Assembly: GCA_002421745.1 (NCBI GenBank)
Contig: DISC01000006.1
Span: 87,610 to 151,609 of the forward strand
DNA length: 64,000 nucleotides
Source: Patescibacteria group bacterium UBA6220
Lineage (GTDB): Bacteria; Patescibacteriota; Minisyncoccia; Minisyncoccales; Minisyncoccaceae
Reading direction: 5' to 3'
In this document: in pieces, positions 1 to 64,000 of the stretch
Layout of the letters: each line of letters starts with the position of its first letter
Numbering within the stretch: the stretch's first letter is position 1
Made by a program: the position numbers and the translations under genes
The notes under the pieces: model-generated
Told to the model about the DNA's origin: nothing
Database searches by the model: none
What the model saw: only the letters and a program-made list of their open reading frames with translations

Positions 1-70
1 ATTTTATTTTTTTAAATTTTATATTATTAACAAAACTAATTACACAAAACTTTTTTTCTTTCTATGCGCA

Positions 71-994
71 TCATATCCAATCTCGAGACTTGAATATAAA
101 ATAAAAAATACATGCCACAAAAAATATCAACAAAACAACAATCGGAAAAGCAAGCGAATTATTTGCCAATGGCAAAGGCACATTCATCCCAAAAACACTA
201 GAAACTATGGTCGGAACCGTAAGAATTACTGTTAAAGAAGTCAATAAACGAATAGTTTTATTAAGGTCATTAGTAAAAATAGCTTGATAAGAATCTCTTA
301 GATTTTTAATACTTTTAACGCTAACCGTACAATTATCCACAGATTGCCTGATAGCAATAATCATATCTTCCAATAAATCATCATCATTACTATACAGATG
401 CACATACCCGCCCTTAGAAATAGCCTCAATTACTGTTTTCATAGGCGTTAGAGCTGAAATATATTGATTTAATATTTCCTCACCTTCAATTAAATTAGTA
501 ATATCCAAACCTTTAATTTTTTTTAATCCTTTTTTTTGATTTAAAACATTGTTTTTTACTCTTTTAATCTCTTTAGTAAAATTTTTAGAAATCAATAATA
601 GAAAATGAATTAAAAACTTACTGCGTTGCGTAGTGGGAAAAGTCATTTTTCCATCAATAATAGATCTGATTGTTTTATTTCTTCCCGGAGAAATGGTTAT
701 TAAATATTTTTTATTTATAATTACTGTTAGTGGCGTAGTATAAATATCTTCTTTGTCTTGCTCTTGAGTATCTCTAATAAACAAAATAACATTTTCATTT
801 TCTCTTTCAATGCGGGGCAACTCGTACAAATCCAGAGTATCTTCAATGTCGGGTATATCCAAATTGGTTATTTCCGCAATAAATTCAATGTCTTTAATTT
901 TGGCATTTTCAATATTAACCCAACACCCATCTCGCAAGGAATCTATTTTTTCCAGCACATCTTCTTTTATGCCTTTGTAAAAAATTTCTACCAT
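71..994 (-). CDS. corA: CorA-family Mg2+/Co2+ transporter
   Basis: 307 aa ORF. GMN signature (VFGMNVPLP) sits between two C-terminal hydrophobic helices, after a long soluble N-terminal domain. Confidence 0.8.
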   Translation of the reverse strand: MVEIFYKGIKEDVLEKIDSLRDGCWVNIENAKIKDIEFIAEITNLDIPDIEDTLDLYELPRIERENENVILFIRDTQEQDKEDIYTTPLTVIINKKYLITISPGRNKTIRSIIDGKMTFPTTQRSKFLIHFLLLISKNFTKEIKRVKNNVLNQKKGLKKIKGLDITNLIEGEEILNQYISALTPMKTVIEAISKGGYVHLYSNDDDLLEDMIIAIRQSVDNCTVSVKSIKNLRDSYQAIFTNDLNKTIRLLTSLTVILTVPTIVSSVFGMNVPLPLANNSLAFPIVVLLIFFVACIFYFIFKSRDWI

Positions 995-1043
995 TTTATT
1001 AAAAAATTTTATTTATTAAAACCATTATATCAATATTTTTACA

Positions 1044-1079
1044 AAATAAAAAGACAGACTCATTGTCTGTCTTTTTTTA
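1044..1079 (-). terminator. Rho-independent terminator (bidirectional hairpin) after the cupin gene
   Basis: 8-bp stem agacagac/gtctgtct (1052-1059 / 1065-1072) with a 5-nt loop, flanked by A-run and T-run. Confidence 0.7.
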
Positions 1080-1087
1080 TTCAAAAA

Positions 1088-1486
1088 CTATTCTGTAGTT
1101 ACACCATCAAATTCTAAATCACCTGCCTCAGCTTCTTCTTTTGTTGCTCTAATAATACCGTCTTTGTGATGAGCTGGCGAATAAATAGTATACAATTTCA
1201 AATCTTCTGTTTCTGAAGTATTAATAACATTATGTTGCGCACCCGATGGAACTATTATTGCAGCCCCATCGCTAATTTCATATTCATTGCCATCAATAAT
1301 ACATTTTCCATTACCTTTCTCAATACGAAGAAACTGATCGTTATCTTCGTGTACCTCCATGCCTATTTCTTCACTTGGTTTCAAACTCATTAATACTAGC
1401 TGACTATGCTTGGAAGTATAAAGAACTTTACGAAAATTATCATTTTCTAAAGTAAGTTTTTCTATATTTGCGTTATATCCTTTCAT
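1088..1486 (-). CDS. Cupin-domain protein
   Basis: 132 aa. Cupin-like pattern: MEVHEDNDQFLRIEKGNG ... VPSGAQHNVIN (His-containing motifs 1 and 2). Confidence 0.65.
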   Translation of the reverse strand: MKGYNANIEKLTLENDNFRKVLYTSKHSQLVLMSLKPSEEIGMEVHEDNDQFLRIEKGNGKCIIDGNEYEISDGAAIIVPSGAQHNVINTSETEDLKLYTIYSPAHHKDGIIRATKEEAEAGDLEFDGVTTE

Positions 1487-1554
1487 ATATTTAATAATTT
1501 TAATTATTATTATACAAATATTATACCATTAATACTATAAAACAAAAACAATAT

Positions 1555-2124
1555 TTATCCCAATAACTCATTTAATAAATCATCAACTCCTATTTTATTT
1601 TTTGCCGAATAAGGAATAATCTTATGAAATCCAATCAATTCTTTTATTTTTTTAAATTGCTCTTCATAATCTGATTTTTTTATTTTATCTATTTTATTAG
1701 CCACCACTACTATATTTTTTCTATAATCCTCCAAACTATATAACATATCTAAATCATCTCTCGTTGGTCCAACGCTAGCGTCGATTATTAAAACTATCCT
1801 CTTTTGTTCGTAATTAGAAACAAAAAAATACCAATTCACCATGGCTCTTAGGCTGTTTTTTAATTTATCTGGAACCTTAGCATAACCATAGCCAGGCAAA
1901 TCAACAAAATATAAAGAATTATTAATTAAAAAAATATTTATCTTTTGCGTGCGACCAGGAAAAGAACTGGTTTTAGCCAAATCATTTTGATTAACTAGAG
2001 AATTAATAACACTAGATTTTCCGGCATTGGAACGACCAATAAAAGCCACTTGCGGAATACCATCTTCAAGTGAACTGTCGCTGCCGAGCACGCCTTTTAT
2101 AAATTGAGCGGATTCTATCTTCAT
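1555..2124 (-). CDS. engB: Ribosome-biogenesis GTPase EngB/YihA
   Basis: G1 GRSNAGKSS, G3 DLPGYG, G4 NKIDK. The 189 aa size is typical. Confidence 0.85.
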   Translation of the reverse strand: MKIESAQFIKGVLGSDSSLEDGIPQVAFIGRSNAGKSSVINSLVNQNDLAKTSSFPGRTQKINIFLINNSLYFVDLPGYGYAKVPDKLKNSLRAMVNWYFFVSNYEQKRIVLIIDASVGPTRDDLDMLYSLEDYRKNIVVVANKIDKIKKSDYEEQFKKIKELIGFHKIIPYSAKNKIGVDDLLNELLG

Positions 2125-2372
2125 ATATCTTTAATATAATAATAACCAAAACTAGATACTTTAACTTATGTACCTGATGACACTTATTTCATCACAAAGA
2201 ATCAAACTATTTCTTTTTATCTTTTTTTGGTTTTTTGGTCTCTTTTCTTTGAGAATTATTTCCTTTTGCCATATTTTTATCTAATTTGAAGACTGCTTAT
2301 ATAAAAAGCATATCATTGTATTTATTTTTAAACAACTAAAAAACCGCCCACTAACCAATGGACGGCTTATTA

Positions 2373-3071
2373 TTATTTTTTAACTGACTTCTTTTTAATA
2401 GCAACTTTCTTACTTGCAGTCTTTTTAAGATTTTTTGGTTTTTCTTTTTTTGCCACTACCGCTGATTTTTTAGGTTTTTCTTTTTTTGTAGTCGCTACTA
2501 TTTTTTTAGGTTTTTCTTTTTTTTCGATTTTTATTTCCTTTCTTTCAATTACAACATCTTTCTTTTCTTCTTTTACAGAGGGATTTAAAATTTTCAAAAT
2601 TCTATCCAATTTAGCATTTAAGGCGTCAAATTGATCTTTGTATTGATCGCTTGTTTTACTGCTTTTGTTTGAAAAATCTCCATTTTTATCAAAACAGTCC
2701 TTACAATAAACAGGTCTATCTTCGGTTGGCCTAAAGGGAAGTTCAAATCTTTTTCCGCAAGTAGCACAAATTGCATCAAACATTTTCTTATCTTGAAATC
2801 TAGGTCTTTGATCTCTTCTTTCTGTTCTATCTGAAACCGATCCGCCACCGCGAGACGTAAAACACTCACTACAATAAACAGGCTTGTCGCTAGTCGGCAA
2901 AAAAGGAACCTGGCATTTTCTACCACAATCACTGCAAATAGCGTCGTGCATTTGCGGCCTTCCCCTATCTCTGTCTCCAAAACGCTTTTTGCCTGAATCC
3001 CTTCTTTTAAAATCACTTTCTCTAGAAGAGTTTCTTTTTTCCTTATTAAAGATATTATCGAAATTTTTCAT
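2373..3071 (-). CDS. CxxC-x17-CxxC domain protein with lysine-rich tail
   Basis: Two copies of the C-x2-C-x17-C-x2-C pattern (CSDCGRKCQVPFLPTSDKPVYCSEC and CATCGKRFELPFRPTEDRPVYCKDC). K-rich C-terminus. An imperfect hairpin plus T-run follows at ~2334-2366. Confidence 0.75.
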   Translation of the reverse strand: MKNFDNIFNKEKRNSSRESDFKRRDSGKKRFGDRDRGRPQMHDAICSDCGRKCQVPFLPTSDKPVYCSECFTSRGGGSVSDRTERRDQRPRFQDKKMFDAICATCGKRFELPFRPTEDRPVYCKDCFDKNGDFSNKSSKTSDQYKDQFDALNAKLDRILKILNPSVKEEKKDVVIERKEIKIEKKEKPKKIVATTKKEKPKKSAVVAKKEKPKNLKKTASKKVAIKKKSVKK

Positions 3072-3174
3072 ATTTTTTGTATATATTAATCTGTGGGAGT
3101 CATTATAGGCTATATATGATTATAAAGCAATTAAAATATCAAAAAATTGAACTTTTACGTTTTAATTTCAAAAT

Positions 3175-3576
3175 CTACTTTTTAATTATTTTCTTTCCTT
3201 TTTGGATTACTTTTGCAGCACTTTTTTCAACATCACGCTTCATAACCTTAGCCGAACCGCTAATTACTTTCCAATGTTTTTTTAAATCTCGTGCTAATAA
3301 TTTTATTTCTTCGCGACCAGCCTTTTTTCCTTTTTCATATTCCATAGCTACAGAATCAATAATTTCAGAATAAACAGGCTCTGTGATTTCTTTGGCCATT
3401 TCCAATTTTTCTACCACATCCCCCTTCATTTTAATAACCCAAGCCTTAGCATGTTTTTGATTTTTCTTTCCTTTTGGCCCAAAGAAAAAATAGGCTGTTG
3501 CAGCCAACCCTGCCAAGCTTGCCCCAAGAACAGCTAATCCTATTGCACTAGATTTATTTTTTGTTGTTGTTTTCAT
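3175..3576 (-). CDS. Small membrane-anchored protein, unknown function
   Basis: 133 aa ORF with an N-terminal hydrophobic helix (AIGLAVLGASLAGLAATAYFFF) followed by a charged helical region. Confidence 0.5.
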   Translation of the reverse strand: MKTTTKNKSSAIGLAVLGASLAGLAATAYFFFGPKGKKNQKHAKAWVIKMKGDVVEKLEMAKEITEPVYSEIIDSVAMEYEKGKKAGREEIKLLARDLKKHWKVISGSAKVMKRDVEKSAAKVIQKGKKIIKK

Positions 3577-3682
3577 TTTTATTAAAATTATTATTTATTA
3601 TTTGATACTATAATTATAGCATTAATTAAAAATAATTACTTGATTTTTAAATAAAAACCAACAAGAAAACAAAATACATATT

Positions 3683-4150
3683 TTAAATAGAGTAAATATA
3701 TAAAAACCTTTCCCACTCCTTAATGCACTTTTCGGTTAAATCAATCACATCAATTAATGTTCCAAACTCTTCGACATCAAGACCAAACCTGTTTTCTTTT
3801 TTGGTAGGATCATAATAATTAACAATAGGCGTCACAATACCAAAAGTTTTATGTTCAATAAAATGATTTTGCGACTCATATTGATTTATTTCTTTATGTT
3901 TTTGTTTATTAGCCATATCTTTGCAAAGAGACAACCAAATACTTTTTGAAATAAAAATATTAATATCTCTCGCTCCGTAACGGCTTTGAATCAACCAATC
4001 GCGCAAATGATAACACTGAATAAAAAAAGAGGTAAAAGCATCTACTGCATTTTTAAAATTATCATCTGTGGCAATAGAAAAACGCTCAAGATCTTCTCTG
4101 AGCCTCTTTATTCTGTCTAATTGTTCTTGATATGGTAATAAATTTTTCAT
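3683..4150 (-). CDS. Hypothetical protein
   Basis: 155 aa ORF in the same orientation as its neighbours. No motif recognised. Confidence 0.45.
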   Translation of the reverse strand: MKNLLPYQEQLDRIKRLREDLERFSIATDDNFKNAVDAFTSFFIQCYHLRDWLIQSRYGARDINIFISKSIWLSLCKDMANKQKHKEINQYESQNHFIEHKTFGIVTPIVNYYDPTKKENRFGLDVEEFGTLIDVIDLTEKCIKEWERFLYIYSI

Positions 4151-4256
4151 AACTTCACAGCCAAATTAACATAAGTCACAAAAAATAACAACAAAAAAAC
4201 ATCTTAATTTAATTAAAAACCGAGATGTTCTTTATTTTTCAACTACAGCTATTTGA

Positions 4257-5591
4257 TTAATTTCTAATACATCTCACGGAATAACCTCTTGCTCGAACAT
4301 CAACACCGGGATTATATCCAATCAAACCAAAAGAAATACTATAAGAACCGGGATTGCTAGTCGAGCTGCTCCAATAACAAGAACTGGTTCCCACAAGAGC
4401 AAGAATAGCGTTGTTATGTTGTCGATAACCACCAGCTGGCATCTTTAAAGAAGAGGCGTAAACAGCATCACGTCCATCCCAATCTCCGGCAGAAATTTCA
4501 GCATTCCACTCTGATATTGTAGGCAAGCGCCATCCAGAAGGACAAGGGGTATTAGTGCCACCATCTCCTTGCCATAAATTGCTGTTCTGAGGAGATCTCC
4601 AATCATAAAAACCGGCACCATTTATAATAAAATTACTATGTCCAGGATCATCGGTACTAGACAAGGTACTAGTTGTTCCACTTGTACGAAGTTGATGATC
4701 ATCGTCCAATCTTCCCCACTGAAACAAGTCACCATAAGCAGCTGTATCATCATAAGCAATAGCAACTTGACTAGCTCCAAGATTACGATCCATCCAACAC
4801 TTACCTGCTGGCGATATTACTGTCCCATAAGTTACACTGCCACTCCTATAAGTAAAATTAACTGTTTCGCCACAAGTAGTATAAACAGCTGTCGCAATAC
4901 TACTATTGGCATAGCCAGACTTAACCGCTAAAGCTTTAACTGTTCCAGCAGAATTTATAACCAATGGCGTCACAGCTTGATTAATTGATGATGTTGTTGG
5001 ATCACTTCCATCAAGAGTATAGTAAATAGCATCCGCCCCGGCCGAAGTAATTGTTACGGTTGTGCTAAGCATAATAATCCCGGCAGATGGACCAAAGGTT
5101 GGAGTTGCTTGAGTACCATAAAGAGTTGCCCAAGTATTTGTAATACTGTCGTATTGATAAACGCTATTATCGCTCAGAACCGCTTCTAAAGTAAAACTCT
5201 CGCCATCTATGTTTGAATATGTGTAAACATAATAATTTCCGTCAGGGTCAACTGGTGGATTTGGTAAATAGATCTGAATATCTTCTTCTAGGGTTGTGCA
5301 AGGATTATCCCCGCCACCGATAGTACAAGCATAGGTTGTATTTGGCGGGACATCCGAACTTCCAGGAAGACCATTGTTTCTAATAGAGTACATTAGAATT
5401 ACTTTTTCTATAGTCGCAGTATCTACCTTTCTTTTTGCATCTTTGGACATATCGATTGTGTCATTCATAGAAACGAAAATAAAGCCAGAGAGTATTCCGA
5501 CAATTGCAACAACAACTAGAAGCTCGATCAGAGTAAAAGCCCGATTAAATGGCATAAATTTCATCGGGTAAACTTTTTTAATATTTTTCAT
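4257..5591 (-). CDS. Type IV pilin-like N-terminus fused to a FISUMP-type C-terminal domain
   Basis: Prepilin methylation motif FTLIELLVVVAIVGILS (alternative start at 5564, MKFMPFNRAF). Mid region AIYYTLDGSDPTTSS is chitobiase/Fn3-associated-like. C-terminal CWMDRNLGA ... GYSVRCI matches the Fibrobacter succinogenes major paralogous domain. Confidence 0.7.
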   Translation of the reverse strand: MKNIKKVYPMKFMPFNRAFTLIELLVVVAIVGILSGFIFVSMNDTIDMSKDAKRKVDTATIEKVILMYSIRNNGLPGSSDVPPNTTYACTIGGGDNPCTTLEEDIQIYLPNPPVDPDGNYYVYTYSNIDGESFTLEAVLSDNSVYQYDSITNTWATLYGTQATPTFGPSAGIIMLSTTVTITSAGADAIYYTLDGSDPTTSSINQAVTPLVINSAGTVKALAVKSGYANSSIATAVYTTCGETVNFTYRSGSVTYGTVISPAGKCWMDRNLGASQVAIAYDDTAAYGDLFQWGRLDDDHQLRTSGTTSTLSSTDDPGHSNFIINGAGFYDWRSPQNSNLWQGDGGTNTPCPSGWRLPTISEWNAEISAGDWDGRDAVYASSLKMPAGGYRQHNNAILALVGTSSCYWSSSTSNPGSYSISFGLIGYNPGVDVRARGYSVRCIRN

Positions 5592-5696
5592 TGTTCTAAT
5601 GTTCCTTAATGTTCTTTTTATTTATTAAAATTATTATACCAAAAAACCAATTCAAAAACAAAGCTTCATCAATTTAAATTTAAAAAAAGAAAAAAA

Positions 5697-5727
5697 GAAT
5701 GTTAAGGTATTCGATACCTTAACATTC
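5697..5727. repeat. Perfect palindrome (14-bp arms, 3-nt loop); likely terminator of the ATPase operon
   Basis: gaatgttaaggtat-tcg-ataccttaacattc. On the minus strand it is followed by tttttttcttttttt. Confidence 0.65.
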
Positions 5728-5782
5728 CTATTTAAAAAAATAATCTGTTAAAAAAGCGTCAAATAAGAATGTTTAGGGGGCA

Positions 5783-5811
5783 AATGTTTAGGTGTCCGAC
5801 ACCTAAACATT
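5783..5811. repeat. Second, related palindrome (13-bp arms, 3-nt loop)
   Basis: aatgtttaggtgt-ccg-acacctaaacatt shares the GAATGTT...AACATTC ends with 5697-5727. An extra half-site gaatgtttagg lies at 5767-5777. Confidence 0.6.
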
Positions 5812-5834
5812 CTGAAAATGCGCCTTTCTTTAGT

Positions 5835-8537
5835 TTATATATTTTTTTGTTGAATTTTACTATAAAGTTTATTTATTTTTCTTCGATAAAAAAATTTACG
5901 AATTTCTTCTACTAAAACAATTGAAAAAGCAATTGGAATAATCATCAACCATTCTGAAAGAGAAAGTGAAGTAACGTGTAAAATCTTTTGTAAAAAAGGA
6001 GTATAAAGTGCAATAAACTGTAAAAATATAACAATCACAGTAGCTCCAACTAAAAACTTATTAGAGAAAGGATTCATTTTAAATATTGATTCGCTTTCTG
6101 ACCTACAATTCCAAGCATTGAACCATTGAAACGCCGCAAGCGTAGTAAGTGATATTGTCCACGCTTTAACAATATCAACTTCAAAATACCCCCTAAAAAG
6201 ATACAAGGTTCCAATAGCCATTGGTAAAGCCATAAACAAAATCCTTTGACTCATAAATCCATCAATAATCCATTTTTTAGGACGCTCAAATTTTCCCTGC
6301 ATTAATCCTTTTTCTTGCGGCTCCATAGCAAGAGCGACATCAAGAAATCCGTCTGTCACAAAATTAAGCCAAATAATTTGTGCCGCAAGAAGAGGCAAGG
6401 GATATCCTAAAACAAGTGCACCAATAATAACTAAAATCTCTCCTATGTTTGTGGAAAAAAGATAAAGAATAATTTTTTTAATTGTTTTATAAATCCCCCT
6501 ACCTTCTTCAGCAGCAGAAACTATACTTGCAAAATTATCATCCAAAAGTATTATATCAGCAGCTTCTTTCGCCACCTCTGTTCCAATTAGTCCCATAGCT
6601 ACGCCCAAATCAGCCCCAACCAATGATGGCGCATCATTTACTCCGTCTCCCGTCATAGCGACAATCTCCCCGCGTTTACGATAAGCTTGGATAATACGCA
6701 ATTTATGATTGGGTGTAACTCTGGCAAAAACCGTAACGTGAGTAAGTTTTTTTTCTAATTCCCTATCTGACATAGAATCAATCTCTCCTCCAGTAAGAAC
6801 ATCGTCTCCTTTGTGCCAAATATCAGCTTCCCTTGCAATTGCCTGAGCCGTCAAACTATGATCTCCAGTAATCATAACCACTTTCATATCTGCCGCCACT
6901 ACCCTTTGTATTGCCTCCTTAACTTCCGGACGAAGAGCATCATTCATACCAAAAAAACCAACAAAAGTAAGCAAAGGCATTTTATTAGAATCAATGGTTT
7001 TTTCAGTATTCGGATTAATAGCATAAGCCACAACTCTAAAACCATTTTGCGCAAAATCATGAAAGGCTGCCTCCAGCTTCTTTTTACTTTCCTTATTCAA
7101 AGCACTGATTTTGTCCTTGAACCAAACATTACTACAAAGTTCAAGTATTTTTTCTGGAGCGCCAATAACAGTAAGAAAATTTTTACCCTCAACAACTCTA
7201 ATCGTAGCATGATATTTTTTTTGATAATCAAAAGGTAATTCAAAAATTTTTGGTGACTCTTGTTTTGTCACGTCATGCCTAAATCCAATTTTTTCTGAAA
7301 AAACCTGTATCGCTGCTTCAGTAGGATCTCCTGCAATTTTCCAAGCATTAGATTCTTCTAAGAAAAAAAGTCTAGCGTCAGCACAAAATTCACCAACTCT
7401 TCCACTAAAAAGAAGTTCCGGATAATTTAAAGGATCGACAACCTTATCATTAAAAATAATTTCACCTTTTGGCTCGTATCCATTGCCTGTAATATCAAAA
7501 GTTTTACCACCAACATATACGCGCTGAATTAACATTTCATTTTTTGTAAGTGTTCCTGTTTTATCTACTGCTATAATTTTTGTTTGCCCTAAAGCCTCAA
7601 TTGATTGCAATCTCTTTACTAAAACGTTACGCTTTGCCATTCTTTGAACCCCAGTAGCTAAAACCAAAGTCATAACTATGGGAAGCCCTTCAGGAATAAT
7701 AGAAACTGAAACAGCCACAGCTAAAGTAAACATTTCTTCAAGAGATTTGCCGGAAACAACACCTAAAAGAATCAACAAAATACTGATAATAATTACCGCC
7801 ACAACAATAAGACGCGAAAAATAACGAATCGTAGTTTTTAAAGGAATTTCAGTATTAATAGAAGTTATTTTTTGAGCAATTTTTCCAATTTCTGTTGTGA
7901 TTCCTGTAGCAACAACAATTGCGACACCATTTCCACTTAGAATATGCGTACCCTTGAATATCATATTCCTTTGATTCGACGCAGATAAATTATCTACCAC
8001 TTTATCGATTTTAATTACAGGATCAGACTCACCCGTAAGACTGGCCTCATCCACTTTAAGCGTGTTAGAAAAAATAATCCTTGCATCAGCTGGAACTTTC
8101 TCTCCCTCTTGCAAAACAATAATATCACCAGGAACTATTTCAACATCTGAAATTACTAATTCTTTTCCGTCTCGCAAAACAGTAGCCGAAGTCTCCGCAA
8201 GTCTTTTTAATGCAAGTAACGCATTTTGAGCTTTGCCTTCTTGAGCTGTTCCAACAACTGCATTAAAAAGAAGTATAGTAAAAATAATCGAAGCATCAAC
8301 AAGCTCTCCCATCGCAAAAACAATGCCCACCGCAATAAAAAGCACATAAATTAAAGGACTCTTAAACTGTCGTAAAAAAATAACAAAAAGACTATCCGTC
8401 TTGCTTTCAGGAAGTTTGTTGGGTCCATATTCTTTAAAACGATTTTTCACTTCTTCTTTTGTTAGGCCATCTGTCCGAGAATGAAGAACATCGATAACAT
8501 CGCTAGTCTTTTTTGTATGCCATAAAATCTGCTGCAT
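5835..8537 (-). CDS. Cation-transporting P-type ATPase (type II, Ca2+/cation-like)
   Basis: 900 aa. Phosphorylation motif DKTGTLT, ITGDH, hinge TGDGVNDAP, N-terminal cation-ATPase-N-like LTKEEVKNRFKEYGPNKL, about 10 TM helices. Confidence 0.9.
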   Translation of the reverse strand: MQQILWHTKKTSDVIDVLHSRTDGLTKEEVKNRFKEYGPNKLPESKTDSLFVIFLRQFKSPLIYVLFIAVGIVFAMGELVDASIIFTILLFNAVVGTAQEGKAQNALLALKRLAETSATVLRDGKELVISDVEIVPGDIIVLQEGEKVPADARIIFSNTLKVDEASLTGESDPVIKIDKVVDNLSASNQRNMIFKGTHILSGNGVAIVVATGITTEIGKIAQKITSINTEIPLKTTIRYFSRLIVVAVIIISILLILLGVVSGKSLEEMFTLAVAVSVSIIPEGLPIVMTLVLATGVQRMAKRNVLVKRLQSIEALGQTKIIAVDKTGTLTKNEMLIQRVYVGGKTFDITGNGYEPKGEIIFNDKVVDPLNYPELLFSGRVGEFCADARLFFLEESNAWKIAGDPTEAAIQVFSEKIGFRHDVTKQESPKIFELPFDYQKKYHATIRVVEGKNFLTVIGAPEKILELCSNVWFKDKISALNKESKKKLEAAFHDFAQNGFRVVAYAINPNTEKTIDSNKMPLLTFVGFFGMNDALRPEVKEAIQRVVAADMKVVMITGDHSLTAQAIAREADIWHKGDDVLTGGEIDSMSDRELEKKLTHVTVFARVTPNHKLRIIQAYRKRGEIVAMTGDGVNDAPSLVGADLGVAMGLIGTEVAKEAADIILLDDNFASIVSAAEEGRGIYKTIKKIILYLFSTNIGEILVIIGALVLGYPLPLLAAQIIWLNFVTDGFLDVALAMEPQEKGLMQGKFERPKKWIIDGFMSQRILFMALPMAIGTLYLFRGYFEVDIVKAWTISLTTLAAFQWFNAWNCRSESESIFKMNPFSNKFLVGATVIVIFLQFIALYTPFLQKILHVTSLSLSEWLMIIPIAFSIVLVEEIRKFFYRRKINKLYSKIQQKNI

Positions 8538-8804
8538 TTAATTTTTAAATAAATTTTTAATCCAATGCCAGTGTAAAATCAGATGCACCACAATAACTCC
8601 GATAAAAATTAAAGAGCAAACTGTGTGAATGTCTGCCCAATTATAACGAGTCAATCCTAAAAATAAATTAACATCTAGCTCTCCTCTTCCCCCTTGAAAA
8701 CCTTGACCTTGAGGTAAAATTTTCCAAAGAATAACTCCGGAAAAAAAAGAAGTTAACATAAATAAAAAACCAAAAATATTAACAATTGTATTTATTTTTT
8801 TCAT
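8538..8804 (-). CDS. Small 2-3 TM membrane protein (DUF4405-like, tentative)
   Basis: 88 aa. Its stop codon abuts the ATPase start (8537/8538). His-rich last helix (HLILHWHW). Confidence 0.45.
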   Translation of the reverse strand: MKKINTIVNIFGFLFMLTSFFSGVILWKILPQGQGFQGGRGELDVNLFLGLTRYNWADIHTVCSLIFIGVIVVHLILHWHWIKNLFKN

Positions 8805-8870
8805 ATATTTTTATTATATCATAAACCAAAAGCCACCTAAAGGTGGTTTCTTTTTTTTATTAAAATTTTA

Positions 8871-9788
8871 CTAATAACAAGCCGGACAAAATGTTTCTTC
8901 CTCGATTAATTGTTCTAATCCTGGAATAGGCTCAAAATCTTCTATCTCCTTGGCTGGAGTAGGAGCAACATACTTAACTTCTTTATTTATGGGAATATCT
9001 TTATTAGATGCAGATATTTGTTTTGCTTTTAATATCCATGCATCAAAAGATGTCCAAACAATATTCTTAGAGCTTAAAGCATTTTGATAAACATTCCACC
9101 ACTCTGTTCTAGTTCCACCAAGATAAGCGTGCGACACAAGAATTAAATTTTCTGAACCTTTTAAAAGACTTCCCTCAACAACTTTTTTGAAATCATTGGC
9201 ATCTGCACCCCTAGCCCAAAGACTATAATCACACAACGACCCAGATCCCATCTCCTCAAATTCTATATTTGAAACCGAAATTATTTTAACATTATATTCT
9301 TTGGGAGCATAAACAATGGCTTTTACTCCTTGAGTACCTCTAGCTAATACATATTCTATTCCTAAAGCATCGGCTGCCTTTAATGTATTTTCATCATAAG
9401 CAAAATATCTACTTCCAAAAACTTTCATTTTTTTACCAGTAATATTATATATCAACTCTTGAGCTTCTTTCATGTATTGATACTGATTTTCGTAAGGCAT
9501 ATCCCAAAAAGGTTCACTATCATATCCTCCAGCTATTTCATATCCTTTATTTGCTAATCTTTTAAAAACATCGGGATATTCATTAAGAACATTATCTTGA
9601 ACTTTTACTAAGGCACCGATATTCCTTTTGTCTAACTCTTTTTCCCAATTTAACACTCCTTCAATTTTTTCAAACTCAATTAACATAATTAACCCATTAG
9701 TAGCTTTTTTTTGATACAAATAAAAACTACCTAAAAAAATACTTATTACTATTATTAAAATTAATAATATTAGGTATTGTTTTTTCAT
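8871..9788 (-). CDS. Membrane-anchored exported protein, unknown function
   Basis: 305 aa with an N-terminal signal/anchor (YLILLILIIVISIFLGSF). No catalytic motif recognised. Confidence 0.5.
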   Translation of the reverse strand: MKKQYLILLILIIVISIFLGSFYLYQKKATNGLIMLIEFEKIEGVLNWEKELDKRNIGALVKVQDNVLNEYPDVFKRLANKGYEIAGGYDSEPFWDMPYENQYQYMKEAQELIYNITGKKMKVFGSRYFAYDENTLKAADALGIEYVLARGTQGVKAIVYAPKEYNVKIISVSNIEFEEMGSGSLCDYSLWARGADANDFKKVVEGSLLKGSENLILVSHAYLGGTRTEWWNVYQNALSSKNIVWTSFDAWILKAKQISASNKDIPINKEVKYVAPTPAKEIEDFEPIPGLEQLIEEETFCPACY

Positions 9789-9791
9789 ATT

Positions 9792-10070
9792 TTATTTATT
9801 AATAATTTTTATAGCTTTACCTTCGACAAGGGCTTCCGCAATTTTTTTCCTTGCTGAAGTTAAAATTCTCTGAAGAGTACTTTGTGAAATATTCATTTTA
9901 ATCGCTGCCTCTTTCTGATCCAATCCTTCATAATCACAGAATCTTAAAACCTCCAACTCATCCATCTCCAAACCAACTTCTTCCAATAGAGACAATGGAA
10001 TTGCCCTAGGTTTAAAATATGTCACACTTGGATTAAAACATATTTTTCTTGGTTTTATTGGTCTCACCAT
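9792..10070 (-). CDS. DUF134/UPF0251 predicted DNA-binding protein
   Basis: N-terminus MVRPIKPRKICFNPSVTYFKPRAIPL plus an HTH-like MNISQSTLQRILTSARKKIAEAL. This matches my recollection of the family. Confidence 0.7.
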   Translation of the reverse strand: MVRPIKPRKICFNPSVTYFKPRAIPLSLLEEVGLEMDELEVLRFCDYEGLDQKEAAIKMNISQSTLQRILTSARKKIAEALVEGKAIKIINK

Positions 10071-10072
10071 AA

Positions 10073-10339
10073 TTACTTATCTTTATTTTGATTAATAACT
10101 TCAACTAATTTAATTTTATCTACTTCGCCACTTAAACGCAAGAATTCAACATCATCTTTATCTAAGAATATAAAGGTTGGCATAGCAGTAATATTATATT
10201 TATCTACAAAATCTTTATTTTGATCAAAATCAAAATATTCAGTTTGAAGCCAGGGATTTTCTGATTCTATTTCTTTCCATCTTGGCCCCATAACTTTACA
10301 ACCCGAACACCAAACTGCTCCAATTTTTAATACTTTCAT
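10073..10339 (-). CDS. Thioredoxin-fold protein
   Basis: 88 aa with redox motif WCSGCKVM and a cis-Pro context (AMPTFIF). Confidence 0.7.
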   Translation of the reverse strand: MKVLKIGAVWCSGCKVMGPRWKEIESENPWLQTEYFDFDQNKDFVDKYNITAMPTFIFLDKDDVEFLRLSGEVDKIKLVEVINQNKDK

Positions 10340-10364
10340 AAAATCTTTATTAATTTTATTATAA

Positions 10365-10398
10365 AATACAAAAACATCCCGTCCTTATGAGACGGGAT
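10365..10398 (-). terminator. Rho-independent terminator after the DUF5320 gene
   Basis: 8-bp stem atcccgtc/gacgggat with a 7-nt loop, followed on the minus strand by gtttttgtatt. Confidence 0.7.
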
Positions 10399-10403
10399 AC
10401 TTT

Positions 10404-10631
10404 TTATTCTTGATTTTCAATTTCAGTAATTCTTTCTTTGACAGCCTTTAATTCTTCTTCCAGCGATACTGCCTCTTCTTTAAGTAAATCTTTTTCTTCT
10501 TTTTTGGTAAAAAATCTTCTACCTCCGAATCCTCTACCAAAACCACGACCCAAACCATTGCAACATGGACCCATTCCTCTTCCTGTTCTAGCCCCCATTC
10601 CCATTGGTCCTGTTTTATCTAAATTAGGCAT
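10404..10631 (-). CDS. DUF5320-like small protein
   Basis: MPNLDKTGPMGMGARTGRGMGPC N-terminus with a coiled-coil tail. Sits in the usual DUF134/thioredoxin neighbourhood. Confidence 0.65.
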   Translation of the reverse strand: MPNLDKTGPMGMGARTGRGMGPCCNGLGRGFGRGFGGRRFFTKKEEKDLLKEEAVSLEEELKAVKERITEIENQE

Positions 10632-10720
10632 ATGTTTATTAATTATTGATTCTTATATAGCGATATGACTAGTATCGCCACCTATTATGAGTATATATTC
10701 ATAACAATATCTTGTCAAGC

Positions 10721-10749
10721 ATACAAAACGACCATCAAAATGATGGTCG
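10721..10749 (-). terminator. Rho-independent terminator after the Q/N-rich protein gene
   Basis: 9-bp stem cgaccatca/tgatggtcg with a 3-nt loop, followed on the minus strand by ttttgtat. Confidence 0.65.
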
Positions 10750-10783
10750 CTACTCCCCTTAAATTTTAAATTTATTTTTTTAC

Positions 10784-11575
10784 TTATCTAGAAAATAATC
10801 TAAATACCCAACCAAACAAACTAAATCCTTTTTGAGAACTCTCCAAGACACTCTCAATTTCCGAATTGGCTTGTTCAAGAAGTTGAGCTTGTTGAGTCAA
10901 AACTTGTTGATCTGCCTGGTCACTAAGTTGCGTTTTAATTTGATTTAATTGTTGAATTTGTTCACGATTTTGTTCCAATATTTTTTCTGCATTACTTATC
11001 TCTGCATAATTAGGGCCAACAAAAAATTTAACAAATTCATTGCGACTCTGTACTTTTTGTAAGCTTTCTTCTATTTTTTCTTGATTTTGAGTTTGAGTTT
11101 GAGCAATAATTTTTATTTCTTGACCAATCCCTGTGTTTCTTTCTGCAACCTGAAGCATTTCTTGGGCTGCATTAGCCACTTGGCTTCTCCTTTGTTGAGC
11201 ATTAATCAAACCAGATTGAGCCTGTGTTTCTTGGTTATTATTTTGAACTTGGGCATTCTCTTGATTCTTTACTTGATTTTGAACTTGAGCATTATTCCCT
11301 GTTCCGTCCTGTAAATTTTGCTGAGTTTGTTGCTGCGATTGTTGTTGAATTTGCGCCCCATTTGTTTCATTTTGATTTGCATTATTTCCAGTTTGAGTTT
11401 GTTCGTTGTTTTCTATTTTTATTTGAATATTTTCTCCTTGATTTACAGTTTGTGTTTGTTGCTGATTTTGAGTTCCACTATTGGCTCCAGCTCCACCATT
11501 TTGAGCTGCATAAGCACTACCAACAAAAACAAATGTTATTAATAATAATCCTATAATTAAATGTTGTTTTTTCAT
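10784..11575 (-). CDS. Secreted Q/N-rich low-complexity protein
   Basis: Signal peptide (LLLITFVFVGSAYA). Long Gln/Asn-rich repeats. C-terminal coiled-coil region. Confidence 0.6.
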   Translation of the reverse strand: MKKQHLIIGLLLITFVFVGSAYAAQNGGAGANSGTQNQQQTQTVNQGENIQIKIENNEQTQTGNNANQNETNGAQIQQQSQQQTQQNLQDGTGNNAQVQNQVKNQENAQVQNNNQETQAQSGLINAQQRRSQVANAAQEMLQVAERNTGIGQEIKIIAQTQTQNQEKIEESLQKVQSRNEFVKFFVGPNYAEISNAEKILEQNREQIQQLNQIKTQLSDQADQQVLTQQAQLLEQANSEIESVLESSQKGFSLFGWVFRLFSR

Positions 11576-11679
11576 ATTTTTTAATAAATTATTTATAATC
11601 TACCTCTTTATACTATTGTACTATAAAAACCATACAAATCAACCAATCATTTACTGTAATTTTATTTTAACAATTTCTA

Positions 11680-12243
11680 TTAATTCATAGGAAACTTAAA
11701 AGTATCTAGCATTTTTTCAAAAATTACCATACAAGATTGATATTTATCCATAGATGCTACCATATCTATTCTATTTGAAGTATTATTAAAATAAATTACT
11801 CCTACGGGAGCAGAATTTTCTACAGGAAACTTGCTAAATTTTATACCCGGCAATTCATCAACAATACAAACCTCTTCTTTATATCCATGCTGTCTATACC
11901 AATCCATCTCAAAATTACTATCAGTGCCATTGGATACAATTAATATATTTAACGAACAATATCCATTATCATCCCATCTATGTCCAATAATTGTTGCTGG
12001 AGGAAATCCAACTTCTTTTTGGAGCATCCATTCTTTTGGATATTTTATTTCAAAATTATGTATTTGATTTGTATAAGTTTCCCAATCTATTGTTTCATTT
12101 TCAATATTGCTTTGAGACAAATTTATTTGATTATTTTCCTTAAAAAACCAATCATGCTGAAAAGCCAAGACTGTGCCAATTAAAATAAGAATTGCAATAA
12201 TTATTACAAAAAACCATCTTCTTTCAAATAAACCTTTCAACAT
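11680..12243 (-). CDS. Membrane-anchored hypothetical protein
   Basis: 187 aa with an N-terminal TM helix (WFFVIIIAILILIGTVLAF). Confidence 0.5.
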   Translation of the reverse strand: MLKGLFERRWFFVIIIAILILIGTVLAFQHDWFFKENNQINLSQSNIENETIDWETYTNQIHNFEIKYPKEWMLQKEVGFPPATIIGHRWDDNGYCSLNILIVSNGTDSNFEMDWYRQHGYKEEVCIVDELPGIKFSKFPVENSAPVGVIYFNNTSNRIDMVASMDKYQSCMVIFEKMLDTFKFPMN

Positions 12244-12266
12244 ATTTTATATATTTCAATTATTAT

Positions 12267-12626
12267 TTATGGACAATGAGATTGTTTGTTTTTTTGAAGC
12301 CAATTTATCAGAAAAAGCACTCCAATAAAAATAGCTGGTCCAGATATAAAAACATACCAAGTCCAATGACGATCCAAGCCAACCATCCAAACATACCAAA
12401 AAGCCATAGCAAAAAAAGCGATTGCTCCCACTAAATCATATTTCCAAGCAGCAATAGTTACTCCAATCAATAAAAATACAGGCAAAAGATGCATAAAAAG
12501 AGCTATCGCAAGCTCCCAACCACTATATTCTCCAAAAACATCTAAAGAAAACAATGAAATAAATAAAACAAAAACTATACTTAAAATTCGCGGCAACCAA
12601 TAAATAATTTTTTTAAAAGTTGACAT
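12267..12626 (-). CDS. 4-TM small membrane protein
   Basis: 119 aa, hydrophobic throughout. Confidence 0.5.
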   Translation of the reverse strand: MSTFKKIIYWLPRILSIVFVLFISLFSLDVFGEYSGWELAIALFMHLLPVFLLIGVTIAAWKYDLVGAIAFFAMAFWYVWMVGLDRHWTWYVFISGPAIFIGVLFLINWLQKNKQSHCP

Positions 12627-12638
12627 AATATTAATTAT

Positions 12639-12827
12639 TTATTTTTCAGTCACAAACTTGATAATAAAATATATTGTCGTTACTGCAAATAATCCCCACC
12701 AAAACCATAAAAGACCTGCCAAATAACTATAAAAATATAAACCCAATAAAATCCCCAAAGAAAGAAGGCAAATTTTTATAAAACCTATCTCCCACCATTG
12801 AAATGTCCATTTTTTAAAAATTTTCAT
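12639..12827 (-). CDS. 2-TM mini membrane protein
   Basis: 62 aa hydrophobic ORF, tightly packed with its neighbours. Confidence 0.4.
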   Translation of the reverse strand: MKIFKKWTFQWWEIGFIKICLLSLGILLGLYFYSYLAGLLWFWWGLFAVTTIYFIIKFVTEK

Positions 12828-12866
12828 ATATTTTTTTTATTATAATAATTATTATTCTAAAAATAA

Positions 12867-13961
12867 TTATGGCTGAAAAATATCTTGTGGCTCAAAACGA
12901 ACCTGTTGAATTTCCGAAAACTGTTTTGCAGTAGCTTCAATTTGAAGCCACAATATCCCGGTCCGACACGACCCACCAATAGTCTTATTATTGGGATCAT
13001 TAAATGTAAGCGTTAAAACTCCGTTATTTTCCGATGCAGCCTCTAATGAAAATCCTTGCAATGGATATTCCGTACTAATACCCTGCGCCATTTCCGCACT
13101 TGTTAAATTTCCAGAAATAAGAAGCTTTATGGTGTCTTGTATAGGTGTATTGGTTATAGGAATTTCGCGATCTACGGACACTAGCCCGTTTTTACTACAA
13201 AGAATATTTCCACTATTATCTTTATCTAAGCTTGCATCATAATAATACAATTTTACTTTTCTTAATTGCTCAGTAGATCTTTGTATTAATATATTTTTTA
13301 CAAATACCATATCATTAATTTTCCACCCAACAATTTGAACTCTGTCTCCCGCTTCTAAGGATGTTTCCAAGCAAGATTTGGAAATCGAATTAATTTGACA
13401 AAGACTTTCTTCGCTAAATTTAAGTTCATTATATAATGCTGGCGAACCTTGTTTTTCATAAACTAAATACCAAATACCTGATTTAAGACCGGGATTATCC
13501 TTCACAAGATTTCCCATTTCAAAAAAATCAGTTTGTTTTTCCGCTGCCTTCAAAGTAACTGGGATTCGAAGCTCTCCATCATTCTGAGGAAGACCCGACG
13601 GATTATCCCTTTGCAAAACAAGTGTTCCTTGTTGATCTTTTGGAATCGAAAAAAACAGAACACTTTCAAATGGAACAAATTTTTCTGTCATCCAATCTTC
13701 CTGAGCTTGAGCATAAGTTTGTTTAATAATATTCCCATTCTCATCAAGCAATTTTATTGGAAATGTGGCCTCAAAAAACCAATAGCCCACAGCCTCTCCA
13801 TTGACAATAAAAGGACTTTGAATTTCTTGATTTAATTGCGGATTTTCAACTTTAATAAGTACAGCTTCAGGTTCCTGATTTACTAATTTTTGACCAAGAA
13901 AACCCAAGGTAAAAATACCGACTATTATCACAAGTACAATAATTAATAATATTTTTTTCAT
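12867..13961 (-). CDS. Exported protein with Gmad2 Ig-like and GerMN-like domains
   Basis: Signal anchor. SPFIVNGEAVGYWFFEATFPIKLLDENGN is Gmad2-like. KVKLYYYD...IKLLISGNLTSAEMAQGISTEYP is GerMN-like. Confidence 0.55.
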   Translation of the reverse strand: MKKILLIIVLVIIVGIFTLGFLGQKLVNQEPEAVLIKVENPQLNQEIQSPFIVNGEAVGYWFFEATFPIKLLDENGNIIKQTYAQAQEDWMTEKFVPFESVLFFSIPKDQQGTLVLQRDNPSGLPQNDGELRIPVTLKAAEKQTDFFEMGNLVKDNPGLKSGIWYLVYEKQGSPALYNELKFSEESLCQINSISKSCLETSLEAGDRVQIVGWKINDMVFVKNILIQRSTEQLRKVKLYYYDASLDKDNSGNILCSKNGLVSVDREIPITNTPIQDTIKLLISGNLTSAEMAQGISTEYPLQGFSLEAASENNGVLTLTFNDPNNKTIGGSCRTGILWLQIEATAKQFSEIQQVRFEPQDIFQP

Positions 13962-13986
13962 ATTTTTATTATATCATAAAATTTAA

Positions 13987-14940
13987 TCAAAAATCACCTA
14001 AAAGAAGATTGTTTTGTTTAATTCCTTGAGTTGTCCATATAAACCTCAATGGATCAACAGACACGCCTCTCATAGTAATAGAAAAATGCAAATGTGGCGC
14101 TATAGAATATCCCGTATTGCCAGATAAACCTATATTATCTCCTAATTTTATAATCTGTCCTTCCCTAACATCAAATCTATTAAGATGCAAATACAAAGAA
14201 TAAACACCCAATCCATGATCCACTATTACGGTGTTTCCATAATTTGTCATACCTCTGACAAAAACAACCTTACCATCATTTACAGCATAAATAGGTGTAT
14301 TTAAGGGAGCCTCTAAATCTACCCCCAAATGTTGTATTTTATAATTTTGCGATTTACGAATATTGCCAAAAGAGCCTACATCTTTAACTTTAAAAACTGG
14401 ATAAACAAAAGGTTTGGTAATATAAGATACTGGTGTAATAACGTTTAAAACTTTAGCTAAGCTTTTATTCTCAATATTAATTATATTATTTATTATATTT
14501 TTACTGGTATATCCTTTTTGAGCTAACTCCTTAGTGACAACCATCTTTGTTTCCAAAAAACTTCTCTTAACTACAGTTATGTTTTTTTCGAAAATTGCTT
14601 TATTGGGAACACTAACAGAAAGCTTGTATTCTCCAGGCGTCTTATTTAAGGGAGCTCCCGTGATTGCAATCCAATCTTTATTGTCTTCGTTTCGAAAAAA
14701 ATGTAATTTCACTGAGCCAAAACTTCCAGTAATTTCATTTACTTCATCTTTTACCACAATCAAAAAAGTATCTGCTTGAGAAATAATTTCAGCAGAAACA
14801 AGTACTCTAGGAGGCAGAGCCGGACTATCAGCTCTTGCAAAACAAGCGGGACAAAAAATAGAACCCGCAATTATACATATTAAAATTAATGAAAATTTAC
14901 GAAACATATGTGTAATTCTCTTAATTTTATCTATTTCCAT
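13987..14940 (-). CDS. M23 family metallopeptidase
   Basis: HLGVDLEAP (HxxxD) and APHLHFSI (HxH) motifs, with an N-terminal signal anchor. Confidence 0.85.
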   Translation of the reverse strand: MEIDKIKRITHMFRKFSLILICIIAGSIFCPACFARADSPALPPRVLVSAEIISQADTFLIVVKDEVNEITGSFGSVKLHFFRNEDNKDWIAITGAPLNKTPGEYKLSVSVPNKAIFEKNITVVKRSFLETKMVVTKELAQKGYTSKNIINNIINIENKSLAKVLNVITPVSYITKPFVYPVFKVKDVGSFGNIRKSQNYKIQHLGVDLEAPLNTPIYAVNDGKVVFVRGMTNYGNTVIVDHGLGVYSLYLHLNRFDVREGQIIKLGDNIGLSGNTGYSIAPHLHFSITMRGVSVDPLRFIWTTQGIKQNNLLLGDF

Positions 14941-14998
14941 TATACCACAAAAAATTACGTTTTTAAGTAATTTTAAGTTTTTGACAATATGTACAATA

Positions 14999-15610
14999 TT
15001 ATTTAAATTTTAAACTTTCGAGCACATTATAAAAAATCTCGCGATATTCCGGCCATTTCTCTGCAGTTGTATTGTCTGAAATTGTAAAATACTTATCTTT
15101 ATTTAAAATCACTACAAGTATAATCTTAAAATTAACATCCTGCATAAATAAATCTGCTTCCAAAACTTTGGCTGACTGACCATCGATCTTTCTTTCAATT
15201 TCAGAAGTAAAAGAAATCGACGGAACAGCGCTTTCCACCTGTCGCTTAACCAAATCAACTATTTCGTTTAATTTGCCTTCATTAATATTATCAAAAGACA
15301 CGGCCATATAACTCTTAAAATGAATTTTTTCAGCGGCACTATTTTTGGGATGAACCTCTTTGGCATTTTGATAAGCCACTAAAGTATTTGGCATTTCTAC
15401 TTGAATCCATCCAGTTGGCGGAATAAAAGTAAAATAATCTCCAACGTATGGATTGCTAGACTTCAAGGAATCAGTCGGTATAAAATTTTTTTCTACTGAT
15501 TGCAAATCCGAATTATTCTGATTTTTTACCAAATTTAAAAAATAAAAAGCCGAAACAATAACAACGACCACAACCATTAATACAGCCAAGAAAATAATTA
15601 TTTTTTTCAT
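14999..15610 (-). CDS. Membrane-anchored hypothetical protein
   Basis: 203 aa with an N-terminal TM helix. Confidence 0.5.
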   Translation of the reverse strand: MKKIIIFLAVLMVVVVVIVSAFYFLNLVKNQNNSDLQSVEKNFIPTDSLKSSNPYVGDYFTFIPPTGWIQVEMPNTLVAYQNAKEVHPKNSAAEKIHFKSYMAVSFDNINEGKLNEIVDLVKRQVESAVPSISFTSEIERKIDGQSAKVLEADLFMQDVNFKIILVVILNKDKYFTISDNTTAEKWPEYREIFYNVLESLKFK

Positions 15611-15725
15611 ATTTTTAAAAATTACAACATCTCAAAAAGAGATGTTGCCGTTAGTTAATTGATTATTAATTATTTGACTATTTTTTATATTTTTATATTT
15701 TTTCATATAAAACAGCTTAAAAATT

Positions 15726-16133
15726 TTATTGTCTGACTCCGCAACGATATTCTCCTAATTCTTTTTTATCAAAAGTATTCAAGCTAAGTAGTACATAAGA
15801 TTCGAGTTCTGCACCTAGCCCCATTGAAGTATATTCTGTTAATTTTGGACAATTATCTTCTGTTACCTTCTCTTTTATGGGATTCCAATATGAAATTGTG
15901 TTATTTTCTACGACTATTGGTTTAGAATAATAATCTGTATAAACTTCTTTTCTACTATTTAAATCATAAATAGAAAGAATTCTGGGATCTGGAGCTGTTC
16001 CAATATCAAGAATTAAAAAATCGCCCTCAAACGCTAAAAAATACATGGGACCAGAACCAACTTCAAAATCATCTTTTTCAACAACATATTTACAAGGAAT
16101 ATTTTGATTTTCCATTGTCTTATATTTTATCAA
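15726..16133 (-). CDS. Hypothetical soluble protein (start uncertain)
   Basis: The ORF-track start is a TTG; the first ATG is at 16115. The frame stays open upstream to the TAA of the preceding gene (see findings). Confidence 0.4.
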   Translation of the reverse strand: MIKYKTMENQNIPCKYVVEKDDFEVGSGPMYFLAFEGDFLILDIGTAPDPRILSIYDLNSRKEVYTDYYSKPIVVENNTISYWNPIKEKVTEDNCPKLTEYTSMGLGAELESYVLLSLNTFDKKELGEYRCGVRQ

Positions 16134-16232
16134 AATATTTGAATCTTTGGTTATAAAAAAATACTTAGAACTATCATGACATTCTGCATTATCTATTATT
16201 TGAATTTGTTGATTTCCAACTAATTGTTGCTC

Positions 16233-16583
16233 TTAATTTTGTAATTGAACCTGATTAGATTGGATTGATTTATTATTTATTAAATAACAACCAACACCCC
16301 CAATAATCAACAACACCAAAACAATTAATACAATTCTTCTACTAGTGTTGTTTTTGCAAGCACGCTTAACAAAAAATATTACTACATCAATAAGTATGAC
16401 CAAAAACGAAAGAAAAATCACAACATTCTTAATAATCTTTATTTCGCAATAATTTCCAATAAAACCATTTCGAAAATATGCCATTGTAAAAAAATCGCAG
16501 TATTCTTTTCCATAAATAGACCAAAAGGAGAATATGATAATAATAGCCAAGAAAACTATTGTTCTTTTTATTATTCCTAGCAT
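16233..16583 (-). CDS. 3-TM mini membrane protein, paralog of 17421-17804
   Basis: Shares KRT(I/V)..., W.IY....C.F, a second loop Cys and a D(V/L)(V/F)I..(V/L)K pattern with the 127-aa ORF. Confidence 0.5.
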   Translation of the reverse strand: MLGIIKRTIVFLAIIIIFSFWSIYGKEYCDFFTMAYFRNGFIGNYCEIKIIKNVVIFLSFLVILIDVVIFFVKRACKNNTSRRIVLIVLVLLIIGGVGCYLINNKSIQSNQVQLQN

Positions 16584-16620
16584 GATTTAATATATTATTT
16601 TAATATTTTTTTATTTTAAT

Positions 16621-17319
16621 TTAATCTATGGCTTCTATTCTCCACATCTCGTCTTCTTTAATCAAGATGGCTCTATTTCTGCCAATATTTGTAAAATAAA
16701 CCTGAACCACTCCATTGATTTCGACTGATTGTTCAATCTTCAAACCTGAAGCAAAGTCTTGTGCTCCTAGTATTGGATCAAAATCAAGGTATCTGTCACC
16801 AAAAATCTCCTCAGCCCTATCAAGAAGATCATTAAAATATTTCCTATAATTATTACTATAAAACGTGCTTTCTGTTATATTATCTAATGAAAAGTTGTCA
16901 TATATTGCGGCAATGTGCTTGCCTAAAGCCATAAATACCACCTGTTCCGGCGAAAACCCTGATCTATTTTCAATATTTTTAAAATGCTCCGTATTTTGCT
17001 GAATGTTAATATTTTTATTTAAAAAAGATTCTTCAAAAAAGAATTCTCCCATTATTAAAGTCTCCTTGTGAGTATTGTCTCTATCTTTTTCTCCTTGATT
17101 CGATATATTTGTATTTATTTTATCTCTTGTACTAGTTGTTAATAAATTTCCGGTGTCAGATGAAAGCGATTTATTATAAACATAGCAAGCTAAAACAATC
17201 ATAGATACACAAGAAAAAACTGCGAATATAACCGCAATTATCCCTAAAATAAATATACTTAATGATGGTATTTTTTTAGGAATAAAACCCAACCAAAAGT
17301 TATCTTTATTTTCTTGCAT
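16621..17319 (-). CDS. Membrane-anchored hypothetical protein
   Basis: 232 aa with one TM helix (LSIFILGIIAVIFAVFSCVSMIVLACYVY). Confidence 0.5.
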   Translation of the reverse strand: MQENKDNFWLGFIPKKIPSLSIFILGIIAVIFAVFSCVSMIVLACYVYNKSLSSDTGNLLTTSTRDKINTNISNQGEKDRDNTHKETLIMGEFFFEESFLNKNINIQQNTEHFKNIENRSGFSPEQVVFMALGKHIAAIYDNFSLDNITESTFYSNNYRKYFNDLLDRAEEIFGDRYLDFDPILGAQDFASGLKIEQSVEINGVVQVYFTNIGRNRAILIKEDEMWRIEAID

Positions 17320-17420
17320 ATTTTTTAATTTCGCTACTTTAAACTATTATACTACAAACAAAAAACCGACGCAAAGGTTGGCCTCGAATCAAAATACCAA
17401 AAAAAATTAAAACCTTTTTA

Positions 17421-17804
17421 TTAAATCCTTCCAATGATATGAAAATATGCTAATAAAAATTTTAAACTATAAAAAATTAACGCTACTCCCAATAGTAAAA
17501 CAAAAATTTTTATTATTTTAACATGATTGTTTTCACTATTTTTAATATAATCAATAGTAAATATTGATATATGTTTAGCAATAAATTTTAATAATCTAAT
17601 AAACAAATCCAAGAAAAGCCATATAATTACTCCAATTTTTAAAAGTACTAAACCGCAACCATTTCCCCTGCCAGTTCCCCCAAAATTACAACTATCATTA
17701 CTATAAATCAACCATAAGCACAATAATATTATAATTATCAAATAAATAACGGTTCTTTTCCACGGACTATTTAAACAGCTTTTAATTATATTTTTTTGTT
17801 CCAT
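17421..17804 (-). CDS. 3-TM mini membrane protein, paralog of 16233-16583
   Basis: Same architecture and conserved Cys pair as 16233-16583. Confidence 0.5.
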   Translation of the reverse strand: MEQKNIIKSCLNSPWKRTVIYLIIIILLCLWLIYSNDSCNFGGTGRGNGCGLVLLKIGVIIWLFLDLFIRLLKFIAKHISIFTIDYIKNSENNHVKIIKIFVLLLGVALIFYSLKFLLAYFHIIGRI

Positions 17805-17841
17805 AATTTTTTATTAATTAAAAAATAGACCCACCTTTTGT

Positions 17842-18879
17842 TTAATTATTTATATTATTAATTTTTTTAATTTTATGATTATCACCCTTGAAAATATTAA
17901 TACTACATATGGGAAGAATAATTAAAATTAAACCGACCAACGCATCTATAATGTTTTTACTAGAATCATCAAATGCCGAAAATAACAAACCGCCCAAGAA
18001 TAGAAAAATTATCAAAACGCTTAATACTATATTAAAAATTGATATAATTCTTTTTATGTTTATATTCTTCGTCTTATTCCAACAAAACAGGCAGACCAAA
18101 TTAATTGTTGGATAAACTAATGGAATTAAATCATAAATATATTGATTTTTATCATGCCATTCTACTTTCGCAAGCATCATAACAGAAAATACTATATTAG
18201 CTATTATAAAAATACTAATTTTAATATTTTTATTTGATCCCTTTACATTTTCATTCTTTTCTATTTTTCTTTTCCTAAAAAACCCTCGTAAGACTTTTCC
18301 AATTATAATTAATAAAATTGCTAATAAAATCCACACTATAAAAATTATTAATATGCCCAATCCTTCTATTGCTGAATTAATAATACAAAAAACAAAAAAT
18401 GCCAAAGCCAAATAAGATAAGCTATTTGAAAAAAAAGACGCCAATAACACGCGACTCCACTTATTTGTTTTAATAAAAAACTTGAATATAATTGACTCTA
18501 TTAAAAAAGTACATATAAAAAATACTATAAAAAGCAGTGGTGCATTTATAATATTAAAATAATTATCTATAAAAAGATCTATTCTCCAATATATTATTAA
18601 AGAAATCAATCCAAGTCCCAAAACTGTGGTTATAAAATTTGCCAGAAAAGATATTTTAAATAATTTTAAAAATTTATCAAATAAAAAAAATTTAAAAATC
18701 GTGGCCTCAAACAAAGATACCACCAATAAAACAATCAATATAACTGGCCAAGCGGCAGGAATTAAAAATAAAAAAATGGGCAAAATAATCATGTTTGCCG
18801 AACAAAAAAACGGAAATAATATTAAGCTAAGTAAAAGTAATGTTAGCTTCCTATAAAAAAGAGTAATTTTTTGATTCAT
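17842..18879 (-). CDS. Polytopic membrane protein, unknown function
   Basis: 345 aa with roughly 9-10 hydrophobic helices. Confidence 0.5.
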   Translation of the reverse strand: MNQKITLFYRKLTLLLLSLILFPFFCSANMIILPIFLFLIPAAWPVILIVLLVVSLFEATIFKFFLFDKFLKLFKISFLANFITTVLGLGLISLIIYWRIDLFIDNYFNIINAPLLFIVFFICTFLIESIIFKFFIKTNKWSRVLLASFFSNSLSYLALAFFVFCIINSAIEGLGILIIFIVWILLAILLIIIGKVLRGFFRKRKIEKNENVKGSNKNIKISIFIIANIVFSVMMLAKVEWHDKNQYIYDLIPLVYPTINLVCLFCWNKTKNINIKRIISIFNIVLSVLIIFLFLGGLLFSAFDDSSKNIIDALVGLILIILPICSINIFKGDNHKIKKINNINN

Positions 18880-19013
18880 ACGTATGATAATAATTTATTG
18901 ACTAAAATAATTATACCAATATTGTTTATTAACGAAAAGGTCAACTATCTATCAACTTTTGAAATATCGATGCTTTTTAATATATCTCTCTGTCGCCTAA
19001 AATAACATAAAAA

Positions 19014-19745
19014 TTATTTAATCTCGGTTCCTCCCCACTCAACAACAGCAAATCCTTTTCTTTCAAATGTTTCTATTTTTTGAGGATCTATGTCTATTTT
19101 AGTATTTAGAGACTTATAAACCGTAAACACTCTTAACACAGAGTCTGGGCTGGGAGTTATTGTTAACTTGGCATTTTCAGTATATTCTTCTTGTGCAAAA
19201 TGAATTAAATTGTATTTATTTTCTTTCATTAATGGATATCAATAAACGATGAATTCATTATATTCTTTTGGAGTTAAGCCCATTTCTGAAAGAGTGCCTT
19301 GGAAAAAACCTTAGTATCCTCACCTCTCACAACAAAACCAGAGGTTAAATCATAATTAATACTATTTGTTTTTCCTTCCCAAAAAATATAACTATATTCT
19401 TTATTGTCTGCTAAATTTATCAAGTGCCCATCAGGATAAGCCACAACTTCCCATCCATCTATTTCTTGATTATAATCAGGATAATCATAAATAATTTTTC
19501 CATTAAATTTCAACTGAACTAAAGTTTTTTGTTTTTCTGTTGGATATAAATATATGACTGGTTTTGAAACAACAGAATAAGAACATCCCGTAGGATAATC
19601 TATCATCACGCTTACAATTCCGAAAGAAAATAACTCTTTAAAATTATATCCCTGACTAAAACCAATAGAATAAGAACATCCAAAAAAAACAAGGATCAAA
19701 AAATAGAAGACACCAATTTGTTTACAATTTTAATAGATTTATTCA
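19014..19745 (-). pseudogene. Decayed lipoprotein gene (two homopolymer frameshifts plus one in-frame TGA)
   Basis: ATG at 19745 gives MNKSIKIVNKLVSSIF, then T6 instead of T7 shifts frame into ...LILVFFGCSYS (lipobox). A second shift occurs in the T-run near 19305. TGA at 19239-19241 lies in ...NEFIVY*YPLMKENKY, linking ORFs 19274-19699 and 19014-19229. Confidence 0.6.
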
Positions 19746-19755
19746 TATTATTTTT

Positions 19756-20874
19756 TTATTTATTAAAAACATATCCTATGTGATTGTTTTTAAAATAAGT
19801 TATTTTTTGATAATTTTCTTTAACGACTGATTTGAATTCCTCATCTTTCTCTCCCTTATCTAAAATAAAATCAAAAATCACTTTGGTGTTTTCTGGTCGA
19901 TGAGAAAATAAAACCAAATTATTACCAGCTTTAAGTGCATTAATTGTCGCTTCGTCTATTTCTATCTTTCTACCAACAAGCAACGGCATATCAGCCATAT
20001 CATCGGTAATCACCAAACCATTAAATCCCAACTGATTAATTAGCGTGTCTTTTATAATCTTAGAAGAAAGACTAGTTATATTATTGTCGATATTTTCATA
20101 AATTGCATGTCCCACCATTACAAAATCCACCCCTACATCTATGCTGCTTTTAAAAATCTCTAAAGATTTTTCAAAATTTTCCTTATTTACTTCTGTGTCT
20201 GGTATTTTTTTATGTGGATCTTCTTCAAAAAAACCCATTCCTGGAAAATGCTTTAAAGTTGCGGATACATTATTTTCTTGAGAAATCCGCACAAAACTAT
20301 TGTTAAAATCCACAAGATCTTGAACTGTTCTGGTAAATATCCTTTCTTTAATAAAAGAGTCGTCATTAAAAGCATAATCCGCTACTGGCGCTAAATTTAC
20401 ATTAATTCCTATATCTGACATCACTTTTACATCTTCTTTTATTATTTCTAAATCAGGACTACTAAACAAGAAAGCATTTTTAAAAGCATTTATTCTTGTG
20501 GCTCCGCCAGGCTCTTCATCAATCATTATAAAAAATTTACGATTAATTGATTCTTGAGCCACTTCTTGTAAATCTCTTATAAGATCTTTTAATTGGGTTC
20601 CATTTTCACAGTTGCGAGCATAAATTATAAGTCCAGACGGTTTAATATATTTAATAATATCTTTTGTTTTTTCATCCAATTTTGTTCCCATAAACCCTAT
20701 TACAAAATTAGAACCAAGCATTTCTTTAAAACTCGCTTCTTCTATCTCTATATTGTTTTGATTAAGATTTGCTTTCTCGTTAGATAAAAAATCATTCGAA
20801 AACAAAAAAGCAAAACTGACTATAGTTAAAATTACTAAAAAAAGCAAAATTTTTACATTCTTCCTTAAAAACAT
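19756..20874 (-). CDS. Glycoside hydrolase family 3 (NagZ-like beta-N-acetylhexosaminidase)
   Basis: KHFPGMG motif, VITDDM, N-terminal membrane anchor. Confidence 0.75.
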   Translation of the reverse strand: MFLRKNVKILLFLVILTIVSFAFLFSNDFLSNEKANLNQNNIEIEEASFKEMLGSNFVIGFMGTKLDEKTKDIIKYIKPSGLIIYARNCENGTQLKDLIRDLQEVAQESINRKFFIMIDEEPGGATRINAFKNAFLFSSPDLEIIKEDVKVMSDIGINVNLAPVADYAFNDDSFIKERIFTRTVQDLVDFNNSFVRISQENNVSATLKHFPGMGFFEEDPHKKIPDTEVNKENFEKSLEIFKSSIDVGVDFVMVGHAIYENIDNNITSLSSKIIKDTLINQLGFNGLVITDDMADMPLLVGRKIEIDEATINALKAGNNLVLFSHRPENTKVIFDFILDKGEKDEEFKSVVKENYQKITYFKNNHIGYVFNK

Positions 20875-20876
20875 TT

Positions 20877-22283
20877 TTATGGCGTTCCTAGATAAGCTCT
20901 ATAATAATCTGAAAAATTTTCTTCAAAACTAGATTCAACATAATTTCCATTTATATCCTGAAGTATAATATTGGACACTTGAATTTTTAAAAACCCATTA
21001 GCTTCTTTATTGGGATTATAAACAATATTAAATGAGGTACTAATCGGAACATTGGTGTTCCATTTGAAACAAAAATATTCACAAGTCGCTATACAATCAT
21101 AATGCTCTTGATCGTGAATTGAATAAAAATCACAATTATCCTCGCAATAATTACAATAATAACAATTTGGAGTATATTCATCTAATTCTGAATTTAACAA
21201 TTTTCCAAAATCATCATAACAAGGACCAAGAGGAAAATTATATAATCGAATTGGTGTTTTGAGTCGATACCAATAAATATCATTTTCTATTTTTTCTAAT
21301 TGCAGGTCTGATTTACCGATTAAGTCTATTAACTTGCCCGGACCACAAGCATAAGCTTTTTCTGGGATTAAAAATTGATCTAAAAAAGATATAATATTTT
21401 TTTCAAAACTAACAGGTGAGGAAGGATTAAGTCTGTAATTATCGCGGATACTAAAAACAACCTCACTGGTTAAGCTTGATATCAAGTTTGGATTATTAAT
21501 TTTTAGACCAATATAAGATATCGAATATTTTGAATTCAAGTCATTGATTTTTAATCCTGCTCCACCATAAGAATGACTTCCTTCTGGAGAAAATATTGTA
21601 TATCTATATTTATTGTAAGAATAGTCACTATAACTTTGGGAATCGTTATATAAAAAGATAAAAGAATCTCCTTTTTCATCCTTTTTAACATCCTGATAAA
21701 AACCGTATTCATTTTCAGAAGAATTATACGTAAGATCAAAAGAAACATTATTTGTTTTTCCAATATTTCCTAAAAAATTAGGCTTAACTGGTTGGCTTAA
21801 GTAAGTAAAATTATTATTTTTTAACTTTATTAAGCTCATCACGCAAGTAGGACATCCATTGTGGGTTCCAACTCCTTGTAAATTTTTATCACAAGAAAAA
21901 ACAGAGTATCCTTCCGGAACAATATAATCATAATTAGTTCCTTCATTTGGACAATAAGCTTCTGTCCAAAATTCAATAAATTCAGGCAAACTATTGTTGA
22001 TTATTTCTGTAGCACTAAAAAACTCCTTAGCCTGATCATCGGTCATTTTTCCTTTATTTTCTCCGCCAACACACTCTTCTTCCCACAGCCTCAAACATTT
22101 ATTCTTTGCTTCACACCAAGTATAACCTGCGGAACCTATACAGCCATGCTCATCTTTGTCCCCGCCAACTATCTGACTATTAGTTTTTATTTTTATATAA
22201 CTAAAACCCCCTACCACAATTAAAACCGCGACCACTAAACCGATTATTAAAATAGGAGCAAGTCCTTTTTGGTTTTGATTCAT
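20877..22283 (-). CDS. Membrane-anchored Cys-rich hypothetical protein
   Basis: Likely start MNQNQKGLAPILIIGLVV at 22283. TM helix followed by a Cys-rich ectodomain. Confidence 0.5.
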   Translation of the reverse strand: MNQNQKGLAPILIIGLVVAVLIVVGGFSYIKIKTNSQIVGGDKDEHGCIGSAGYTWCEAKNKCLRLWEEECVGGENKGKMTDDQAKEFFSATEIINNSLPEFIEFWTEAYCPNEGTNYDYIVPEGYSVFSCDKNLQGVGTHNGCPTCVMSLIKLKNNNFTYLSQPVKPNFLGNIGKTNNVSFDLTYNSSENEYGFYQDVKKDEKGDSFIFLYNDSQSYSDYSYNKYRYTIFSPEGSHSYGGAGLKINDLNSKYSISYIGLKINNPNLISSLTSEVVFSIRDNYRLNPSSPVSFEKNIISFLDQFLIPEKAYACGPGKLIDLIGKSDLQLEKIENDIYWYRLKTPIRLYNFPLGPCYDDFGKLLNSELDEYTPNCYYCNYCEDNCDFYSIHDQEHYDCIATCEYFCFKWNTNVPISTSFNIVYNPNKEANGFLKIQVSNIILQDINGNYVESSFEENFSDYYRAYLGTP

Positions 22284-22324
22284 AAAATTATTACTTATTA
22301 TCTTAATGAAATTATAACAAAACA

Positions 22325-22360
22325 CAAACAAAAAGAAAACCGACCAAAAGTCGGTTTTTT
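22325..22360 (-). terminator. Rho-independent (bidirectional) terminator after the CDF gene
   Basis: Stem aaccgac/gtcggtt with a 5-nt loop and T-runs on both strands. Confidence 0.7.
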
Positions 22361-22401
22361 ATTTAATAGACAATACCAGTTAAAAACTCATTTATAGCAA
22401 T

Positions 22402-23451
22402 CTATTCTCTTTTTAAATTTGTATTACAAGTCGGACACTTTAAATCAGAGCATGGAGCACCCCTTTGGTGGATTGTTTTATAGCCACATTGCTCACAGAC
22501 ACAAAAACCATCTGGTCCTTTGCCAGAAATCTCTTTAGCTTTTTCTTTAAATTTACCTTTTTTTTGCCAACCAAAACCACGACCAAAATCTGGCTGATAA
22601 AAACTTGTCTCTAGTTCGTGGCTGGTGATTTGAATGGCCACGTATTGTAAGTTTTCGATTTCTTCAATAAGTCGATTTCTTAATATATTAGATATTTTAG
22701 ATGCATCTTCAACATTTAAATTGTTTGGCAATTTAATTTCTAAATTAGCCGTAATAATTGACCCCTTTTTCTGAGTTTTCAAATTATTAATTTCAATTTT
22801 CTGTCTTTCAGCGATTGATTTTATTTTTTCTTCTACTTCTTCCCCAGCCGAAACATCCAAAAGAGAACCTATTGCTTCCTTACCAATCACAAACGCTTCT
22901 TTGATAATATATACACCCATTAATACAGCCAAGACCGCATCAGCATAAATCCAGTATTTAGTTAAAAATAATCCAATTAAAATTATTAACGATGTGTAAA
23001 CATCAATTCTCGAATGAACCCCGTCTGAAAGTAAACTAACCGAACTTTCCTTTTTGCCATAATAAATTTTTAATCTGGACATTGTTTCATTAACCAATAC
23101 AGAAAATATCATTACTCCAAACGCCAAATAATTAATTACTATCTCTGCTGGTTCTAAAAAATTATTATAAGCATCATAAATTATTCCAACTCCAGTTACA
23201 AAAATAATTAGCGTAATAATAACCCCTCCCAAAACCTCAAATTTGTAATGCCCATAAGGGTGCTCCTTATCAGCTGGCTTGCCAGAAATTTTAATTCCAA
23301 TAAAGCTAATGGCCGAAGAAAAAATATCAACGAAAGAATCCAAACCAGCCGCTAATATTGCAGCCGAATTAGAAAAAATACCAACAGTTATCTTGCCTAC
23401 GGCCAAAATTATATTAGCTAATATTGAGATGACCGCAACTTTTTCCTTCAT
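22402..23451 (-). CDS. Cation diffusion facilitator (CDF) transporter with C-terminal Zn-ribbon extension
   Basis: Six TM helices. TM2 DSFVDIFSS and TM5 HSRIDVYTS metal-site motifs. Tail CVCEQCGY...CPTCN. Confidence 0.8.
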   Translation of the reverse strand: MKEKVAVISILANIILAVGKITVGIFSNSAAILAAGLDSFVDIFSSAISFIGIKISGKPADKEHPYGHYKFEVLGGVIITLIIFVTGVGIIYDAYNNFLEPAEIVINYLAFGVMIFSVLVNETMSRLKIYYGKKESSVSLLSDGVHSRIDVYTSLIILIGLFLTKYWIYADAVLAVLMGVYIIKEAFVIGKEAIGSLLDVSAGEEVEEKIKSIAERQKIEINNLKTQKKGSIITANLEIKLPNNLNVEDASKISNILRNRLIEEIENLQYVAIQITSHELETSFYQPDFGRGFGWQKKGKFKEKAKEISGKGPDGFCVCEQCGYKTIHQRGAPCSDLKCPTCNTNLKRE

Positions 23452-23487
23452 TTAATTAACATTTATACTTAATTAATAAAAGCCGTT

Positions 23488-23970
23488 TTAATTAGAGGGG
23501 TTTTTAAGAGCAACAATTTCTTTAACATCCGTTAAACGCCATACCATATTTCTATCTTCTTGAATAATAATTTCTAATGGGTCGCTTATCGAATATCCTA
23601 AAGCAGCCAAGACATTGGGAGATAGCTTTCTTTTTTTAATTAAATCAATAAAGTCAGATCGCACCCGTTGCTTCTCGCTGTTATCTTTAATTTCTTCTAG
23701 TGTTCCTTGCAAGTTAATAAACTTATAACTAGAAAAATCACTAGAATAATATTCAATTTCCACTGAAACATGCGGATATTGATGAAAATAATCTATTTTA
23801 CGTCCATAACGAGTTGGTAGAAAATAAAGATATTTTCCATCAAAACTATAAAGAAAAGGAGCAATATAGGGAAAATTATCTCCTCGAAAGGCAATGCGAC
23901 AGATATAATTATCGTTAATTAAACGGTCGTATTCGTCTTTCTCCATACGAGGTATTTTAAAAATATTCAT
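23488..23970 (-). CDS. Pyridoxamine 5'-phosphate oxidase-like (FMN-binding split barrel) protein
   Basis: Pattern ICRIAFRGDNFPYIAPFLYSFDGKYLYF. ATG at 23970 preferred over the upstream start. Confidence 0.5.
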   Translation of the reverse strand: MNIFKIPRMEKDEYDRLINDNYICRIAFRGDNFPYIAPFLYSFDGKYLYFLPTRYGRKIDYFHQYPHVSVEIEYYSSDFSSYKFINLQGTLEEIKDNSEKQRVRSDFIDLIKKRKLSPNVLAALGYSISDPLEIIIQEDRNMVWRLTDVKEIVALKNPSN

Positions 23971-24141
23971 AAATTTATTAAAAAATATTATTAAATTATT
24001 ATACCACAAACAAAAAACCGACAACAGTCGATCTTGAATTTGCTTCTATGGTAAAATTCAAATCAGTAGTCAGTCTCAATACTTTTTATTTTCTGATAAG
24101 TATTAGATTTCTGTAGTTCCTGTAATTTATATATATTTTGC

Positions 24142-24846
24142 TTAATATAGTAAATATTTTAAATAATACAATCCTGTTATCAAAAAAACGCTCGCCATAA
24201 TATACCTCATGATTAGTTCGAGTTTTTGGGTTGCTTTAAAAATATTGCCGATTCTCTGGGCACCAAAAGAGATAAATAAAGAAAAGATAATAACTGGTAG
24301 TCCTGTTCCTAAAGCGAATAATAAAGGCATGACTAAGCCACTAGAAGATTTTATAACCAAGGGAACAAGAGCTCCAAAGAATAAAACTCCACTGTAAGGA
24401 CAGAAAGCTAGAGCAAATAAAACTCCCAACAACAATGAGCCAAAATATCCCTTATTAGATAACCATAATTTAATCTTTTCCAATTTCTCTCCCCCAATTT
24501 TAAAATTAATCTTAAAAATTCCAAACATAAAAAAAGCGATAAAGATAAGTATCGGCCCCAATGCTTTATCTCCCCACCCCTGAAAAAGTCTAGACACATT
24601 GAATTCAGAAAATCCAAAATATATTAAACTTGCTATAATCGTATAGCTTAATCCTCTACCAATAGTATAAAATATTCCATTCAATAACGATCTCTTAATA
24701 TCCCTTATGTCTTTAGAAATATAAGCGACGGCAGTAATGTTTGTTGCCAAGGGACAAGGACTGATAGATGTCAAAATACCCAACAAAAAAGCTGTTAAAA
24801 ATGGGAGTTGATAGATATCAATCAAGTAATTAATAAAATCTATCAT
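24142..24846 (-). CDS. CcdA/DsbD-like thiol:disulfide transmembrane protein
   Basis: Six TM helices with conserved SPCPLA and FCPYSG cysteine motifs. Confidence 0.65.
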   Translation of the reverse strand: MIDFINYLIDIYQLPFLTAFLLGILTSISPCPLATNITAVAYISKDIRDIKRSLLNGIFYTIGRGLSYTIIASLIYFGFSEFNVSRLFQGWGDKALGPILIFIAFFMFGIFKINFKIGGEKLEKIKLWLSNKGYFGSLLLGVLFALAFCPYSGVLFFGALVPLVIKSSSGLVMPLLFALGTGLPVIIFSLFISFGAQRIGNIFKATQKLELIMRYIMASVFLITGLYYLKYLLY

Positions 24847-24849
24847 AAA

Positions 24850-25305
24850 TTAGTTTTTTAAAATATCTGCTATTTTTTCTTTAAAATAAAATTCAAATTC
24901 TTCTTCGTCGCCGACCAATCTCCAAACTTTTAAATCTTGTTCTATATAATCTTTTCCATCCCTTATCGTATTAACAAAAAGAGAAGATCCAGAAGCTTGG
25001 AATTTTTCAGCTAGTTGATAGTTTTCTAATAAATCAATATTTATTTCTCTAAAAACTATCTTTCCCGAATTTAATTCTTCGCTAAAGTTATTATCAATTG
25101 TTTTTTTGGCAAACTTGCCAACATCAATACAAGAAGTACATCTTTGGGTGGCATGAAATAAAAATATCTCTATTTTGTTTGTCTTTGGTAATTCTATAAT
25201 ACTATAATTAGTATTTACTTGCTCTTTCTTTTGTTCATAATCACTAAACAAAAAACCGGCCACAATAACAGCAATGATAGTAATAATTATTATGTATTTT
25301 TTCAT
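24850..25305 (-). CDS. Membrane-anchored thioredoxin-fold protein
   Basis: N-terminal TM helix plus a CTSC (CxxC) motif. Confidence 0.55.
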   Translation of the reverse strand: MKKYIIIITIIAVIVAGFLFSDYEQKKEQVNTNYSIIELPKTNKIEIFLFHATQRCTSCIDVGKFAKKTIDNNFSEELNSGKIVFREINIDLLENYQLAEKFQASGSSLFVNTIRDGKDYIEQDLKVWRLVGDEEEFEFYFKEKIADILKN

Positions 25306-25310
25306 AGTAT

Positions 25311-26270
25311 TTATCTCAAAATTAAATTAAATAAGTATCCAGTAAAGATGATACCCAACCCGACAATTAAAGCATAAACAACAATTAACTTGGTTTTCAT
25401 TACCTTCTTCAGGATTATAAACTCTGGTAAAGATAAAGCGGTAACGGCCATCATAAAAGATAAAGCAGTTCCCATTGCTACTCCTTTTTCGGTTAAAGCT
25501 CCCATCAAAGGAATTATTCCTGCGGCATTAGAATAAAGAGGAATTCCGATTAAAATTGCTAATGGAACAGCAAACCAATTATCGCCGCCTGCATATTTAG
25601 CCAAAAAATCAGCTGGTATGTAGCCATGAATCCAAGCTCCAATACCGATACCTATCAAAACGTATAACCAAACCTTTTTAATTATATCTAAGGTGTAATA
25701 ATTGGCATATCTTATTCTTTCCTTGAAGCTTTTGTCTTTTATTACAATATTAGTATTTGCCTTATTTTTTAAAACAAAATCAGCAAGCAAGTTTTCTATT
25801 TTCAATCTATCAATAATTATTCCTGAAAAAATAGCAATCAACAATCCGCTGATAATATAGATAGCTGCTATTTTGAATCCAAACATACCCAATAATAAAA
25901 CCACAGCTACTTCATTAATCATCGGAGAAGCCACTAAGAAGGAAAAAGTTGCACCCAATGGCACTCCCGCTTCAACAAATCCCAGAAACAATGGCACAGC
26001 CGAACAAGAACAAAATGGAGTAATGATTCCTAATAGCGAAGCTAAAATATTTCCTAGATACTTGTTTTTCTTTGCTAAATATAATCTTACCTTTTCGGGA
26101 GTAAAATAGGTTCTAATAAAAGAAACAATAAAAATTATGACCGTCAAAAGTATCAATATCTTGATTGAATCGTAGATAAAAAAATTAGCTGCCGAATAAA
26201 GCGGAGTTGCAGCATCCAGCTTGGATGTTAATAAGTCAGCGAGTAGCTCTACGGGATAAAATATATCCAT
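25311..26270 (-). CDS. Permease of the COG0701/ArsP-like family
   Basis: Polytopic protein with the TPFCSCSAVPL motif. ATG at 26270. Confidence 0.65.
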   Translation of the reverse strand: MDIFYPVELLADLLTSKLDAATPLYSAANFFIYDSIKILILLTVIIFIVSFIRTYFTPEKVRLYLAKKNKYLGNILASLLGIITPFCSCSAVPLFLGFVEAGVPLGATFSFLVASPMINEVAVVLLLGMFGFKIAAIYIISGLLIAIFSGIIIDRLKIENLLADFVLKNKANTNIVIKDKSFKERIRYANYYTLDIIKKVWLYVLIGIGIGAWIHGYIPADFLAKYAGGDNWFAVPLAILIGIPLYSNAAGIIPLMGALTEKGVAMGTALSFMMAVTALSLPEFIILKKVMKTKLIVVYALIVGLGIIFTGYLFNLILR

Positions 26271-26278
26271 ATATTTAA

Positions 26279-26590
26279 TTAGCAATTACCTCCACAGGAA
26301 CAACCCGAAGATCCTTCTTTCGTGTCGACTATTCCCTTTTGGTAATTTGTTATAGCTTCTTTTATTTCTTCCATACTGGGAATTATTCCAATAATTATTG
26401 GTTTTTTATTGATAGCCAATACCGGAAAAGACATTACCCCCAGATCCATTGCTTTTTGAATATCATCGATATATTCAACCTCGGCATCCAATCCTATTTC
26501 AGTTGCTGCCTTCTTAGTCAAATCAAATAATTTCTTGCAAGAATCACATCCAGAACCAAAAACTTCTATTTTTTCTATTTTATTGTTCAT
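26279..26590 (-). CDS. Small thioredoxin-like redox-active disulfide protein
   Basis: KIEVFGSGCDSCKKL (CxxC) and a Cys-rich tail GCSCGGNC. Confidence 0.7.
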   Translation of the reverse strand: MNNKIEKIEVFGSGCDSCKKLFDLTKKAATEIGLDAEVEYIDDIQKAMDLGVMSFPVLAINKKPIIIGIIPSMEEIKEAITNYQKGIVDTKEGSSGCSCGGNC

Positions 26591-26595
26591 ATTCT

Positions 26596-26889
26596 TTAAT
26601 TAAATTTTATATTTGCTATTCTTTCTCCTTTTTTGGTAAGAGAATAATGCACCCAAAATCCTTTTTTATTATCCTTCACCAATCCTGCATCCTTTAATTT
26701 TTTAAGGTGGTGAGAAACAAGACTTTGCGACAGTCCAATGTTTTCAATAATATTGCAGACACATTGTTCTCCTCCTTTTAAAATACAAAGAATCCGAAGA
26801 CGGTTTTCTTCGGCAATTACTTTTAATAATTCGACGGTTTGCTCCGTTTCCTTGATTAGTTTTCTATTTTTACAACAATTGAGTTTCAT
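26596..26889 (-). CDS. ArsR/SmtB-family transcriptional regulator
   Basis: wHTH with the CVCNI metal/thiol motif and LSQSLVSHHLKKLKDAGLV. The ORF may start upstream at 26931. Confidence 0.8.
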   Translation of the reverse strand: MKLNCCKNRKLIKETEQTVELLKVIAEENRLRILCILKGGEQCVCNIIENIGLSQSLVSHHLKKLKDAGLVKDNKKGFWVHYSLTKKGERIANIKFN

Positions 26890-26933
26890 AGTATATGAAT
26901 ATATATTAATATGCTTTTCTAGCGATGTCAAAC

Positions 26934-26995
26934 AAAAAAACCGACAAAAGTCGGTCTTTAAAATATTTGGCTCGGAGGTGGAACAAACTTGGAAC
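26934..26995. repeat. ~60-bp direct repeat, copy a (terminator hairpin plus TTGGCTCGGAGGTGGAACAAAC)
   Basis: Near-identical to 27533-27593 (1 indel, 2 mismatches by eye). Contains the hairpin accgac-aaaa-gtcggt. Confidence 0.85.
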
Positions 26996-26997
26996 CT

Positions 26998-27510
26998 TTA
27001 TCGCTTTAAACCATAAACATAACTTTCATTTCCATCCTTCCATTTAAAAACACCCGCGTCTTTAAATCCTAATTTTTGATGAAATAACCTAGAAACTTTA
27101 TTCAATGGATTTTTTGATGTTATCGCTTTAAAATTTTTAATTTTTGCGTTGTTAAATAATTCTAAATAAAGGTTCGTTCCTATGTTGTTCATTTGACAAG
27201 ATGGATTTACGGCTACTTGAAATATGTAAATAAATTCTTCATTTAGATAACTATCTATAAGATAAGAACCCAATTCATCTGTCTTATCTATAAATCTACT
27301 AGAATAAGCCATTAAGAATCCTACAATTTTATTTTCCAACTCGTAAACATAACAATAATCATAATTATTTATCATGTTTTCATAAAAAGATTCTGATAAA
27401 TTCTCACTCATCAAAAATCCCCCATCAATATTTTTAATATTTTTAATATGAACCGATTCAATAATCTCTATTATCGTCTTAGCATCTTTTGTGGTTGCTT
27501 TTCTTATCAT
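26998..27510 (-). CDS. GNAT-family N-acetyltransferase
   Basis: Acetyl-CoA motif QVAVNPSCQMNNIGTNLY. ATG at 27510. Confidence 0.75.
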   Translation of the reverse strand: MIRKATTKDAKTIIEIIESVHIKNIKNIDGGFLMSENLSESFYENMINNYDYCYVYELENKIVGFLMAYSSRFIDKTDELGSYLIDSYLNEEFIYIFQVAVNPSCQMNNIGTNLYLELFNNAKIKNFKAITSKNPLNKVSRLFHQKLGFKDAGVFKWKDGNESYVYGLKR

Positions 27511-27532
27511 TGAATAAATAATAACATAAAAC

Positions 27533-27593
27533 AAAAACCGACAAAAGTCGGTCTTTAAAATATTTGGCTCGGGAGGTGGAACAAACCAGGAAC
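27533..27593. repeat. ~60-bp direct repeat, copy b
   Basis: See 26934-26995. The two copies bracket exactly the GNAT gene. Confidence 0.85.
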
Positions 27594-27629
27594 TTTTCTT
27601 TTAGAAAATACTAGCCTATCTAAAGAATA

Positions 27630-27666
27630 AATTAATAAAAATACCGTCCAGCTAGTATGGACGGTA
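27630..27666 (-). terminator. Rho-independent terminator after ORF 27684-27989
   Basis: 9-bp stem taccgtcca/tggacggta with a 7-nt loop and T-runs on both strands. Confidence 0.7.
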
Positions 27667-27683
27667 ATTTATTTTTGAAATGA

Positions 27684-27989
27684 CTATTTCTTCTCAGAAA
27701 GTCCATCCCAGGATCTCCTCAATGCTTCTGTTACAAGAATTTCTGCAGTATGACCTGTTGCCTTTACGGCCCTCTTTGCAGATTCTAAAACTTGAGAACA
27801 ATCTTTTTGTGTGAAGATAGAATATTCACCCCTTGGTAAATGATAAATTTTACCTGTGTCTGCCTTTATCATTCTACTAAACCCCTCGTTTTCCATCGCA
27901 CTATGCAACACCTGAAAATCTGGAGTATATTGACTACTGTGAAGCTCTACCCTAATCGTGTACGCACTCATTTTACTTTTTAAAACCAT
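27684..27989 (-). CDS. Small protein, tentatively GhoS-like (Cas2-like ferredoxin fold)
   Basis: YTIRVELHSSQY...LHSAMENEGFSRMIKADTGKIYHLP resembles my recollection of E. coli GhoS (YVVSFDYPSSYS...LMYDMNFSSIVADEYGIP). Not verified. Confidence 0.3.
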   Translation of the reverse strand: MVLKSKMSAYTIRVELHSSQYTPDFQVLHSAMENEGFSRMIKADTGKIYHLPRGEYSIFTQKDCSQVLESAKRAVKATGHTAEILVTEALRRSWDGLSEKK

Positions 27990-28161
27990 TAGGGTATTAT
28001 TACCTTAATGGGTGTGGCGTGGGCGACCTTTGTTTTACGGACATATTCCCCATAAACAACCACACTTATTATTATTTCTACAAAACGCTAAAGTTCATGA
28101 CCTTTGGCGTTTTTGTATTCAAATATATCCAACCCATTCATTTACAAATACAGTACATGTT

Positions 28162-28428
28162 TTATCCTTTCGTAAAATACCATTCTTTATTACGAGACAC
28201 AATTTTTGTTCCCTTACTAAAGAATCCTTGCCTCACCTTTGTTCTTAGCTGATATCTTAATGAATCTGGGTTAATCTTGGCTTTCGCTGGGTCAAATTTG
28301 ATAATTTTCCCTTTCTCAGTTGAATCATACAATGTTTGTAAAATCTGATTCACCCTACTGGTTCTTTTCATTTTCTTTTGCGGAAGCTTATCCATGACAT
28401 CTAATATGAAATCTTCTATTTTCTCCAT
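28162..28428 (-). CDS. Hypothetical basic protein
   Basis: 88 aa ORF with no recognised motif. Confidence 0.4.
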   Translation of the reverse strand: MEKIEDFILDVMDKLPQKKMKRTSRVNQILQTLYDSTEKGKIIKFDPAKAKINPDSLRYQLRTKVRQGFFSKGTKIVSRNKEWYFTKG

Positions 28429-28893
28429 ATAATTAATAAATTTTAGACATATTATTAAACTTTTCGACCTTTATTGTTTTCACTAATTATACTCTTTTTA
28501 ATATCTTTGTCAACATATTATATCATTTTCAGCTCACTACTTGATAACTTCTATTTTACATGTAATTTACTGTAAAATTTACTTTCTACTATTTTACAAG
28601 ACATACTATATTATTGTTTTACCCAAATCTAATTTACCTATTACAGTCTCACGGACTTACTTTATTTTTCCATTTGGATTATATTATTGGTGCCAGAAAG
28701 GTTGGCACGTATGGAGTGTAAGTCGGAATATAAACCAAAAAAAATCCACATATCTAAAAAGTAGTCTATGGTTTTTTATTTATTTTTGCCAATTAAAATA
28801 ACTCTAGCAACTTCATAGGTATAATTTATGCTGTTTTTTGCATAGAATGTCCTATTTTCTTAATGCGATATTGGATGAATCGACTTTCTGATT

Positions 28894-29037
28894 ATGGCAA
28901 GGTTCAGACGAGAACTAATCGATGAGATTACCGTTTGCTTCTCTAAAAAATACAATATTCAACTCTCTGAAGAAAAGGCCGAAGAATATTTAAAATCTCT
29001 GGCTGATTTGTGTTTGGCTTTTATTGAAAAATAATAA
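28894..29037 (+). CDS. Possible 47-aa ORF (MARFRRELIDEITVCFSKKYNIQLSEEKAEEYLKSLADLCLAFIEK)
   Basis: ATG-to-TAA ORF, too short to appear in the supplied ORF track. Helical-looking sequence that ends just before repeat DR1a. Confidence 0.25.
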
Positions 29038-29064
29038 AATCAACACCAATTAAGTAATAAATTA

Positions 29065-29166
29065 TTTGGCTCCCGTGTACTGTCTAGTGCCCCACATAGG
29101 AAATAACCGTAAGGGTTAGTTGATTTATGTTTTTAGTATATCACACCGGTAATCGGTCGGGTAGCT
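29065..29166. repeat. ~102-bp direct repeat DR1, copy a
   Basis: tttggctcccgtgtac...ggtcgggtagct matches 35016-35117 with about 9 mismatches (~90% by eye). The preceding taagtaataaatt also recurs at 34789-34803. Confidence 0.85.
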
Positions 29167-29198
29167 CTCATTAAAAACGATTCAAAGCTTATTTTTCT

Positions 29199-30059
29199 TC
29201 ACTCAAAAAGGCTTCTTATTTTTTTATCATTTTCAGCATCTGTTTTTATAAAAAGATTATTAAAATCCGAAAGAATAATTGCATCGTAGCATTTTTTATT
29301 TTTTTCATCTTTCCAGATATTAGAAGAAATAATTTCCCAAATCGTTTTATCTATATAATCCCTAACAATATGTGGATAATAAATAAATAGAATATTGAAA
29401 TTATCTATTTCAAATTTTTTATTAGATTCATCGAGTAATATTTTTATTTTATTAAAAAGCCAATCTTCCCAATCACCACTATAATTATTGATTATAAAAA
29501 TTTTGCGATTCGGTTGCACTTGAAAATTATCAAAATAAATAATATCAAATTTATAACAATAAAATTCTGGGCGTTTGTCTTTTTCCTCTTTTTTACCTAA
29601 AGCTTCTTTTATATCTTTATAAAGATCATTCTCTAAGTTTCTATCAAATAAGGGAATCGTTAATTTTCTTTTTTCATTTATTATGCTTTTAGAGCCAATA
29701 TTATATTTTATTAATACTTGGAAATTTAAATTTTTCCATTCCGGGTAATTATTATTTAAATAGCTTCTTAAGTCTTTTTCTATCTTTTCATCTCTAAAAT
29801 CATCTTTGCCAAAACTTTTTATTTCTATGTATAAAGAACCATTATCGTTTACCTTAATATCGGGAGCTTTTCCTCTTAAAATTTCTATGGAATATTTCTT
29901 CTTAAAAAGCTTATTCGCTACTTTTAATTCTACCCAAATTCTATATTTATTATCTTCGCTTCCACTTTCAAATTCTTTTCTCTTTCTTTTAATCCCTTCG
30001 ATTCCTTTTTGATCTAAGTTATTTATAATTTCTTTAGCCTGAATTTCTAAATTTTCCAT
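29199..30059 (-). CDS. Hypothetical protein with a PD-(D/E)xK-like motif
   Basis: APDIKVNDNGSLYIEIKS (D...E-x-K spacing typical of restriction-endonuclease-fold nucleases). Otherwise unrecognised. Confidence 0.4.
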   Translation of the reverse strand: MENLEIQAKEIINNLDQKGIEGIKRKRKEFESGSEDNKYRIWVELKVANKLFKKKYSIEILRGKAPDIKVNDNGSLYIEIKSFGKDDFRDEKIEKDLRSYLNNNYPEWKNLNFQVLIKYNIGSKSIINEKRKLTIPLFDRNLENDLYKDIKEALGKKEEKDKRPEFYCYKFDIIYFDNFQVQPNRKIFIINNYSGDWEDWLFNKIKILLDESNKKFEIDNFNILFIYYPHIVRDYIDKTIWEIISSNIWKDEKNKKCYDAIILSDFNNLFIKTDAENDKKIRSLFE

Positions 30060-30088
30060 TTTTTAATAAAATTACTCATAAATATTTA

Positions 30089-30928
30089 TTAATAAATATT
30101 GTCATTTGCCCAGTCCCCTTTTTCGCATTTTTCCCAATCATAAACACTCTCGTTATTTATCAACCACTCGTGGCTACGCTGAATAACAATCCCACCAAAT
30201 ACTTTTTTATTACCTTGATTAACTAAATATTTTTGTAATGATTCGGCTTTAGCTTTTGTATATGTCTTACCATCACGATCTCCAACGTCTTTAACTTCAA
30301 GTAAACCAAGACGCCCATCTGAAAATTTAACCAAATAGTCAGGATAAAAAGTACTTATGCTTCCTGCATATTCATACTTAATGCCAAAATATTCCTGTTT
30401 ATTTTCACTATTCTTCCACCACCAATTTAATTTTGAACTATTTTTGTTCAACAAATCTTCAAATTCTCTTTCTGGTTTAGATCTGTCGATATTTAAATAG
30501 CATGGTTCGTAAACATATTTTTTAGCTTTTACGGTTTCGTCATCATATTCGTTATAAAATTGCTCTGGCTTAATATCAAAAGTATATCTTTGGTCACTCT
30601 CTTCTATACGCTAATGAACCTCTTTTTCTTTAACAATAACATACTGATCAATCGCTTTATTTAGAATATGCCCAAAATGGACTATATTCTTATTATTTAA
30701 AAACATCTTTTGCGTTAAAAGCGAAGGATCTTTCCAATGCTCAGCACCAAGAACTTTATTAAACCAAAGATAAATAGCTGTTTTAACTACTGGAACAGAA
30801 CGCTTAATATTTTTAAATGGTCCAAGGTTGTCTTTAATGAACTGCTCAAAGAAAACAGCTAAGTCATCAACAGCTACATTTAATTTAGCTAAATTATCGG
30901 CATCAATTTTACCTTCTAATTCATCAAA
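30089..30928 (-). pseudogene. 5'-truncated, nonsense-interrupted nuclease gene (PD-(D/E)xK C-terminal domain)
   Basis: The frame is open from 30928 with no start codon. An in-frame TAG lies at 30611-30613 (...KEKEVH*RIEESDQ...). The C-terminal part carries YPDYLVKFSDGRLGLLEVKD. Confidence 0.6.
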
Positions 30929-32745
30929 CTAACAGACCAGGAATTAACGATATTTTGTGTATTTACAACCCAGTCATCAGAGTTGCTAATACTATTTGCA
31001 CTTTCAGCAATATCGTTAATTAAATTTTTCAAACTATTGTGTGTGAATTTTTTATTCGCCTCACGGACTTGCCTGAGTGTTTTTAATAATTCAACAAATT
31101 GTTTTATTGTCAGTGGTGCAATTTTTTGCTTACTACCTTTATAACCAATGGTGTTGGCAATATAGAAAGTTTCAGCACTGTCAGTATGAATTGTTGGTGC
31201 GATGAAGATGCAATAAGCATTTAAATGTGAGTTTTCAAAATCACGTAAATGTCGCATAACTGGCTGTCCTTCATTAAACCATTGATCACGACCATTCAAC
31301 ATTGTAACTTCGCAGATCATATTAAAGTTATCATAAAAACATTCGATATCGGCCATGCCACCAGGGGCAGTGGATGTTGGTTCGTTATCATCTCCGACTG
31401 GATAATTAGGCTTAATTTCCTTTGCGTCATTAAGAGCATGAAGTCCCATTGTTGAGAGATATTCGAGCATTAAAGCACGGTTTTCAAATTCAAAAATGCC
31501 CTCCAGTTGCTCAATGTACTGAGTAATTGATGAAACTGGTTGAGACTTGATGTGGTTATCTTTTTCTTGTAATTCTTTGCGAGATTCTCGTAAATCATTA
31601 ATATACAACACTAAATCATTTTCAGACATTACTGATATGTCCTTCTCGCTTTCAATCACTAAACCAAGATTGCTCTGTAGTTCAATTACATCTTTATAGA
31701 CATCACTAGCGATTTTCGATAATTTATCCTTTGTTTGCCAAGGCAATATAGGCAAATTGTCGTCAGACATATAGGAAACATATTCGTTTCTATCTGCAAA
31801 ATGCTTTGGTTTATAAAATTCGCTTTCAAATAAAGCTTCGATCTCAGTACTGCGGTTTAACTCCAAATCAATGTAAAAACCATTGCCACGAATACGGATA
31901 AACTTTGTTAGACGAAAATACCTAATTGCATTATCTCCATAATCCTTCAGGTTTGTGAGCAGTTTATTGATTGCAGCCTGTTTGCTTGTGCCTAAAAAGT
32001 TGGCTGCAAATTGTTTACGATAATCATCCCGAATCTTTTTTCGTTCCTGTTTTGTTTTTCCCTTTTGCAAGGCTCGTAATTCAACAATTTGTTTTGCATA
32101 ATTTTCAATATCTGTATACTTAACTAATGATGGAACGAATAATGAAAACTCTCGTTTACTAATTCCAGCTGCATTATTTCCATTCTCGGTTTCAATCCTA
32201 TTGACTTCGTTTATTAACTTAAGGGTTGCAACAAAAGGCACAACATTATAATCACCCTTATCCGTAAAATCATTACTAGCTGGGTTTGGTATCTGCCATT
32301 TTATAAAAGACCTTAGAAATACATCACCAGCGTCTTTTTCGCTAGCTATAAGCTTCTTCCCAAGATCGGTTATTTTAACTATGCCATTATCTATAATTAC
32401 AAATCCAAATTTTGTAAGAGGATTTATAGATTGACGACCACGCATTGCAAAGTCAGTATAGTTCTTTAACCTTATAATTTCATCTATCGTATCGTCATCA
32501 ATCTCACTATCGGTATCATTTATCAATTTTATAATATATGTTGTTAGCCCATTATAAAATTGAGCACTACCGAAACCATATAGACGATTCTTGATTAAAA
32601 GTTTCTGATAATTTTCCTGATTGGCTTTGTCCCAAGTTTTATTTTCAAGGGGTTTTAGGGCAACCAAAAAATCCCTCAGACGCTCTGGGTTTCTAACGGT
32701 TGTTGTAATTGACCATGCTTTCAACATAATTTCAGTATGCCACAA
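30916..32745 (-). CDS. AlwI-family type IIS restriction endonuclease
   Basis: 609 aa. N-terminus WSITTTVRNPERLRDFL, then INPLTKFGFV...ITDLGKKL, FLRSFIKWQIP, DNAIRYFRLT, and catalytic region MADIECFYDNFNMICEVT. These match my recollection of BstNBI/MlyI/PleI/AlwI-type enzymes. Confidence 0.65.
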   Translation of the reverse strand: MWHTEIMLKAWSITTTVRNPERLRDFLVALKPLENKTWDKANQENYQKLLIKNRLYGFGSAQFYNGLTTYIIKLINDTDSEIDDDTIDEIIRLKNYTDFAMRGRQSINPLTKFGFVIIDNGIVKITDLGKKLIASEKDAGDVFLRSFIKWQIPNPASNDFTDKGDYNVVPFVATLKLINEVNRIETENGNNAAGISKREFSLFVPSLVKYTDIENYAKQIVELRALQKGKTKQERKKIRDDYRKQFAANFLGTSKQAAINKLLTNLKDYGDNAIRYFRLTKFIRIRGNGFYIDLELNRSTEIEALFESEFYKPKHFADRNEYVSYMSDDNLPILPWQTKDKLSKIASDVYKDVIELQSNLGLVIESEKDISVMSENDLVLYINDLRESRKELQEKDNHIKSQPVSSITQYIEQLEGIFEFENRALMLEYLSTMGLHALNDAKEIKPNYPVGDDNEPTSTAPGGMADIECFYDNFNMICEVTMLNGRDQWFNEGQPVMRHLRDFENSHLNAYCIFIAPTIHTDSAETFYIANTIGYKGSKQKIAPLTIKQFVELLKTLRQVREANKKFTHNSLKNLINDIAESANSISNSDDWVVNTQNIVNSWSVSLMN

Positions 32746-32748
32746 AAA

Positions 32749-34737
32749 TCAGTAATTTGTAATAAGCACCTCTATTGTACTATTGTTTTTTGCAGTAGAG
32801 TGATAATTTGAATTTTTGTAGTTATAGCTTAATTTATGAACTCTATAACCATTCTTTTTTGCCCAATTCTTCATTATTTCATTAATCTTGCCTTTATGCT
32901 CTAAGACATTTGATAGAGCAAACCTAATCTCTTTCTTATCCAGTCTCGTTAAAAGTGCATATAAGTCCTTTTCATCCTTCTCCGTCCATCCTCCCATTTC
33001 GTTATAACTAGCAAGTCCTAGTAAATATGGTGGATCCAGATATACAAAATCATCATTTTTTAATGACATCTTTTCAACATCACGAAAATCGTAATTTTTG
33101 AATACTATTCTTTTCTCATTTGATATTTGATTGAAAGCTGCAACGTTTTTCCTTGAGCTTCCATTGTAGTCCCGTTTTCCTACTGGTAAATTAAAATCAC
33201 CATTGGAATTAAATCTAATTTGATTATTGAAAGAATATAAAACAAGCACCAACAACAAATCGATTCTTGTTTTTTCTTTATTAAATTCACCACGAAGCTT
33301 TAGGAAAGCACTTTTATTATATTGTCCAAGACCAGATGAACTATCAACATTGTAATGCTCATAGCCCTTTATATAGCTTTGACTTAATCCAAAATCATCT
33401 ATGATATCAATAACTCTTTGATTCAAATCTTCAAAATTATCATCTTGTATTAACTTCAATAAGTTCACTACATATCGATTTTTTTCAATGCAAACTATAT
33501 TTTTTGCTGTAGCATTAATTCCGACATTTGCACCACCAGAAAAAACATCATAAAAAGTTTTTATGTCTTTTGGGAATAGTTTTGCTATTTGTGGTAAAAG
33601 TTTATGTTTTCCACCTGTATAGTTTAGGGGGGATTTCACAAAGCCAACTTGGACAGGGTTATTTTTTGAAGCAATTACAGACTTGTTGCTTTTAGAAACA
33701 ATACTCACCTTACACAGAAATATACGCTCTTTCAGGTCGTCTTTGCTTGATTTTCCAGTAGTAAATTGCTTAAAATTGGTCTCAAAAATCTTCACTTCAC
33801 CTCGCCGTTTTAATGCAGACAAAATTTCATGATCACTGATACGGGATTGCGATCGAGCATTGCCAGCAGTCCCCATATCGTTATAAGAAACAAGGATATA
33901 TTTTGCATTAATGTTGTCTATCAAATCGCCGAATGCAACACCTGCTGATTTCATGTTGTATTTGCTTTTGATATGGGAGCGGTCAATCTTTTTTGCAACA
34001 CCAAAAACCTTTTCTTTTTTCCAAGTAGCGATGTTTTCTAGTAAATGATAAGCATCCGAGTATTGTCTAGAATTATATGGGGGGTCAATATAAACAACGT
34101 CTGCTTTTATTTTTTTTACCAATTCATTAGCGTCATCTTTATAAATTTCAGCAGAATAGCGAGAGTTTGTTATATCAAGGGGGAGTAGGAACAGTTTTTT
34201 ATTTGGAATATCAATTTTTCGATATGCGTCATAATGGCCGACCGTGTTGGCAATTTTATCAAATGCGTAAATCAGAGATGTTAGTAAATAAGATTTTTCT
34301 CTATTGGTAATTATTTTTTCTTCAAATAACTTTTCGATGTCATCCCTTATAATTCCTATCTTTTTAGCATTTTCTGCGTCAAAATAAGTATCTGAAAAGT
34401 TTTTTGAAAAATAATTTTCACCGTATTTTTTTATTTCAATGTCGTTATAGTACCTTAATTGTTCTTTTAACTTTCCTTCCCTGATTGAGTCCTTTCCAAA
34501 AAAAGCTGTATATACATGAGAATTTGAATCTAAAATATCATTTACAATAATCTTTGATCGATTATAAAAATGATTAGCAACAGTGCCAGTTCCAGCAAAA
34601 ATATCTGCAAAAGAATTAAACTCTATATTCTCAGCTTCAAGTATGCTATCTATAAATGATAACAGCTTGGTTTTAGAACCAAGATAGCGTCTTTGAGTTA
34701 TACAGATTTTTTTATTTCCAAAATATGCATCGTTCAT
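32749..34737 (-). CDS. Fused double N6-adenine DNA methyltransferase
   Basis: Two complete MTase halves. First: RRYLGSKTKLL, FADIFAGTGT, YIDPPY. Second: NYTGGKHKLLPQI, FYDVFSGGANVG, YLDPPY. It lies 3 nt upstream of the endonuclease gene. Confidence 0.85.
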   Translation of the reverse strand: MNDAYFGNKKICITQRRYLGSKTKLLSFIDSILEAENIEFNSFADIFAGTGTVANHFYNRSKIIVNDILDSNSHVYTAFFGKDSIREGKLKEQLRYYNDIEIKKYGENYFSKNFSDTYFDAENAKKIGIIRDDIEKLFEEKIITNREKSYLLTSLIYAFDKIANTVGHYDAYRKIDIPNKKLFLLPLDITNSRYSAEIYKDDANELVKKIKADVVYIDPPYNSRQYSDAYHLLENIATWKKEKVFGVAKKIDRSHIKSKYNMKSAGVAFGDLIDNINAKYILVSYNDMGTAGNARSQSRISDHEILSALKRRGEVKIFETNFKQFTTGKSSKDDLKERIFLCKVSIVSKSNKSVIASKNNPVQVGFVKSPLNYTGGKHKLLPQIAKLFPKDIKTFYDVFSGGANVGINATAKNIVCIEKNRYVVNLLKLIQDDNFEDLNQRVIDIIDDFGLSQSYIKGYEHYNVDSSSGLGQYNKSAFLKLRGEFNKEKTRIDLLLVLVLYSFNNQIRFNSNGDFNLPVGKRDYNGSSRKNVAAFNQISNEKRIVFKNYDFRDVEKMSLKNDDFVYLDPPYLLGLASYNEMGGWTEKDEKDLYALLTRLDKKEIRFALSNVLEHKGKINEIMKNWAKKNGYRVHKLSYNYKNSNYHSTAKNNSTIEVLITNY

Positions 34738-34825
34738 ATTTACAGAATAGCATAATTTTGTAATTTATGTAAATTTACTAGAAGGGTTAATAAGTAATAA
34801 ATTCTGGTCGAAATGTATTAACAAA

Positions 34826-34856
34826 AGAGACCGGCCCCTGACGGGAACCGGTCTCT
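34826..34856 (-). terminator. Strong GC hairpin plus TTTGTT; probably the original tRNA-Asn terminator
   Basis: 9-bp stem agagaccgg/ccggtctct. It lies just 3' (minus sense) of the displaced tRNA-Asn 3' fragment. Confidence 0.55.
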
Positions 34857-34894
34857 TAGAATCCCTCACTATTTGACTCCGGTGGTAGGATTCG
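34837..34894 (-). repeat. Displaced copy of the tRNA-Asn 3' end plus 3' flank (direct repeat DR2, distal copy)
   Basis: Aligns to 47488-47546 with about 6 mismatches and 1 indel. Includes tgactccggtggtaggattcg versus tggctccggtggtaggattcg in the tRNA. Confidence 0.75.
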
Positions 34895-34951
34895 CCTCCA
34901 TCTGCTGGTGCAGATGAAAACCTCCGCCCCTCATCGGGGATGCGGCCCGCG
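34895..34951. other. 57-nt GC-rich structured insert inside the displaced tRNA T-loop
   Basis: Flanked by duplicated ATTCG (34890-34894 and 34952-34956). Hairpins catctgc-tggt-gcagatg and ccgc..ccc-tcatc-ggg..gcgg. Far more GC-rich than the surroundings. Confidence 0.5.
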
Positions 34952-34971
34952 ATTCGAATCCTACTTCTTTC

Positions 34972-35009
34972 ACAGAAACAAAACAAAAGACACCCACTTT
35001 GAGGTGTCT
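34972..35009 (-). terminator. Rho-independent terminator (minus strand)
   Basis: Stem agacacc/ggtgtct followed on the minus strand by ttttgttttgttt. It lies directly 3' (minus sense) of DR1b. Confidence 0.6.
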
Positions 35010-35015
35010 ATTCGT

Positions 35016-35117
35016 TTTGGCTCCCGTGTACGGTCTGGTGCCCCACATAGGCAATAACCGTAAGGGTTAATTGAGTTATGTTTCTAGTATACCACACAGG
35101 TAACCGGTCGGGTAGCT
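35016..35117. repeat. ~102-bp direct repeat DR1, copy b
   Basis: See 29065-29166. Confidence 0.85.
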
Positions 35118-35219
35118 TTAAGAAAAATGAGACAAATTAGACACCATAAAAAGGAAATGTCTCGTGTCTCAAAATAATAAGAATGAGGAAAAACATATAC
35201 ACATAAAGCAAAAAGTTAA

Positions 35220-35921
35220 TTAATCTATAATTAATTCTTCCTTTTCAATATCTTTCTTTAATAGATTTATCCCCTTCCAGGCTATTGGATGACATCTTTT
35301 TATATGATCTTTTTCTTTGCAAAAGCAAGGCGTATGCCCCTTAATGTACGACTTTCTCTGTAATGCATTTTTAATGTACGGCCAAACAGTCTTATCGTGC
35401 TTTAATTTTGCTATACACTCCCCAGCTTTCTTGCTGTTATAAAATTTAGCGTAAGACTCTAGAATACCCACAATGCCATGCGCATATTCATCCCACGGCC
35501 ATGCGTTTTTGAGAGAAAAAAATTCTTGCCCATATAGAAAAGGAATAACTAGTCGTTGGAAAAAATCTACAAACTTAAATCCTGGTTTTAGAAACTCTTC
35601 CTCCTCAAGGGGATTACAAAGACACGCCGTTTTGTCGGATTGATTAATATGGCGATCGGGTATTGTATCTATGTTTTTCACGCAAAGCGCCGGAAGTTCC
35701 GAAAATGACTTATCGATTCTTTCCTTTATAATAATTTCGAATCTGCCATTTAGTATCGTGCCTCCAATTGTATTACTCGTTCCGCCTTCAATAATCAAAA
35801 ATTCGTTAGTCTTATCATTATAGGCGGCTGTAAATTCTAAAGTTCCGGAAACTACACCGTGGTCTTCTTTCAGTCCCGGATACTTTTGAGCCAACCATTC
35901 TTTATCCTGATTAGTCAACAT
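35220..35921 (-). CDS. Cys-rich protein with SEC-C-type zinc motif and a possible UBC/E2-like core
   Basis: ATG at 35921, 1 nt after the MBL gene stop. C-terminal CFCKEKDHIKRCH fits C-x-C-x8-C-H (SEC-C pattern). ELPALCVKNIDTIPDRHINQSDKTACLC resembles the E2 signature P..P.v.f....HPN....G.iCL. Confidence 0.55.
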   Translation of the reverse strand: MLTNQDKEWLAQKYPGLKEDHGVVSGTLEFTAAYNDKTNEFLIIEGGTSNTIGGTILNGRFEIIIKERIDKSFSELPALCVKNIDTIPDRHINQSDKTACLCNPLEEEEFLKPGFKFVDFFQRLVIPFLYGQEFFSLKNAWPWDEYAHGIVGILESYAKFYNSKKAGECIAKLKHDKTVWPYIKNALQRKSYIKGHTPCFCKEKDHIKRCHPIAWKGINLLKKDIEKEELIID

Positions 35922-35922
35922 A

Positions 35923-36960
35923 CTACAATGAACACCAAGGCGATTTGGGAGAAAAAGGCTTCGGCGAAGAGAACCCCTCATTTCTCAGAGATGACGTCTT
36001 AGCTGATTTATCATCCTTATCACCATTATAAATCTTTAAACTGCCACCGGCGTCGATATCGACAATAATGCTTTTTTCATCTTCTCCTAAATGGTAGGTA
36101 TTTTCTTTGCTGACGTAATCTTCATATAGCTCCAACGCCTCATCATCCGGATGGTCATGTGGGCTATCTTCTTGCTTTGGAGCGCTTATTATCAAATAAT
36201 CTGGCTTTATATTATCCATGTGATCGAGATAAACATCGTCGTCTTCCTTTTCTTTATCCTTGAAGAAAGAAACTGATCCATGGTGGGACGCGCTCAAAAC
36301 ATCGCTCTTCAAATCATCTTTATAATAATCAGTTATGTGCTCCTTCCATGCTGCTTTGTCAGAATCTCCAGTTAGAAGTATGCTTTTGTCTTTATAGATA
36401 AATTTAATAACTCCGCATTGTTCGTGTATTCTTTTAGCTCTTTGGTCGGGTGTTTCGTCATCTATCTCTTCACAGACATATTTCGCTGGCGACAATACTT
36501 GAAAATCAATATCGCCGATTTTTCTATCGGTCTTAGATTTCTCCTCTTTGTCAGTATGTAGAACATTCTTATCATTACTGCCTCTCAAATAAAAAACATT
36601 AGAATCGCCGACTTTCTTAATAACCTCATTCAATTCCTTAAATGCGTCCTCATGCTCTTTTCCTGGTGTGTGTCCAGAATGCCAAACCTCACTAATACAA
36701 TCTTTGATTTCCTTGACCCCGGCAATGTGGTCTTTGTGGGGGTGGGTATTAACAAAAATAATGTCGTCTCTATCTATTTCTTTGAAAATCAAAGGAATAT
36801 CCTCGATCAATTCGTCATCTTTCTTATAGTTAGAATCGACTAGTAAATACCTGTGTGAATCTCCATCGGGAACAATCATCAAGGTAGACTCACCCTGACC
36901 AACATACAAGAATATTGTCCTGAAAATTCCCTTATCTGGGAAGAATATATCTTTTTCCAT
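35923..36960 (-). CDS. Stand-alone ComEC-like metallo-beta-lactamase-fold hydrolase
   Basis: VGQGESTLMIVP, THPHKDHIAG (HxHxDH) and SASHHGS motifs, as in the ComEC C-terminal MBL domain. Confidence 0.75.
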   Translation of the reverse strand: MEKDIFFPDKGIFRTIFLYVGQGESTLMIVPDGDSHRYLLVDSNYKKDDELIEDIPLIFKEIDRDDIIFVNTHPHKDHIAGVKEIKDCISEVWHSGHTPGKEHEDAFKELNEVIKKVGDSNVFYLRGSNDKNVLHTDKEEKSKTDRKIGDIDFQVLSPAKYVCEEIDDETPDQRAKRIHEQCGVIKFIYKDKSILLTGDSDKAAWKEHITDYYKDDLKSDVLSASHHGSVSFFKDKEKEDDDVYLDHMDNIKPDYLIISAPKQEDSPHDHPDDEALELYEDYVSKENTYHLGEDEKSIIVDIDAGGSLKIYNGDKDDKSAKTSSLRNEGFSSPKPFSPKSPWCSL

Positions 36961-36961
36961 A

Positions 36962-37555
36962 TTATTTGTTAGTTATGTTTAATAAAAAAGTCTGCAAAGT
37001 TTTACCTCTCGAATAATTGTAAAACCTTTTTGATCTATTATAAAAAAGCCAAGTTAAGATAACGGATAAAATAAACAATGAAAGGTAACTAAAAGAAAAC
37101 CAATGAATAATACTGAGAATTAACATGGAAATAGAATTTAATCCGAACACTATCATCCACCCCCTATACAGACTGTAGTAAGCGTTGAAAGACTGAACCT
37201 GACCGGTAATGTCTTTCGCAGAAGAAGACATATAACACAGAGAGTAAACTTCTCCCCAGGTCTGTTTTGTCACATTAAAATAAGCACTAGCTCTCTCGAG
37301 AATCTCTTTTTCCGAATCGGAAAAATTAACTTTATTCTCTTTTACAAAAATATTTGAAATAGCTTGCAAAACATGACCAAATAAGTAGGCAACGATAACC
37401 CACAATAAAGAATTATCTAGATTGAAAAAGGGAATTATGTAAATTACTCCGAATAAATAGAAGCTTAAAGATAAAACCATTAAACCAACGCTTCCAACCA
37501 TTAGATATCCTATCTGGTCATAAATATTAAATTTTGAAAAAATTGTATTATCCAT
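36962..37555 (-). CDS. 4-TM membrane protein (2 TM + ~70 aa loop + 2 TM)
   Basis: 197 aa with hydrophobic pairs at both ends. Only 1-2 nt gaps to the flanking genes. Confidence 0.55.
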   Translation of the reverse strand: MDNTIFSKFNIYDQIGYLMVGSVGLMVLSLSFYLFGVIYIIPFFNLDNSLLWVIVAYLFGHVLQAISNIFVKENKVNFSDSEKEILERASAYFNVTKQTWGEVYSLCYMSSSAKDITGQVQSFNAYYSLYRGWMIVFGLNSISMLILSIIHWFSFSYLSLFILSVILTWLFYNRSKRFYNYSRGKTLQTFLLNITNK

Positions 37556-37557
37556 AA

Positions 37558-37797
37558 TTAGTATTTTGTATCTTTAACTGATTTTGGATCATTGCCAGGT
37601 TTAACAGTGTCACTATCTCTAATCGGACCATCGGGCCTATGAATTCTTACCTCTCCGCCACCGCTATTAGCAGACATTTCTTTTGCTGCTTTTTCTGCTT
37701 CCGCTTGGGTATTATAATACCCAGCAACGCGCTCTGCCCCCTCCTTCTTTGCGAACCAATCGCCTTCTTTATTTTTCATAACGTGATAATTTGCCAT
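37558..37797 (-). CDS. DUF2188-like small protein
   Basis: MANYHVMKNKEGDWFAKKEGAERVAGYYNTQAEAEKAAKEM pattern. Confidence 0.6.
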   Translation of the reverse strand: MANYHVMKNKEGDWFAKKEGAERVAGYYNTQAEAEKAAKEMSANSGGGEVRIHRPDGPIRDSDTVKPGNDPKSVKDTKY

Positions 37798-37803
37798 ATG
37801 TTT

Positions 37804-38433
37804 TTACTTTAATTTATTTTTAATAATATCTTTGACTATTCCACAAAATATTACCTCATCTTGCCCCATTAAATAAATGGGCTTGTGGATTGGATTCGAG
37901 GAGCTTGGATCTAAATAATAAAGCCCCTCGCTTGTCCGCCTAAAATACTTAACGGTCGCTTCGCTGCCAATTAGAACTACGGCCTTTTCTCCGATATTAG
38001 GCATGGAATTCTGTTTTTTAATTAATAGTAAATCTGAATCATTTATGCCGGCTTTATCCATGCTATCTCCTCTAGCTCTCAAAAAGAAATAGTCCTGCGT
38101 ACCACCAGTTAAATTACCGGCCATATACGGTATATATCCCTGAATATCTTCAACCGCTATATTAGGACTTCCGCAAGCAACCTCCCCAATTAAGGGAATA
38201 CTAAATATCTTCCTAGCAACATCTTTGAAAAATGCTGATAACTTCAATCCTGCTCCTTTTTCTTGTGAAAGGTACCCTTTCTTTTTTAAGGCATTAACAT
38301 GGACCTGGATAGAGCTGGTGGTCTTATATCCCAAACGTTCCCTGACTTCCTCATAAGTTGGTATTTTGCTCGTTTTAGCGTATATATCCTTAATAACGTT
38401 CAAAACTTCCTTTTGTTTACTTGTAATATCCAT
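37804..38433 (-). CDS. LexA/CI-like S24 autopeptidase repressor
   Basis: N-terminal wHTH. Linker IPLIGEVACGSP. Catalytic RGDSM Ser and downstream Lys (EATVKYF). 209 aa. Confidence 0.8.
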   Translation of the reverse strand: MDITSKQKEVLNVIKDIYAKTSKIPTYEEVRERLGYKTTSSIQVHVNALKKKGYLSQEKGAGLKLSAFFKDVARKIFSIPLIGEVACGSPNIAVEDIQGYIPYMAGNLTGGTQDYFFLRARGDSMDKAGINDSDLLLIKKQNSMPNIGEKAVVLIGSEATVKYFRRTSEGLYYLDPSSSNPIHKPIYLMGQDEVIFCGIVKDIIKNKLK

Positions 38434-38472
38434 GGTTTTTTGATATGATATGTATAATCTTTACTTTATTAG

Positions 38473-38501
38473 AGTATACACGAAAACTTATTATCCGTCA
38501 A
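38473..38501 (-). promoter_or_regulatory. Sigma-70-type promoter for the repressor operon
   Basis: Minus-strand TTGACG (38501-38496), exact 17-nt spacer, TATACT (38478-38473). Palindrome TACTTTATTAGAGTA (38462-38476) overlaps the -10. A plus-strand TATAAT lies at 38453-38458. Confidence 0.55.
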
Positions 38502-38519
38502 GCCCTAAATTGACTTCAT

Positions 38520-39344
38520 ATGAAAAAGACGAGAACAATCTACGATTCGGACTATTATAGAATGCAGCTTTTAATCCAAAGCCATGATTTTGTGAATAGA
38601 ACAGAAAAGATGATGAATAATTTTAAAAAAATTGGATATCCCCTGCCACGAGGAGGTTTTAATACTTATAAGGAGTATCTGGATTGGAACGAAAAATACT
38701 TTTTAAAAAGGCAAGAAATTGCAAATAGTAAAGAATTAAGTGATAAAATTGAAAAAATAAAAAATGGCGAAGAGACGGTGGGCCCAGAAAAGTATTACCA
38801 AATAGAAGCATTGAGGAAAAAACACATTCCGCCACTAATCGAAGAATATATTAGCGACATTTTAAATAATGCCGGCATCAATAGAAAAAGTAAAAAATAC
38901 GAATCTTATCAAAGGTTTTTAATATTTAATATATTTTTAAATAAGGAGAAATTTAGCAACCCTCCTTTGATTATTAAGAGGATTAGAAACAAAGATACTG
39001 ATACGCTGGACCTCTTTATTCAAATACTCCCATATACCAGGAAAGAAGATATAGTTAATGCATGGCCATTTATCAAGCAACACCAAAAATTACTGTCTGA
39101 ATATAAAGAAAGAATTAAAGAATATAAAAAATTCCAAAGAGATCTAGACATTTATAACATCTATCAGAAGTTTAAAAACGAGCCCCGGATAGCCTTACAA
39201 AATTCGGCAGACAACAGGATAGATAGCAGGACATGGAATAAAATAAAGGATAAATACGGAGATTTAAGCTGGGAGAATATAAGAAAAATCGTTAGCAATA
39301 TAGAAAACCTCATAAAAAATGTGACTGATAGAGAGTCTTACTAA
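38520..39344 (+). CDS. Hypothetical protein (first gene of the divergent phage-like operon)
   Basis: 274 aa ORF with no recognised motif. Confidence 0.5.
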   Translation: MKKTRTIYDSDYYRMQLLIQSHDFVNRTEKMMNNFKKIGYPLPRGGFNTYKEYLDWNEKYFLKRQEIANSKELSDKIEKIKNGEETVGPEKYYQIEALRKKHIPPLIEEYISDILNNAGINRKSKKYESYQRFLIFNIFLNKEKFSNPPLIIKRIRNKDTDTLDLFIQILPYTRKEDIVNAWPFIKQHQKLLSEYKERIKEYKKFQRDLDIYNIYQKFKNEPRIALQNSADNRIDSRTWNKIKDKYGDLSWENIRKIVSNIENLIKNVTDRESY

Positions 39345-39413
39345 AATACGCGAAGATATTTTAAAGGCATTATAAACTGTAAATATAATAATTACAGTTT
39401 TTATTTTAATAAC

Positions 39414-40748
39414 ATGAAACAAAATATAAAAATAGTAAAAGTTTCTATTGATAAGCTTCGCGCGTCTTCATATAATCCTCGCAGGCTTACCACAGAGCAA
39501 GAAAAACATCTAACTGAAAGCATTGTTCGCTTCGGATTGGTAGACCCAATTATAGTCAATAAACATCCAGGCCGAGAATTTATTGTGATCGGAGGGCATA
39601 TGCGCCTAAGAATAGCTAAAAAGCTCGGCTACAAGGAAGCCCCTGTCGTTTTCCTAGATTTAATAGAAAGCAAAGAGCGAGAACTAAATATCAGATTAAA
39701 TTCTAATTTGGGAGAGTTTGATTTTAATCTTCTTAAGAATTTTGGAGAAGAATTTTTAGCTGATATTGGTTTCTCAAGCGAATCACTTGATCAGATATTT
39801 GAAATAGAAAACACACCAGAGGAATTTAATCTTGAAAAAGAATTAAAGAAGCTTGATATCAAAAATATAGAAGTCAGAAAAGGAGACGTTTATCAGCTTG
39901 GCGACTCAAAATTAAAATGTGGCGATTCAACTATCGAAGAAGATATCATAGATTTAATGGGTGGCGAGAAAGCAAATATGTGTTTTACTGATCCGCCTTA
40001 TATATTAGATTATCTCCACGGCAAGAGCAGGAATGGCAAAGCAACCGAAGGATTCGGTTTAAAGAAAAATAGAAAATATCTTGAAACTGACTTTATTCCA
40101 GATAATTTCTCTGATTTATGGATGGCAAATATTGCCAAAGTGCAAAAGCCTGATTTCTCTATTATTATATTCGAACATCCTAAAAATCTTCGAACCATAT
40201 GGAATGCTCTTGAAAAACATTGGAGATATAGAAATACCATAACATGGCATGTTCCTAATAGAGTTCAAGGATTTTCAGCTAAGTATAAATTTTTTAATAA
40301 GGCGGATATAGCGCTGGTCGGAAGCTCTGGCAACATAAAATTAAACATAGCCCCAGAACCAAACGAATTATTCCAGAATGAATACGAAAATGCAATTTAT
40401 GCCACATCCGGCAAGCCACATTGGGAAGGTTACGAAAAAGGGAAGAAGATGTGCCCTACCGATTTTATAGAGCATATCGCTGCTGATGAAAAATCTTCGG
40501 GGCAAGGCATTATTTTCGGAACAAAACCCCTCGAGCTTCTTATCCCTTATATCAAAGTACTAACTAAGCGAAATGACTTAATCATTGAGCCATTTGGCGG
40601 ATCGGGGTCGACACTAATAGCGGCCACTAAAATGAAGCGCCGTTGTTACATTATGGAGAAATCGCCAGTCTACGCTGAAGTCATCATGAAGCGATGGGAG
40701 AAATTAACAGGATTAAATAGAAAAAAGCATGAAAAACGACAAAAATAA
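39414..40748 (+). CDS. ParB-like nuclease domain fused to an N6/N4 DNA methyltransferase
   Basis: N-terminus NPRRLT...IIVNK...VIGGHMRLRIAKKLG (ParB/Srx). MTase motif IV FTDPPY and motif I EPFGGSGST. Confidence 0.8.
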   Translation: MKQNIKIVKVSIDKLRASSYNPRRLTTEQEKHLTESIVRFGLVDPIIVNKHPGREFIVIGGHMRLRIAKKLGYKEAPVVFLDLIESKERELNIRLNSNLGEFDFNLLKNFGEEFLADIGFSSESLDQIFEIENTPEEFNLEKELKKLDIKNIEVRKGDVYQLGDSKLKCGDSTIEEDIIDLMGGEKANMCFTDPPYILDYLHGKSRNGKATEGFGLKKNRKYLETDFIPDNFSDLWMANIAKVQKPDFSIIIFEHPKNLRTIWNALEKHWRYRNTITWHVPNRVQGFSAKYKFFNKADIALVGSSGNIKLNIAPEPNELFQNEYENAIYATSGKPHWEGYEKGKKMCPTDFIEHIAADEKSSGQGIIFGTKPLELLIPYIKVLTKRNDLIIEPFGGSGSTLIAATKMKRRCYIMEKSPVYAEVIMKRWEKLTGLNRKKHEKRQK

Positions 40749-41148
40749 ACAATCTCTTTTAAATCAATTAAAGGAAACTCCGATTATTAATTTTGCTTGC
40801 AAGAAAACAGGAATCGGGCGAGCAACATATTACCATTGGCGCGAAGATAAAGAATTCGCAAAAATTGCCGATGAAGCAATAATAGAAGGAGAAGCTTTTA
40901 TTACTGACATGAGCGAATCTCAATTAATTTCTATGATTCGCGATCGTAACTTTCAAGCCATTCAGCTCTGGCTTAGACATCATCATGCTAAATATAGCCA
41001 AAAGATAGAAATAACGGCTAACGTTTCTCAACAAGATGAATTAACCCCAGAACAAGAATCAGTAGTTCGAGAAGCTCTACGCCTAGCATCATTAATTCCT
41101 AGCGATAAAACAGACGATAATGACCCAAACAAACTACCAACAAATTAG
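40729..41148 (+). CDS. Terminase small-subunit-like HTH protein
   Basis: HTH ACKKTGIGRATYYHWRED. Overlaps both the upstream methylase gene and the downstream TerL gene. Confidence 0.5.
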   Translation: MKNDKNKQSLLNQLKETPIINFACKKTGIGRATYYHWREDKEFAKIADEAIIEGEAFITDMSESQLISMIRDRNFQAIQLWLRHHHAKYSQKIEITANVSQQDELTPEQESVVREALRLASLIPSDKTDDNDPNKLPTN

Positions 41149-42589
41149 TAAAGGATACGATTGCAATCACCTGCCGAAAGAATTAGTCGATCGGATGATC
41201 AAAGATCGCAAAGTTAGGGTTGCCGTTTGCAAGCAAAGCTTCTTCATATTTTTTCATTTCTATTTCGCACATTATGTAACCTATGAAACAGCTTCGTTCC
41301 ATCGCGAGATATTTCATCTTATAGAAAACAATAATGAAAATCTTTTTGTAATTGCTTTTCGAGGATCGGGAAAATCAACAATTCTTACAACCGCCTACCC
41401 TATCTGGGCAATACTAGGCAATCAGCAAAAAAAGTTTGTGCTTATTCTTTGTCAGACACGAAGCCAAGCAAAGCAACACATGATGAACTTAAGGCGAGAA
41501 CTTGAAGATAACGAACTTCTTAAAGATGACCTTGGGCCCTTTCAAGAGGAAAACGATGAGTGGGGATCTTCATCTCTTGTTTTTTCAAAATTAAACGTAC
41601 GTATTACCACCGCTTCTACAGAACAAAGTATTAGGGGGTTAAGGCATAATCAATACCGTCCAGACCTCATAATTGGCGACGATGTTGAGGACATTGCCTC
41701 CACCAAAACAAAAGATAGTAGGCAGAAAACGTACCAATGGCTTACAGGAGAAGTGATTCCTGCTGGGGATAAAAATACCAGACTTACTATAGTCGGAAAC
41801 CTTCTCCATGAAGACTCTCTTCTTATGCATTTAAAACAAGATGTAAATGATGGCAAAATCAATGGCTTGTTTAAGGCATATCCACTACTTGATGAAACTG
41901 GCGCAATTGCGTGGCCTGGAAAATATCCAACAGAAAACGATATCGAGAATGAGAAGAAAAGAGCTGGAAATGAAATTGCGTGGCAAAGAGAATATCTCCT
42001 TAGAATTGTTTCAGATGCGGGAAGAGTTGTCCATCCGGAATGGATTCATTATTATGACCCTGAAAAAGATATACCCAGCGACGAATATTTTTCAGAAACC
42101 TACATTGGCGTTGATTTAGCCATATCAGAAAAAGATAGCGCAGATCGCACCGCTATGGTTGTAATTAAAATTTATCAGACAGGAGACAAATGTATCGCCT
42201 ATGTTTTACCTTTCCCCTTTAACAAAAATGTAGGTTTTCCAGATCAAGTAAGGCAAATTAAAAATCTAATAAAAACTTACCGATACTCTAAAATATTTGT
42301 CGAAAAGGTCGCCTATCAAGAGTCAATTATCCAGCACTGCCAAAGCTTAGGAATCGAAGTTGAAGGAATTCCTCCGCGCGGAGAGAAGCGCGAGAGGATT
42401 GCACTCACTACTGCAGCGATAAAAGCTGGAATCATTAGGTTTCCCCGAAAAGGAGCCGAAGAACTTATTACTCAGCTTACTGATTTCGGCGTGGAAAGAT
42501 ACGATGATCTCGCGGACGCTTTTTCTCTTGTAGTAAACCAATTTATCATATATTCCAATGAGCCCACCCCTAGCGCTGAATGGCTCTAA
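41120..42589 (+). CDS. Phage terminase large subunit
   Basis: Walker A AFRGSGKST, Walker B-like LIIGDDVED, and a C-terminal RNase-H-like nuclease half (IGVDLA...DDLADAF). Confidence 0.75.
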   Translation: MTQTNYQQISKGYDCNHLPKELVDRMIKDRKVRVAVCKQSFFIFFHFYFAHYVTYETASFHREIFHLIENNNENLFVIAFRGSGKSTILTTAYPIWAILGNQQKKFVLILCQTRSQAKQHMMNLRRELEDNELLKDDLGPFQEENDEWGSSSLVFSKLNVRITTASTEQSIRGLRHNQYRPDLIIGDDVEDIASTKTKDSRQKTYQWLTGEVIPAGDKNTRLTIVGNLLHEDSLLMHLKQDVNDGKINGLFKAYPLLDETGAIAWPGKYPTENDIENEKKRAGNEIAWQREYLLRIVSDAGRVVHPEWIHYYDPEKDIPSDEYFSETYIGVDLAISEKDSADRTAMVVIKIYQTGDKCIAYVLPFPFNKNVGFPDQVRQIKNLIKTYRYSKIFVEKVAYQESIIQHCQSLGIEVEGIPPRGEKRERIALTTAAIKAGIIRFPRKGAEELITQLTDFGVERYDDLADAFSLVVNQFIIYSNEPTPSAEWL

Positions 42590-42594
42590 CTTTA

Positions 42595-44046
42595 TTACTG
42601 ACGCGTAAGAGTAATATTAACTACTGGTTGTGTATTATTAGCTCCTGGAGTGTCCGTGACAACCTCTACCCCATCTGCCCCTATATATCTTGCGTAATTA
42701 TTCGTAAGCTGGAAAGTTATTCCCTCAGCAGGAATATTATTAGGGCTTCCGAAATCAAGCTCTACGGTTTGCAATCTGCTACTATATGCATCGACTTTTC
42801 CGCCAATATCTTTGGTTATTGTATTGTTGTTTGCATTTTTAATGATGGATGAGGCGTTTGGTGAAATTGTAAATCTTGCCTCTTCTGGCTCAATATCATT
42901 CTCGAGTGCGGAAACTTTAAATCTTACTAGCATGGCTTGGCCATCGCTACTTACTTTTTGTTCTATAGAAGAAGGCCCGTCCACAGAAATCATTAAAATA
43001 CCTGGAGTTTTAATGTATACTGATTTTTCTGTTTGTACGCCATTCGCAATGCATTTTAACTTAAATGTAATTGGCGAGCTAATAACGACGTCCTTATTTC
43101 CGTCGGAGGCGACGACTTGGTCATTCGCTGTGCATTGTAATGCTTCTCCAGTTGCAACTGTAGCCGTCCAAGCTAATTTTACAGTGCTGTTAGGCTTTAC
43201 TATAAAAGAATCTACCTCATTACCGTTAGTTTTAATAGAGATTGCTGGAATTGCGGATACAACTTTCACAGCGGTTGTTTTACTCATCGAAGATCCGTCG
43301 GTTGATCCGCATATAAGAGTATATGAATAATCTCCCGCTTTCGTATATTGAAGCTTTTCTGATCCGTTTGCATTTTTAACTCCACTCCAATTTCCTGAGG
43401 CTACGCAGTTTGTAATATTTTGCGAATGCCATGATAGGTTTGCATACGTAGGACCGTTAAGTACTACTGTTGGCACTTGGTCGAAATAAAGACTGGCAGA
43501 GGAGGTAGCACTTGTTGCTGGTGTATCCACTGTTTCAGAAGTTGAGGATTGGGTTGTTTGCTGTGGCTGTTGAGTATTTTGAGTTTGCTGTTGGATTACT
43601 GACTGTGATTGCTGGCTATTTTGTTTTTGGCTGTTTAATAGTTTTTGTAATAAAGCTATTAAATTTTCCCTAGAAATATCACCGGTTGTCGATGATGTTG
43701 TAGCTATCGGAGTAGTTGTTCCAGTTTCGGTAGTAGCCTGTTGATTAGAAGATTGTAGATTTTTAGCTAAAATATCGTTAACTTTTTGCCTTGAAAGACT
43801 TCCAAAGTAGCCTGTTGATGGCAAGCTATTTGCAGTTTGAAACTTTTTAACAGCTGACAATGTAAGAGAATAATAATTACCAGTAGCTTCTCCAGTTAAA
43901 TATCCCTGATCAATTAGGAATTCTTGTAATTCCTTAACCTGTGAATCGTTTTGTAAACCATAGGAAAGATTTTTATCTATAGAGGCACTTACAAACATAA
44001 TGGGTGCAAGCAAGAATAACGATAAGATAATATTTATTTTTTTCAT
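42595..44046 (-). CDS. Secreted peptidoglycan-binding-domain protein with Q-rich linker and Ig-like repeats
   Basis: Signal peptide from the ATG at 44046 (MKKINIILSLFLLAPIMFVSA). PG_binding_1-like VKELQEFLIDQGYL...AVKKFQ. Confidence 0.65.
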   Translation of the reverse strand: MKKINIILSLFLLAPIMFVSASIDKNLSYGLQNDSQVKELQEFLIDQGYLTGEATGNYYSLTLSAVKKFQTANSLPSTGYFGSLSRQKVNDILAKNLQSSNQQATTETGTTTPIATTSSTTGDISRENLIALLQKLLNSQKQNSQQSQSVIQQQTQNTQQPQQTTQSSTSETVDTPATSATSSASLYFDQVPTVVLNGPTYANLSWHSQNITNCVASGNWSGVKNANGSEKLQYTKAGDYSYTLICGSTDGSSMSKTTAVKVVSAIPAISIKTNGNEVDSFIVKPNSTVKLAWTATVATGEALQCTANDQVVASDGNKDVVISSPITFKLKCIANGVQTEKSVYIKTPGILMISVDGPSSIEQKVSSDGQAMLVRFKVSALENDIEPEEARFTISPNASSIIKNANNNTITKDIGGKVDAYSSRLQTVELDFGSPNNIPAEGITFQLTNNYARYIGADGVEVVTDTPGANNTQPVVNITLTRQ

Positions 44047-44388
44047 ATTTTTAAAATAGTTAATAAATTGACAGATTATGTCGACAAATAATCCTTCCTG
44101 TGGCGTTTTATATACAAAAAGCCCACCACAGGTAGTGACCGAAGCCACTCATACCGGTTTCCCGATATGGCGATCAAGCGACCCCATGATGGGTTCTTTA
44201 TTCTTGATCGACTTTTGACCATGCCCTTGAAATTCAAAGGTTTAGGCCTGCTATTAAATTGTGATTACATAATAGCTCAAAAGCTAAAAATTGTGTAGTC
44301 TTTCAGTCTCCAGTTTGTCTACATCTAGGGTCTGGACTTCCTTGCCATATTGCGACATCTGTATAGGTAAGAGAATAAAAGACAAAAT

Positions 44389-45663
44389 ATGACAGACACA
44401 AAGTACTGCCTTTATGCAAGGAAATCAACAGAATCAGATGAAACCCAGGCTCTTTCCATCGATTCTCAAATCAAGGAAATGCTAGAATTGGCGAAAAGAG
44501 ACAACCTTAATGTAATCGAAATAAAACAAGAAAAGCACTCGGCCAAAGAAGTAGGCCAAAGGCCGGTTTTTAATGAGGTCATCAAAGAGATAAGAGAGGA
44601 AAAGTTTAATGGAATTTTAACATGGGCGCCAGATAGAATAGCCAGAAATGCTGGAGACTTGGGAACGGTCGTAGATATGATGGACAACGGAAAGCTGAAA
44701 GAAATACGAACCTACGGACAATCTTTCGGCAATTCCCCTAACGATAAGTTCCTATTAATGATCCTCGGATCCCAAGCCAAGCTGGAAAATGACAATAAGT
44801 CGGTAAACGTCAAAAGAGGCATGAAAGCCAAGTGTGCCATGGGATGGCGTCCTGGAATGGCACCTCTGGGGTATTTAACGAACAGAGAGGGCATTAAGGG
44901 CCAAAGAAAGATATTTATAGACACGGTCAGGTCTCCCATAATCAAGCAAATGTTCGAAAAAACGGCTTTCGAGAAATACAGCGGAAGGAAGCTGTATAAT
45001 TGGCTGATATCAATCAATTTCGCAACCAGAACCGGAAAGAGAGTGACATTAAGTTCAGTGTACACCATATTGAAGAACAGCTTCTATTATGGAAAGTTCG
45101 AATACCCTGTCGGAAGCGGATCGTGGTATGACGGCCTGCATGAACCGATAATTACCAAAGATTTATTCGATAAAGTCCAAGAGCAAATAACAAGCCAGAA
45201 TGCCAGATGCGAAGACAAGGAATTCGCCTTCACTAGATTGATGAAATGCGGATTATGCGGATCAGGAATAACCGGAGAAGAGAAGCATAGAAAGCTCAAG
45301 AATGGGTCATTCAATGTACACGTCTATTATGGGTGCACCAGATACAACGACACCTATTGCAAGTGCGGATACATAAGAGAGGAGGATTTGATTGAGCAGC
45401 TTTCCGGAATGATGGACGAGCTCATCATGGACGGATCGGAGGTAAAGCAAAAAATAGAATGTGAAATTAAAAGATACAAGAAATTCAGGTACGGCGTCCT
45501 AGGACTGAAAGAATCTAATGAAAAAATAGAAGAAACTCTGGATCACAAAAAGTACGCTCGATATATCCTATCGCAAGGAACAATCGAAGAAAAAAGGGAG
45601 TTGATATCCTTCCTTAAGGGAAAGATATTTATAGCAAACGGGAAAGTCTCTATTGGCGATTGA
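44389..45663 (+). CDS. Large serine recombinase
   Basis: N-terminal resolvase catalytic region YARKSTESDETQALSIDSQ and DRIARN. Recombinase domain. Zn-ribbon CGLCGSG...YYGC. Confidence 0.85.
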   Translation: MTDTKYCLYARKSTESDETQALSIDSQIKEMLELAKRDNLNVIEIKQEKHSAKEVGQRPVFNEVIKEIREEKFNGILTWAPDRIARNAGDLGTVVDMMDNGKLKEIRTYGQSFGNSPNDKFLLMILGSQAKLENDNKSVNVKRGMKAKCAMGWRPGMAPLGYLTNREGIKGQRKIFIDTVRSPIIKQMFEKTAFEKYSGRKLYNWLISINFATRTGKRVTLSSVYTILKNSFYYGKFEYPVGSGSWYDGLHEPIITKDLFDKVQEQITSQNARCEDKEFAFTRLMKCGLCGSGITGEEKHRKLKNGSFNVHVYYGCTRYNDTYCKCGYIREEDLIEQLSGMMDELIMDGSEVKQKIECEIKRYKKFRYGVLGLKESNEKIEETLDHKKYARYILSQGTIEEKRELISFLKGKIFIANGKVSIGD

Positions 45664-45664
45664 A

Positions 45665-47272
45665 TTATAAGTCTATATGTTCTATCGGAGTTGCGGTGTA
45701 CCCAACGACTTCGTCCGCTTCTGCAAAACTTTTAGATCCAGTAGCGATAACCCCAACAACCTCATTTTTGTTATTAAGCAACGGACTCCCACTCATCCCT
45801 CCTGTAAAAGGCTTATCTAATACAATTCTGGGAAGATAAAATCTTTCTTTGAAAGAAACTACTTTTGTTTCATAGAAAAAAGGTTCTTTGTTCGAATACA
45901 ATAAAGGAAATCCTATACCCAACAAAGAATCTCTTTTATTTACTTGATTATTGCTTTTTTTAAATTCCGGGAATCTAATACCTTCTTCAAATTGTAGAAT
46001 AGCTAAATCAATGCCAAATCTATTCCTTAAAAGATGGAGAGGGTATTTTTTACTAGGATTTTTTGGTCTATATGCAATAATTTTACCACCAATTCCAATA
46101 ACATGAGAACATGTTATCATTCCATATCCCTCCAATAAAAACCCCGTTCCCTGTTCCCAATCATTTACCTCTATAATCCAAATATATTCTTCTAAGGTTT
46201 TATTTTCATTAAGCTCAAGTTCGGGGAAACCATTTTTTGCTATGCTATTATATTTATTAATTAATTTCTTATAAATATTGTCTCTACTTCCTCTTACCAT
46301 TCTTACGAAATTAATTTTTCCTAATATTACCTGCTCAAAATTCCCGTCCGTTTTGTATGGACTTTTATCTTTATTTTTTCTACATAAAAAATACTCTGAT
46401 TTAGATTTTTCGATCCCATAATGCTCCCAATTATATAACATAACTCTAATCTCTCTAATATAATCCCTTTTGATGTTCGGAAATTTATTAGTAGTTAGTC
46501 CAGTAACTTCTTGTCTCGCTGAAGGAAACGACATCCTCGTCTTTGCTCTATTGATCGAAAACCAATTAGAAGCAATAATTGCTTCTAAGTCTTTTCCCAG
46601 AATAATACTTGATCTCTCTACGGTGGCAATATTTTTAGGAAAATTACCGTTCCAGCTAGAAAAAGTTATATCATCAGCATATCGCGTGTAAAGAATGTTA
46701 TTTTTGTTAGCTAGTTTTTGCATTTGTCCATCCAATCTAGAACAAATCAAGTTAGAAATAATTGGAGATGTCGGCGCTCCTTGAGGTAACTCATTGTTTA
46801 GCGTACAAATTTGTGCTAAAACTGCTGCAACTTTTTTAGGCAAACTAAATGGCTCAGAAGTGAAAAGTCCCATAACTCTAGGAAAAGTTATCGATGGAAA
46901 AAAATTTTCTAAATCAAAATTAAGAACAACCTTTTTACCACAATGAACAGCGGCATTTGTCACAATGCTTTTATCCTTACAAAATCCATGTACCGACGGT
47001 CTTAATCTGGATCCATAAACTAAACTTAAAACCACTGATAATTTTTGCTGTATAATTTTTAAAGAAGTAATTGGGGTGCGTATAGTCCTGGTACCTCCTG
47101 ATTTCTTTTTTATTTCAAAAGATTTATAATTTAATTCTATCTTTTTACCATAAATCAAATAAAGCAAAGTCTTTTTATTAACATCTAGTAGCTCACAAAA
47201 AGCATCAATATTATTGAGTTTTAAAAATTTATCCAATAATTGACTAGCGTTAAATTTTAATTCTTTATCCAT
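45665..47272 (-). CDS. Retron-type reverse transcriptase fused to a C-terminal trypsin-like serine protease
   Basis: KKSGGTRTIRTP, NAAVH, LNFDLENFFPSI, LPQGAPTSPIISN, YADD, NRAKT, VTGLTT. Then protease His (TCSHVIG), Asp (DLAIL) and Ser (GGMSGSPLLN). ATG at 47272 with an AAGGA RBS is preferred over the TTG at 47314. Confidence 0.8.
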   Translation of the reverse strand: MDKELKFNASQLLDKFLKLNNIDAFCELLDVNKKTLLYLIYGKKIELNYKSFEIKKKSGGTRTIRTPITSLKIIQQKLSVVLSLVYGSRLRPSVHGFCKDKSIVTNAAVHCGKKVVLNFDLENFFPSITFPRVMGLFTSEPFSLPKKVAAVLAQICTLNNELPQGAPTSPIISNLICSRLDGQMQKLANKNNILYTRYADDITFSSWNGNFPKNIATVERSSIILGKDLEAIIASNWFSINRAKTRMSFPSARQEVTGLTTNKFPNIKRDYIREIRVMLYNWEHYGIEKSKSEYFLCRKNKDKSPYKTDGNFEQVILGKINFVRMVRGSRDNIYKKLINKYNSIAKNGFPELELNENKTLEEYIWIIEVNDWEQGTGFLLEGYGMITCSHVIGIGGKIIAYRPKNPSKKYPLHLLRNRFGIDLAILQFEEGIRFPEFKKSNNQVNKRDSLLGIGFPLLYSNKEPFFYETKVVSFKERFYLPRIVLDKPFTGGMSGSPLLNNKNEVVGVIATGSKSFAEADEVVGYTATPIEHIDL

Positions 47273-47282
47273 ATTTTCCTTA

Positions 47283-47423
47283 AAAAGAGAGCCCGCAGAG
47301 TTCTCCCTTTGCAAAAGCGGTCATACTATTACAACACGGTAATAACATGAAGGGGCACTAAAGTAAACCGTTTACTATTCTATTGCGAAACACAATAGCA
47401 ATCAAATCGCAGAGCTCTCTTTT
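47283..47423 (-). ncRNA. Candidate retron msr/msd non-coding RNA
   Basis: 10-bp inverted repeat AAAAGAGAGC (47423-47414, minus sense) / GCTCTCTTTT (47292-47283) encloses about 120 nt with three hairpins (47380-47398, 47363-47375, 47327-47344). It lies immediately upstream of the RT start. Confidence 0.4.
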
Positions 47424-47487
47424 AAAAGAAAATTTGTCTTTATACTACCCCTAAAAATATAATAAATCAAACTAAACAAAACCGCCT

Positions 47488-47546
47488 ACCTGACGGTAAC
47501 CGGTCTCTCAGAACCCCTCACTGGTTGGCTCCGGTGGTAGGATTCG
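47488..47546 (-). repeat. Direct repeat DR2, proximal copy (tRNA-Asn 3' end plus 38-nt flank)
   Basis: Aligns with 34837-34894. Confidence 0.75.
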
Positions 47547-47600
47547 AACCTACAACCTAATGCTTAACAGGCATCCGCGCTACCATTGCGCCACACCGGA
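47526..47600 (-). tRNA. tRNA-Asn (anticodon GTT), CCA encoded
   Basis: Manual cloverleaf fold: acceptor TCCGGTG/CACCGGA; D stem GCGC/GCGC; anticodon stem GATGC/GCATT with loop CTGTTAA; T arm GTAGG-TTCGAAT-CCTAC; discriminator G then CCA. 75 nt. Confidence 0.9.
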
Positions 47601-47845
47601 ATATGTTGTTTTAAAAATTGTCGCCCTCTATACGTTTTAAGTTGTTTTTCTCTAATCAGCGCCTCTTTTCGATCCCTAACGTCTTCTTTATGTACCAACT
47701 CCCAAGCACCATCAAATCGAGCAGTATAACCACCTTTGAATTCTTTGCTGTTATGAAGCATTAATCTTTTGTCTATATCGCTCGTTTGACCAATATAGAT
47801 CTTATTATTTTTACGATTATAAATTGCGTAAACATAGTAATTCAT
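47564..47845 (-). CDS. GIY-YIG nuclease-family small protein
   Basis: YYVYAIYNRKNNKIYIGQTSDIDKRLMLHN with a downstream R...E core. Its last 12 codons and stop codon overlap the 5' half of tRNA-Asn. Confidence 0.7.
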   Translation of the reverse strand: MNYYVYAIYNRKNNKIYIGQTSDIDKRLMLHNSKEFKGGYTARFDGAWELVHKEDVRDRKEALIREKQLKTYRGRQFLKQHIPVWRNGSADAC

Positions 47846-48025
47846 AAAGCACCGCATACCTTCACTGATTAATAAAGCGCCACTCCGCCAGCTGGCGGAG
47901 GAATATAAAATTTAAAGAACACGATAACAATATTATACACAAAATATAACTTTTTTCAACCTCTTTAAATTTAACCTATTTCACACATTAAAAGCCAGCA
48001 TTTAGATGGCTTTTAATACAGCAGT

Positions 48026-49333
48026 CTAATAACCTTCGAGTTTTTTGACGTCTACGTGTTGACGAATTTTTTCAATAGCTTTGGCTTCAATCTGCCTAAT
48101 TCTTTCTCTCGTAACTCCAAACTCTTGTCCCACTTCTTCTAAGGTATGGCTTACTCCATCTTCAAGGCCAAACCTCATAGACAATATTTTTTGTTCTCTT
48201 TCGCTTAAGTCTGTAAATATTTCGTCCAAATGTTCGCGCAAAAGTTTTCTGCCAGCTTGAGCAGCTGGTGATTCAATTTTTTCATCTTTAATAAATTCTC
48301 CCAAGACACTATCTTTTTCATCTTCACCTACTGGTGTTTCTAAAGATACAGCTTTTTGAGAAATCTTTTCCAAATGTCTAATTTTTTCCACTTCTAATCC
48401 CATTTCTGCTGCTACCTCTTCTGACAAAGGCTCTCTGTCTAAGTCTTGCAACAAGCGTCTTTTGGCTTGAGTGTATTTGGTTAAAGTTTCGATCATATGC
48501 ACAGGAATTCTAATTGTTCTAGCTTGATCAGCCAAAGCACGCGTAATAGTCTGTCTAATCCACCAAGTAGCATAAGTAGAAAACTTATATCCTTTGCGCC
48601 AGTCAAATTTTTCTACAGCTCGAAATAATCCCAAATTACCCTCTTGAATCAGATCCAACAAAGTTAAATTTGGTGAACGCCCAATATATTTTTTTGCAAT
48701 AGAAACCACAAGCCTTAAATTGGCTTCAGCTAATTTTCTTTTAGCATCCATATCCCCTAATTCTATTCTCTTGGCTAATTCTTTTTCTTCTCTAGCAGTA
48801 ATAGGATGAATTTTTCCAATTTCACGCAAATAAGATTGAACCGAATCAATCTTGCCAGTACTGGCTCTTTTTCTGCCTTTTTTCTTTACTTCTTTTACTC
48901 CTGTTTCCAAATAACCCTTGGAATCTTTTAGTTCTATTCCTGATTGCTCAAACTTTGCAAACATATCCTCCAGTTCAGTAATATTTTCTTCAATATTAGG
49001 GAAATATGACAAAATCTCCGAAAAAGTAACAAAACCACGTGATTTTCCTTTTTTAATAATATTCTCAAGTTTTTCTGGAGTAATCACAATCACTACCTTC
49101 TTGGGTTTAGAAGATTTTTTTATTTTTGATTTTGATTTAGAGACTTTTGATTTGAGCGGCTTTTTGGAAACAATTTTCTTTTTAGGTTTTGCAACAGCTT
49201 TTTTCTTTGCTGGTTTTTTGACAACAACCTTTTTTTTGGGTTTTGCAACAGCTTTTTTCTTTGCTGGTTTTTTGACTAGTTTCTTTATCGAAGCTTTAGC
49301 TTTTTTTGTAGGCTTTTTAATTTTGGGCTTCAT
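48026..49333 (-). CDS. rpoD: Primary sigma factor (sigma-70/RpoD) with lysine-rich N-terminal extension
   Basis: Region 2 [34 protein letters not shown]. Region 4.2 [24 protein letters not shown]-terminal [15 protein letters not shown] repeats. Confidence 0.9.
49185..49276. repeat. Tandem duplication (54-nt period) inside the rpoD 5' region
   Basis: A 38-nt identical core ggttttgcaacagcttttttctttgctggttttttgac occurs at 49185-49222 and 49239-49276. It encodes [15 protein letters not shown] twice. Confidence 0.85.
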
Positions 49334-51101
49334 TTTGTTTTTTTGTTTTTGTTAGATTATTAAATTCCTCGAGAAGCAAGTTTAACGACTCAAAGTCGCC
49401 TTTGGCTTCACAAGCTTTTATTTTAAGGGTTAAGTCTGTACGAGCTTTTTTATTAATTAGATTATCCCTTGCGGCTACGCATTTTTCAAGCTCTTGTCCT
49501 AAATCTTCTACTTCAGAACTTATTTCCGATTTTAAAATCAAATAATTAATATAATTAACTACGTCCGTATTATCCTTAAAAATTTCTAAAAGAGCTTCAT
49601 TTGTAATTTGAGGATTTTCTTTAATCTTCAACAATATCTCCTTAGTTGGAGAAGCAAAATTATTTATTTTTTCTACTTCAGGAATTGCAGCTTGAGTTCT
49701 ATCTTTAAGGGCAAATAAAATTGTTTGTTCTTCTAACATTTCCTGTTTTGTTTTTTTTATTTTTTTAACAGGTTTTTCCAAATCTACCATACCAGCTACA
49801 GTAGCAACTTCTTCTTTTATCTTTTTCATTTCTGTTCGCAAATCTTCTTCGGTCGCCAATATCATATTTCCCAATTTTTCCAACCAATAAGATTGCTCTA
49901 CTGCATTACTTATCTTTTTTAAAACTGGCAACAAATCAGCTATTATTTTTTTCCTATCTTCGATTGAATTAACATCTCTATCCTTAAAAGCTACATCAAA
50001 ATAAAATTCATTAATCGGCTTAGCGTTTTCTATCATTTGCTTCCATTTTTCCTCACCTTCCAAAAGAATTATATCTGCGGGATCCTTTTCGGCAGACATA
50101 GGAATAACCTTGATGTTAAATTCCATTTTTTGAGCCAAAACAATGCCTTTTTCTGTAGCCTTATTCCCTGCTGCATCCATATCAAAGGCTAAAACCAAGT
50201 TAGGTGAATACCTTTTTATAATACTTAAATGATACGGAGTCAAGGCTGTCCCAGAAACAGCCACACAATTTTTAAAGCCAGCCTGATGCGACATAATACA
50301 ATCTACGTTTCCCTCTACAAGAATACAAAAATCATTTTTCCTAATTTCCAACTTAGCTTTATCAATACCAAAAAGCGCTCGGCTTTTGTCATACAACAAA
50401 GTTGCCGGTGTATTTAGATATTTTGCATCTTCAGTGTCTGGTTTTCCAAAAATTCTACCAGTAAAACCAATTACTTCCCCATTAAACCCGACAATCGGAA
50501 ACATAATGCGACTACGAAAACGATCAAAAAATTTATTCCCTTCTTTGGCAATCGCCAAACCTGCTTTTGCAATATCATCACGCTGATAACCTTTACCAAC
50601 TAACAAATCTGATAATTTTGACCACGCTTCGGGTGCATATCCCAATCTCCATTCTTTGATGGTTTCAATTTTTAATCCTCTCTTAATTAAATAATCTATA
50701 GCTTCTTTACCTTTGGCGCTTTTTTCTAAATAAGCCTCAAAAAAACGCGCACCCAATTCACAAAGATGTAGCATTAATTGCCTTTCAGTTTTATTTTTTT
50801 CCCAATCTGCACTACGAGCTTTTAATTCTACTCCAGCCTTGGCGGCTAAAATTCTCAATGCGTCTGGAAATTCAATATTTTCTATTTTCATCACGAACTT
50901 AAAAATATCCCCGCCTTCTCCGCAACCACCAAAACAATGCCAAATTTGTCTAGAAGGAGAAACAAAAAACGAAGGACTTTTTTCTGAATGAAAAGGACAG
51001 CAGGCACGATAATTAATGCCTGCTTTTTCCAGCTTAATATAGCTGCCAATAACATCCACAATATTAAGTCGTGATTTTATTTCTTCTATTTCCGAACTCA
51101 T
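49317..51101 (-). CDS. dnaG: DNA primase
   Basis: Zn-finger [16 protein letters not shown]...[25 protein letters not shown] and DMDAAG. ATG at 51101. The 3' end overlaps the rpoD start by 17 nt. Confidence 0.9.
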
Positions 51102-51140
51102 TTTTTTTAATTTGACTAAATGCTTAGTCAAATATTATTT

Positions 51141-52445
51141 TTATTTTTGTGGATCCCATTCTCCCAAAACAGCGTTAATTGAAATCTGATTTCCATTTCT
51201 CAAGACTAATAAATTAATGGTTTGACCAGAACTGTAGTTTGAAATAATTTGAGAAAGCGTATTCTTTTTTTCTATTTTTTTACCATCAACCTCCAAAACT
51301 ATATCATCTTCTTTTAATCCAGCTTTAGAAGCTGGCGAACCAGGAGTAATAGCTGGTTGATTTTTGGTAGCATCACCAATAATAAGAACACCATATGTAA
51401 CTGATAAATTCTTTTCTTTAGCCACAGCTTCATTTATGGCAACATAACGTATTCCTAAAAAGGGATACGATATCTTACCCGTAGTTTCCACTTGTTTGAT
51501 ATCTCTAATAGCCTTATCAATAGAAATAGCAAAACCAACACTCTGTCCACTCTCAGCAATAGCTGTATTAATAGCAACAACCTCACCGCTTAAATTTAAC
51601 AACGGCCCACCAGAATTACCTGGATTAATGGCTGCATCTGTTTGAATAATATCTTCTAAGGTTTCTGCTGTTCCTTGATTATCAGAAGCTGTAATTGTTC
51701 GTCCCAATCCAGAAATTACACCTACAGAAACTGTATTGGGAAATTGACCCAAAGCATTACCGATTGCAATTGCAGTTTGACCAATTTGAATTGAACTAGC
51801 GCTTCCTAATTTTAATGATTTAAATTTGTCTGTTGTGTTTTGAACTTTTAAGATGGCTATATCTTGTACTGGATCTTTGGCTAAAACTTTAACCTCATAT
51901 TCTTTGCCATCATTGGTTATTATTGTATATTCAGCGGTACTATCAGAAACAACGTGCTTGTTGGTTAAAACTAGACCATCATCTGAAACAATAAAACCAC
52001 TTCCAGCTCCAACTTCTTGTTTTTCAGTGCCGGTTTGTACTCGTTGCGGAATGGGATTAAAAAACCCAAACGGATCAAAATAATCCCCTGAATCAGGCAC
52101 CATAGTTTTATATACAGGCACATCTTTTGTAATAATTACAGAGACCACAGAAGGAGAAGCATCTCTTACAACCTTAATTACTTTTTCCTCTTGTGTAGTT
52201 TGCGCCACATAAGGCTGAGCGGTTTGCTCGCTTTGAGGCAAAAGATTAGTCACTGGCAACAAACTATCTACTTTATCTTCAATTTTTTCAAAAGAACTAT
52301 TGGAACCAAGATAAACTCCGATTGCCAAACCAATAGCCAAAATTAAAATCAAAACAAACGGTTGTTTTATCTTTTTACTTTGTGTATTGCTTTCTGATGT
52401 ATTTGATTGTTTTAAATTAAATTCGGGTAATTGATACATAGACAT
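51141..52445 (-). CDS. HtrA/DegP-family serine protease with PDZ domain
   Basis: TNKHVV (His), DIAILKV (Asp), GNSGGPLLN (Ser). C-terminal PDZ-like region. N-terminal TM helix. Confidence 0.85.
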   Translation of the reverse strand: MSMYQLPEFNLKQSNTSESNTQSKKIKQPFVLILILAIGLAIGVYLGSNSSFEKIEDKVDSLLPVTNLLPQSEQTAQPYVAQTTQEEKVIKVVRDASPSVVSVIITKDVPVYKTMVPDSGDYFDPFGFFNPIPQRVQTGTEKQEVGAGSGFIVSDDGLVLTNKHVVSDSTAEYTIITNDGKEYEVKVLAKDPVQDIAILKVQNTTDKFKSLKLGSASSIQIGQTAIAIGNALGQFPNTVSVGVISGLGRTITASDNQGTAETLEDIIQTDAAINPGNSGGPLLNLSGEVVAINTAIAESGQSVGFAISIDKAIRDIKQVETTGKISYPFLGIRYVAINEAVAKEKNLSVTYGVLIIGDATKNQPAITPGSPASKAGLKEDDIVLEVDGKKIEKKNTLSQIISNYSSGQTINLLVLRNGNQISINAVLGEWDPQK

Positions 52446-52459
52446 ATTGCATTAATAAA

Positions 52460-53185
52460 TTAACACTTGTTATTTTTATCATCATCATAATGATTAAATT
52501 TGTATTCAAAAACTCTACCGCTCCGAACTGGCCCCTTAAAAAGCATATGCACTCCGCATATTAAATATTTTAATCCAGTTCTAAAATATCCGTCTTTATC
52601 AAATCTTCGAGTAGGCATAAAAATTGGAACATTTTTTATAATACCAAATCTTCCCATTTCTGCAGCTTGCTGTACAAAATACATATCTTCAGCCAATTTA
52701 ATACTACTATCAAATCCTCCAATTTTATCAAAAATATTTTTTCTAACCATAATACCCATAGCCCCCATAGGAAATTTTCTTTTCAAGATTGTTTGTGGGC
52801 GATTATACAATAAATCAATAGAAAAACGATTTAATTTGATGTTACCTTTAATCGGATATAAGTGATAAGAAGCTATATCAAGATTTCGAGTTTCAAAATC
52901 AGCGATTGATTGAATTAAAAAATTTGGAGGCAATCTTATATCTCCATCCAAAAACAAAATAATATCACCTTTAGCAATTTTCGCTCCTTTATTTCTGCCT
53001 TCAGCCGGAGTTCCCCCATCGGTTATTCGACAACCATATTTTTTCGCAACTTCCCTAGTTTTATCTTTTCCCGGTTTGTCCGCAATAATAATTTCTATTT
53101 CAATATTTTTTTCTTTAGTCAATGCATCCAAGAGTCCTGGTAAATTTTTTTCTTCGTTATAAGTAGGTATAATTACGCTTAACAT
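52460..53185 (-). CDS. Family 2 glycosyltransferase
   Basis: LSVIIPTYNEE and the DGD (FLDGDIRL) motif. Confidence 0.8.
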   Translation of the reverse strand: MLSVIIPTYNEEKNLPGLLDALTKEKNIEIEIIIADKPGKDKTREVAKKYGCRITDGGTPAEGRNKGAKIAKGDIILFLDGDIRLPPNFLIQSIADFETRNLDIASYHLYPIKGNIKLNRFSIDLLYNRPQTILKRKFPMGAMGIMVRKNIFDKIGGFDSSIKLAEDMYFVQQAAEMGRFGIIKNVPIFMPTRRFDKDGYFRTGLKYLICGVHMLFKGPVRSGRVFEYKFNHYDDDKNNKC

Positions 53186-53194
53186 ATTTTTATT

Positions 53195-54202
53195 TTATTC
53201 TGCAAATAATTTTTTAATTTCTTGCCAATATTCTGGATGATTTTGTTTTTCTTTCATCCAATACCACCATTCTCCTCCCCAAAGATAATATGTATCAATT
53301 CCAGTATCTTTGGCAAATTGTATGTTTTTCTTTAATTGATCCAAGCTCATTGTTTTTTGCTGTTCTTCGATGGGTGCAAGCATCACAGAAGCCTGACACC
53401 ATGGTTCAGCTTGCAGCTCTACTCCAATCGCCTTTTTACCATAAAGCATATTTATTACTTGTGCGCGCCTATAATAAAACATTGGTGTATACCATGGACT
53501 ATACGAAACATATTGTTTTAAAGTTTCCTGCCAAACCATTCTATAGGTAGTAAAACCAACCATGTCTCCTCCCATATTAGAAGCCCTAGTCCAGGTAGAC
53601 ATCTCTCCACTATCAGTAATAATAATGGGATGCTTATTTTGATCAATTTGCTTAACTAATAATATTTCTTGCTTTAAAAAGTTTTCGTCCGACCAAGGAC
53701 AAGAACCAAAAGCCAAAAATGGCTCATTTTCTACCTGCCAAGCCAAAATTGCCGACGAGTCTTTGTATCTATTAATTACAGCTGTCAGATATTTTAAAAT
53801 CTGTTCTTGTTGTTGTTTTTTATTTAAATTTATTGCCCACTGAGGAATATGACATTCTGGCCAACGCGGAGTTTTCATTCCTATAGCTAAAACAATTTTA
53901 GCGTTATTTTTTTGCGCTTCACTCATCTGCCAATCTAAATCACTAAAATCATATTTATCTTTTTCTGTTTCTAATAAGTCCCAATGAACTGCTATTTTAA
54001 TATTCTTTATATTTAAATCTTGCAACAAAGCTAAATAAGCCTCTTTTGGATCAATTTCCAAAAAGATGGCTTGTTTTTGTGAAAAATTCACACCCCAATT
54101 AATTTTTTCAGCTTTTTTGGGCGTACCAACAAAAAACCAAATAAATACTACTAATAAAAGGATACTTAGCACCAAAAAAACATATCTAACTATTGTTTGC
54201 AT
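53195..54202 (-). CDS. Clan GH-A glycoside hydrolase-like protein (membrane anchored)
   Basis: TM anchor and the catalytic acid/base context WQVENEPF. Confidence 0.55.
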   Translation of the reverse strand: MQTIVRYVFLVLSILLLVVFIWFFVGTPKKAEKINWGVNFSQKQAIFLEIDPKEAYLALLQDLNIKNIKIAVHWDLLETEKDKYDFSDLDWQMSEAQKNNAKIVLAIGMKTPRWPECHIPQWAINLNKKQQQEQILKYLTAVINRYKDSSAILAWQVENEPFLAFGSCPWSDENFLKQEILLVKQIDQNKHPIIITDSGEMSTWTRASNMGGDMVGFTTYRMVWQETLKQYVSYSPWYTPMFYYRRAQVINMLYGKKAIGVELQAEPWCQASVMLAPIEEQQKTMSLDQLKKNIQFAKDTGIDTYYLWGGEWWYWMKEKQNHPEYWQEIKKLFAE

Positions 54203-54267
54203 GGCTCTATTATAACCAAAAAAACCCTATTTAGCAATTACAATAAAGTGAATAAAACATACATTAA

Positions 54268-55176
54268 CTAATAAAACAAAATAGCCAAACCAAAGCCAAT
54301 AACAAGAATTGCTAAGATTTTTTGAATTATTGTGCCTTTAGAAATATCTTCTTTTAATATTTTTGGAATACATACTGTACAAGCAATACTAAAAACAAAA
54401 AGGAAAACATATTGAACTCCTCGCAAAGCATTAATAATTGCCAAATAAGCAATAGGCGCTAAAGCAATTGCAAGGCTTTGTAAAACAGTAGCAATCCCCC
54501 CTACGCCCTGAAACAGCACAAACAAAACTCCGACATTAGTAGCTGTTTTTTTTGTATTTTTAAAAACATCTTTGTAAAAATTTCTATTAAGCAATAAACA
54601 TAAAGCAAAAACAAAACTAGCCACTCTAATCCAAATAAATCCTTGCCAAAAAGGCATATCCAAATAAACAAATTTTGAAAAAACAAAATCAAGAGAAAAT
54701 AAAACTGCGGTAACTAAAGATATGGTTAGGCTTTCTTTTGTAAAAAGATCTCCTTTTCTATTTAAACTAATTAACACAGTTCCCACCAGCAAAAGAGAAA
54801 AAGCTGATAGCTCTCTTATGCCTAAAACTTGCGATCCCCAAAAAAGACACGTTAAAGCAAAAATAAAAATAGGTTGAGTTGCTCCAATTGCAGGTATTAC
54901 TCGAGACACGTCAAACTTTTCCAAAGCACTAAACATTCCATATAAACCAAAAATATAAATAACAGCATCCAATATAATCCAAGCTATAGTTGTTCCGGTT
55001 GGCATACCAAATTCTACGAATGGAATCGCAAATATGGCCATAACATTAAAAATTCCAACAAAAAAAGTAAAAGCCCTAGGCCTTGGAGATTGACCTAAAA
55101 TAATTTTATCTCCCAAAGATGCCAAAGCAAAAGCAAAATAACCTAAAATCGCAACAATAAGCCAAGTATATTCCAT
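54268..55176 (-). CDS. DMT/EamA-like 10-TM transporter
   Basis: 302 aa with about 10 TM helices in two similar halves. Confidence 0.5.
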   Translation of the reverse strand: MEYTWLIVAILGYFAFALASLGDKIILGQSPRPRAFTFFVGIFNVMAIFAIPFVEFGMPTGTTIAWIILDAVIYIFGLYGMFSALEKFDVSRVIPAIGATQPIFIFALTCLFWGSQVLGIRELSAFSLLLVGTVLISLNRKGDLFTKESLTISLVTAVLFSLDFVFSKFVYLDMPFWQGFIWIRVASFVFALCLLLNRNFYKDVFKNTKKTATNVGVLFVLFQGVGGIATVLQSLAIALAPIAYLAIINALRGVQYVFLFVFSIACTVCIPKILKEDISKGTIIQKILAILVIGFGLAILFY

Positions 55177-56486
55177 TATTCTGAAATTATTTTTTTAATA
55201 TTTAAAACTCCCAATTGTTTTCCTTCAACAAAACCCTCCATTGCCATTTCAGCAAAATGACCTTCACGCAACCAATCAAAAACCCATTCATAACCAAAGT
55301 TTGTATCTTTTTGTTCTGCACCAAATCCCGACTTTAGTAACCACTCTTTATTAAAATCTTCTTGTGATCCAATTGTTGGGGCGATAATCATCGGTATTCC
55401 TAAAGCAGTATAAAAAGACAATTCCGAGGGCTTGCTCCATAAAATATCGGACTTACTAATAGAATCATTAAATTTATCAAAATATTCTTCAAAATTATCC
55501 GCATAAATAATCTCTACATTTTTAAACTTTTCCATTCCTAATTTTTTTGCTTCTTCCTCAAAATAACGCTTAATATGTATTTTGGTTCCAGCAACTAAAA
55601 CTATCTTCATCTGTCGCGAAGCTATTTTTTCTTTAAATTCACACAACAATCTTGCTCCAATTTCTTTTTGTGCTCCAGCTCCCCCAACAGCAAAAATTAT
55701 CGTAAAAGGATGATCCGAAGCAGATAACAATCCTCCCAGTTCTTGTTTTATTAAGTGGGTATAATTTTTTTCATAATTTCTTTGCGGATCAAGATTAGAC
55801 AATCTATTCCTCATATCATATTTTAAAATATTCCTTGTTTCTCCCCCAATGCATTGCATGGGCAATGGATAACCAGTTAAAAAAATATTCTTTTCTGAAA
55901 CACCATACAGCTTTAATCTTTCCAAAGTTCTCATATTTGGTACTAAATATTTTATTTTGGTTTTATGTGGCATTAATGGAGCCCAGCTACGACTAATATC
56001 CGCATCACAAACTACACAATAAATATCTCCAGGATATCTAAAATACTCAGCCATAAAAGCTGGGATAAAAAAAGTGGAAATAATCGGCTTGGCTGGTTCT
56101 CCCGATTTTGGCCAAAGCTTGTTAATTAAATGCCTACCCCAATTATTAGCAATTAGATTATAAGTATTTTTTTCTACAAAATTACTTTTAGATAAATCTC
56201 GTCTAGGATAAAATTGACCAATTTTTTGAACCTTATCATAAAGATTAAAAGCCCAATTGCCTATCAAAGGCACTCTTTTAAATCTAGAAATAAATTCATA
56301 AAACGTTCTGGAGTTTTCCCAGAGCAATCTATCTTTTTGAGGAATTCCTTCATAATCATTAGCATTAATTATTTTTCCATCAACCGCCAATTCTCTTAAA
56401 GCATACGCGGTTCGCTGATGACCATACCCCATATTAATTGAGATAACCCACGCTTTTTGTTCCATGATAATTTTATTATAATCCAT
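55176..56486 (-). CDS. GT-B-fold glycosyltransferase-like protein (MGDG synthase/MurG-like, tentative)
   Basis: FAVGGAGAQKE and GIPMIIAPTIGSQE patterns. The stop overlaps the next gene's start. Confidence 0.4.
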   Translation of the reverse strand: MDYNKIIMEQKAWVISINMGYGHQRTAYALRELAVDGKIINANDYEGIPQKDRLLWENSRTFYEFISRFKRVPLIGNWAFNLYDKVQKIGQFYPRRDLSKSNFVEKNTYNLIANNWGRHLINKLWPKSGEPAKPIISTFFIPAFMAEYFRYPGDIYCVVCDADISRSWAPLMPHKTKIKYLVPNMRTLERLKLYGVSEKNIFLTGYPLPMQCIGGETRNILKYDMRNRLSNLDPQRNYEKNYTHLIKQELGGLLSASDHPFTIIFAVGGAGAQKEIGARLLCEFKEKIASRQMKIVLVAGTKIHIKRYFEEEAKKLGMEKFKNVEIIYADNFEEYFDKFNDSISKSDILWSKPSELSFYTALGIPMIIAPTIGSQEDFNKEWLLKSGFGAEQKDTNFGYEWVFDWLREGHFAEMAMEGFVEGKQLGVLNIKKIISE

Positions 56487-56517
56487 TAAACAAAAAAAAC
56501 CAAATCATTTTAATAAA

Positions 56518-58047
56518 TTATTGGCGCAAAAAATCAAAATCTTTTTTCTTATTAATTTTTATCAATAAAAACAATATCAACAAATAAAAAATCCCGACCA
56601 CAATGAAGCTAATTTTTAGATTAATTGTGGCATAAGGTATTTGCGCTGACCAATCAATAATAAATATTAAATATTTTAAAAGCAACGAACAAAAGAAAGA
56701 GACAAGCCAACCTAAAAATGGCAAAAACAAACCAATCAAAGGAAAGATTAATCCTAAAGCCATTAAAGCCGGTAAAATTGGTATAACCAATAGATTAGCC
56801 GCTAAAGATATTACTGAAAAATATCCAAAATTAAAAATTAAGATTGGCAAAGTTAAAATTTGCGCACAAACAGTGGCAACTAAAGCTTCTCGTACTACAT
56901 TTAGCCTATCTTTAAAAATTTTATCATTAATCCAATAATTTAGAGCTGGACTTAAAAAAATCAACCCAACAACCGCTAAAAAAGATAGCTGAAAACCCAG
57001 ATCAAATTTTAAAACCAAAGGATTTTGCAGCAATATTAATCCGCCAGCTAAAACTAATGTTCGCTCATTAATGGCAGCTCTATCAAATATTTGTGCGAAC
57101 AATATCAAACATCCCATAATTCCAGAGCGCACCGCTGAAGCTGCCCCACCAGACAAAACAACATAAATAATTATTAAAATAACAGCAGCCAAAGCAGCTG
57201 ATTTTTTCCAAAAACCAAGCAATAAAAATATCTCCAAAGCAAAAAAGCTAAACAATACAATATGTGATCCGGAAATAGCAATTGCATGACTTAGACCACT
57301 CAAAGATAAATTTTTTTTAAGACTATCTGACATAACCCCATTGTCTCCCAAAATCATAGCCTGCACTATTGCTTCTTCTTTTGGTGGTAAATTATTTTGC
57401 ATTTGTTGACGCAATTTATCTTTAAAAAATAATATTTTTGAATAAATTGTTTGCCATAAGCTTAATCCCTTGCTGTTATCCATTAAAATTATTTTTGGAT
57501 ATACCATTGTGGTTGCTATGCCATCTTTAGCCAAATACCCTTGATAATCAAACCCATCAAGTTGTTTGGGCGTAGAACTTTTACCTGTCACGAATACATA
57601 ATCTCCGTATTGATAATTAGCATAATTATCTGTATAAACAATTATCTTTCCGATTTCTTTATTTTCAATGACTTCTCTTGATTCTAAAATTAATTTTTCA
57701 ACCATAATTATTAATTTTAAATTTTTGTATCCAGATTGCGGCTCTTTAATAATCCTGCCCTGAATTTCAATATTTTGTCCATCGCTAAAAACCAAGACAT
57801 TGTTCTTAATATTTAAAAAATTTGCTTCAAAAAAATATATTCCAAAAGCTGCAAAAATCAAACAAAATCCTATCAAAGTTATTATTAAATTTTTCCAAAA
57901 AACACCAATCAAAATTAATCCAATTATTATTAACAATAAGATTAGTGAAATAGAAATATCTGAAAAAGTTATAAAAAAAGAGGCGATAAAAATTCCTCCA
58001 ATAAACGACAAACATACTATTAAAAATATATCCGATTTCCCCATCAC
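56518..58047 (-). CDS. comEC: ComEC/Rec2 competence channel protein lacking the C-terminal MBL domain
   Basis: Polytopic with LSGLSHAIAISGSHIV (competence domain). At 509 aa there is no HxHxDH region. Confidence 0.7.
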   Translation of the reverse strand: MMGKSDIFLIVCLSFIGGIFIASFFITFSDISISLILLLIIIGLILIGVFWKNLIITLIGFCLIFAAFGIYFFEANFLNIKNNVLVFSDGQNIEIQGRIIKEPQSGYKNLKLIIMVEKLILESREVIENKEIGKIIVYTDNYANYQYGDYVFVTGKSSTPKQLDGFDYQGYLAKDGIATTMVYPKIILMDNSKGLSLWQTIYSKILFFKDKLRQQMQNNLPPKEEAIVQAMILGDNGVMSDSLKKNLSLSGLSHAIAISGSHIVLFSFFALEIFLLLGFWKKSAALAAVILIIIYVVLSGGAASAVRSGIMGCLILFAQIFDRAAINERTLVLAGGLILLQNPLVLKFDLGFQLSFLAVVGLIFLSPALNYWINDKIFKDRLNVVREALVATVCAQILTLPILIFNFGYFSVISLAANLLVIPILPALMALGLIFPLIGLFLPFLGWLVSFFCSLLLKYLIFIIDWSAQIPYATINLKISFIVVGIFYLLILFLLIKINKKKDFDFLRQ

Positions 58048-58673
58048 AAGAATTTTTTTCTTTTGGCAAACATTTTAATAAAAACTAATCCAGCAATAAA
58101 ACCACCCAAATGAGCAGAATAAGCCACCATTTCCATATTTTCAGAACTAAGAGACAAAAATTGATACAAAAACCAAATAATAATAAAGACAAATACCGGA
58201 ATTGAGGCTAGAGTCCAAAAAAATATTATCGGAATAATAGATTTTATTTTATTTCCTGGAAATAAAATAAAATACCCTCCCAAAATTCCAGAGATCGCTC
58301 CAGAAGCTCCAATCACTAAACTATTAGAATGACCAATAAAAGCATACGCAATTGAAGCAATAATTCCACAAAAAATATAAAATAGAAAAAAACGCATATG
58401 CCCTATTTTTGCTTCCAAGTTATCGCCAAACACCCATAAAAAAAGCATATTACCTAACAAGTGCCATAAATTAGCATGCAAAAACATAGCAGTAAAAATA
58501 GTAAAAAATCTTCCGTCAAAAAGATTAATTGGATAAAAACCAAACACACTAGCATAGCTATCTATATTTTGAAAAGTATAAAAAAATACTATGATATTAA
58601 ACAAAACCAAACCAGCCGTTACGAACGGAATTCTACCTTTTCTTCTCTTGTTTTCGTCATACAAAGGAAACAT
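58044..58673 (-). CDS. Rhomboid-family intramembrane serine protease
   Basis: HANLWHLLGN, GASGAISG (catalytic Ser) and AHLGG (catalytic His). Confidence 0.85.
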   Translation of the reverse strand: MFPLYDENKRRKGRIPFVTAGLVLFNIIVFFYTFQNIDSYASVFGFYPINLFDGRFFTIFTAMFLHANLWHLLGNMLFLWVFGDNLEAKIGHMRFFLFYIFCGIIASIAYAFIGHSNSLVIGASGAISGILGGYFILFPGNKIKSIIPIIFFWTLASIPVFVFIIIWFLYQFLSLSSENMEMVAYSAHLGGFIAGLVFIKMFAKRKKFL

Positions 58674-58683
58674 TGCTTTTTGA

Positions 58684-59397
58684 TTAACGTATTTTAAATA
58701 TTTTAAATAATGGAGCTATTTCTTTTTCAACTTGTGATAAAAAATCATCTGGATAGTTAGGATTAATTTTATTTAGCGCCAAATCAATAGTTTCTTTTTC
58801 GTTTCTAAATTGCTGTAAAAAATATTTTTCAGCCGGAGTAATATCGTTAGCCATTTCTATGATATCCTCTTTAGAATGCAAACCTGGCACAATCGTTGAT
58901 CTAAATTCGTAATCAATTCCAGAGTTCTTGATTAAATCAATTGAATCTTTTATTTTTTTTATCGAAAGACTTACTCCATTAACTTGACTATACTTATCTT
59001 CTCTTAAAGGAGCTTTGATATCCATAGCAATATAATCAACTAATTTTTCATTGATTATTTTTTTTAACATTTCTGGATTACTTCCATTAGTATCCAACTT
59101 TACCGCAAAGCCTAATTCTTTTATTTTTTTCAAAAATTTTGGTAATTCGGGATTAATGGTTGGCTCTCCCCCACAAACAACACATCCATCGATTAAGCCC
59201 TTTCTTTTTTTTAAAAAAGAAAAAAATTGTTCTTCGTTTATTTGCGGATGATTTTTGATAAATTCTGGCAAAACTAATTCTTGAGAATAACAAAAAGGAC
59301 ATCTAAAATTACACCCAGACAAAAAAACCGTACAAGCCACCTTTGCCGGATAATCTACTAAAGTAACTTTTTGTAAACCGCCAATTATAATTGCCAT
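58684..59397 (-). CDS. nrdG: Anaerobic ribonucleotide reductase activating protein (radical SAM)
   Basis: CNFRCPFC (CxxxCxxC) near the N-terminus. Next to nrdD. Confidence 0.85.
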   Translation of the reverse strand: MAIIIGGLQKVTLVDYPAKVACTVFLSGCNFRCPFCYSQELVLPEFIKNHPQINEEQFFSFLKKRKGLIDGCVVCGGEPTINPELPKFLKKIKELGFAVKLDTNGSNPEMLKKIINEKLVDYIAMDIKAPLREDKYSQVNGVSLSIKKIKDSIDLIKNSGIDYEFRSTIVPGLHSKEDIIEMANDITPAEKYFLQQFRNEKETIDLALNKINPNYPDDFLSQVEKEIAPLFKIFKIR

Positions 59398-59474
59398 ATA
59401 TTAGATAAAAAGTCCCGCTTTCGCGATTCGCTTAAGCGGGTACCGGCGAAAGAATTGCTTCCGCATAAATCTTT

Positions 59475-59759
59475 TTATATATCTTTAATATCGAAATCTT
59501 TTCTATTCTTAAACTCTTCTTGCTTACCCTCATTCCACTGAGAGACAGGCCTTAAATAGCCAACTACTCGAGAATAAACCTCTGTATTCTGATAATTTTT
59601 TAAGCTTTTATCTTTTTCATAACACTCGTTACATTTAAAAATAGATGTATCTTCTCCTCCAGGCAAATCGTATTTCAATAATTGACCATTCACTATTTCA
59701 TTAAGCTCATTAATTTTTATTTCGCAGCCACAATCGTGGCAAAAAAATTTTGGATTCAT
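59475..59759 (-). CDS. Stand-alone NrdD C-terminal-like mini-protein (Zn ribbon plus glycyl-radical motif)
   Basis: CHDCG...CNEC, then EVYSRVVGYLRPVSQWNEGKQEEFKNRKDF. This is almost identical to the NrdD C-terminus EVYSRVVGYLRPVSQWNEGKQQEFKERKEF. Confidence 0.7.
   Translation of the reverse strand: MNPKFFCHDCGCEIKINELNEIVNGQLLKYDLPGGEDTSIFKCNECYEKDKSLKNYQNTEVYSRVVGYLRPVSQWNEGKQEEFKNRKDFDIKDI
59509..59582. repeat. 74-nt near-identical duplicate of the nrdD 3' end (copy in the mini-gene)
   Basis: Matches 59828-59901. A 52-nt core differs at one position. Confidence 0.85.
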
Positions 59760-59772
59760 ATTTTTATTAAAA

Positions 59773-61902
59773 CTAATTTTTAGGTGTTTTAGCTAAAGCT
59801 GCTTTAATTTTAAATTCTTTTCTTTCTTTAAACTCTTGTTGTTTGCCTTCATTCCACTGAGAGACAGGTCTTAAATAGCCAACTACTCGAGAATAAACCT
59901 CACAAGGCTGTTCAATGGTACATTTAGGACAAGTAAAGTGTTTACCAGCAATATAACCATGAGTCGGACAAATTGAAAAAGTTGGAGTTAAGGTAATATA
60001 TGGTAAACGATTATTTTCAAAAACTTTTTTAACTAAACTTTTAACGGTTTCGATATCTGAGATTTCTTCACCAACAAAAATATGTTCTACCGTACCTCCT
60101 GTATATTTACACTGTAAATCATCTTGCAGTTTTACCTCCTCAAAAATATCATCTGTATAATTTACCGGCAATTGAGTTGAGTTAGTATAATAAGGTATTT
60201 TTTTTGTTCCTGAAGTAATAATTTCTGGATAAAGCTTGCGATCTTTTTGTGCCAAACGATAAGAAGTTGATTCTGCTGGCGTAGCTTCTAGATTATATAA
60301 ACTACCTGTCTCTTTTTGATATGCAACCAATCTTTCTCTCATAAAATCCATTAATTCTAAAGCTAGCGTTCTTCCTTTTTTAGATCCAATATCTTCTCCG
60401 ATAAAATTAAGCAAAGCCTCGTTCATTCCAGATAAACCAATTGTAGAAAAATGATTGGCAAAATATTGACCTTTAGATTTTTTAACACTCTCCAAATAAT
60501 ACCTTGAATAAGGATACAATCCTTTGGCAGTAAAATCTTCAATGGTTTTTCTTTTTATTTCCAAACTTTCTTTAGCTATATCCATAATCTTGGTTAATCT
60601 TTCTAAGAATTCTTTTTTGGTTTTAGATAAATAACCAATTCTCGGCAAATTGATTGTTACCACGCCGATACTACCAGTTAAAGATCCAGAACCAAACAAA
60701 GCACCACCACCACGATTACTTAATTCATTTAAGTCGAGTCTCAAGCGACAACACATTGAACGAGCGTCTTCGGGTTTCATTTCCGAATTTATATAATTAG
60801 CAAAATAATTAATACCATATTTAGCCGAAGCTTCAAATAATGGATCCAGAGCTGGGTCTTCCCAAGGAAAATCTTTGGTAATATTAATAGTTGGAATTGG
60901 GAAAGAAAATGGTCTACCACTTCTATCTCCTTTAATCATACCTGTATAAAAAGCCTTAACCAACATTTTCATTTCTTCTGCGAATTCACCATAATTTTCT
61001 TTTTGTGGAACACCACCAATAATAACGGGCTGATTAGCAAAAACCGCTGATGGTTTTAAGTCTAATGTAATATTGGTAAATGGGCATTGAAATCCAACCC
61101 TGGTAGGCACAGACATATTGTATAAAAATTCTTGAATAGCCTGTTCAACTTGAGCATAACTTAAGTTGTCGTATCGAATAAAAGGAGCTAACAATGTATC
61201 AAAATTGGAAAAAGCCACAGCTCCGGCTGCTTCACCCTGCAAAGTATACATAAAATTAACAATTTGACCCAAAGCTGATCTAAAATGCTTTGGAGCCGAA
61301 GATTCAACCTTACCCATCACCCCCCCAAAACCTCTCATTAATAAGTCATACAAATCCCAGCCTACACAATAACAAGCCAAAGTATCCAAATTGTGCAAAT
61401 GAATATCTCCAGATTGATTGGCTTCTCTAACTTCTTTGGGGTAAACCTTATTTAACCAATATTTTTTTACAATATAACTAACTCCATAGTGATTTAAACC
61501 TTGAAGTGAAAAAGTCATGTTGGAGTTTTCTTGCACCTCCCAATCCATTTTATCCAAATAATCATCAACTCTATCTACGGCTTCTTCGCTGATTGCATTA
61601 GCTTCTCTGATTTTTCTTCTTTGTTCACGATAAAGAATAAACGCTTTGGCTGGATCAACCTCACCTTCTAAAATTAAAACCTCTTCAATGATATCCTGTA
61701 TTTGTTCCACGTTCGGAACTTCTCCTTGTCTAAATCTTCTTCCCAAAATATCAATCACTTTTTCAGAAATCATTTTGGTTTTCTCTCCATTACCAGCCTT
61801 GGTGGCAGTAATAGCCTTAAAAACAGCATTAAGAATCTTATCGGGATTAAATTCAACGATATCATTGTTTCTCTTTTTAACTTTTAGAATTTTATTGGTC
61901 AT
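59773..61902 (-). CDS. nrdD: Class III anaerobic ribonucleoside-triphosphate reductase
   Basis: N-terminal ATP-cone, active-site SMCCRL, C-terminal Zn site (CPTHG...CPKC) and glycyl-radical motif SRVVGY. Confidence 0.9.
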   Translation of the reverse strand: MTNKILKVKKRNNDIVEFNPDKILNAVFKAITATKAGNGEKTKMISEKVIDILGRRFRQGEVPNVEQIQDIIEEVLILEGEVDPAKAFILYREQRRKIREANAISEEAVDRVDDYLDKMDWEVQENSNMTFSLQGLNHYGVSYIVKKYWLNKVYPKEVREANQSGDIHLHNLDTLACYCVGWDLYDLLMRGFGGVMGKVESSAPKHFRSALGQIVNFMYTLQGEAAGAVAFSNFDTLLAPFIRYDNLSYAQVEQAIQEFLYNMSVPTRVGFQCPFTNITLDLKPSAVFANQPVIIGGVPQKENYGEFAEEMKMLVKAFYTGMIKGDRSGRPFSFPIPTINITKDFPWEDPALDPLFEASAKYGINYFANYINSEMKPEDARSMCCRLRLDLNELSNRGGGALFGSGSLTGSIGVVTINLPRIGYLSKTKKEFLERLTKIMDIAKESLEIKRKTIEDFTAKGLYPYSRYYLESVKKSKGQYFANHFSTIGLSGMNEALLNFIGEDIGSKKGRTLALELMDFMRERLVAYQKETGSLYNLEATPAESTSYRLAQKDRKLYPEIITSGTKKIPYYTNSTQLPVNYTDDIFEEVKLQDDLQCKYTGGTVEHIFVGEEISDIETVKSLVKKVFENNRLPYITLTPTFSICPTHGYIAGKHFTCPKCTIEQPCEVYSRVVGYLRPVSQWNEGKQQEFKERKEFKIKAALAKTPKN
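59828..59901. repeat. 74-nt repeat, copy in the nrdD 3' end
   Basis: See 59509-59582. Confidence 0.85.
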
Positions 61903-61985
61903 AGTATTATCATTCTAATCCTCGTGGACCTTGTCTATTGACGTAATCAAGGAAGATATTAACCGGATGAATTATTTATTTTTTT

Positions 61986-62921
61986 TTATTTATCGTTACT
62001 GGTGGCTATAATTGTAATTCGAATCTCGTCTTTTTTGAGTGTTTGATCAAAGCAAGCACCAAAAACTATCTTAGCCGCCGGAGAAACTTTTTTCCTAATA
62101 GTCTCGGCTATTTTTTTAACTTCGGATAAATACAAATTATTGGTTCCGGAAGAAACATTAAACAGTATACCATTTGTTTTTTCCAAAGAAAAATTATTAA
62201 TTGAAGAATAGATTGCCTTGTCTATGGCTTTTAAAATTCTATCCTTTCCTTCGGCTCGGCCGATTCCAAAATATGCCGTACCACCATTTTTTAAAACTTC
62301 TTTTATGTCTGCAAAATCTACGTTCAGAATACCAGGATTTAAAATTACATTACTAATGCTCTCTACCGCCTCTTTGAGCAATTCGTCACACTTTTCAAAA
62401 GCCTGATCGATTGATGACTTTGGCGGAACCAAATCAATCAGCTTATCATTTGGAATTATTACAATAGTGTCTATATGTTTTTGAATTTCCTCCAAGCTAT
62501 TTAAAGCAATTTTTTTTCTTTTTCTTCCTTCAAAAGAAAACGGCAAAGTAATAACTCCTATAGTCAATATTCCGTTCTTTTTTGCCAGTTCGGCAATTAC
62601 CGGCATAGCTCCTGATCCAGTCCCACCTCCCAGTCCAGCTGTTAAAAAAATAATATCCGAACCTTTTATTACTTCTTCCAATTCTTTGGCGCTTTCTTTG
62701 GCGGAAATAGTTCCTATTTCCGGATTCATTCCCGCGCCCAATCCCTTTGTAATTTTTTCTCCTATTCTTAATTTAAAATGAGCATTTTTTCTTTTTAAAT
62801 CCTGCGCATCCGTATTAACGCTAATCAGCTCAACGTTTTTAATTTCCGCTTGCGATAACCGAGAAATCGTATTACAGCCCGCTCCTCCTATGCCAATAAC
62901 TTTTATTTTTGTTAAATTCAT
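61986..62921 (-). CDS. ftsZ: Cell division GTPase FtsZ
   Basis: GIGGAGCN and the tubulin signature GGGTGSGA. Confidence 0.9.
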   Translation of the reverse strand: MNLTKIKVIGIGGAGCNTISRLSQAEIKNVELISVNTDAQDLKRKNAHFKLRIGEKITKGLGAGMNPEIGTISAKESAKELEEVIKGSDIIFLTAGLGGGTGSGAMPVIAELAKKNGILTIGVITLPFSFEGRKRKKIALNSLEEIQKHIDTIVIIPNDKLIDLVPPKSSIDQAFEKCDELLKEAVESISNVILNPGILNVDFADIKEVLKNGGTAYFGIGRAEGKDRILKAIDKAIYSSINNFSLEKTNGILFNVSSGTNNLYLSEVKKIAETIRKKVSPAAKIVFGACFDQTLKKDEIRITIIATSNDK

Positions 62922-62924
62922 TTT

Positions 62925-64000
62925 TTATGGCATTAGATTTTTAATAAAATTCCCGATCTTTCCAAACAATTTTCCAGACAAGCCATCTTCACCCCCTTTA
63001 CCATTTTCCAAACCATCTTCGTCAAAATCATCTATGACTAATCCACAAACCGTAGCAAAACACGGATCTTTTATTTGCTCATTAAAACCCTTGGGATATC
63101 CAACTCGACAAGGCAAATTAAATTCTTTTTTAGCCAAATCTATCATTCCTGGCATTTTTGATCCGCCACCAGTTAAAACCACTCCACCCGGCAACATTCC
63201 ATGTCTTGAAACTTTTTTAATTTCTGCCGCTACCAATTCATATATTTCACCTACCCTTGCATCAATTATTTTTCTTAAATCTTTTTCGCTAAAAGTAAGT
63301 GTATTTTTTTTATCTTTTTTTGTTTTAACTTTATTTAATCTTGATTTTTTTGAATCATCAATCAATTCTATAATTTTATTTTCAGAAATATCCTCTGGTT
63401 CTTTTTCATTGTCAAACAAAGAAATATCCATTTCTATTCTCTTATTTGATTGACTCCCAGGCAAAGAACACGCTCCGTGCTCTTTTTTGATTTTTTCGGC
63501 TATTTCTATTTCTGTTTTAAAGCCAATGGCAATATCATTGGTAATATTAGCCGAACCTACTGGAAAAACAGCTAAATCCAACAACTTACCCTCTTCAAAA
63601 ATAATAACACTCGTAGTAGAAGCTCCAATATTAACCATTACTACTCCCAATTCGCGCTGTTCCGGTGTTAAAACCGAACGAGCATCAGCGATAGGAGAAG
63701 GAACAATATTTTCAACATCCAATTCCACACCAGCCCCGATTCCAGCCTCTAAAATATTATCTAAGTCTGAAGAAAAAGCAGATAACAAAAAGGCTTCCAA
63801 TTCGAGACGAGTCCCGTGCAATCCCAATGGATCTTTTATTTCTTTTTCTCCATCCAAAATCCATTCTTTGGGAAAAATATCCAAAATATCTTTATTGGTT
63901 GCTTGCAAATTTACAGCTTTGGTATTTTGAAAAATCCTATCTTTATCTTCTTGAGAAACTTTTTGATCGGCTCGTCCCACCAAAATCAAACCTCGACTGG
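62925..64000 (-). CDS. ftsA: Cell division protein FtsA (N-terminus beyond the window edge)
   Basis: Actin-fold ATPase motifs (VVLTGGGSKMPG). The frame is still open at position 64000. Lies directly upstream of ftsZ. Confidence 0.8.
   Translation of the reverse strand, partial: SRGLILVGRADQKVSQEDKDRIFQNTKAVNLQATNKDILDIFPKEWILDGEKEIKDPLGLHGTRLELEAFLLSAFSSDLDNILEAGIGAGVELDVENIVPSPIADARSVLTPEQRELGVVMVNIGASTTSVIIFEEGKLLDLAVFPVGSANITNDIAIGFKTEIEIAEKIKKEHGACSLPGSQSNKRIEMDISLFDNEKEPEDISENKIIELIDDSKKSRLNKVKTKKDKKNTLTFSEKDLRKIIDARVGEIYELVAAEIKKVSRHGMLPGGVVLTGGGSKMPGMIDLAKKEFNLPCRVGYPKGFNEQIKDPCFATVCGLVIDDFDEDGLENGKGGEDGLSGKLFGKIGNFIKNLMP

Follow-up and report, generated by a model that had tools for sequence, protein, structure and literature searches.

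Organization of the nrdD locus

Does the 94-amino-acid ORF between the genes of a class III ribonucleotide reductase (nrdD) and its activase (nrdG) encode an autonomous glycyl-radical domain that could serve the reductase in trans, as GrcA/YfiD serves pyruvate formate-lyase (PFL)? We confirmed the ORF and its position, as well as its CxxC...CxxC ribbon and NrdD radical motif, all of which had been described in an original prediction. Coordinates are positions in the window, i.e., the whole 64-kb stretch of DNA that was analyzed, and labels such as L017 designate the genomes or loci that were compared. The features of the locus are as follows.

59773..61902, minus strand: nrdD, full-length class III ribonucleotide reductase, 709 aa (Pfam and NCBIfam profiles)
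59802..59901, minus strand: nrdD 3' end, encoding the NrdD radical loop; second copy of the putatively converted tract (repeat D1)
59475..59759, minus strand: mini-gene, 94 aa plus stop, stand-alone zinc-ribbon and glycyl-radical domain (ORF, Pfam NRDD tail)
59586..59759, minus strand: ribbon half of the mini-protein, residues 1-58 (Cys conservation, AF2, dN/dS)
59483..59582, minus strand: radical tail of the mini-protein, copy 1 of the putatively converted tract (repeat D1, codon table)
59400..59470, minus strand: GC-rich pair of hairpins in the spacer (77 nt) from mini-gene to nrdG (RNA fold)
58684..59397, minus strand: nrdG, radical-SAM activase (Pfam and NCBIfam profiles)

The three genes follow one another on the minus strand in the order nrdD, mini-gene, nrdG. 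A gap of 13 nt separates nrdD from the mini-gene in the window, and this distance is 1-13 nt when close relatives are included. The window NrdD matched the ATP-cone (1.6e-17) and NRDD (6.2e-192) families of Pfam and scored 1031 bits on NF006126 of NCBIfam (cut-off, 548). Its metal site is C645-x2-H648...C658-x2-C661, and its own radical loop is intact, with the codon of the radical Gly675 at 59878-59880. The window NrdG matched Radical_SAM (2e-21) and Fer4_12 in Pfam and scored 214 bits on TIGR02495 (NrdG2; cut-off, 131). Judged from these sequences, NrdG is the presumed installer of the radical on NrdD and mini-protein alike.

The spacer hairpin (-25.7 kcal/mol; z, -2.88) looks like a terminator or attenuator in its predicted fold, since its second stem (CCCGCUU...AAGCGGG) precedes a U-run. 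A consensus terminator scan returned no site at 59400..59470, promoter and terminator scans gave counts no higher than the shuffle level, and an Rfam search of the operon, spacer hairpin included, gave zero matches. Nor is the hairpin conserved, since the mini-gene of L083 directly abuts nrdG without a spacer. No Shine-Dalgarno sequence was recognizable for the window mini-gene, no NrdR box was found near nrdD (the lone match in the window was at chance level), and no oxidative-stress gene lies beside the window mini-gene.

Domains and predicted fold of the mini-protein

The mini-protein (MNPKFFCHDCGCEIKINELNEIVNGQLLKYDLPGGEDTSIFKCNECYEKDKSLKNYQNTEVYSRVVGYLRPVSQWNEGKQEEFKNRKDFDIKDI) consists of the CxxC...CxxC ribbon followed by EVYSRVVGYLRPVSQWNEGKQ. 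The first knuckle is formed by C7/C10 (59730-59741) and the second by C43/C46 (59622-59633); a beta-hairpin is inserted between the two. The radical tail begins at the E60 codon, and the codon of the radical Gly67 is at 59559-59561. Pfam NRDD (PF13597) matched the mini-protein at profile positions 511-562 only, i.e., the last 52 of 562 (E, 5.7e-13), and a score of 40.5 bits on TIGR02487, against a cut-off of 326, indicated that it has no catalytic barrel. Gly_radical (PF01228) was absent in a Pfam scan at E ≤ 1, which returned NRDD and a sub-threshold HypA match only. Like proteins of the GrcA type, the mini-protein stands alone and carries only the radical loop of its parent, with RVVGY as its version of the RVxG[FWY] fingerprint; as in the C-terminal domain of NrdD, a Cys cluster (C7, C10, C43, and C46) lies directly upstream of the Gly loop. 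The 21 residues flanking the radical Gly are identical in the mini-protein and the window NrdD.

An AF2 model built from 89 sequences (pLDDT, 80) replaced one built from 29 sequences (pLDDT, 65), in which the loop was disordered. It predicted ribbon strands at residues 13-16, 25-31, and 37-43 (pLDDT, 69-84), a hairpin formed by 60-63 and 68-71, whose turn holds G67, and a helix at 72-84. A Foldseek search of this model against the PDB found nothing at E ≤ 0.001, the weak top matches being zinc-ribbon ribosomal proteins. Sequence search of the PDB gave marginal matches alone (E of about 0.9) to the NrdD tail of Thermotoga maritima, in which residues 613-645 align with the tail of the mini-protein.

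The mini-genes form a conserved family

A survey of relatives, as had been proposed, yielded 651 mini-gene homologues, nearly all of them free-standing, and the cultured Minisyncoccus archaeiphilus, whose mini-gene is MNSN_06970, has the same nrdD/mini-gene/nrdG synteny. The best 120 of the 651 are all 76-132 aa long. At 50% identity and E ≤ 1e-10, the family comprises 484 clusters, and nearly all of the best 150 of these are 42-159 aa long, i.e., stand-alone. The ORF was not disrupted, since neither frameshifts nor stops were seen among relatives. C7, C10, C43, and C46 are invariant in alignments of 29 and 89 sequences, as are Gly67 and its surrounding motif in the 89 sequences. For the most part, synonymous sites are saturated between genomes; where dS was measurable, the dN/dS check proposed for the mini-gene gave 0.05-0.37 for the ribbon half. 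By these sequence measures, the mini-gene represents a real gene family under selection. A pseudogene is ruled out by this conservation, and so is a readthrough or frameshift fusion with nrdD, since the mini-gene lies in another frame, has its own ATG, and is unlinked in many genomes.

The tail of the mini-gene appears to be converted against nrdD

The mini-gene shares a direct repeat with the nrdD 3' end (D1, 59483-59582 versus 59802-59901), of which 88/100 nt are identical at a distance of 319 nt. The 74-nt block that had been called nearly identical is so at 69/74 positions, and its 52-nt core (59531-59582 versus 59850-59901) indeed contains a single mismatch (51/52), with a longest exact run of 32 nt. 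All other repeats in the same 3.4 kb are ≤29 nt and AT-rich, so that this repeat is far beyond chance. Over the 33 codons starting at EVYSR, mini-gene and nrdD have 23 identical codons, 6 synonymous differences, and 4 nonsynonymous differences. Just upstream of the E codon, DNA similarity falls to chance. The N-terminal half had been described as diverged; it is not recognizably a copy of the NrdD ribbon, given the chance-level similarity in that region and the different metal sites.

We then compared mini-gene and nrdD tails within and between genomes. Within six genomes, the two tails differ by 1, 1, 1, 8, 11, and 11 nt of 84, and orthologous mini-genes differ by 18 nt on average across genomes. 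The true pairing of tails gave the lowest total distance among 720 permutations, and the tract boundary falls at the identical codon in 6/6 genomes. The ribbon half, unlike the tail, shows ordinary orthologue-like evolution. The favored reading of these sequences is that, in the clade of the window, the tail of the mini-gene has been recurrently gene converted against the neighboring nrdD tail. The original prediction had left the choice between recent duplication and ongoing conversion; recurrent conversion stands, as seen from the homogenized tail, and recent duplication is ruled out, since genomes with saturated dS have orthologous ribbon halves and homogenization is confined to the tail.

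NrdDs that lost their own radical loop

Seven genomes (L017, L023, L024, L025, L028, L029, and L033) encode a loop-less NrdD and retain the mini-gene. All seven are MAGs, with the accessions JBAYLE01, LBXA01, CAIMIV01, JBAZXY01, CAYOIM01, JBFHIG01, and DUUL01. These NrdDs stop just past their own ribbon or bear a decayed relic of the loop; examples of their ends are "...TEVFLKVGEEELREKQEKIIKK" and "...SSTVYLKVVMAD". An intact mini-gene lies downstream of the loop-less nrdD in 7/7 genomes, followed by nrdG wherever the contig is long enough (L017, L023, L029, and L033). The cores of the loop-less NrdDs retain 191-195 of the 211 invariant columns defined from 17 intact NrdDs, and nearly all of the losses fall at 668-694. 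In a neighbor-joining tree of the NrdD core, the loop-less proteins occupy about four separate places. We also observed that they keep their own ribbon alongside that of the mini-protein.

Since these natural NrdD genes have lost only their own loop, supply of the loop in trans is suggested. At the level of the locus, the combination of loop-less NrdD and mini-gene thus resembles a natural version of a complementation experiment. The mini-proteins of these genomes and of the stress operons described below belong to other subclades, about 45-60% identical to the window mini-protein, to which their behavior would be carried over by extrapolation.

Unlinked copies in oxidative-stress operons and in viruses

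Several family members lie away from nrdD, beside genes of oxidative-stress defense. The gene orders are FUR-family regulator, mini-gene, rubrerythrin, and desulfoferrodoxin in L007; mini-gene and rubrerythrin in L002; mini-gene and hemerythrin in L003; and FUR, mini-gene, and SOD in L009, L085, and L086. By best match, the regulators appear PerR-like, scoring 92-100 bits on PerR models and 47-54 on Fur, all under the equivalog cut-offs of 180-200 bits.

Mini-genes are also carried by viruses. ANMV-1 has a ribbon-bearing copy, and its 38.5 kb are annotated with neither a full-length nrdD nor an nrdG. In IMG/VR, 28 loci have a mini-gene without NrdD or NrdG within 6 kb, and the neighbors of viral mini-genes include tail sheath, tape measure, terminase, and major head genes. 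The copy of ANMV-1 was labeled simply "nrdD" in the paper describing that virus.

Proposed function and alternatives

We propose, with a probability of roughly 0.65, that the 94-aa mini-protein is an autonomous, GrcA-like glycyl-radical domain acting in trans for class III ribonucleotide reductase. It would be the first spare-part radical protein outside PFL. We expect the mini-protein to be coexpressed with nrdD and nrdG, as the common orientation and the 13-nt gap suggest cotranscription, and to fold into a four-Cys zinc ribbon, a beta-hairpin bearing Gly67, and a helix. NrdG would take a hydrogen from Gly67, as from Gly675 of NrdD, and thereby install the radical. The radical hairpin would then enter the barrel of a loop-less NrdD and restore catalysis from a separate chain. 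Recurrent conversion with the nrdD 3' end keeps the spare loop matched, in sequence, to the resident one. In the organism of the window, the mini-protein would most likely be a spare part for NrdD that oxygen has cut at the glycyl radical, in keeping with the logic of GrcA/YfiD for PFL; we favor this use because unlinked family members lie in oxidative-stress operons and because the window NrdD retains its own loop. With that loop intact, however, a repair role is not forced over a dosage or regulatory role.

A much less probable reading is that the mini-protein is a constitutive subunit. It would carry the radical of a two-piece reductase, as the main carrier or on equal terms with NrdD, and raise the fraction of radical-loaded enzyme even where the NrdD loop is present, rather than being a repair part for use after oxygen damage. 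Its place in the nrdD-nrdG operon, 1-13 nt past nrdD, suggests translational coupling and constant coexpression; moreover, it is the sole radical carrier at the locus in seven genomes, and conversion could leave an NrdD tail intact looking without selection on that tail. However, the unlinked mini-genes under PerR-like regulators, together with rubrerythrin, SOD, and desulfoferrodoxin, argue for stress-specific use, viral mini-genes occur without nrdD, and most NrdDs, among them those of L038 and L055, which are sister lineages, function with no mini-gene at all.

We consider it improbable that the mini-protein acts as a decoy or a buffer, which would tune reductase activation by competing for NrdG or by storing or quenching radicals and would never enter the NrdD active site. 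NrdG should bind the mini-protein, given the 21-residue identity of the loop, and the mini-protein bears the type of ribbon needed for NrdD activation, a requirement that Logan and coworkers reportedly described in 2003. Such a decoy leaves unexplained, however, why loop-less NrdDs keep 191-195/211 invariant core residues, and it has no need for a post-loop helix matched to NrdD by conversion. Finally, a functionless relic, left by partial tandem duplication of the nrdD 3' end and now decaying, to which the 100-nt direct repeat 319 nt from its source might point, is very hard to reconcile with an ORF preserved intact across hundreds of diverged genomes with saturated synonymous sites, with the invariant four Cys and Gly, and with a ribbon half that has no counterpart in nrdD DNA.

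Returning to the spare-part proposal, a broader reading, to which we give even odds, is that stand-alone NrdD-type radical domains are widespread trans-acting cofactors, used for restart after oxygen, by viruses, and as sole radical carrier in several lineages. Taken as a whole at those odds, this reading would have strict anaerobes that possess just one reductase (CPR bacteria, Desulfobacterota, and ANME archaea) resume DNA-precursor synthesis after oxygen, viral radical domains keep the host reductase running, and a two-chain class III reductase arise; such domains might then constitute a class so far unrecognized. The locus and its family offer a concrete spare-part candidate beyond the formate lyases, with the loop-less NrdDs as a natural genetic control, and the question is directly testable with three small proteins. 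If true, the proposal would explain how genome-reduced anaerobes relying on one oxygen-labile reductase survive transient oxygen, viral auxiliary genes would gain a new type, class III RNR would prove to exist in a two-chain form, and target recognition and activation by NrdG could be studied on a minimal substrate of about 90 aa.

Comparison with known systems

Phage T4 Y06I is a GrcA homologue that serves PFL. E. coli GrcA/YfiD and Y06I resemble the mini-protein in being small, stand-alone proteins with only a C-terminal radical loop, and viral carriage is common to both types (Y06I of T4; ANMV-1 and the IMG/VR tailed viruses). GrcA is activated by PFL's own activase and replaces the oxygen-cleaved loop (June 2026 review; PMC8683613). 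The mini-protein derives from NrdD, whereas GrcA/YfiD derives from PFL; it has a four-Cys zinc ribbon, whereas GrcA has none and its N terminus is disordered (June 2026 review). Unlike the gene of GrcA, the window mini-gene is flanked by the genes for the enzyme and its activase, and conversion homogenizes it with the enzyme gene. The parallel with GrcA/YfiD drawn in the original prediction is supported at the sequence level, as the family, the loop-less NrdDs, the stress operons, and the viral copies agree. Its statement that no equivalent had been characterized for NrdD holds as well: according to the June 2026 review, spare-part proteins are known for formate lyases only, others being left as a question, and we found no description of an NrdD spare part in the literature searched.

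NrdD's own C-terminal domain (T4 NrdD; T. maritima, 4COI/4U3E) has the same loop motif as the mini-protein, and in both the loop is immediately preceded by a metal-binding ribbon. The mini-protein is free-standing, whereas the radical domain of NrdD is part of the full enzyme. The ribbons differ too: that of the mini-protein, CxxC-x32-CxxC, contains a conserved hairpin insert and is joined to the loop by a 13-residue linker, and that of the window NrdD is CxxH-x9-CxxC with a 6-residue linker.

In the class II reductase NrdJa/NrdJb of Pseudomonas aeruginosa, the C-terminal region, including a zinc finger, is on a separate chain (PMC9669993). This is comparable to a loop-less NrdD with its mini-protein, in that a C-terminal part of the reductase forms a chain of its own, although NrdJa/NrdJb belongs to another RNR class and has no glycyl radical. 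Moreover, NrdJb is an obligate piece, whereas the window mini-protein duplicates a loop that is still present in NrdD.

The mini-gene and its DNA repeat with nrdD

Synteny and the nearest homologues place the window, which has a G+C content of 32%, in a Paceibacterota/Minisyncoccales (CPR) bacterium. The elements of the locus are as follows:

61902..59773, minus strand: nrdD, 709 aa, with an ATP-cone and a complete NRDD barrel (NCBIfam NF006126, 1031 bits)
59759..59475, minus strand: mini-gene, 94 aa, starting 13 nt past the nrdD stop codon
59400-59470, minus strand: GC-rich double hairpin between the mini-gene and nrdG
59397..58684, minus strand: nrdG (TIGR02495, 214 bits), 77 nt beyond the mini-gene

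The mini-protein contains CHDC, 32 residues, CNEC, 13 residues and then EVYSRVVGYLRPVSQWNEGKQEEFKNRKDF. It aligned to positions 511-562 (of 562) of the Pfam NRDD profile only, and no NCBIfam model claimed it (top score 40 bits, cut-off 326). The mini-protein is not itself an NrdD enzyme. The repeat with the nrdD 3' end described in the original prediction is real: 59483-59582 and 59802-59901 are identical at 88/100 positions, with 69/74 in a 74-nt block and 51/52 in a 52-nt core (exact run, 32 nt).

An AlphaFold2 model of the mini-protein (89 sequences; mean pLDDT 80) contains ribbon strands at 13-16, 25-31 and 37-43, a short helix (44-49), a hairpin (60-63/68-71) with Gly67 in the inter-strand turn, and a helix (72-84). 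A Foldseek search of this model against the PDB gave no significant match, as might be expected for a loop of 35 residues that usually lies inside an enzyme of 700 residues.

The double hairpin, in surroundings of 32% GC, has a U-run after its second stem (z -2.9) and could set the ratio of NrdD and mini-protein to NrdG; relatives in which the genes abut have not conserved it. Elsewhere in the window, we observed a LOOT RNA motif (Rfam RF03000; 44134-44248, minus strand; 77 bits, gathering score 46), which starts in the first ~15 nt (5' end) of a 517-aa ORF (42595..44148) and reaches upstream.

Conservation of the mini-protein family

A word-indexed search retrieved 651 homologues, the best 120 of which are all 76-132 aa long. 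Named among these 120 are Paceibacterota, Pacebacteria, Minisyncoccales, Wolfebacteria and Patescibacteria, one Pacearchaeota record and MNSN_06970 of the cultured Minisyncoccus archaeiphilus. When 1.84 billion cluster representatives were searched exhaustively with a profile, 484 matched at E<=1e-10; the best 150 are nearly all 42-159 aa and span the whole profile. Public records name the homologues "anaerobic ribonucleoside-triphosphate reductase" or "hypothetical protein." Across the 89-sequence alignment, there is no variation at the four cysteines, at Gly67 or over most of the loop. The original prediction had proposed a survey of nrdD-nrdG loci and a dN/dS estimate. The mini-ORF is indeed conserved in relatives, and close relatives keep exactly the order FtsA-FtsZ-NrdD-mini-NrdG-rhomboid-ComEC; dS between genomes is mostly saturated, and ribbon-half dN/dS was 0.05-0.37 where dS could be estimated. 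Judged from sequence, the mini-protein is a gene family and not an accident.

Beyond the window's own clade, many minis terminate in a cysteine pair (..ATCC, ..GCC, ..ACCC, ..CGC, ..GGECC) that the neighboring NrdD lacks. This tail was found in 18/220 retrieved minis (L008, L014, L015, L016, L021, L026, L031, L023, L029; proteins P0064, P0080, P0104 and others), and the window's mini is without it; at L028, the truncated NrdD bears ..VCC instead. Such a tail is reminiscent of the redox-shuttle cysteines at the C-terminus of class I/II reductases. A longer mini of 132 aa (P0073, L090:1-8399) has an extra Cys-rich extension at its N-terminus; its surroundings (many small ORFs without a Pfam match, an SNF2 helicase, a MerR gene) look like a phage or mobile element.

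Gene conversion between the mini-gene and nrdD

The tails were compared over 28 codons (84 nt), from EVYSR on, in six Paceibacterota genomes. Mini and adjacent NrdD tails differ at 1, 1, 1, 8, 11 and 11 nt, whereas orthologous mini tails are 9-25 nt apart between genomes (mean, 18), and the true mini/NrdD pairing has the smallest total distance among all 720 pairings. Identity starts sharply at the E codon in 6/6 genomes and extends about 85-95 nt; upstream of it, similarity is at chance level. Since the ribbon half shows the usual pattern of an orthologue, these data point to recurrent conversion. Of the two origins first offered for the repeat, gene conversion is thus favored over recent duplication. 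In a Moranbacteria-like clade (L015, L016, L019), the minis and the NrdD tails each cluster among themselves; conversion there is therefore rare or old.

Loop-less NrdDs that keep the mini-protein

A survey of 80 loci from GTDB species representatives showed three contexts. Type A, the window-like context, has an NrdD with its own intact loop, then the mini, then NrdG (ten loci: L001, L008, L014-L016, L019, L021, L026, L031, L045); at L045, nrdD is broken into ORFs of 635 aa and 119 aa. In Type B (L017, L023, L024, L025, L028, L029, L033), NrdD retains the barrel and its own CxxH...CxxC ribbon and then stops or continues into a decayed loop relic ("TEVFLKVGEEE...", "TVYLKVVMAD", "AEGFLVAGEDE..."). 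An intact mini lies downstream, followed by nrdG in the four loci with long enough contigs (L017, L023, L029, L033). Type B NrdDs keep 191-195 of the 211 columns invariant in 17 intact NrdDs, with losses nearly all at 668-694, the radical loop. In a neighbor-joining tree of the NrdD barrel, they are interspersed with Type A enzymes at about four distinct positions. They look like working reductases whose sole possible radical glycine would be on the mini-protein. In E. coli and T4, NrdD is cleaved by oxygen at its glycyl radical, and Type B NrdDs resemble the product of such cleavage.

Simpler splits occur at L070:2953-5108 (Woesearchaeota), L078:2973-5282 (Leptospiraceae) and L054, where NrdD stops after the ribbon and a short ribbon-less ORF carries the loop; these could be genuine two-piece genes or else result from frameshift errors, and L054 looks like a frameshift. 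Oversized NrdD ORFs (1020-2032 aa; usual length, ~700 aa) at L083:919-3999, L044, L053, L065, L138, L153 and L156 probably carry inteins or other insertions.

Unlinked and viral copies

Type C minis, known from CPR bacteria as well as from Desulfobacterales, Syntrophales and other Thermodesulfobacteriota, are unlinked: neither NrdD nor NrdG is encoded within 5 kb of them. Those of CPR bacteria adjoin oxidative-stress genes:

L007: FUR-family regulator, mini, rubrerythrin (226 bits, rubrerythrin equivalog), desulfoferrodoxin
L002: mini, rubrerythrin
L003: mini, hemerythrin
L009, L085, L086: FUR, mini, (ferritin-like protein), Fe/Mn SOD
L004, L006: FUR, mini

PerR models score best for the regulators (92-100 bits versus 47-54 for Fur), although these scores fall short of the curated cut-offs. 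Consistent neighbors were not found for the Desulfobacterota minis. The PerR-like/mini/SOD operon is followed about 2.5 kb downstream, at L085/L086:6863-7937, by a reverse transcriptase (RVT_1) and a bAvd-like gene, likely a diversity-generating retroelement.

Among the 80 best IMG/VR loci, 28 have a ribbon-type mini without NrdD or NrdG within 6 kb, and some of these minis are flanked by tail sheath, tape-measure, tail tube, terminase and major head genes. The 144-aa "nrdD" of the archaeal virus ANMV-1 (KP703175.1), merely so labeled in the ANMV-1 paper, corresponds to a mini that carries both ribbon and loop; no other gene of this 38.5-kb genome is annotated nrdD or nrdG. About 35 more viral loci (within L122-L172 of IMG/VR; e.g., L134:916-1041, L145:5974-6099, L148:1839-1982) have loop-only ORFs of 41-90 aa, with neither a zinc ribbon nor an NrdD core within 6 kb, such as MKTRCEVYSRVVGYLRPVDQWNEGKSEEYKQRKEFKL. 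These may be still more minimal stand-alone radical loops, or fragments. One viral contig with a ribbon-type mini (L110:9270-10127) has a radical-SAM gene (phrog_9298) ~3 kb downstream; it did not match the window's NrdG by phmmer and may encode a divergent activase that is carried along with the mini.

A candidate spare radical domain for NrdD

The best reading is that the mini-protein would act as a trans-acting glycyl-radical cofactor for NrdD. It is supported by conservation, invariant metal and radical residues, a loop identical to that of NrdD, retention of the mini beside naturally loop-less NrdDs, placement in stress operons, carriage by viruses and gene conversion. This independent comparative evidence favors the GrcA-like role originally suggested. 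NrdG would activate the mini-protein, which would insert into the NrdD barrel and, in the window's organism, be used after oxygen damage. The main rival reading makes the mini-protein a constitutive second subunit, or a dosage device, instead of a repair part. The split genomes are hard to square with a decoy role, and conservation excludes a pseudogene. The cofactor reading is readily testable.

Literature searches found no published description of an NrdD spare part, in agreement with the earlier statement that no characterized equivalent was known, and a review from 2026 expressly counts this among the open questions. The mini-protein is proposed to work like GrcA/YfiD/Y06I yet lies outside that family: it has no PF01228 match, derives from NrdD and carries a zinc ribbon. 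Its viral carriage mirrors Y06I, the T4 phage GrcA homologue, and the arrangement of Type B NrdD plus mini is analogous to the split class II reductase NrdJa/NrdJb.
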